From positions 30,001-62,000 of the forward strand of contig SUPR01000005.1 in NCBI GenBank assembly GCA_005191425.1: 32,000 nucleotides of DNA. Direction: 5' to 3'. Each line of letters starts with the position of its first letter. Position 1 is the first letter of the stretch. Both the position numbers and the translations under genes were made by a program. The notes below the pieces were generated by a model, which was not told the DNA's origin, did no database searches, and saw only the letters and a list, made by a program, of their open reading frames with translations. The stretch is from Candidatus Helarchaeota ASGARD archaeon Hel_GB_B. Its GTDB lineage: Archaea; Asgardarchaeota; Lokiarchaeia; Helarchaeales; HEL-GB-B. This document shows positions 1 through 32,000 of this stretch, piece by piece.

Positions 1-194
1 TGGTAATCAAATTGGTCTGAAGTTGGAGATTGTGCAAATAAAATTCCATCAGACCCAATAGAAAAATGTCTTTGACATAATTTTCTTGCTAATAAACTTT
101 TAGTCCTAAAATTATCTGGGAGTTTGTTTTCATCTATATTAATAATTATGTAATCATTTCCTAAACCATGATATTTATAAAAATGGATGTCCAC
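1..194 (-). CDS. dapF: Diaminopimelate epimerase, N-terminal part (runs off the window edge)
   Basis: Manual translation from GTG at 194: MDIHFYKYHGLGNDYIIINIDENKLPDNFRTKSLLARKLCQRHFSIGSDGILFAQ. It has the DapF N-terminal F-x-K-x-HG-x-GND motif and LC-x-R-x-F-x-IG-x-DG. GGAG lies upstream. Not in the ORF track. Confidence 0.9.
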   Translation of the reverse strand, partial: MDIHFYKYHGLGNDYIIINIDENKLPDNFRTKSLLARKLCQRHFSIGSDGILFAQSPTSDQFDY

Positions 195-261
195 GAACTT
201 ATCTCTCTCCAGATTTTAAACAAAATAAATAAAATAAGATAAATTAATTGATTGTAAAAAA

Positions 262-1407
262 TTATTCATTATATTCATGTTGGTCCTTTAAAAGTCGTTC
301 TGGAATGTTATCTTCTCCAATAATTTCAAGCGAATATCCTAGACCATATCTTGCTCCACCTACAACACTTTGCCAGCCAGCTTTTGCTATACTTCTAGCC
401 ACTCTTTCTGCAGACCTTTTCTCCACAAAACCAATGTTCTTTGTCCATGTCATTATCCATTTTTCTTTTGGTTTATCTAATGTTAAGAAGATACCATCAC
501 CTGAAACCTCTGGTACTGTAATAAATTCCTTACCATTATATTTTAAATAAATGATATCCATTTTGCCTTTAATCATTTTTTCAGTTGGTTTTAAGCCTTC
601 ATATTTTATTCTTAAATCTTCTAGTTCTTTATTATGTTGATCTTCTAGTTCTTCTATCCTTTTATTAAATTCTGTTTCAAGAGTTTTTTTCTGCTCTTCT
701 AATGCATTATTTTTCTCTTCTTCCAATTTCTTTTTTTCTGATTCAAAATCTTTTTCCATTTGACTAATTTTCTGGTTTAATTCAGATTTCTCATTTTCTA
801 AAGACTCAATTTTTTCATTCAAATCTTTTAATAGGTTCTCTTTTTCCTCTTGAAGGTTTTTTAAATCACTTTCCAGTTTAAAATTTTTATCTGACAAATT
901 ATTTATTTCTGCATTCAACTTTTTAATTTCAGACTCTGAACTTGTTTTTAGTTTGTTAATTTCAGACTCTGAATTTGTTTTTAGTTCGTTAATTTCTTTT
1001 TCTGCTCCATTTAACGATTCTTGTAATTGAGCTATCTGCTGATCTTTCTCATTAATTTCTACGTTTAAAGATTCTATCTGATTTTTATAATTATTCTCGA
1101 TATTTTTAAATTCTTCATTTGTTTTATCCATTTCTTCTTTTAACATTTTGTTAACATTTATATTTTCCTGGATTTCATTGTTTAACTTGTTTATTTCTTC
1201 TTTAAATTTATTTTTCAAATCATTTATTTCAGTATTTAATTTTGAAACCACATTATTAAGTTCATTTATTTTCCGTTTCTGAGATTCAATCTCACTTTTT
1301 TGAGATTGCACCGTATCTCTATAATTTAAAATAATTGTACCTTCAATTTTATATTGTTTCTCTGGTTTTTCTTTAATTTTTTCGAAATCAATGGACATAA
1401 AAATCAC
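262..1407 (-). CDS. Long coiled-coil protein with a C-terminal globular domain resembling the Asgard single-domain gelsolin (ProGel)
   Basis: Residues ~30-275 are a continuous E/K/N/L-rich coiled coil. The last ~100 aa are globular (GIFLTLD..KWIMTW...FVEKRSAERVARSIAKAGW...GARYGLGYSLEI), resembling my recollection of the ProGel core. The probable start is the ATG of MSIDFEK. Confidence 0.6.
   Translation of the reverse strand: MIFMSIDFEKIKEKPEKQYKIEGTIILNYRDTVQSQKSEIESQKRKINELNNVVSKLNTEINDLKNKFKEEINKLNNEIQENINVNKMLKEEMDKTNEEFKNIENNYKNQIESLNVEINEKDQQIAQLQESLNGAEKEINELKTNSESEINKLKTSSESEIKKLNAEINNLSDKNFKLESDLKNLQEEKENLLKDLNEKIESLENEKSELNQKISQMEKDFESEKKKLEEEKNNALEEQKKTLETEFNKRIEELEDQHNKELEDLRIKYEGLKPTEKMIKGKMDIIYLKYNGKEFITVPEVSGDGIFLTLDKPKEKWIMTWTKNIGFVEKRSAERVARSIAKAGWQSVVGGARYGLGYSLEIIGEDNIPERLLKDQHEYNE
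923..996. repeat. 33-bp tandem repeat (~2.2 copies) inside the coiled-coil gene
   Basis: The unit start ttaatttc recurs at 923, 956 and 989, and the first two copies continue as agactctgaa. It encodes EINELKTNSES / EINKLKTSSES / EIKKL. Confidence 0.9.
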
Positions 1408-1596
1408 TCTCTTTATATTTTAACAATCCATATCATATCTATACTTTTTATTATATTAAATTATAAATCATGAAAATAATGATTTAATGATAAATTGGTG
1501 TTTTTTTATTTTAATATTACTCATTAAAAATCTTATCAATACAAAAATATTTAAAAAAAATCGAAAAAATCAATTTTTGGTTAAAAAAATAGAAGA

Positions 1597-2172
1597 TTAA
1601 TAGGGTTCTTCTGGAATTAACGACCAAACGAATAGAACTGAGAGAACAACGCAAAGATAAATCCCTGGTATTCCCATTAAATCAACTAGAAAGAAATATG
1701 TACAAACTGCAAATATAGCGCTTAGTAATCCTATTGCAATATAGCCCCATATATTATTTTTTAATATTCTTGGATTTAAATGTTCAAATAGTTGCGCACC
1801 TATTCCAACACAGAATGCAATTAATAAAATGGGCGTTGAAGGTAAATATGCACTTGTCATGAAATAAATATAAAATAGATATGCAATAAATGCTGATATT
1901 GCTGCAAAAAATAGTCCCATACATGTAGCTCTATATAATCTATTTCTTGTTTTTACAAATATTGGCCAAATAAATGCTAAAATCCAAATTGTAATTAGAG
2001 TTGATGTATAGAGTCCTGTATTTATAAAACCCAGTCTATTCAATTCAATAAAAGCAACTACTACTACTCCAATTACTATACCTACTAATATTAATTGGAA
2101 TTGCCATCTAAACCGATATCCTTTTTCTATATCCTTTAAAAGAGCTTCTCCTTCTTCATCAATATCTGCCAA
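1597..2172 (-). CDS. Hypothetical polytopic membrane protein (~6 TM helices)
   Basis: 191 aa with about six hydrophobic stretches. TTG start preceded by GAGGTGA. Confidence 0.75.
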   Translation of the reverse strand: MADIDEEGEALLKDIEKGYRFRWQFQLILVGIVIGVVVVAFIELNRLGFINTGLYTSTLITIWILAFIWPIFVKTRNRLYRATCMGLFFAAISAFIAYLFYIYFMTSAYLPSTPILLIAFCVGIGAQLFEHLNPRILKNNIWGYIAIGLLSAIFAVCTYFFLVDLMGIPGIYLCVVLSVLFVWSLIPEEPY

Positions 2173-2191
2173 TTTATATCACCTCTTTATA

Positions 2192-3190
2192 TTATGCTGG
2201 TACCATTGCAGATCCACGACTACGCCAAAGCATTAATGTTTTAGCATTTCGTTTTCTCCATCCAAGGCTCTTAAGCTGTAATGACCTTAATACGAAAAAC
2301 ATTTCTCGAGGATATGGCATATTCTTGAACACCTTTATTTTTGATTTTGATATTGATTTTGCTTTTCCCTTGCTTTTTCCTGTTAATTCAGTTGGTTCTC
2401 TGATAGTAGAACTTGAAATACGGATATTTCCTACAGGAATTGGGAGAAAATAATTCAAGAATTTTTGAGTACCACTTATATCTATATCAATATTTCGTAT
2501 ACCACCTCGCATTATTCTCCCTGATAATTCATCTGAATAACTTACATCATATGAAATACCTGATAAAGCTCCTACTACCACTTGAAACCTTTCTCTACCC
2601 CAAATCTTAACAAGATCATCTGAAATGTCCGATAATATAAGGCCTATCATGATAATATATAATAAAATTGCTCCAATATCCAAGTCCGATGGTACATGTC
2701 CAGTAGCAGACTGAATCAAACTAATTAACCATCCTTTTGACTCAGGAACAAAAAATACTACCATTGCAAAGATTGCAGCCCCTACAAAAAACCCATAAAT
2801 TAAAAAGAATTCTATATGTGATAAAAACGGGTTCTGATAAGCTGCATATAAGAGATTATCATCTTTAGTTAATCTACTAGCTCGGATCATATCTTTTTCA
2901 GATAGAAAGACAAGCGGGTCATTTAATCTATACCAAGCACCTCTTCTAATAAGTACGCCTGATTTTGTTAATTGATTAAGGGAATTCATTATTGCTGGCT
3001 CTGGTAAGTCAACTTTCTTTTGTAAATCGGCTAATTTAAAGCCACGTTCATCTAAAAAACTTGTTACAATCACGTCCACTACTTCATTAATCCCTTTAAC
3101 ATTTTGTTTAAACCATATTATAAGAAACCCAATAATAAAAGCAATGATGGGTACTATTAAAAGAAGTCCTTCAATTACCAAGTTTGACAT
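2192..3190 (-). CDS. Membrane protein: N-terminal TM, winged-helix-like domain, two TM helices, C-terminal PH-like soluble domain
   Basis: An N-terminal hydrophobic helix is followed by FKLADLQKKVDLPEPAIMNSLNQLTKSGVLIRRGAWYRL (wHTH pattern). Two TM helices come next, then a beta-rich region (IDISGTQKFLNYFLPIPVGNIRISS...FKNMPYP) similar to bacterial-type PH domains. GGAG lies upstream. Confidence 0.6.
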   Translation of the reverse strand: MSNLVIEGLLLIVPIIAFIIGFLIIWFKQNVKGINEVVDVIVTSFLDERGFKLADLQKKVDLPEPAIMNSLNQLTKSGVLIRRGAWYRLNDPLVFLSEKDMIRASRLTKDDNLLYAAYQNPFLSHIEFFLIYGFFVGAAIFAMVVFFVPESKGWLISLIQSATGHVPSDLDIGAILLYIIMIGLILSDISDDLVKIWGRERFQVVVGALSGISYDVSYSDELSGRIMRGGIRNIDIDISGTQKFLNYFLPIPVGNIRISSSTIREPTELTGKSKGKAKSISKSKIKVFKNMPYPREMFFVLRSLQLKSLGWRKRNAKTLMLWRSRGSAMVPA

Positions 3191-3457
3191 CGTAATTATT
3201 GCTCCTTAAATCTTTATATCAAATCATTATTTATTAGATATTTTTATTATTAAAATCCCTTTTTTAAAAATTATTTGCTTTTATATATTTTATTACGTTT
3301 TAATAGAAATTTAATTATTTAAAAAAATTCCTAATTTTTAGTAATGTATTTAATTAGAAACGACAAAAATAAAATTAATAAAAGATGGTATTTTTAACTT
3401 AATATTGATTACACAATAATCTTTTTTAAAATTTCATATATTAATGGTGTAATAAAA

Positions 3458-4150
3458 ATGAACCTCTATGATTTGTATGTCATTTACAAAGGTGGGCAGA
3501 CTATATATCATAAAAGATTTGGGGTTGTCCAAATAGACCAAGATTTAATAACGGCATTTTTAACTGCTATTGACAATTTTAGTAAAGAAGTACTCCCATC
3601 TTCTGAGCCACTTAAAGTCATTGAAAAAGGTGACTCAAAAGTATTAATGGCATATAGCCCTGATTTAGTTCTCGCATTGGTCTGCAATACAAAAAATAGC
3701 GAAGAGATGGAAGAACTTAGGACAACATTAGAAAAAATTCTTTATGAAATCTTACAAACATATGCTGAATTCTTGAAGACATGGCGTGGCAATTTAAGAG
3801 AATTAGAGGGCATTGGAGAAATAATTGAAGCAAATGTCCAAGATTTATTGAAAAAAACACCACCACCTCCGTTAATGACGCTTATTGAAAGTCCTGATAA
3901 CTTTTATTTTAATACTGATGATAGAGGTATTAATCTATATAATACTTTATTGAGAGACTCTAAAGGATTTGGGATGTTTATAAACAAATTACATGTCCCT
4001 ATTGAATATTGTGATATGATCTTGAATGAAATTCACCCTTATAAGAAAAATGCTACCCAGATTGCAGACTCAATTGGAATTGATACTAATATTATAATGG
4101 CAATTTTGCGGACATTCAGAATAAGAGGTATTGTGAATATTTGGATGTAA
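3458..4150 (+). CDS. Longin-like domain protein with C-terminal winged helix
   Basis: The N-terminus LYDLYVIYKGGQTIYHKRF..IDQDLITAFLTAIDNFSKE and the later FLKTWRGNL are the typical Asgard longin pattern. The C-terminus KNATQIADSIGIDTNIIMAILRTFRIRGIV is HTH-like. Confidence 0.7.
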   Translation: MNLYDLYVIYKGGQTIYHKRFGVVQIDQDLITAFLTAIDNFSKEVLPSSEPLKVIEKGDSKVLMAYSPDLVLALVCNTKNSEEMEELRTTLEKILYEILQTYAEFLKTWRGNLRELEGIGEIIEANVQDLLKKTPPPPLMTLIESPDNFYFNTDDRGINLYNTLLRDSKGFGMFINKLHVPIEYCDMILNEIHPYKKNATQIADSIGIDTNIIMAILRTFRIRGIVNIWM

Positions 4151-4405
4151 TACAAATTTGTTTTTGTGATTTTTGTGTATTTATATATCAAATCTCCTTT
4201 TTTATTTTCTTTTTTCATTATTTTGAGACTTTTATGTGAAATTAAATTTAAAAAATCTGTAATTTGATAATAATTTTTGAAAATTTATTACTCTTTAATG
4301 TAATTATCCAATTTCTATCTGTAAAATTAGCCAAGATACAATTTAATGGAACTAAAAAATAGAGAAATGATTTTTTTTTACTTTAAGATTAAAATAGGTC
4401 ATTCT

Positions 4406-4618
4406 TTATGTTTCAGACATTATTAATGCAATTTTTCTTACAACTGCGGCTAATACTCCTCCTATTGCAATGACTGCGACCCCTGCTATCATACCAAAAA
4501 TATTTAAATTGATTGCTTCATGACCAATCATATATCCTCCAATGAAAAAAATCATTCCCATAATAAATGCTATCATATTTCTTATTGATTTTAAATGCTT
4601 TTTAATATTTTCGTCCAA
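4406..4618 (-). CDS. Small two-TM membrane protein
   Basis: 70 aa with two hydrophobic helices. TTG start with GGTGG upstream. Confidence 0.7.
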   Translation of the reverse strand: MDENIKKHLKSIRNMIAFIMGMIFFIGGYMIGHEAINLNIFGMIAGVAVIAIGGVLAAVVRKIALIMSET

Positions 4619-5450
4619 TATTAGTCCACCTTTTTTAATTTTTCAAATTAAACCAAATTAACAAATTTCTTTTGCATAGAAAAAATTTTGCTAATATATT
4701 GTTTTCATTATTTTATATGAATTTAAATTAAAATTTTGTATAATATTCAGTTTGTTTAATTTTTAATTTATTCTCTTAATGTTCCATTTTTTTAAAAAAG
4801 ATTAAAATTTTGATCGTAAATGTATTTTTTTATATTTTTTCCAACTTTTTAGATTGATTACAATCAGTCTTATTACTGACCTATTTTTTTTAGTATAAGA
4901 CTTGTATCTTGAATTTTTTTATATTTGAAAATACAATATTAAGAAAAAAAGCAATTTCTATGACCTTTTTAAAAGGTATGTGATAAGCTCTTAAATTTAA
5001 CGGCTTTTTCATTATTGGAGACTTTTTTTAATTATTTTAGATTAAGTATTAGTAAATTTGTATATTATGTAATTAAATTCTAATATTATTAGACTTATAG
5101 TTTCTATAAAAAATCTTCTTAAGACTTAATTTGGATTTTAGTCTGTAAATTTTTTCAAAATAATATCTCTGATTAAAATTCTCGTATAAAATTGAATGGA
5201 ATATTTATTTTTAATATGTATTTTAATTTTTCTTATTAAAAAAATCCAAGTAATTTAGTGATTTAATATATATATAGAAGTTATATAGAAGTTTTGTTAG
5301 ATAATTATAAAAATGTAATAAAGAAAGTAATAAAAATTTAAAAATTGAAAATATTTCATTAATATTAAGGGAATTCAAATTCTAATATAGAATATCAATT
5401 CATTTGTAAAATTCCAATAAAAAGACGGATTTCATTAAATTCAATTAAAA

Positions 5451-6479
5451 ATGATAAGAATGGAAGATTTTGATATATTTGCTGTATCGCAAGGTTTAAA
5501 ATGGTTGATGAGGACATTTTTCAAACAAATGGCAATGAAAGAGGGATTAAATAAATTATTGAATGAAGGAAAATCTTTCGTACAAATAGTAGAAGCACAA
5601 GGTTATAAAAATTTAAGGCTAGCAGAAGCATTTATATCTTTTTTGGAGTCTGAAAACATTTTAATGAAGGATGGTGGAAAATTCAAATGGATTGATAGAC
5701 CTGAAAAAGTAAAAGGAAAAATAGTATTAGAAGAAGAGGCTAGAGCCCAAAAAATGGTCCAAGAAAAGGCACTTCCTTTATTTGGAATTTTAAATAATTA
5801 TATTCAACAATTACCTGATGTTTTAAGAGGTCAAGATACTCATAGAGCTCCTGAATTAGTAATATGGGACGCTTTATCTGAAACTGAGTTTTACAATTAT
5901 TTAAGATATCAAGCAATTATGATTGGGGAACTCCCTAAAAATTCAATTTTATTGGATATTGGGTGTAAAACAGGTTGGTCTACCATCAACCTCATTGAAT
6001 ATTTAGACCCAGTTAAAGTTTATGCTTTAGAAGCAGATGAAAATATGATCGACTTAGCTTATGAAAATTGTTTAGCCAAGGGGTTCTCAGAGAAAGTAGA
6101 ATTTATTCCTATTGACTTTTTGGACGAAAGTAAATTTCTTGATTTAAACATTAGAGCTGATGGCGGTTTTTTTAATTTATTTTTTAACAACTATACTGAT
6201 GATCAAATGGCTGATATTTTATATAATATTAGAAATCTTCTTAAAACAAATGCCAAAATTGCAGGATTACAGCCAATTAAAGATTCAGATGCTATAACTC
6301 CTGCTGAATTATTATTATTTGCTGATAAAACTTTTTTAGGTTATCCTGAGTACACTGCATTTAAAAATTCATTTGTTAGAGCAGGATTTACTCCACCTAA
6401 AATTGAAAGTAGCATGTATTTTTCTACTACTTTTGAAATGGAGGTCGAAAAGGAACCTAAATTAGGTAAAGGAAAATAA
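5451..6479 (+). CDS. Class I SAM-dependent methyltransferase with N-terminal helical/wHTH dimerisation-like region
   Basis: Motif I LLDIGCKTGW, motif II VYALEAD, and VEFIPIDF; Rossmann-like C-terminal half. Substrate unknown. Confidence 0.85.
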   Translation: MIRMEDFDIFAVSQGLKWLMRTFFKQMAMKEGLNKLLNEGKSFVQIVEAQGYKNLRLAEAFISFLESENILMKDGGKFKWIDRPEKVKGKIVLEEEARAQKMVQEKALPLFGILNNYIQQLPDVLRGQDTHRAPELVIWDALSETEFYNYLRYQAIMIGELPKNSILLDIGCKTGWSTINLIEYLDPVKVYALEADENMIDLAYENCLAKGFSEKVEFIPIDFLDESKFLDLNIRADGGFFNLFFNNYTDDQMADILYNIRNLLKTNAKIAGLQPIKDSDAITPAELLLFADKTFLGYPEYTAFKNSFVRAGFTPPKIESSMYFSTTFEMEVEKEPKLGKGK

Positions 6480-6533
6480 AATAAAAAGTAGAAAATTAAA
6501 TATTATAAACATAGCTTTAGAAGGTAGATTTAA

Positions 6534-7562
6534 ATTAACTCAATTTTTGAGAAAATTCCTGAACCTCTTCTTTACAATGTCCTTGAAAGATATATTAAAT
6601 TTAATTCAAAAGCAAGATATTTTTTTAGTTCGGGAGAATTAGAAAGTATAAAAAAGGCTAAAAAGGTTTTTGAGAATAATGATTTAGCTAAATATAAGGA
6701 AGACTTGCTTAATGAATATATTAAAGAAGGTTGGAGTAATATTGAAGAATTTGATATTAATAATTGTCCCATAATATTTCTTAAAAGGGGTTCAGATAAA
6801 CTTATTTTAATACTTGCAACAATGGACAATAAAACTTATTTATATTCTCAATTATACCTAAAAGAAGAAAATAAAGATAAAGTGAAACTAAATTTAATTG
6901 AAAACTCTCAGGTCTCTATTAATTTAGGCGATATTTTAGACCATTTATATGCCCTTTATGTTTTTTATTTCAATGGTACTACTATTTTTGAATATCAATT
7001 TAAAGAACAGAAAATCGATAGCGACCTATTCACGAGTATTCTCTCAGCAATTAGTGATGTTTTAAAAGAAGCAACAGGTAATTTAAGTAATATTAAAGAA
7101 ATTTCTCAAGAAAATTTATATATTATTTTTGAACATGAAAAACTTTTTTCTACTATTTTATTGTGTGATATAAATATTCCCAATATCCGTATTATCCTTA
7201 AAGAATTTAATAACACTTTTTTAAGAAATTTTAACGAATATTTAAAAAATTGGACTGGTGAAGTTAGTAAATTTAAAAATACAATAAATATTATCAATGA
7301 TATTTTCAAAGTTGATAAATTAAAAGATAAACTAAATAAAATTAATATCGCAACCGACAAAACGAATAATTTGGAACAAACAAATTATATAAATAGTCCA
7401 AAAGATTCAGAAAATAATAATATAACAGAGAAAACATTTTATTATTATTGTGAATCATGCAAACAGTGGTATAAAGTAAATTTTGAAGGTGTTTATTCTT
7501 GTTTATATTGTGGAAATATTTTAATTAATAAAACAGATTTTGTTTTAAAATATAAACAGTAA
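6534..7562 (+). CDS. Longin-like domain protein with C-terminal Zn ribbon (start uncertain: ATT 6534 or TTG 6705)
   Basis: Central LYALYVFYFNGTTIFEYQF..IDSDLFTSILSAISDVLKE...YLKNWTGEVSKF is a longin pattern. The C-terminus has CESC-x13-CLYC. The frame is open upstream of the track's TTG back to ATT at 6534. Confidence 0.7.
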   Translation: MNSIFEKIPEPLLYNVLERYIKFNSKARYFFSSGELESIKKAKKVFENNDLAKYKEDLLNEYIKEGWSNIEEFDINNCPIIFLKRGSDKLILILATMDNKTYLYSQLYLKEENKDKVKLNLIENSQVSINLGDILDHLYALYVFYFNGTTIFEYQFKEQKIDSDLFTSILSAISDVLKEATGNLSNIKEISQENLYIIFEHEKLFSTILLCDINIPNIRIILKEFNNTFLRNFNEYLKNWTGEVSKFKNTINIINDIFKVDKLKDKLNKINIATDKTNNLEQTNYINSPKDSENNNITEKTFYYYCESCKQWYKVNFEGVYSCLYCGNILINKTDFVLKYKQ

Positions 7563-7581
7563 TAATTATAAGGAATATACA

Positions 7582-8394
7582 ATGAAATTCTGCTTTTATA
7601 AATCTAATTACAAGATATCTTATGATAAATCCATAATAAATGATTACAAATTTAAAAATATTAGAATTGAACTAAAGTACCTTTTATGTGGTCCACCTGC
7701 TTCTCCAGAAGAAGGTATTTATTATAGAATTCTTACCTCAAAAAAAAGAAGGTCAATTTGTATCCAAAATATCTTTTTTTATAAAATTCAACGTTTTCCT
7801 TTTCATATTCACGATTATCATCCTTTTTATATATATTTAGACCTAAATAGACGGGTTAAGTTTATTTTAATAGACGATGGACACCATTTTTCAAAAAAAA
7901 TATCTATCCCACAAAATTCTAAAATAAAAAAAGTAACTATAACGGTTTTTCTTCCAGACCACGGATTAACTAATAAATTAAGCAAATTTGGGAAAATTTT
8001 TAAACCTAAACTAATCCCACTAATGCATCAAAAAATTTTAGAGTGGTGGACATACGATAATATGGCGCAACTCAAACTAAGGACAAAATTAATAGATCCT
8101 TGGGCAGATGGTTTAATTCCAGACAAAGCTATGGAAAATGACTCAATATTAAACAGAATAAATTATATTTTACCTATGAAAATACTACCAAAATCTGAAA
8201 ATAATTTGTTTTACTCATTTAGAGATGAAGCGTTATGTCCAATTTGTAATAAAATATACTTATTAGATTTAATGCATGTTCATAGAAATAGTTCTGTTAA
8301 TAAATATTACTTAATTAAAAAACAGAAATGTATAAATGGGCATGAATTTACAATAAAGTACGATTTTGAAACTGGGAAAATAAAATCGTATTAA
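7582..8394 (+). CDS. Hypothetical protein with His/Asp clusters and a C-terminal Zn-finger-like motif
   Basis: 270-aa ORF containing HIHDYHP, DDGHH and DHG, plus CPIC...CINGH at the C-terminus. No family recognised. Confidence 0.6.
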   Translation: MKFCFYKSNYKISYDKSIINDYKFKNIRIELKYLLCGPPASPEEGIYYRILTSKKRRSICIQNIFFYKIQRFPFHIHDYHPFYIYLDLNRRVKFILIDDGHHFSKKISIPQNSKIKKVTITVFLPDHGLTNKLSKFGKIFKPKLIPLMHQKILEWWTYDNMAQLKLRTKLIDPWADGLIPDKAMENDSILNRINYILPMKILPKSENNLFYSFRDEALCPICNKIYLLDLMHVHRNSSVNKYYLIKKQKCINGHEFTIKYDFETGKIKSY

Positions 8395-9227
8395 AAATTT
8401 CGTTCAAAGTCTTTAATTTTTTTATATTTATAATTTAATGATTCTATAAAAGGTATTATTTTTTTTCTTTGGATCGAATTTGTACCTTTCCAATCAAAAA
8501 CAAAAGCTTCAATTGGTTCTTTAGATTTTTTTATACATTCAGAAATCATTTTTTTACTAAGGGAATCAATAAAATATTTCGGGATTATATGGGAAACTGT
8601 AAAATTTATGTCTGGATTACCAACAACTTTAGAGAATTTTTGAGCATAATGCGGACCACCTATTCCAATATAATTTTTATAGACCTTTTTTGATTCTGCT
8701 ACTTTAATAATTGCATAAGAAACAGCTAAAGCGCCTTTAGCATTTTTCCATTCCTTTGGTGTGCTACCTAATTCAATGAAAACTAATGGAGTGTCTAATT
8801 GTGTTGGCCCATGATGTGTAACTTCTAAGCTAACATCAAAATCATCCAATTCTAACTGTTCCTTTTGATTTTTTAATTCAATTAATGCTGTTTTCATAGC
8901 TGACCCTGAAGAGAATGCTATTTCATTTGGTCTTCCCCCATAATCAGCATTATCACCCCAATTACCAGTGCAATGTACTAATAGTGATGGTCTACCAGAC
9001 TCTGATTTATGCTGACTTCCGAAAATAAGTAAATCACTTCTTAAAATATCTAAATGGTCGCAATAAAGTAATTCTCTATTTGTTGTAATTAATCTTATTT
9101 CATTCTTTGTCCAAATATCGTTTCCCTCAAATTTTTTATTAATCTTTTTAAAACCGAAATTTTCAGTTAATTGTTTAAAAATAGATTGTCCTGCTAAATC
9201 TTTAGAGGAAATAATTATATCTGGCAT
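8391..9227 (-). CDS. dtdA: D-aminoacyl-tRNA deacylase (archaeal DTD2/GEK1 type)
   Basis: Motifs SQHKSESGRPSLLVHCTGN, LEVTHHGPT, FIELGSTPKEW and GIGGPHYA. Sits next to ftsY as is common in archaea. Confidence 0.93.
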   Translation of the reverse strand: MPDIIISSKDLAGQSIFKQLTENFGFKKINKKFEGNDIWTKNEIRLITTNRELLYCDHLDILRSDLLIFGSQHKSESGRPSLLVHCTGNWGDNADYGGRPNEIAFSSGSAMKTALIELKNQKEQLELDDFDVSLEVTHHGPTQLDTPLVFIELGSTPKEWKNAKGALAVSYAIIKVAESKKVYKNYIGIGGPHYAQKFSKVVGNPDINFTVSHIIPKYFIDSLSKKMISECIKKSKEPIEAFVFDWKGTNSIQRKKIIPFIESLNYKYKKIKDFERNF

Positions 9228-9241
9228 AAATTATTCCTTTT

Positions 9242-10159
9242 CTAATGCTTTGGAAATAATAAATCAACAAAATATTCAGCATTAAATGGGATTAAATCAT
9301 TATATGACTGACCTGTCCCTAAAAATATTATTGGTTTTTTAGTTGAATATATAACTGATACCGATGCTCCTCCTTTTATATCAGCATCTGCCATAGTTAA
9401 TATGGAACAATCAATACCTACTTTTTCATTAAAAATTTTTGCTTGCTGATATGCTGTATTGCCTGATAATAGGCTACCTACAAAAATTTTCAATGTCGGT
9501 TCTGATACTCTTATTATTTTCTCCAGTTCACGGATCAAATTTTGGTTTGTTTCCATCCTACCAGCTGTATCTATTAAGACAACATTAACATTTTTAGCTT
9601 CAGCATGGTCTATAGCATCAAATGCTACACTAGCGGCATCTGTTTTATAGTCATGTTTTATTAATTTTATACCAAGATTGTTTGCATGTTTTTGAAGTTG
9701 CTCAATTGCGCCAGCTCTAAAAGTATCACATGCTGCAAAAACTGATGAATAATTATTTTTTTGTAAGTAATATGCAATTTTAGCTATAGTAGTAGTTTTA
9801 CCTTGCCCATTGATACCTAAAAATAAAAGGACTGCTGGTATTCCTTCCCTCTTTTTTTCCTCACATAATTTTAATAAATCAATATTCACATTTTCAGCGG
9901 AATTTAAAATGTTTATGATGGACTGTCTTAAAATTTTTTGTGCATATGTTTTCTTTCTGGAAAATCTACTAACTTTTTCTCCCCCATAGTTCTCTTTTAT
10001 ATATTCACAAATTTCTTCTACAGCTTCAATAGCAATATCTAGTCCTACAAGTTCCATTTGAAATTTAGATAATTGCTTTTGTAAATTCTCATCTGTAATT
10101 GTTTTTGTAGAAATTTTATTCGCAAAATCTTTAAAAGAATTTTTCAATTTTTCAAACAT
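9242..10159 (-). CDS. ftsY: Signal recognition particle receptor FtsY
   Basis: GINGQGKTTTIAK (G1), DTFRAGAIEQL, DTAGR (G3), GTGQSYNDL. NG domain only. Confidence 0.97.
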   Translation of the reverse strand: MFEKLKNSFKDFANKISTKTITDENLQKQLSKFQMELVGLDIAIEAVEEICEYIKENYGGEKVSRFSRKKTYAQKILRQSIINILNSAENVNIDLLKLCEEKKREGIPAVLLFLGINGQGKTTTIAKIAYYLQKNNYSSVFAACDTFRAGAIEQLQKHANNLGIKLIKHDYKTDAASVAFDAIDHAEAKNVNVVLIDTAGRMETNQNLIRELEKIIRVSEPTLKIFVGSLLSGNTAYQQAKIFNEKVGIDCSILTMADADIKGGASVSVIYSTKKPIIFLGTGQSYNDLIPFNAEYFVDLLFPKH

Positions 10160-10237
10160 ATTTTATAATCCCTCAAATTTAAAAACTAAAAGAAACAAAA
10201 ATAGAAATCCAGAAATTAACAAAAAATCATAATATTG

Positions 10238-10708
10238 TTAACCTGAAGGAAATTGACCAGATGTTTGGCTTGATACTTCTCTTAATATATCTTCCTTCTT
10301 TTGCTGTAAATCTTGAATTTCACTTAATAGCCTTTGGTAATCTGCTTCAATCTGTTGTCTCGTATTATTTAACATTTCTATATTTTTGTCAATAAATTCA
10401 ACTGTTTCCTCAGGTGTTTTTATAATTGAAATATCTGCACCAACATTTACAATAAAACTACTGGGATCTTGAATTTTTGCTTTAAAATACATTATATTAC
10501 CAATGGGAATTAATATTTCATCATTTTCCTTGAGTTCCTTCATGCTTTCCACAGTATTTTTTGCAATCTCATAAGTTTCAATATTTGAATAAACTAACCC
10601 TAATTGATTTTGAATTATCGGTACCTGTTCTTCTAATTGTTTAAGTGCTACTATAACTCTTGTATATGCATCTTGTATATTTTCTGGATTACTTGGATTT
10701 TTATTCAA
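10238..10708 (-). CDS. pfdA: Prefoldin alpha subunit
   Basis: Coiled coil / beta hairpins (ILIPIGNIMYFKAKI..FIVNVGADISI) / coiled coil, in the conserved rplX-pfdA-ftsY order. TTG start. Confidence 0.93.
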   Translation of the reverse strand: MNKNPSNPENIQDAYTRVIVALKQLEEQVPIIQNQLGLVYSNIETYEIAKNTVESMKELKENDEILIPIGNIMYFKAKIQDPSSFIVNVGADISIIKTPEETVEFIDKNIEMLNNTRQQIEADYQRLLSEIQDLQQKKEDILREVSSQTSGQFPSG

Positions 10709-10892
10709 TCATATTCACTTCCTCAATTTTGATATTATATCTTTTTACTTTATGACGAGATCCAATCCTCGAATAAAGTTTATGAATTGCATAATTCTCT
10801 GATTGCGCTATTATTATCTGTTTAAAAGGATATTCCTTTCTCTCTTTTTTGTAAATTCCTATTATCTGAAATTTTTTAATGTCTTCTGGCAT
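10701..10892 (-). CDS. rplX: 50S ribosomal protein LX (eL20/L18Ae)
   Basis: MPEDIKKFQIIG...AIHKLYSRIGSRHKVKRYNIKIEEV carries the LX signature YSxxGSxHxxKR. The ATG at 10892 has GTGA upstream and is preferred over the track's 10949 start. Confidence 0.92.
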   Translation of the reverse strand: MPEDIKKFQIIGIYKKERKEYPFKQIIIAQSENYAIHKLYSRIGSRHKVKRYNIKIEEVNMIE

Positions 10893-11492
10893 AGAATCAC
10901 ATCTATTTTTCCATATTATCTTGAAATTATAATAATTATTATCAATCAAATGCTTTATTAATTGCTTTGTTTAATAAAAATATCCTAATAAAAATATTAT
11001 GTATTAATTTTTTATTTTAAAATTGGACTAACAATAAAAAATAAAGAATTAAAATTTTAGATACTAATAAGAATAAATAAATTATAAACTTTTTTACATT
11101 TAACAATCAAATAGAATGACATTCAAATTATCTCTATATTATTTAAAAAGTATAAATGTCTAATAATTAATAATGATTGTTCATTAATTTTTTTACTGAT
11201 AATTTCTAATAAACACAAATTTTTAATCTCAAATTTGGAATTTCATGAAATTATTGCGCATTATTTTTAACTAAAAAAATGAGTTTGATTTTTATTTTAA
11301 TTAATCAAGTAGTTTGTAGGTGGTTTTATAGGGACTTGAAATGTTATATTATTGTATTTAAAATTCTCATTTTGTTTTTTAGATAGATAAATAATTCGCG
11401 GTTTTAAAAAGCATTAATATTCTTAATTTACCTAAAATCTAATAAGTATATATAACGTTATTAAATAATACTAAAAGTTAAGAGGTTTAAAT

Positions 11493-11672
11493 ATGATTGA
11501 TAAATTTATTAGCGAACATTACATTAATAAGGAAATAGAAATCTATTTAGGAAAGAATGAAATATTAAGTGGCACAGTTGTCAGTTGTATTGACCAAGTA
11601 TTAACGTTATTAAAAGATGGAAAATATACGTTCGTGAGTATACATCACATTAAATGTCTATGGGAAAAATGA
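11493..11672 (+). CDS. Small Sm/Hfq-like fold protein (MM0924-like), 59 aa
   Basis: Manual translation MIDKFISEHYINKEIEIYLGKNEILSGTVVSCIDQVLTLLKDGKYTFVSIHHIKCLWEK. AGAGGT lies upstream and a T-tract downstream. Below the ORF track's length cutoff. Confidence 0.75.
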   Translation: MIDKFISEHYINKEIEIYLGKNEILSGTVVSCIDQVLTLLKDGKYTFVSIHHIKCLWEK

Positions 11673-11674
11673 AA

Positions 11675-11700
11675 CTTCTTTTTTTCTTTTATTTTTTTCA
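11675..11700 (+). terminator. Oligo-T archaeal terminator-like tract
   Basis: The tract cttctttttttctttttatttttttc follows immediately after the stop of the Sm-like gene. Confidence 0.55.
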
Positions 11701-11795
11701 GTCTATTTTTAATACATAATAATTAAATAAAACTTACTACATCCTTAACCTTAATTAAAAAAATCATAGGTCAGAAAATTCTAATATTCAATTTA

Positions 11796-13127
11796 TTGAA
11801 TAATAAATCAGTGATTCAAATGTTAAAAATAAAAGTACCTATAAATGAAACGAAATTTGAAAAATCATTTAATACTTTTAATAATACTTGGGCATATTTA
11901 ATTGAACAAATCGAAGCAAATTTGAATTATATATTTGAGAATGAGACTGAAGTTTTAACGAAATTCATTCAATTTATTATATCATATTGTCATCCAGAAT
12001 ATAGTGGTAAGAGTAAAATTGTATTTGCATCTGTTGGACGGAGCTTATTTATGGGAGCAAAGACAGCTGCGATGCGCTTATCGCAACTAGGATTTAATGT
12101 GGATTTCCCATATTCTAGCAAAGAAATTGCTGGCCCTGGAGGACCAGGTAGCAAAATAGAAGAAGGAGATGTAGTTATTGCCATAAGTACTTCTGGGAGT
12201 ACCCCTTATGTAGTAAATAAAGTTAATTATGCAAAAAATGCTGGTTGTTCGGTTGTAGCCGCGACAGCTAATGAAAGATCGTTATTGACTCAAGGAAATG
12301 TAGAGTTTATCTTAAAAATTCCTGGTGAACATAATAAGAAGAAAATTCTGTCTAATTATGATGAAGGTAGTGTATTTGCACCCATGGGTACAAGTTCAGA
12401 GTGTACCCAAATGGTATTCTGGGAAATTATTGGGACTGGACTAAATTTTTTAATTCAAAAAATAAAAAGTGGTAAAGAACTTCAGTTAAAAGATTTTCAA
12501 GATGCATTAACTAAAATAAGAGATACTTATAAAACTCTCTTATTTACCGCGAAACAACATTTGAAAAATTGTTCCGTAAATTACAATGATGAGATAAAAA
12601 TGTTTATTGCAAATATGATACTTTTTTATTATTCGAATCACACGGTTCATTTATTTGGAAGAGGAAAAATATTTAATGTTGTAATTACGCCATTTGAAAT
12701 GCGCCTTAGACAGATGCCTCATGGTTATGTGACTTCAATCTTGAAATATGCACCTAAAAACAGACCTATCAGACCAGGTCAAATTGCTATTTTAGTTTCA
12801 GGTTCAGGTGGAATAGCTACAACTGCCAAAAAAGTAAAAGAATTGAGTGAAAATGGCTGTATGATCATGGCAGTTTCATCAGCGCCCTTAGAACATGAAT
12901 TTTGGGCTAATATAGACAACAAAATTAGACTTGAAGGTCGACAAAATTTTCGTGAAGGAAGCTGGGAAAAACAGCAATGGGAGGGATTACACGCCGATTT
13001 TGCTCCTGAAGGATTTCAATTTGAATTTAATAGTTGCGTACTTTTTGAGTCAATTTATGGTGCAATATGTAATTACATTGGAATTAGCGAGAATGATTTA
13101 AAAAAAGGGCATGCAAATTACGAATAA
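11796..13127 (+). CDS. Tandem double-SIS protein, 6-phospho-3-hexuloisomerase (HxlB/PHI)-like (likely start ATG 11820)
   Basis: Two PHI-like repeats. Repeat 1: SVGRSLFMGAKTAAMRL...ISTSGST...APMGTSSE. Repeat 2: FGRGKIFNVVITPFEMRL...VSGSGG...APEGFQFE. The protein ends in the PHI-type HANYE. GTGA precedes the ATG at 11820. Confidence 0.8.
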   Translation: MNNKSVIQMLKIKVPINETKFEKSFNTFNNTWAYLIEQIEANLNYIFENETEVLTKFIQFIISYCHPEYSGKSKIVFASVGRSLFMGAKTAAMRLSQLGFNVDFPYSSKEIAGPGGPGSKIEEGDVVIAISTSGSTPYVVNKVNYAKNAGCSVVAATANERSLLTQGNVEFILKIPGEHNKKKILSNYDEGSVFAPMGTSSECTQMVFWEIIGTGLNFLIQKIKSGKELQLKDFQDALTKIRDTYKTLLFTAKQHLKNCSVNYNDEIKMFIANMILFYYSNHTVHLFGRGKIFNVVITPFEMRLRQMPHGYVTSILKYAPKNRPIRPGQIAILVSGSGGIATTAKKVKELSENGCMIMAVSSAPLEHEFWANIDNKIRLEGRQNFREGSWEKQQWEGLHADFAPEGFQFEFNSCVLFESIYGAICNYIGISENDLKKGHANYE

Positions 13128-13142
13128 TTTTTTGTATTAATA

Positions 13143-13298
13143 TTATTCTTTATCTAACCATTTTGGCTTTTTCCAATTCTTATTATACATACCCATAGGA
13201 TCCCATTGAGCCCATCCACAATATGGACAAAAGTCCGGATCATTTCTTGTTTTCAATTTCTGTTCGTATTCTTTTCCACATTTTTTACATTTAATCAT
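13143..13298 (-). CDS. Small Zn-ribbon/rubredoxin-like protein, 51 aa
   Basis: Manual translation MIKCKKCGKEYEQKLKTRNDPDFCPYCGWAQWDPMGMYNKNWKKPKWLDKE (CxxCG-x15-CPxCG). Not in the ORF track. Confidence 0.75.
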   Translation of the reverse strand: MIKCKKCGKEYEQKLKTRNDPDFCPYCGWAQWDPMGMYNKNWKKPKWLDKE

Positions 13299-13372
13299 AA
13301 AACTCAACTTAGTCCTTAATTTAGATCTTCTTATGAAAAATAAAAAAATTACAGTTTTTAAAAGTTAGCTGT

Positions 13373-13846
13373 CTATTCTGTATATTCATCAAATAACCAA
13401 TAATGTTCCTCTTCTTCCATATAAATATCTTCAAATAACTTTTTAGTAGTAATATCTCCTCTTTTTTCAGCATATTTAATTATTGTTCTATAATATTCCA
13501 TAGCCCCTCGTTCTGCTTCTAAATTATTTTTAAGAAAATCATCATAATTATCTCCGATTTTTGGAGGTGCTGATTTTGTTGTAGGTCGTCCACCAAGTAC
13601 AGCTATTCTCTCCGCAATTTTCTCAGCGTGGTCCATTTCTTGAATTGCTATTTCTTTTAACTTTGCGGATAATACTTCATATTTATTTTTACCCGTAATA
13701 ATTTGAAGTGGGCTTGCTTTTTTCCTCATTTTTAGCATTTCTGACTTTGAATGTTGCGCCATGTATTGAATAATTGCTTGAATCTCCATATTAAGGGCAT
13801 TATTTAAATTCTCAAAATATTCATCATCTACTTTAATTGGTTTCAT
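13373..13846 (-). CDS. Ferritin-like di-iron protein (bacterioferritin/rubrerythrin-like four-helix bundle)
   Basis: Ferroxidase pattern E(IQAIIQY)...EMDH...E(RGAMEYY)...EEEH. Confidence 0.88.
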   Translation of the reverse strand: MKPIKVDDEYFENLNNALNMEIQAIIQYMAQHSKSEMLKMRKKASPLQIITGKNKYEVLSAKLKEIAIQEMDHAEKIAERIAVLGGRPTTKSAPPKIGDNYDDFLKNNLEAERGAMEYYRTIIKYAEKRGDITTKKLFEDIYMEEEEHYWLFDEYTE

Positions 13847-13863
13847 AAATATCCACCCATATT

Positions 13864-14328
13864 TTATTTTAAGTACTCCTTAAATTTTATTAAATGGTCT
13901 TCTTCTTCTTTAAAAATCTCCATAAAAAGTCTTCTTGTTGAATAATCACCTTCTTCAGCAGTTGCTTTTAGCATTTTACGATATAATTCCAAGGCTTCTT
14001 TCTCTGCTTTAATGCCTAATTTTAGAAAGTCTTCTATACTATTTCCCACATTAATTGGATCGTTTTTTGTTGTAGCTTCACTTCCAAGCAAATAAATCCG
14101 TTCCATAATACTTTCAGCATGTTTCATTTCTACAATTGCAATTTTCTCAAACATTTTTGCTAAAATATCAAAAGTAGTATCTTCCATTAAAATATTTTCT
14201 GGAATAATACATTTTTTCATTGCTTCTATCTTAGAATGCTGGATCATATATTGAATAGATACCTATAGTTCTCTTGACACTGCTTTATTTAAAAGCTCAA
14301 TATAAGAATTCGATACTTTTAATTCCAT
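13864..14328 (-). pseudogene. Second ferritin-like gene with an in-frame TAG at codon 22 (pseudogene, readthrough or sequence error)
   Basis: From ATG 14328: MELKVSNSYIELLNKAVSREL*VSIQYMIQHSKIE..., collinear with the paralog (NALNMEIQAIIQYMAQHSK). The TAG at 14263-14265 sits at the Gln position. EMKH and EEDH motifs are intact. Confidence 0.8.
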
Positions 14329-14859
14329 TTTATCAGATCGTTTTAATTTTTAATCTTTTTTTTATCCTTTTTTACTTAAATATTCTATTTTCTTTAAATA
14401 AATATCCTAAGAATTTGCTACTATTTACTAGTATTATTTGGGCAATTTCTTTATTATATTTTTTCTTTTTCTATAATTCATTGTTTATACATTAAGTTAA
14501 TAACAGAAACTATGTGTTTATATATTTTAGGAAATAGTATATCCCTAAACATCTCATATTTTTTCTTCTTATATAAAATGTGCAAAAAAATAGACCGAAA
14601 AAATGATTTTTAATAAAAAAATGGCATATGTTAGTTTTTTCCTCTTAAATTAACTTTTTCATTATTCAAGTTAGAAATTCCTATAAATTTATATAAAAAA
14701 ATTTTTACATAAAAAGCCAAATCAATGAACTTTTTAGCAAATCTACAAAGAATATATAAAATAACATGAAAATAATATGTTACATCAACTGATATACTAA
14801 TTTTTATAAAAATAATAATAAATAAATAAAATAAAAAATCAAAAAAGGATATATATTAA

Positions 14860-15276
14860 ATGTCTGATAGTGAAGGTAAAGGCGGAAGTTGGCTTTACAG
14901 GATTATTTTAATTTTATCTGGTGGATTAATTTTAATTACTGGAATATTGAATTTTATTGGATTTAACCCATTAACTCCTTATCTTCCAGCAGAATATCAA
15001 TACTTAGCGAATGTAACTGGATATACAAATATTACTATTGGCTTTTGAGGTCTAATTGCTGGTGTTGGCTTAATAAAAGACCAAGAATGGGGTTGGGGCA
15101 TTTCGCTTGTAGTTCTTTCAATAGTTATTGTTTCATTTACAACTGAAGTTATAATAAGTTCTTTTAATTTTGCTGTGGTAATGTATGATCCTAATTACTG
15201 GATAAAATTAGTTGCTTTAATTATAGCAACCATTGGTATTGTGTATTTACTAGCTACAAAGAAGAGATATAAATAA
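14860..15276 (+). pseudogene. ~4-TM membrane protein gene (138 codons) interrupted by an in-frame TGA at codon 63
   Basis: The track ORF stops at TGA 15046-15048, but the frame continues GLIAGVGLIKDQEWGWGISLVVLSIVIV...LLATKKRYK to TAA at 15274-15276 with continuous membrane-protein character. Confidence 0.75.
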
Positions 15277-15630
15277 ATTTTTATCACTCATATCTTCTCT
15301 TCTATATTTTTTTTATAATTTTACTAATTTAGATATAGACATCACAAATTTTAAGAGATTGAATTTTTTATATGACACTTTTTAATTTGGATCAAATATC
15401 TACGAGCATTTAATTAGAAAATTTTTATCTTGAAAATCCCATATGGTCAATTGCAGGGATTTTTAGAAAAATTTAATGGAAATAAATGATATTTTAATTT
15501 ATGAAATAATGTTATGTTAATAGTAAGATATAGAATAAAGATATTAAAATGACATATAATATGGATTCTTATTATGCATTAAATTCAAAATCATTTTCAT
15601 TATTTATAATAGTTTCATTAATTCAAGAGT

Positions 15631-16479
15631 TTATTCAAGAAAAAATGGGTTTAAATATTGTAAAATATTTTCAGTTAAAGGTCCTAATAAAGCATCTTGA
15701 TCAGAAACTATATAATAAAAATATGGGATTTTTAAGTCATTGCGAGGAATATCTTGTTTAATAGGGACTTGCATAGCTGAATTTATCACAGAAACTAAGA
15801 CTGGGTCTTTATTAGGTATCCAAATTGGTTTATACTGACATTCCCATTCCTTTATTTTCGTTATTAAACCCATATTATTTAGATATTGTTCTAAATCTTC
15901 TTTTTCAATTAAATGCGTGTATAGTATTGTATTATCAAAAGAACATATCGCGAGACCGAAAATTTTTTCATGAGAAAATTTCTTAATAATCAATTTATTA
16001 ATTATTTTTTCAATTTTTTTTCTTTTTTTATTTATATATTCTTTTGCTACTTTATCAAATAATACGTTTTCAATAAAAGTTTCCTCTTCCAGACTAAACT
16101 CGATTTTTGCACCAGCTTCTATTTTATTTAGATATTTTTTTATGATAAAATTATAAATCCAATCGAGTTTAAGTTCAAAATAGTTTTTAAAAATATATGG
16201 TTCAAGAAATACTATAAATACAATGTCTTCTCTTAATGAAATCAATGCATCAATTCCATATTGATTAATGTTCTCATCTGGGTTCTCTTTCTCGGGATAA
16301 AATCTAATAAATCCAATTTTATTTTGAAGACTTTTAGCAAAGGACAATATTGCAGTCATAAATCCGGCTTGTAGTGTCTGATCTTCAGATTCAAACCCTT
16401 TTAACTTCTTTTCAGACCAATTTTTATTATAAATTGGAATACCTGCTTTTGTCTGAATTCTTAAACCAAGAGTACCCAT
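15631..16479 (-). CDS. Longin-like domain protein with a possible roadblock/profilin-like C-terminal domain
   Basis: N-terminal GLRIQTKAGIPIYNKNW...DQTLQAGFMTAILSFAKSL is a longin pattern. The second domain starts KIFGLAICSFDNTILYT. Confidence 0.65.
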   Translation of the reverse strand: MGTLGLRIQTKAGIPIYNKNWSEKKLKGFESEDQTLQAGFMTAILSFAKSLQNKIGFIRFYPEKENPDENINQYGIDALISLREDIVFIVFLEPYIFKNYFELKLDWIYNFIIKKYLNKIEAGAKIEFSLEEETFIENVLFDKVAKEYINKKRKKIEKIINKLIIKKFSHEKIFGLAICSFDNTILYTHLIEKEDLEQYLNNMGLITKIKEWECQYKPIWIPNKDPVLVSVINSAMQVPIKQDIPRNDLKIPYFYYIVSDQDALLGPLTENILQYLNPFFLE

Positions 16480-16598
16480 TATATGAATTAATATAACTCT
16501 GATTAATAATTATTTTGAAATAGAGTAAATAATTAAATTAATTAAATAAAAAAGATTTTTAATTAACTATTGACATAAATACTAAGAAGTGTGATTAA

Positions 16599-18305
16599 AT
16601 GGAGCTAGAGGAAAATATCCAAAAATTGATCGAAAAAGCTGATTTAACTCGAAGCGAAATTATGGAACTAATCAACAAAAAAAAGAAAGAATTTGATGGA
16701 CTAATGACTGATGAAGGAGCTTTACAATTAATTGCAGAGGAACTAGATATTAGTCTTGATAAGAAATTAAAGCCACCTAGAAGGCCAATAACTTTAATAC
16801 AAGATATAACCCCTCAAAAAACTCTGGTAAATTTAGTAGGAAGAGTTCAAAAGATTTATGATGTAAAAACATTTACTCGAAAAAAAACTAACACTGAAGG
16901 AAAAGTAGGTAGTTTCATTATTGAAGATAAAACAGGACAAATAAGGGTCGTTTTATGGGACAGGCAAACTGAAATTATAGAAACTCATCAAATAGAAGAA
17001 GATATGCCTATCTATATTGAAAATGGAACAGTAAAAAGTGGGCAAAATGGACTTGAAATTCATGTAGGTCGTAGAACTAAAATTGATAACCCACCTCAAT
17101 CTCTTTTAGAAAATATTCCAGAAAAAATAGAGATTTATCAAATCAAAAATCTTCAACCTGGGATGAAAGGTATAAATGTTCACGGCACAATTAATTGGAT
17201 GGGTGAAATTAAAGAATTTAAAAGAAGTGACGGCTCTATTGGTCAGGTCATCCCAGTTATTATAAGAGACGAGACAGGTTCAATAAAATGTAGTGCTTGG
17301 GATATGAAAGCAGAGGACATTATGAAATATAAAGTGGGCGATTCCATTAGATTAGATAATGTTTCTGTTAAAAAGAATAATATGGGTAATTTGGAAATTA
17401 ATACAAATATTGATACTATTATTAATAAGGAAATTAAATTAATTATTTCTAAAAATAATATGGGGACTGAGTTTAAAATTGACCAACTCAATCCAAAAAG
17501 TAAAAATGTCAATATTAAATTTAAAGTTGTACAATTAAATGATTCCCGTCAAATAATTTCTAAAAACGGCAACGAATTTAAAATTGCAGATTTTCTAATT
17601 GCAGACGAAACAGGGTGTATTAATCTTACGGCATGGAATGAGGACATAGAAAAAATCCATGTCGGAAAAGTATATCAAATTATTAATGGTTATATAAATG
17701 AATTTAGAGGCTCTATAAGTTTAAATATAGGTAAATTTGGTGAAATTAAAGAACTGGACGAGGAAATTAATGATATCAACTTAGAAAATAATATTTCTAA
17801 TGTTATATATAATTCCTTGGAAAATAGAAAATTTATTAAGGATGTAAAAGATAAAGAATTCGTTCAAATTCGGGGTGCGATAGTAAAGGTTTTTAAAAAG
17901 AAACCGATATATGAAGCATGCCCTAATTGTATGAAAAAGGTTGTCAAAATTGAAGATAAATGGGAATGTCCAAATTGTGGGATAATTGATAATATAATCT
18001 ATCGAATGATTTGGTCTTTTGTCTTGGACGATGGAACCAGTAATATAAGAGTTACTGTCGGCGGAAAATTAGCTGAAGATTTATTAGGGTTTGATGCAAT
18101 TGCCGCTCAAGAAATAATTGAGCATGAGTGGTATGACGAAGCACCTTTAAAGATCAAAGAAAATGAATTACTGGGAAAAGAAATAATCATTATAGGTACC
18201 ATTAGACGCAGTGATTTCACAGGAGACCTTGAGATATTTGCTTCTAAAGTAGAAAATGCCGATCCATTAAAAGAAGCTGATATAATTTTTAATCAAATAC
18301 AATAA
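16599..18305 (+). CDS. rpa: Replication protein A large subunit (multi-OB fold with Zn finger)
   Basis: Repeated OB motifs DKTGQIRVVLWD, DETGSIKCSAWD, DETGCINLTAWN and DDGTSNIRVT, with a CPNC-x13-CPNC Zn finger in the last OB fold. Confidence 0.92.
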   Translation: MELEENIQKLIEKADLTRSEIMELINKKKKEFDGLMTDEGALQLIAEELDISLDKKLKPPRRPITLIQDITPQKTLVNLVGRVQKIYDVKTFTRKKTNTEGKVGSFIIEDKTGQIRVVLWDRQTEIIETHQIEEDMPIYIENGTVKSGQNGLEIHVGRRTKIDNPPQSLLENIPEKIEIYQIKNLQPGMKGINVHGTINWMGEIKEFKRSDGSIGQVIPVIIRDETGSIKCSAWDMKAEDIMKYKVGDSIRLDNVSVKKNNMGNLEINTNIDTIINKEIKLIISKNNMGTEFKIDQLNPKSKNVNIKFKVVQLNDSRQIISKNGNEFKIADFLIADETGCINLTAWNEDIEKIHVGKVYQIINGYINEFRGSISLNIGKFGEIKELDEEINDINLENNISNVIYNSLENRKFIKDVKDKEFVQIRGAIVKVFKKKPIYEACPNCMKKVVKIEDKWECPNCGIIDNIIYRMIWSFVLDDGTSNIRVTVGGKLAEDLLGFDAIAAQEIIEHEWYDEAPLKIKENELLGKEIIIIGTIRRSDFTGDLEIFASKVENADPLKEADIIFNQIQ

Positions 18306-18315
18306 TTTTTTAGTT

Positions 18316-19803
18316 TTAATCATATTTTGTTTTTATATATGAATATATCTCATCCTTTTTAATTCTAATTTGTTCTGTAGAATCTCTATCCCTTAAAGTT
18401 ACTGTATTATCCTCAATTGATTGATAATCTATTGTAACTGCAAAAGGTGTTCCTAACTCATCATGTCTTCTGTATCGTCTACCGATCGCCCCAGAATCAT
18501 CATAATTAGAATATATTCCTTTTTTAAGGAGGTCATTATAAATTTCTTTTGCCATTTGTATCTGAGATTTGTCTTTTTTAATCAAAGGAAAAACTGCAAC
18601 CCTAATTGGTGCTATTTGATTGGGAAGCTTTAAGAGAATACGATTATGCTTGTCATCTATAGTAATTGACTGGTCAATGATTGCATATACCGATCGTTCG
18701 ATTCCAAATGCAATCTCCAAAATTTCTGGAATTATATTCTGTTGGCCTACTTTAACGGACAAATCTTCTTTTGAGAATTGTTGGTGCCTTTTTAAATCAT
18801 AATTTGTTCGGTCATGCACACCACAAATTTCTATCCATCCATATTGTTTTGTTTTAATTTCAAGATCCCATGCATCATCTGCATAATGGGCTTTCTCTTC
18901 GTCAGAATGTTGTCTGAACCTAATATTTTCATCAAGAAAACCGAATTCCTTACAAATTTTATATGCAAGTCCTAAACAATAAGCATATGCTGGCTTTTTT
19001 AAATATTTTTCATTAATTGCACCTTCTAAATTAATCCAAATGGGCTTGAAATTCTTTTGTTTCTGAAATTTCCAAGGTAATAGCGGTATATTTAGATTTT
19101 TTACTGTGTTAAATCGTTCGAAGTCATATTCTTGCTGTTTTGTTAAAAATATTTGGCACTCCAATTGATTAAATTCCCTTAATCTAATAAGCCCTTGCCT
19201 AGGTGATATCTCATTTCTATAAGCTTTACCTAGTTGGAATATCTCTATTGGAAGTTTCTGCCTAGAATCTCTATAAAGCCGTTTAAACGGAAGATATGTT
19301 GTAGTCGCAGTTTCCGGTCTTAAGTATGCCTCCTTATTCCCGGCTATCATGATTTTTAACATTAAATTATATGGTTCAACATGACCAAGTTTTCCACCAC
19401 AATTCGGGCACTTCAAATTATTTTTAAGCAAAATCTGTTCAAGCGAACTAAAAGAAAGTCCATCAGGACTTTCGTTGGGTAATAATTCTTTAATTAATTT
19501 ATCCACCCTAAATAATGAGCCACATTTAATACAAGTAGTAACTGGGTCTATAAAACGTTCTAAATGTCCTGATGCTTCCCAAACTATTCTTGGCATTATA
19601 TTTGGGCATTCAATTTCTATAAAATTCTCAAATAATAATATTCTTCTGAATATTTTTATTATATTATTTTTTAATAATGTCCCTGAAGGCCCATATTCAT
19701 AAAATCCAGCTAGACCTCCATATATCTCTGGTGAAGGTCCCCATATAAATCCACGCCGGGTTAATAATGAGTTCAATGCATTTATTTCGTTGTTCATTTG
19801 CAT
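18316..19803 (-). CDS. glyS: Glycine--tRNA ligase (archaeal/eukaryotic alpha2 type)
   Basis: YGGLAGFYEYGP, YLRPETA, GKAYRNEISPRQGLIRLREFNQLE, EIAFGIER, and a C-terminal anticodon-binding domain (IGRRYRRHDELGTPF). Confidence 0.96.
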   Translation of the reverse strand: MQMNNEINALNSLLTRRGFIWGPSPEIYGGLAGFYEYGPSGTLLKNNIIKIFRRILLFENFIEIECPNIMPRIVWEASGHLERFIDPVTTCIKCGSLFRVDKLIKELLPNESPDGLSFSSLEQILLKNNLKCPNCGGKLGHVEPYNLMLKIMIAGNKEAYLRPETATTTYLPFKRLYRDSRQKLPIEIFQLGKAYRNEISPRQGLIRLREFNQLECQIFLTKQQEYDFERFNTVKNLNIPLLPWKFQKQKNFKPIWINLEGAINEKYLKKPAYAYCLGLAYKICKEFGFLDENIRFRQHSDEEKAHYADDAWDLEIKTKQYGWIEICGVHDRTNYDLKRHQQFSKEDLSVKVGQQNIIPEILEIAFGIERSVYAIIDQSITIDDKHNRILLKLPNQIAPIRVAVFPLIKKDKSQIQMAKEIYNDLLKKGIYSNYDDSGAIGRRYRRHDELGTPFAVTIDYQSIEDNTVTLRDRDSTEQIRIKKDEIYSYIKTKYD

Positions 19804-20010
19804 ACAAATCTTCTCTCAATTTATATTTTTATAGTAATGAATAAATAGATATTCATTTTAAAAATATCTTTTTAAATAGATGAAAATTTAGTATATTCAA
19901 AAAATATCAGTCTTGATAAAATCTCAAATAATATAATAAAATCTCTTATTTATTATAACCAAAATTAAACATTTTTTTTAAAATCACATAAAATTGGAAA
20001 AACTAAAATA

Positions 20011-21102
20011 TTAAAAATAAAAATCATCAATTTCAACTTTATAATTATTTTTATTAGAAAAATTGACTATTGCTTGGCCCATTATTAAATTTGAGAGCAA
20101 TTCATTATCTTTATTACAAAATTTTTCCTTAATCGTATTAATATCATTATCTGAAGAGATATGAAGAAATATATAATTGGTAAAAATCGCAAATCGGTTC
20201 CTTTTTTTATCCAATGGTGTGGTCAATGAAGCTAATATTCCTTCATTTACATTATATCTTGAATTCAATAGCAATAGTGAATAACTTATTTCATCAATGG
20301 GATCAATAACCATTAAATGCGGTTTTGGGTCTGGATTATCTATCTTATATATTAACTGAATAAAATAGAACAAATTTACTATAAACCGCTTACCCGTTTT
20401 ATTTATACCTTTAAATTTAATAACAATTGGGAAATTTTGAAGATTTTTAATGTTTAAATTAGTAGATTCTACGTCTAAAATTTCTTTGATTGGCCCGTGA
20501 ATTAGTCCTGTTATAATTGATTTTAAATGAGATATTGCTTTTTTAAAAACATCGTCCGAAAAAATGGACACGACCTCATCTCCCAATTCAAACAGTAATA
20601 ATAAATCTGATAAAGTAGGATTCTCAAAATTGTCATTTAAATATTTTATAAATTCTTTTAAAATAAAGGACTCCTCTATATTTAAATTAAAGGTGTCTCT
20701 AAAAATATCTATCAATATTTCTAAATATTCATCGTTTTCTCTAATTAATTCTAAAGGATTAATTGAAAAATTTTCGTTTCCAAATTCAATAGACCAAATT
20801 TCGCGTTCTAACCATTTTGAGTCCAATAATTTGTCATACTCATTATTTATATCAAATATGATCGGGTTTAAATTTGTATTTTCAATTATTTGTAATAATA
20901 AACGCTTTATAATTGAAGATTTTCCAGAAAATACATCCCCACAAATTAAAATATTGTTTAATATATATTTAATTGGAATTTTAAATTCCATAATTTTATT
21001 ATTGACCATTATATTCCCTAATACAGGGTCATTATTACATAAATCAGTTAAATTAATTCCATAGAATTCATCCTTAATCTTATTTTCATATTCTTGAGCC
21101 AT
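20011..21102 (-). CDS. Degenerate HerA/FtsK-like (DUF87-type) P-loop protein
   Basis: NILICGDVFSGKSS (Walker A-like), IIFDINNEY, FSINPLE and HLMVIDPIDE (altered Walker B). The RKxG and QRP motifs are absent. Confidence 0.65.
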   Translation of the reverse strand: MAQEYENKIKDEFYGINLTDLCNNDPVLGNIMVNNKIMEFKIPIKYILNNILICGDVFSGKSSIIKRLLLQIIENTNLNPIIFDINNEYDKLLDSKWLEREIWSIEFGNENFSINPLELIRENDEYLEILIDIFRDTFNLNIEESFILKEFIKYLNDNFENPTLSDLLLLFELGDEVVSIFSDDVFKKAISHLKSIITGLIHGPIKEILDVESTNLNIKNLQNFPIVIKFKGINKTGKRFIVNLFYFIQLIYKIDNPDPKPHLMVIDPIDEISYSLLLLNSRYNVNEGILASLTTPLDKKRNRFAIFTNYIFLHISSDNDINTIKEKFCNKDNELLSNLIMGQAIVNFSNKNNYKVEIDDFYF

Positions 21103-21869
21103 ATTGTATCCAATCCTATGTTATTTGTTTAGTCTGATTATTAATTATCAGGTATTTAATTTTTAATCATATTCACTATTCTTCCTAAAAGAATCATCCC
21201 TAGAGAGGTCACCGAAAGTAAAAACACACAAAATAAGTCGTAATAAAAATGACCTTATAAATAAATCAATGCTTTAAATATTATTTTCTAGCTGATTATG
21301 GATAGAATTTAATAATTTGCATAATAAAAATAGAGACTGAAGAAATTTGATATAATTCTTTATTGTTTGAAAATTGATTATTATTGTATTCAATCAATAT
21401 AGAATAACCTAATTATGAACAAATCTGACTACATATTACTCATCATTAACAGTAAGTTTTAGGTTATAACCTATCTTATTTTCAGTTCGAAAATAATATT
21501 TTCCTGTAATTAAGGAGATAATACCAAATCTTGAATTATATTAGTGGGAAATCGAAATGTAAATACAAAAACCAAAAATTATGTTTAATTAAGTTTCCAA
21601 TTCTCTGCTTAAACTTACAAAAATAGGCCCCTTATTTATTTTTAATACAATATTTTTTAAAAAAGAAATAGGCAAAATTTTTATATCACGGTGTTATAAC
21701 GTTAAATGATGAAGTAGTATTAATAAGAGATATTTTAAAATTAATTATACGAACTGAAAATTAAAATGAAATTAAAAACAAAAAATAAAAATAAAAATCA
21801 AACATTAAGAAAGTTTTTAATTACAAAAATTGGTTTAAAATATCTTTTAAAAAATAAAGAGGTGATATA

Positions 21870-22145
21870 ATGAACTGGGAAAGCAAAGTGTCATCTAAAA
21901 GTTTTAGAACAATCTACAATCTTCCACCCTCTGCAAAATTTATTCTCTATGTTCTAAATAAAAAGGGTGCAACAAGCCGTAAGGATATAATCGATGAAAC
22001 ACTTTTATCAAGTAGAACAGTTGGTCATGCATTAAAATTGTTGTTAGAATCAAAATTAATAGAAAAAGTTAAACCCTCTAGAGATAAACCAAAATCAAGG
22101 ATTGATAATAGAATTGTTAAATATCGATTAACTAAAAATAATTAA
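21870..22145 (+). CDS. Winged-helix transcriptional regulator (MarR/TrmB-like)
   Basis: LPPSAKFILYVL...SRKDIIDETLLSSRTVGHALKLLLESKLIEK...YRL. GAGGTGA lies upstream. Confidence 0.88.
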   Translation: MNWESKVSSKSFRTIYNLPPSAKFILYVLNKKGATSRKDIIDETLLSSRTVGHALKLLLESKLIEKVKPSRDKPKSRIDNRIVKYRLTKNN

Positions 22146-22368
22146 ATATTTCTTTCTAATATATTTCTTTTTTATTTGAAATATAAAAATTTAATTTCAA
22201 TTTTTAATTAAATAATATTAAATTTTATGATTCTTAGATGGTTGTTAAATAATTATCTGATAATATCATAAATAACGAATTTATCAATAAATTTCTATCA
22301 TATTTTACAAATTTTTTCTAATATTTTTAATTAACTAAAAATAATGATTAATTTTAGTTTTAATTTAT

Positions 22369-23631
22369 TTATATTGATCTGGGGTCTGTTATTTCTCCTT
22401 TTATTGAACTTGCTGCAACTGTTGCTGAATTTGCTAAATATATCTTAGCCTTTTTGCTACCTTGTCTTCCAATGAAATTTCTATTTGAGGAAGATAACGA
22501 AACTTCTCCTGGAGCTAGAACTCCGTATGCTCCGATACAAGGGCCACAACTGGGATAGTTCAAAAAAGCCCCTGCTTCAATTAAAATTTTAATTATTCCT
22601 TGGTCTAAGGCTTTTAAATAAATTTCTTGGGATGCTGGGACTATAATTAGTCTAGTATCTGGGTGGATTCTTTTATTTTTAAGTATTTTAGCAGCAATTT
22701 CCAAATCTTCAAAACGTCCATTTGTACAGCTGCCGATAAATGCTTGATCGATTTTTATTCCTTCTACTTCATTTACTGACACTGAATTTTCGGGACTATG
22801 TGGTTTTGCAACTTGTGGGTCGAGGTCTGATAAATCATAATCAAATTTCTTTTCATATATGGCATTTTCATCACTTTTTATGATTTTAAAGGGTTTCTTG
22901 ACGCGGTTTTTTAGCCAATTCAATGTTTTATTATCAGGTTCCATTATTCCCGCTTTAGCACCCATTTCAATTGCCATATTACTAATAGTCATCCTACTAT
23001 CTATACTTAAGTTGGAGATTACACTTCCTTTAAATTCTACAGATTTATAATTAGCCCCTTCAACTCCTATTTCACTTATCAATTTTAATATAACATCTTT
23101 TCCATAGACCATTGGTTTTAACTTACCAGTTAGGTTAAAAAGAATTGTTTCAGGGACTTTAAACCATAATTCCCCAGTAGCAAGTAAAATTGCAGCATCT
23201 GTAGAGCCAACTCCTGTAGAAAACGCACCAAAAGCGCCATAAGTGCATGTATGACTGTCTGTCCCTACAATAAGTGCCCCTGGCCACGCAAAACCCTTCT
23301 CCGGAATAACTTGGTGACAAATTCCCTGGTTCCATCCTAACCAATTTTTAATGCCGTGTTTTTTTACAAACTCTCGCTCATTCTTATCAATTATTGCAGT
23401 ATCTATATTTGCAGGAGGTATCCAATGGTCCAAAAGTGCAACTATTTTGTCTGAATTTTTTATTTCGTTGACCTCTATTTCATTAAAAATATCTATTACT
23501 CTCATACCTAACATTTCATGCATCATAATTATATCTACATTTGCATTGATAATTTCGCCAGGTTCAACTTTTTCTTTATTAGAATGGGAAGCTAAAATTT
23601 TCTCGGATATAGTTGACATTTTTTCACCCAT
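22369..23631 (-). CDS. leuC: 3-isopropylmalate dehydratase/homoaconitase family large subunit (likely start ATG 23619)
   Basis: DHW, GICHQ, GTDSHTCTYGA, FIGSCTNGR, SCGPCIG and SNRNFIGRQG. All three Fe-S cysteines are present. Substrate specificity cannot be resolved from sequence. Confidence 0.9.
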   Translation of the reverse strand: MGEKMSTISEKILASHSNKEKVEPGEIINANVDIIMMHEMLGMRVIDIFNEIEVNEIKNSDKIVALLDHWIPPANIDTAIIDKNEREFVKKHGIKNWLGWNQGICHQVIPEKGFAWPGALIVGTDSHTCTYGAFGAFSTGVGSTDAAILLATGELWFKVPETILFNLTGKLKPMVYGKDVILKLISEIGVEGANYKSVEFKGSVISNLSIDSRMTISNMAIEMGAKAGIMEPDNKTLNWLKNRVKKPFKIIKSDENAIYEKKFDYDLSDLDPQVAKPHSPENSVSVNEVEGIKIDQAFIGSCTNGRFEDLEIAAKILKNKRIHPDTRLIIVPASQEIYLKALDQGIIKILIEAGAFLNYPSCGPCIGAYGVLAPGEVSLSSSNRNFIGRQGSKKAKIYLANSATVAASSIKGEITDPRSI

Positions 23632-24141
23632 TTATTTTTTTAATCTTTTTTTAATTGCAGGTATCGCTCCACCTGCTTGAATTAAATCTAATAAAAATTG
23701 CGGTAATTTTGTTCCAACAAAAGTTTGTTCGGTATTTATATTCTTTACAGTTCCGGAAATAAAATCAACTTCAGCAAATTGACCAGTTTTAAAATTGTTA
23801 GAGATATCTTTTATTTCAAGTAATGGAATACCTAAATTTATAGCATTTCTAAAAAATATCCTAGCAAAAGATTCAGCTATAATTGCTCCAATACCTAATG
23901 TCTTTAGAACTGAAGGCGCTTCTTCTCTACTTGAACCACACCCAAAATTCTTACCTGCAATTATAATATCTCCTTTTCTAAACTTTTTAGCAAAATCTTC
24001 ATTAATTGGTTCAAATGTATGTGATGCCATAGAAACTGGGGCTCTAATTGTAAGATATCTTCCCGGAATAATAATGTCTGTATCTATATTATTTCCAAAT
24101 ACCCAGACTTTACCTTTTATTGAATTTTTTACTTCTGACAT
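23632..24141 (-). CDS. leuD: 3-isopropylmalate dehydratase/homoaconitase family small subunit
   Basis: GKVWVFGNNIDTDIIIPGRYL, AGKNFGCGSSREEAP and ESFARIFFRNAINLG. The ATG at 24141 (MSEVK) fits the usual length better than the track's 24237. Confidence 0.9.
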   Translation of the reverse strand: MSEVKNSIKGKVWVFGNNIDTDIIIPGRYLTIRAPVSMASHTFEPINEDFAKKFRKGDIIIAGKNFGCGSSREEAPSVLKTLGIGAIIAESFARIFFRNAINLGIPLLEIKDISNNFKTGQFAEVDFISGTVKNINTEQTFVGTKLPQFLLDLIQAGGAIPAIKKRLKK

Positions 24142-24623
24142 ATATATCAAACCTATTGATAAATGATGTAAATCACTCTCTAATTTACTACTTTTTAAAT
24201 CCTTTCTTATCATAAATAAGTTTCCAATATATTTCATTTTAATAATTAATTTATGATTATTTCTTGAAATAATAATTAAAATAAATTAAATTAACTTTAT
24301 TTTTAATTGAATTTTTTTTAAATTGAACAAAATAAAAACTGATTATTCTACTGAGAAATAATTTATAAATTTAAAATAATTGATCATTATAAATTATAAT
24401 TAATTACTTCATTTACTGCCATTTGAGAAAAAATATTTTAAAATTAAAGGAGTTTGGTCATTTATTAAAGGCTGAAAATATTTAAAAAGCGTCATTTAAG
24501 AATTTATTAACTCTATAAAATATTACAAATAAATGTATAATTAAACTTTTCGAGAAAGAAAATTTTTATATTTTTACATTTAAGTCGGAAAAGAGTTAAA
24601 CTAAATATATATAGAAATGACTC

Positions 24624-24641
24624 AATATGATAAATCATATT
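24624..24641. promoter_or_regulatory. Perfect palindrome AATATGAT-AA-ATCATATT, candidate operator
   Basis: An 8-bp inverted repeat with a 2-bp spacer in the divergent leuD/histone intergenic region, ~100 bp upstream of the histone start. Confidence 0.35.
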
Positions 24642-24733
24642 TGGAGATGCAATTTCTAGCGAGAAATTTTTATATTCTTTATGTCCATATATTTTATAAT
24701 TATTATTTAATTAGTAAATAAAATTCGAGGGTT

Positions 24734-24973
24734 TTGTTAGTGTCTAAAAAATCTAAAGAAGAAGTTAAGGTAATAACAAAAACTGCGCTTAGAAGGTTAA
24801 TGAAAAATGAAGCATTGGCTGATATAGTTTCAGCAGATGCTGTTCTTAGACTATTAGACCATCTACAGGATCTAGCCATTGATACAACCAAAAAAGCTAT
24901 AAAAATTGCTGAAAATGCAAAGAGAAAAACTGTTACTAAAGATGATATTAAATTAGCTATTAGAACTCCATAA
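24734..24973 (+). CDS. Archaeal histone with a short basic N-terminal extension (likely start GTG 24740)
   Basis: Histone fold ALRRLMK...IVSADAV...KRKTVTKDDIKLA with the RKT-x3-D L2 motif. GAGGG lies upstream of GTG 24740. Confidence 0.92.
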   Translation: MLVSKKSKEEVKVITKTALRRLMKNEALADIVSADAVLRLLDHLQDLAIDTTKKAIKIAENAKRKTVTKDDIKLAIRTP

Positions 24974-25085
24974 TAAAATTATTTCCCTCTCTTTTTTTTG
25001 TATTGAAAACTTTAAATCTTATTATTATTATTATAAATAAGAATTTTAAAAGTATTTCACCATCCAAATAAAATAATAATTTACT

Positions 25086-25748
25086 TTGAACCAATTAAAT
25101 AGCTTGATTAAAATGCTTGATGAAAATTCATTGGTAAAAAAAATCAAAACTTTATTAAAAAACAGTAAAATCAAAAAAATTGTCAACTCTAAAATACAAG
25201 AGTTTAAAGAACTTGGAAAATCATCAAATGAAGCCATTTTTAATGAATTATGTTTTTGTATATTGACAGCAAATTATAACGCTGAAAAAGCAATAAAAAT
25301 ACAACAGGAAATTGGAAATGGATTTTTTAGTGATAAAGATATTATCACCAAATTGAGATCGTTAGGATATAGATATCCTAATTTAAGAGGAAAATATATT
25401 ATTGAAGCTAGAAAAATTATAGACAAATTAAATGATATAATAAATTCTTTAAAGGGCCAAGAATTAAGAAATTGGTTTGTACAAAATATTAAGGGACTTG
25501 GTTATAAGGAGGCGAGCCATTTCCTACGAAATATAGGTTTTACTGATTTTGCTATCATAGATTTTCATATTATTGATATACTTGTTAAAAATAAGTTAAT
25601 AGAGAAACCGACTTCAAAAAGTCTAAGCAAAAGAAAATACTTGGAAATTGAGAGTGTTTTAAAAAATTTAGCTGATCAATTAGGTATTACTTTAGCAGAA
25701 TTAGACCTTTATCTTTGGTATTTAGAAACCAATAAAATTTTAAAATAA
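25086..25748 (+). CDS. ogg: 8-oxoguanine DNA glycosylase/AP lyase (thermostable OGG2 type); start may be ATG 25113
   Basis: ELCFCILTAN, GYRYPNLR, the HhH motif NIKGLGYKEASHFLRNIG, AIIDFHI, and LDLYLWY. Confidence 0.93.
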   Translation: MNQLNSLIKMLDENSLVKKIKTLLKNSKIKKIVNSKIQEFKELGKSSNEAIFNELCFCILTANYNAEKAIKIQQEIGNGFFSDKDIITKLRSLGYRYPNLRGKYIIEARKIIDKLNDIINSLKGQELRNWFVQNIKGLGYKEASHFLRNIGFTDFAIIDFHIIDILVKNKLIEKPTSKSLSKRKYLEIESVLKNLADQLGITLAELDLYLWYLETNKILK

Positions 25749-25844
25749 TTGAAAGAAAATTTATTTTTTTTATTCGGATATCGATTGCGATTGCAATTCG
25801 ATATTAATCTATTATTTCATTTTTATATAATTGATTTTTCCGAA

Positions 25845-26210
25845 TTATATAGAGCAAATATCTTTTCCTGACAATTTAATGATCGGTGCTTCTACCATTA
25901 CCAATTTTTTATAGACATACCAATCACTGACTCCAATTAAAATTTCGTCGTCATTAATCAATTTTTCTGCTGATTTATTTATATAAATCGAACATCCATT
26001 AAATTTTGATATTTCTCGAAACTCTTTATCTTTTGTTATTTTTTATTGTTCAGCAATTGATATTCCTATTGTTAGGTAGGTTATACTTCAAATCTTTATA
26101 AAATCGCCATAAATTCCAATTGCGTATGGGCATTTTATATTTTCTTCTTGAAACTCCTTAATTTTTTGTGAAACATAATTTTCAGCATTTGTAGTGAATT
26201 TTATATTCAT
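25845..26210 (-). pseudogene. HesB/IscA-like selenoprotein homolog: TGA at the Sec position (codon 41) plus an in-frame TAA (codon 56)
   Basis: Manual translation MNIKFTTNAENYVSQKIKEFQEENIKCPYAIGIYGDFIKI(TGA)SITYLTIGISIAEQ(TAA)KITKDKEFREISKFNGCSIYINKSAEKLINDDEILIGVSDWYVYKKLVMVEAPIIKLSGKDICSI. The pattern follows methanogen HesB-like selenoproteins as I recall them. Absent from the ORF track. Confidence 0.65.
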
Positions 26211-26303
26211 AAGATATTTTTTTAAAATCAGTTTGAAAGTTTTTAAGAAATAATTTCAAAATAGATATAAAACAGTAAAAAATACAAAAAAGGAGATTAT
26301 TAA

Positions 26304-26867
26304 TTGGAAATTGATAAGAAAATTGTTAAAGGAATAACATTACCTTTTAGAATGTTTAATAAGAATTCTCTAAAATTAGATGAATATGTATATGCATTAA
26401 GTTTAAAAGTTTTTGACAAATGTAATATAGACACTGCAAGAAAAATTACTAATTATTCAATACAGAAGAATTGGTTGAAAAAAGAAAACAATTCAATTAT
26501 TTTAAATGTCCCAATAAATCCAATAAATGAACTAATATTTAATTTACCGATAAATTTGGATTTTTTTAAGGATATAGAAATGATAGAATTAATCCCATTA
26601 CCCCAGATTGAACCTTTTAAACCTGTTTACAAAAAAATAAAAAATGGTGCATTTCAAAAGGATACGACAAAAAAAGAGAAACAGAAAAAAGATATTAAAA
26701 AAGAAGAGAAAATAAAGAAAGTAGTAGATGTGAAAAAGAAAACTCCTAAAAGTACTAAGAAAAAATCCGAGCCAGAACAAAAATCCAAGAAATCTCCTAA
26801 AAAAACGACAAAAAAACAATTAAAGCAAAAGGATAAACCAAAAACATTAGATTCCTTTTTCAAATAA
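26304..26867 (+). CDS. DUF2240-like archaeal protein with a Lys-rich tail ending in a PIP-box-like motif
   Basis: N-terminal ~100 aa (LPFRMFNKNSLKLDEYVYALSLK...KKNWLKK) resemble DUF2240. A low-complexity K/E tail ends KPKTLDSFFK. Confidence 0.6.
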   Translation: MEIDKKIVKGITLPFRMFNKNSLKLDEYVYALSLKVFDKCNIDTARKITNYSIQKNWLKKENNSIILNVPINPINELIFNLPINLDFFKDIEMIELIPLPQIEPFKPVYKKIKNGAFQKDTTKKEKQKKDIKKEEKIKKVVDVKKKTPKSTKKKSEPEQKSKKSPKKTTKKQLKQKDKPKTLDSFFK

Positions 26868-26875
26868 ATTAAATT

Positions 26876-27862
26876 TCAATCAGCTACTTCTACTTTCTGA
26901 CACACCAGTTCAGCTGCCTTTACATCAAAATAAAATCGAAGTTGTTTATTGATATGACCAATACAAAATGCAATAAGTTCGGGTCTATTACATGTAAACC
27001 TAACTTCTTGTCCATCTTCTGTTCTGAAAGTAATATCATTTTTTAATATTTTTTTAATCCAGCCTTCTACGGTGATAGATTTTCCTTCGATCTCTTTTTT
27101 TTCGATTTCCTTTTTCTTAATTTTTTTCTCATCTTTTTTTAATTCAGGTGATTGAGAAATTGTCCTATCTTCTTTAATTAATTCTAAAACTTCTGATAAA
27201 TCTATGTATGTCTTTCCTTTATTACTTGGTTTGCGTGTTTCTTCCTGCTCTACCGTTTCACTGGTCAAGGTCTTGGGAATTTTTTCCATTAATTGGTTAA
27301 AATCATCAATTCGGTCAAGTTGAGTACTTATAATTGTCTTTATTTCATTTGGTACCTTCCAAATAATCTGATTACCAATAATCTCTGAAGTAATTAATTG
27401 ATAATTGTTTTGTAATTCCCCTAATAATTGTGTATAATCAATATTTGAGATTGAAACTTGTGAACAATATTTTTTTAATGTATCAAGGTCAATCTTATCT
27501 ACTGAAGTTAATATTTTTAAAATAGTCCATGCATCTTCTTTATATATGCGTAAAACTCTGTCTAAATCAGCTAAAACTCGATCAGAAGAATCTTGCTGTA
27601 TGTAGAGATGATTATTCTTAAATGTATAATATTGTCCTTTAAACGGGAAAACAACAGGTAATCCATTTAAAATCTTTGAAAGTTCACTATCAGTTAATAA
27701 ATATGCCGCTTCTTGGAATGTATTGACTTTTTTCAAGTCATTTTCTTCCATTCTTTGGTTCATAAATTTTATAGATGCATCTTCACCAAGGCTATCATAG
27801 TAAAAACAATGTTTTAGTAGAAGAATCCTTTCATGAATCCGTTCATCATCATTCAATGCCAT
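26876..27862 (-). CDS. Hypothetical protein; central wHTH-like region and C-terminal OB-like beta domain
   Basis: 328-aa ORF with a helical core, a charged linker and a terminal beta domain (ITVEGWIKKILKNDITFRTEDGQEVRF). No family recognised. Confidence 0.6.
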   Translation of the reverse strand: MALNDDERIHERILLLKHCFYYDSLGEDASIKFMNQRMEENDLKKVNTFQEAAYLLTDSELSKILNGLPVVFPFKGQYYTFKNNHLYIQQDSSDRVLADLDRVLRIYKEDAWTILKILTSVDKIDLDTLKKYCSQVSISNIDYTQLLGELQNNYQLITSEIIGNQIIWKVPNEIKTIISTQLDRIDDFNQLMEKIPKTLTSETVEQEETRKPSNKGKTYIDLSEVLELIKEDRTISQSPELKKDEKKIKKKEIEKKEIEGKSITVEGWIKKILKNDITFRTEDGQEVRFTCNRPELIAFCIGHINKQLRFYFDVKAAELVCQKVEVAD

Positions 27863-27939
27863 AAAATGGTCACACTAAAATACTATTATATCAGTTCTAT
27901 TAAAATTATTTTACAGAAAAACTTTTTGTTTTTTAAAGA

Positions 27940-30033
27940 TTATTGTATTTCTTTTATTCTTTTTTTACGATAATCATCTAGTATATTTGATAATTCTTTT
28001 TCTTTTTCTTGTAATAATAAATTTTCCCGTTTTTTTATCCATTTTTTATAGACTAAATCAAATTTTTTTCTATTTATAAGAATATAATCATTAATTCTAT
28101 ATATATCAAATTCAGAAGAGGGAATTGCAATAACGTTATGTTTAATAAAAGCCTGTTCTGCTCCATGTGTCATATTACTTATTTTTGAATTATAAATTAT
28201 ACACTTTACGCCCCGTTCTATTAATGTAAGAGCAGTATTAGAGCCTCCGCCACTTATATTATCTATATAAATTATCTCATTTATGATTTTAGTATTTAAA
28301 ATTGTATCTGTAGAAAAGTTTGGGATAATTTGAATATTATAAAATTTATCCATTAGATTCAATTCTTCTAAAAATGTAGAATGCTTGTCTCTATATGTAA
28401 TTTCATTTTGTAATTCTTTAATTTTATATTCTTGTTTATGAATCTGCTTTTTCAAACTAGAAATTTCGTTAAGGAGCGAATTAATATATCGTTCTTTACG
28501 AAATTCTTTATATTGTTCACTTTTCAGAATATCTATAGTGTGTTTGAGTTGGTCTATTTCCACATTTTTTTCTTTTAATGATTTAATTTCAGATTTATAT
28601 CTATGTATTTTATTTAATAAAATTGTATTCTGGTTATAAAGCCGTTTAATTCTATTTTCTAAAACATAATATTGTTTATTATATTTTTCAATTTTAGTAA
28701 TAACTGATTCAGAGGAATCATTCTGTTTAGATGATTCATTATTCAGGGAAGGTGAAGCCAGAGAAATAGCATCAAAAATTGAATAACCTTTTATAATATA
28801 TTTTTTTACTTCATCAGCATTAACTTTATTTTGAAGGTTCATTTCGTGTATTCTCAAGTCCACCTTTTTAAACCGTTTCTCAAAAAATTGGTATGCTTTT
28901 ATGGCGGATACTAACGCGTCTCTTTCATGGGCATTTTCTATTTTTATGTTAGAATTATGTGATTTAAGGAATGTATTTACCAATTCATGTTTCTCAGGGA
29001 TTTTTAATACTTTTTTAGGATGATATATAAGAGCTTGAGACAAATTTGCAAATTTTTCAACAAAACGTGGTATTTTTATAATATCTGTACCAACAACGGA
29101 TGGAATTCCATAATTATTAAATATTAACTTTCTTAAGTCATTTCTACTCATTTGTTTTTTACTAAAAATATCAAGAATATTTCCTTTTAGGTCTAATATT
29201 GCCACACCAATCGTTATGCCTGGATCCAGACCTATTATTAAACTTTTTGACTTCGTAAGTGGAGCACTAGCCCCAGATAATGGTATAAATTCTACTTGGT
29301 TCTTTTTAATAGGGCTTATTTTTATTTTTATTTTTGGAGTAAAAACCGGTCTAATTAATGTATAAATGGACTGATAGTCCGAATATACAAGAAAATGACT
29401 ATAATCTAGTCCATATTCATTTTTTCTAAAAGATAAATCATAATCTATTTTATTTTTTTCTAATAAACTTTGAATCTCTCTAGAAATATTTAAAATTCTA
29501 CCAGTTAGATCTCTTTTATATCTATTTGCACTTTGTCCTCCTCTTCCTGGAATTTTTGCTGTTGAGACAGTAATCTTAGTTTCATCTTTATAGAGATTAA
29601 TTAGATAACCTATTTTTTTCCTTACTAATTCTATACATACTTTAGCAGATTCTAGTGGATTTGTATAGTCCGTTTTTATATTATTTTGTTGTGCAATAAT
29701 CTTCAAAGGCTTTAAAGTATTTGGAATAGCAGGATTACCGGTTACTTGGACTATTTTTATTCCAATAGGTAAATCCTTTATAATATGATATAATTCGCTA
29801 TTATTTTTTACTAATTCAAAAATGTTATCGATAGCTAAATAATTTACATTATATTTATTTAAATACTCAAATAATTTCTTTTTTCTAACATTTTTTTTCT
29901 CAAAAATTGATAAATCTTCTTGAAATATTGCAAGGGAATAAGTGGGTGGTGATTTACTTAGCGGTGAATTCATTGGCTCTATATCAATTCCCGCATAAAT
30001 ATTCAATTTTTTTGATGATGATATATTAACCAC
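27940..30033 (-). CDS. DUF460 (COG2433)-like RNase H-fold protein with coiled coil
   Basis: N-terminal YAGIDI, LAIDNIFEL and LVQVTG-like VQVTG; GRGGQSANRY; central IIGLDPGITIGVAILDLKG; HERDAL; and a C-terminal coiled coil. GTG start. Confidence 0.85.
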   Translation of the reverse strand: MVNISSSKKLNIYAGIDIEPMNSPLSKSPPTYSLAIFQEDLSIFEKKNVRKKKLFEYLNKYNVNYLAIDNIFELVKNNSELYHIIKDLPIGIKIVQVTGNPAIPNTLKPLKIIAQQNNIKTDYTNPLESAKVCIELVRKKIGYLINLYKDETKITVSTAKIPGRGGQSANRYKRDLTGRILNISREIQSLLEKNKIDYDLSFRKNEYGLDYSHFLVYSDYQSIYTLIRPVFTPKIKIKISPIKKNQVEFIPLSGASAPLTKSKSLIIGLDPGITIGVAILDLKGNILDIFSKKQMSRNDLRKLIFNNYGIPSVVGTDIIKIPRFVEKFANLSQALIYHPKKVLKIPEKHELVNTFLKSHNSNIKIENAHERDALVSAIKAYQFFEKRFKKVDLRIHEMNLQNKVNADEVKKYIIKGYSIFDAISLASPSLNNESSKQNDSSESVITKIEKYNKQYYVLENRIKRLYNQNTILLNKIHRYKSEIKSLKEKNVEIDQLKHTIDILKSEQYKEFRKERYINSLLNEISSLKKQIHKQEYKIKELQNEITYRDKHSTFLEELNLMDKFYNIQIIPNFSTDTILNTKIINEIIYIDNISGGGSNTALTLIERGVKCIIYNSKISNMTHGAEQAFIKHNVIAIPSSEFDIYRINDYILINRKKFDLVYKKWIKKRENLLLQEKEKELSNILDDYRKKRIKEIQ

Positions 30034-30054
30034 CCAAATAGATGTAATATATTC

Positions 30055-30933
30055 TTATATTTCAAATTTATCAAAAATTTCTTTTTTATCAATAATAATA
30101 TTAAATTTTCTTCTAAAAAAATTTAGAATATTAAATATGTCTCTTTTTAAATAAAATAAATACTGTGGATGATCGGCAGAAATCCACTGTGGAAAATCGA
30201 AAATTAATAGTTTTTGTTCGTTTAATATCATTATATTAAATTCACTTAAATCCGAATGAATAATATTAAAATTTTTAAATGCTAAATAAATAAAGTCTAG
30301 AATTTTATTTAAAACTTTATTCGGTGTTTTTAAATAATTAATATTTGCTAATAATTTTCCGTTCATAAAACTCATTACAATAATATGTCTATTGTGAAAA
30401 ATTGGTCTTGGGACTGGAAGGCCTCCTTTATGCAAAATTTTCAATGCCTCAAACTCTTTACTTGCAGATAAACGAGATATATATAACCAACTTATATGTC
30501 TTCTGTCTTCAATATAATTTCTATAACGTCTGACATTATGAAAACTTGTTTTTCCAATTCTGTGTATTTTTACAGCTGCGCGTTCTTTACTATTTGACAA
30601 TAAAACATCATAAACATCTGCTTCTTTTCCAACACCCAATTTATTTCCAAATGCTTCTATTATATCTGCTTTTATAAGTGCATTTAAAGCCAGACAATCG
30701 TATCCGTCCATTTTTAATTTATAACCGATAAATTTGTTTTTTTGCATTTCGATAAGTTTATAATTCAACAGTCTATTGAGATAAAAATTAACGTCTTCTT
30801 TTGTATAACCAGAATAAGTAAAAATTGCAGATAAAGGCACATATTGATATTTTTTCATGCCACGTTCAATTGAATTTAAAATATGATAATCTCCGTTTCT
30901 CAATTGTTTTATAGTCTCCAGAACCTTAATCAA
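30055..30933 (-). CDS. rio2: Rio2 atypical Ser/Thr protein kinase
   Basis: N-terminal wHTH, GYDCLAL, GVGKEADVY, KIHRIGKTSF, IHSDLSEFNI and IFDFPQ. Confidence 0.93.
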   Translation of the reverse strand: MIKVLETIKQLRNGDYHILNSIERGMKKYQYVPLSAIFTYSGYTKEDVNFYLNRLLNYKLIEMQKNKFIGYKLKMDGYDCLALNALIKADIIEAFGNKLGVGKEADVYDVLLSNSKERAAVKIHRIGKTSFHNVRRYRNYIEDRRHISWLYISRLSASKEFEALKILHKGGLPVPRPIFHNRHIIVMSFMNGKLLANINYLKTPNKVLNKILDFIYLAFKNFNIIHSDLSEFNIMILNEQKLLIFDFPQWISADHPQYLFYLKRDIFNILNFFRRKFNIIIDKKEIFDKFEI

Positions 30934-31037
30934 GATCTCACCATTGTTTTCATCTTAACTTCTTAGATTAATATAGATAAAAATTAAAAATTAAGAAGCC
31001 ATTTTCACATATTAATAGGTGCGAGAAAATAAAATTG

Positions 31038-32000
31038 TTATGAATGTGTTTTTTCCCATAATCTAGCAGCTTCTTCCAAATTTAAAAATGAATCACCAGT
31101 ATTAGAGTATTTTTCTCGAATTTTTACGAGAACCGGGAAATTCACTGCGTTACCAACGATTAATGCTTCGCCTACAGGTAAATTTGAAATAAGTCCTAAT
31201 GTTTCGCTTGATATTTGTTCCGATGACTTTTTTATATGGTCTAAATCAGACGGATTAGTGATCCGCATTATTATATGTGTGCCACATTGACTTAAAGCTG
31301 TAGTAGATAGTCTAACAGGACGTTGGCTAATTAAACATAAAGAAGCGCCAAATTTACGACCTTCTCTCGCATATGTCTCAATTATTTGCTTGGAAATGGC
31401 TTTTCCTTCGGGGCAAAACTGGTGAGCTTCCTCTAGAATTAATAGAAAAGGGCATATTTTTTTCTCTTTCCTCAAATTAAAGAGTCGTTCAGCAAAATAA
31501 GAAATTAGGATTTGTTTATGTTTGATACTAATAGTTTCTGATAGATCAAGAATTAAAGCCTTACCTATTTCAATATGGTCCAATAACTTAGGATTTTCTT
31601 CGTCTGAAAATATGTGCATATGTTCTAATGGGTCTAACCATCCCAATAGTGCTTCCTTACTTTTTATATTCATTTTTGGGTCGTCATTTATTTCTGAAAT
31701 TAAGTCATTAAGAGAATAAGGACAATTTGGGTGTGATCGCCGATAATTATTTATGATTCTATTTAATTCTCGTATTTGGGCTGAAGATATATTCGATTGG
31801 AAGTTTGCAAAATGATATCCTGAAAGATATGTTGTATTAATCGTCATAAATGGACTTTTTATTATTTTTACTTGATTTGATAAATCTTTAATTTTTTTAT
31901 TATTATTATTTGGTTTTTTTCCTAAAGAAACATATTCACCATGGACATCTACTACTATAATCGAAATCCTTCCGTCTTCAATTTTTCGGTTTAATAATTC
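31038..32000 (-). CDS. herA: HerA-like helicase/ATPase (DUF87 family), C-terminal part; 5' end outside the window
   Basis: The frame is open to 32000 (…ISIIVVDVHGEY…). Motifs LEEAHQFCPE, REGRKFG, ISQRP, and ISNLPVGEALIVG. Confidence 0.85.
   Translation of the reverse strand, partial: ELLNRKIEDGRISIIVVDVHGEYVSLGKKPNNNNKKIKDLSNQVKIIKSPFMTINTTYLSGYHFANFQSNISSAQIRELNRIINNYRRSHPNCPYSLNDLISEINDDPKMNIKSKEALLGWLDPLEHMHIFSDEENPKLLDHIEIGKALILDLSETISIKHKQILISYFAERLFNLRKEKKICPFLLILEEAHQFCPEGKAISKQIIETYAREGRKFGASLCLISQRPVRLSTTALSQCGTHIIMRITNPSDLDHIKKSSEQISSETLGLISNLPVGEALIVGNAVNFPVLVKIREKYSNTGDSFLNLEEAARLWEKTHS

Follow-up and report, generated by a model that had tools for sequence, protein, structure and literature searches.

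Selenoproteins of Asgard archaea have been described as five families in Lokiarchaeal genomes (Mariotti 2016; PMC4989117) and as seven in a survey of over 400 Asgard genomes, those seven found by homology to known families (Huang 2024; PMC11227280). The 2024 survey reports eSECIS-like structures in 85% of Asgard selenoprotein genes, with AUGA_GA, AUGA_AA, or GUGA_GA cores (PMC11227280). A 2026 review lists eleven archaeal selenoprotein families, among them the HesB-like family (TIGR01911), which is characterized by a UxGP motif at the Sec site and is not among the Asgard families named there (PMC13188914, Table 1 for the motif). Neither an IscA/HesB-fold selenoprotein of Asgard archaea nor a SECIS element that lacks its core is mentioned in these three papers, and mention elsewhere is possible.

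Here we analyze a gene in a 32,000-nucleotide stretch of Asgard archaeal DNA, referred to as the window. We assign a probability of roughly two in three to the reading that this is a small Asgard IscA/HesB-fold selenoprotein gene, served by a core-less SECIS element and recently inactivated by a TAA codon. New in this analysis are a nonsense allele that was verified and a connection between two genes that are both followed by core-less elements.

The reading frame and its Asgard relatives

The locus appears empty in the ORF track because translation table 11 yields just a 40- and a 38-residue piece. The original prediction had placed a hidden frame of 121 codons in this stretch, and we reproduce its exact translation on the minus strand, beginning with MNIKFTTNAENYVSQKIKEF and harboring a TGA at codon 41 and a TAA at codon 56 (Table 1). 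The G+C content of the window is 26.6%, and random codons on the minus strand are stops ~8.9% of the time; at this rate, 79 codons open after the TGA have a chance expectation of ~6e-4, and the 65 further codons that are open between the TAA and the terminal stop have a chance of 0.002.

Table 1. Features of the locus, in window coordinates (position 1 is the first nucleotide of the window).
Feature	Position	Strand	Basis or remark
Predicted IscA/HesB-fold selenoprotein gene with extra premature stop, 121 codons plus terminal TAA	25845..26210	−	Translation, G001 orthologue, family profile, alignments
ATG start codon	26208..26210	−	N-terminal MNIK also in G001 orthologue
TGA codon 41, predicted selenocysteine at first ligand-Cys position of IscA fold	26088..26090	−	
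TAA codon 56, genuine premature stop	26043..26045	−	Context GAA CAA TAA AAA ATA
Terminal TAA	25845..25847	−	Translation
Three-armed SECIS-like element without AUGA/GA core	25773..25844	−	Fold −18 kcal/mol, z −3.8
Closing stem of window element	25844–25839 with 25778–25773	−	
Hairpin 1 of window element	25836–25827 with 25815–25806	−	A-rich apical loop 25826–25816
Hairpin 2 of window element	25804–25798 with 25784–25778	−	Loop with GCAA 25797–25785
8-Oxoguanine DNA glycosylase (Ogg-HhH), convergent neighbor	25086..25748	+	Pfam PF22175, E 2.6e-59; same neighbor in G001
Lys-rich 187-residue ORF without family match, divergent neighbor	26304..26867	+	Synteny marker common to G001

A six-frame search with the read-through translation as query reveals a homologue in a second genome of the same genus (G001), which is 119 codons long (E 8e-28, 40% identity over residues 1–120) and harbors a single TGA in the column of codon 41 and no other internal stop. 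The order Ogg glycosylase, selenoprotein gene, Lys-rich ORF, and 328-residue ORF is common to the source genome and G001, and the two genes are therefore orthologues. The glycosylase is used here as a synteny marker only, with no functional link to the selenoprotein gene proposed, and family searches of the flanking genes gave no clue to function. Weaker matches from the six-frame search of relatives likewise carry exactly one TGA, the column of which is invariant in a seven-sequence alignment (A1).

A profile built from A1 matches at ~88 places, which are spread over 67 of the 400 genomes searched in the phylum; nearly all of these places have exactly one in-frame TGA, and a handful have none. 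In a 28-sequence alignment (A2), the Sec column is the sole invariant column and lies in the local consensus R-[SG]-U-[SC]-G, which contains no Pro. The family proteins are ~100 to 130 residues long and vary around this site: U is followed by Ser in the window gene (U-S-I-T) and by Gly in G001, and the pairing U-C is confined to one branch of the family. The C-terminal region is also variable, with a single Cys in the window gene (KDICSI) and in G001 (KNTCYF), none in many family members, and a terminal G-S-C in several. A Cys paralogue that is intact is additionally found on contig C174 of the source genome (G000; 93.7% complete, 182 contigs); its Sec site reads AGCS, and it has a C-terminal GPC.

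This family is almost invisible in protein databases because gene callers cut its members at the UGA. Only three matches were found among 5.8 billion database proteins, and HMMER returned 83 relatives from 1.84 billion representative proteins, one database homologue carrying a precomputed PF28096 assignment. The Sec column of the 54 full-length database relatives is occupied by W in 29 and by Cys in 23. The W is a TGA read with genetic code 4/25: the contig of one such protein is flagged ‘with_TGA=W’, and other W-containing proteins are near-identical to loci where the TGA is directly visible. The original prediction expected U or C at this position in homologues and named Trp or another residue as evidence against it; since the W of the homologues is TGA and 23 others have Cys, the expectation holds. 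The UGA thus aligns with Cys in homologues and is kept as UGA in orthologues, the pattern looked for in selenoprotein genes; the frame of the window gene is itself interrupted by the TAA at codon 56, which is seen in four sequencing runs. On these sequence comparisons, the window gene belongs to a predicted selenoprotein family with a wide distribution among Asgard archaea that use Sec.

The fold was modeled on the G001 orthologue, not on the window protein. An AlphaFold2 model with the family alignment as input (pLDDT 91, pTM 0.82) places Sec 41 at the turn of a long β-hairpin, and a Foldseek search of the PDB with this model returns A-type carriers as all nine best matches (probability 1.0, TM 0.5–0.65), including IscA (1r94, 1x0g, and 1s98) and SufA (2d2a), and also 2apn and 1nwb. 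An hhalign comparison of the family profile with canonical Asgard carriers (E 1.9e-5 over 82 columns) sets RsCsG on GGCaG and thereby aligns the Sec with the first conserved ligand Cys (GGCxG) of A-type carriers, a conserved Cys of the HesB/IscA domain. Both the match to this fold and the location of the UGA at its Sec/Cys position had been anticipated from the DNA sequence. PDB sequence searches with the window protein, the profile, and two family members yielded nothing relevant.

Curated family models place these sequences at a distance. The window gene scores 16.6 bits against PF01521 (Fe-S_biosyn; gathering score 26.3), a model that matches 11 of the 28 family members, the best at 26.4 bits in one member and the others sub-threshold. 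Against NF041239 (cut-off 40 bits), the window gene reaches 17.8 bits over residues 61 to 104 only; 16 of the 28 members match nearly the full length of this model, the best at 37.5 to 37.9 bits, and the cut-off is reached in none of the 400 genomes. TIGR01911 (cut-off 66.35 bits) gives no match to the window gene at E ≤ 10 and one match among the 28 members (E 0.054); its cut-off is exceeded in 0 of 400 genomes, and its weak matches in the phylum are TGA-free proteins of other lineages. As the original prediction had suggested, this is a divergent subfamily. Its proposed kinship with the HesB-like selenoproteins of methanogens is not borne out, given the TIGR01911 result and the absence of UxGP from both the window gene and the Pro-free family consensus; the nearest curated family is NF041239. 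Neither an adjacent C-C or U-C motif nor the three-ligand C…C-G-C pattern is found in the window gene or in G001. Canonical PF01521 proteins occur in 5 of 151 sampled genomes of the phylum, none of them from the class of the source genome, and those of Asgard archaea end in CGCG. As modeled, the family belongs to the IscA/HesB fold superfamily as a divergent member, and a predicted Sec replaces the first ligand Cys.

In the mechanism that we propose, the single UGA would encode a selenocysteine at the tip of the β-hairpin, the site of the first cluster-ligand Cys of A-type carriers. The selenol, perhaps together with the C-terminal Cys or across a dimer, might bind or pass on a metal or Fe–S species; alternatively, it might serve the family in thiol/selenol redox chemistry.

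Selenocysteine machinery and 3′ UTR elements

Components of the Sec machinery are encoded in the source genome, in line with the original prediction. SepSecS (482 bits), the adjoining SelB (276 bits), and a SelD that itself harbors an in-frame TGA (142 bits) score over their cut-offs, and one or two TGA codons are present in each of four VhuD/FlpD homologues, of which three are followed by a textbook AUGA–helix–AAA loop–helix–GA element with a small side hairpin. The remaining components on the list drawn up with the prediction fared less well: the PSTK-like protein, at 156 bits, lies under the equivalog cut-off of 290, and a tRNA-Sec was not found with either Rfam RF01852 or ARAGORN. The best RF01852 match (33 bits) is a tRNA-Cys, the remaining matches being tRNA-Arg and tRNA-Ser with introns.

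Across the phylum, SepSecS is present in 243 of 400 genomes and in 62 of the 67 that carry the family. The five family-carrying genomes without it comprise one with the Cys form only, three MAGs that are 66 to 81% complete, and one MAG that is 92% complete, the genus mates of which do have SepSecS. The TGA form is absent from lineages without SepSecS among these 400 genomes.

In most family members, a 3′ UTR SECIS element of eukaryote-like type would direct the insertion of Sec. We searched for this element with a strict pattern, comprising [AG]UGA, at least seven consecutive pairs, a loop with AA, and then GA, within ~45 nt of the stop codon; it matches 20 of 30 family 3′ UTRs, whereas the rate is 0.2% for UTRs that were shuffled and 1.7% for windows taken at random. 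About six further family UTRs fit by eye, with one mismatch, an ACGA core, or the TGA stop codon of the gene itself forming the core. The percentage of paired positions is circular here, since selection by the pattern demands pairing; the compensatory changes are not, and these are found at 8 of 8 helix-2 pairs, with a covariation score of 0.70 compared with 0.25 for shuffled sequences and ≤0.30 when the partners are slid. A covariance model of the 20 canonical family elements (R1) recovers held-out elements behind five more family genes (26–67 bits) and matches the element behind one VhuD gene of the source genome (22.5 bits). A match of R1 at window positions 13619–13688 (E 0.37) lies inside a coding frame and was taken as chance. 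An Rfam scan of seven family loci returned no SECIS or other relevant family.

The elements of the source genus depart from this canonical model. The 3′ UTRs of the window gene and of G001 (z −6.4) both fold into three arms, with a closing stem, a hairpin 1 with an A-rich loop, and a hairpin 2 with a GCAA loop. In the window, hairpin 1 starts 8 nt past the stop codon and consists of a 10-position helix with one A–A mismatch and the loop AUAAAAAUGAA, a helix 2 with apical adenines. The AUGA/GA quartet is absent from both, its positions being Watson–Crick paired as AAUC/GAUU in the source genome and AGAC/GUCU in G001, and R1 finds no match behind the window gene and scores the G001 element at no more than 13.4 bits (E 1.8). 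The original prediction had made no mention of this missing core.

A sister core-less element follows a tiny, unrelated UGA gene (…SGSY-U-GKGMC) on contig C27 of the source genome. The C27, window, and G001 elements share 81% column identity and five compensatory pairs, three former quartet positions among them. With a model of these three elements (R2), a fourth is detected in G001, where it follows …GGSY-U-GKGSC and scores 65 bits; in 11 other relatives, R2 finds nothing convincing among the first 150 candidates scored per genome, and the closing-stem pattern TTCGGA…TCCGAA reveals no other element in the source genome. The core-less element is thus found in four copies, behind two unrelated UGA genes in each of two genomes of the genus. 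Residues after the UGA are conserved in both core-less genes, which argues that the element works or worked. R2 scores the window element at 78 bits and its three sisters at 65 to 95 bits. The window element contains two broken pairs and a 4-nt insertion and is the weakest of the four even though it is in the R2 training set, which fits relaxed selection or early decay.

Because the window element lacks the AUGA/GA quartet, the case for UGA decoding at this locus is one of conservation. The element of the source genus would keep the closing stem, helix 2, the A-rich apical loop, and the GCAA side hairpin, with the quartet replaced by Watson–Crick pairs, and selenocysteine would be inserted by way of this core-less structure. 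We tentatively extend this proposal to the genus as a whole, at somewhat less than even odds: it may insert selenocysteine with a three-armed SECIS that is devoid of the AUGA/GA kink-turn core and serves at least two unrelated small genes in two genomes. If this is true, the core is dispensable in an Asgard archaeon, and recognition would proceed through the A-rich apical loop and the UGCRA loop of the side hairpin.

The codon 56 stop

Logan contigs from four sequencing runs, with depths of 2.5 to 8x, were aligned to window positions 25400–26700. Runs X1 and X2, both from hydrothermal vents, are metagenomes from which assembly GCA_005191425.1 may derive, X3 is a vent metagenome from a second study, and X4 is a marine-sediment metagenome from a third. 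The contigs of all four runs show no differences from the window at either the TGA or the TAA. The sole difference in X4 is at position 26169, a synonymous change from TCA to TCG in Ser14; this difference also marks X4 as separate data. Since the same TAA is present in independent assemblies of four runs, we regard it as a real allele rather than a consensus error, with the proviso that contigs at 2.5 to 8x can hide minority alleles. The otherwise intact frame and the single synonymous polymorphism also fit a gene that is still under selection.

Codon 56 is a sense codon in the relatives inspected, as the original prediction expected: Glu occupies the corresponding position in the G001 orthologue, and no second internal stop occurs in any of the 29 family members examined besides the window gene. 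The TAA is one substitution away from GAA, AAA, or CAA. Identity to G001 is 44% after the TAA compared with 36% before it, and termination after codon 55 leaves a strand–helix–hairpin and drops six of the nine strands of the G001 model. Re-initiation downstream of the TAA was considered and rejected, with the first ATG at codon 105 and the first TTG at codon 84.

Because the TAA is real and the syntenic orthologue has a sense codon, the window copy is, as judged from sequence, most likely a recently inactivated pseudogene. Translation would end after the first half of the fold, and this copy would have lost its function, with the Cys paralogue on contig C174 still intact. The original prediction had offered three readings of the TAA; the recently inactivated allele is favored, the consensus error is rejected on the evidence of the four runs, and the truncated 55-residue product survives as a minor rival.

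That rival belongs to a broader and, in our judgment, unlikely explanation in which the gene is functional despite the TAA, either because a 55-residue N-terminal product that contains the Sec works or because read-through or bypass of the TAA is frequent enough for full-length protein to be made. The allele, found in all four runs, spans two habitats and at least three studies and so is not a rare defect; the 65 later codons are not only open but conserved, the 3′ UTR is still well folded, and the sole polymorphism observed is synonymous. Against this, a second internal stop is confined to the window copy among the family members inspected, the truncated product would be without most of the modeled strands, and the broken pairs and insertion of the window element fit early decay. 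In addition, no recoding of TAA is known in archaea.

Less probable still is an explanation in which UGA is a plain stop in the source genus, such that loss of the core abolished Sec insertion and the copies in both genomes are dead and yield a peptide of at most 40 residues. The near-blindness of R1 to both elements and the Watson–Crick pairing of the quartet positions are as expected from this explanation, as is the canonical core behind the VhuD genes of the source genome. The G001 frame, however, is open for 79 codons past the UGA, a run as improbable by chance as that calculated above, and it has kept the family motifs at 40% identity; it follows that the G001 gene was translated long after the core was lost. 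Furthermore, the core-less element is more conserved in its columns than the protein and shows compensatory changes at the former quartet positions, and the same element stands behind a second, unrelated UGA gene in both genomes, with the residues after the UGA conserved. Finally, it is very improbable that an artefact or a minority allele underlies the TAA and that the real population gene has a sense GAA, AAA, or CAA at codon 56: the low-depth contigs do hide rare variants, and the assembly may itself derive from two of the four runs, but X3 (vent) and X4 (sediment), from other studies, independently assemble the same TAA. 

Comparison with known families and elements

Present in about one sixth of the sampled genomes and often in several copies, the family described here would extend the Asgard selenoproteome. 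These lineages have almost no canonical A-type carriers, and the role that an IscA-like protein with Sec plays in them is therefore of interest. The window copy provides a naturally occurring nonsense allele in such a gene, recovered in four runs of at least three studies, and the core-less SECIS variant a natural test of which parts of the element the Asgard machinery needs; if the variant is functional, it bears directly on the transition from archaeal to eukaryotic SECIS elements.

The best-scoring curated family, NF041239 (Moor_selen_rel, the CC/Se motif family), resembles the Asgard family in its small size and in the U-C / C-C motif (RG-U-CG) that part of the Asgard family carries. It differs from the window gene, in which U-S stands instead of U-C and the C-terminus is extended and holds one Cys, and all Asgard sequences score under its cut-off. 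TIGR01911 (HesB_rel_seleno), from Methanococcales and anaerobic bacteria, likewise consists of small IscA/HesB-fold proteins with Sec in place of the first conserved Cys; the Asgard family, in contrast, has U-[SCG]-G and is without UxGP. With IscA, SufA, and ErpA (PF01521; PDB 1r94, 1x0g, 2d2a, and 1s98), the Asgard family shares its predicted fold, the Sec falling on the Cys of GGCxG, whereas the C-terminal C-G-C pair of these carriers is missing and Sec would take the place of Cys.

The window element can be compared with the eSECIS-like elements of Asgard archaea (lokiSECIS, type I; PMC4989117, PMC11227280), from which it differs in lacking the AUGA_GA quartet, such that the canonical model R1 is blind to it. 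Like them, it lies just past the stop codon and has a helix 2 of 9 to 10 bp and an A-rich apical loop, and its closing stem and GCAA/GCGA-loop side hairpin resemble those of the elements behind the VhuD genes of the same genome and behind most members of the family.

Three-armed elements and a Cys paralogue

The three-armed, SECIS-like 3′ UTR structure lacking the AUGA/GA core that lies behind the window gene is also found behind a tiny gene, giving a total of four copies in two genomes: that of the window (G000) and the same-genus genome harboring the syntenic orthologue (G001). The tiny gene ends in …SGSY-U-GKGMC in the former and …GGSY-U-GKGSC in the latter. The genome of the window additionally encodes an intact Cys paralogue of the family (133 aa), which harbors AGCS at the Sec position and GPC at the C-terminus and could substitute for the broken Sec copy represented by the window gene.

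Features identified in the window genome and in related genomes
Feature	Genome	Location	Strand	Loci
Core-less element after tiny gene	G000	C27:1382-1457	+	L098, L099, L104
Core-less element after tiny gene	G001	C240:2996-3070	-	L098, L099, L104
Intact Cys paralogue	G000	C174, L002:1465-1866	-	L002
Two neighboring intron-containing tRNA-Arg genes	G000	C139:574-791		L024
Extra canonical SECIS immediately upstream of family gene	other	L051:1271-1337		L051
Extra canonical SECIS immediately upstream of family gene	other	L047:1273-1339		L047
Extra canonical SECIS immediately upstream of family gene	other	L062:2341-2408		L062

Sec machinery and tRNA genes

A match to the Sec-synthesis enzyme SepSecS (485 bits) in the relative G026 (C197:20705-22003, minus strand) contains an in-frame TGA, which could reflect either an error in sequencing or a Sec or stop codon inside the Sec-synthesis enzyme itself. 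The frame of a single-TGA VhuD homologue in G000 (C118:60903-61271, minus strand) terminates at an additional TGA, and no pattern-matching SECIS is found within 300 nt past this apparent stop. ARAGORN recovers only 16 tRNAs in 3.5 Mb of G000, and most of its tRNAs are therefore missed by standard finders; one intron of the tabulated tRNA-Arg pair sits outside the anticodon loop.

Other genes of the window

A 79-aa archaeal histone-fold protein (PF00808/PF00125; 24734-24973, plus strand) is encoded ≈900 bp from the selenoprotein frame. Genes for the large and small subunits of an aconitase-family enzyme (PF00330, PF00694; 22369-24237, minus strand) overlap in an ATGA-type junction at 23631/23632, and at 27940-30933 (minus strand) a DUF460 protein of 697 aa, whose long central section is rich in Lys/Glu and resembles a coiled coil, is followed by a RIO2-type kinase (PF01163 and PF09202).

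Family expansion and distribution

The extra canonical SECIS matches come from three other genomes, and the two inspected (L047 and L051) are each part of tandem paralogues (…SSS-U-TTFYCGN…, ending in VYG) with one SECIS per paralogue; the family thus expands via tandem duplication. The Sec/Cys IscA-like family is found in 67 of 400 genomes of the phylum, whereas canonical A-type carriers (PF01521) are found in five of 151 genomes sampled across it and in none from the class of G000; the two distributions are largely complementary.
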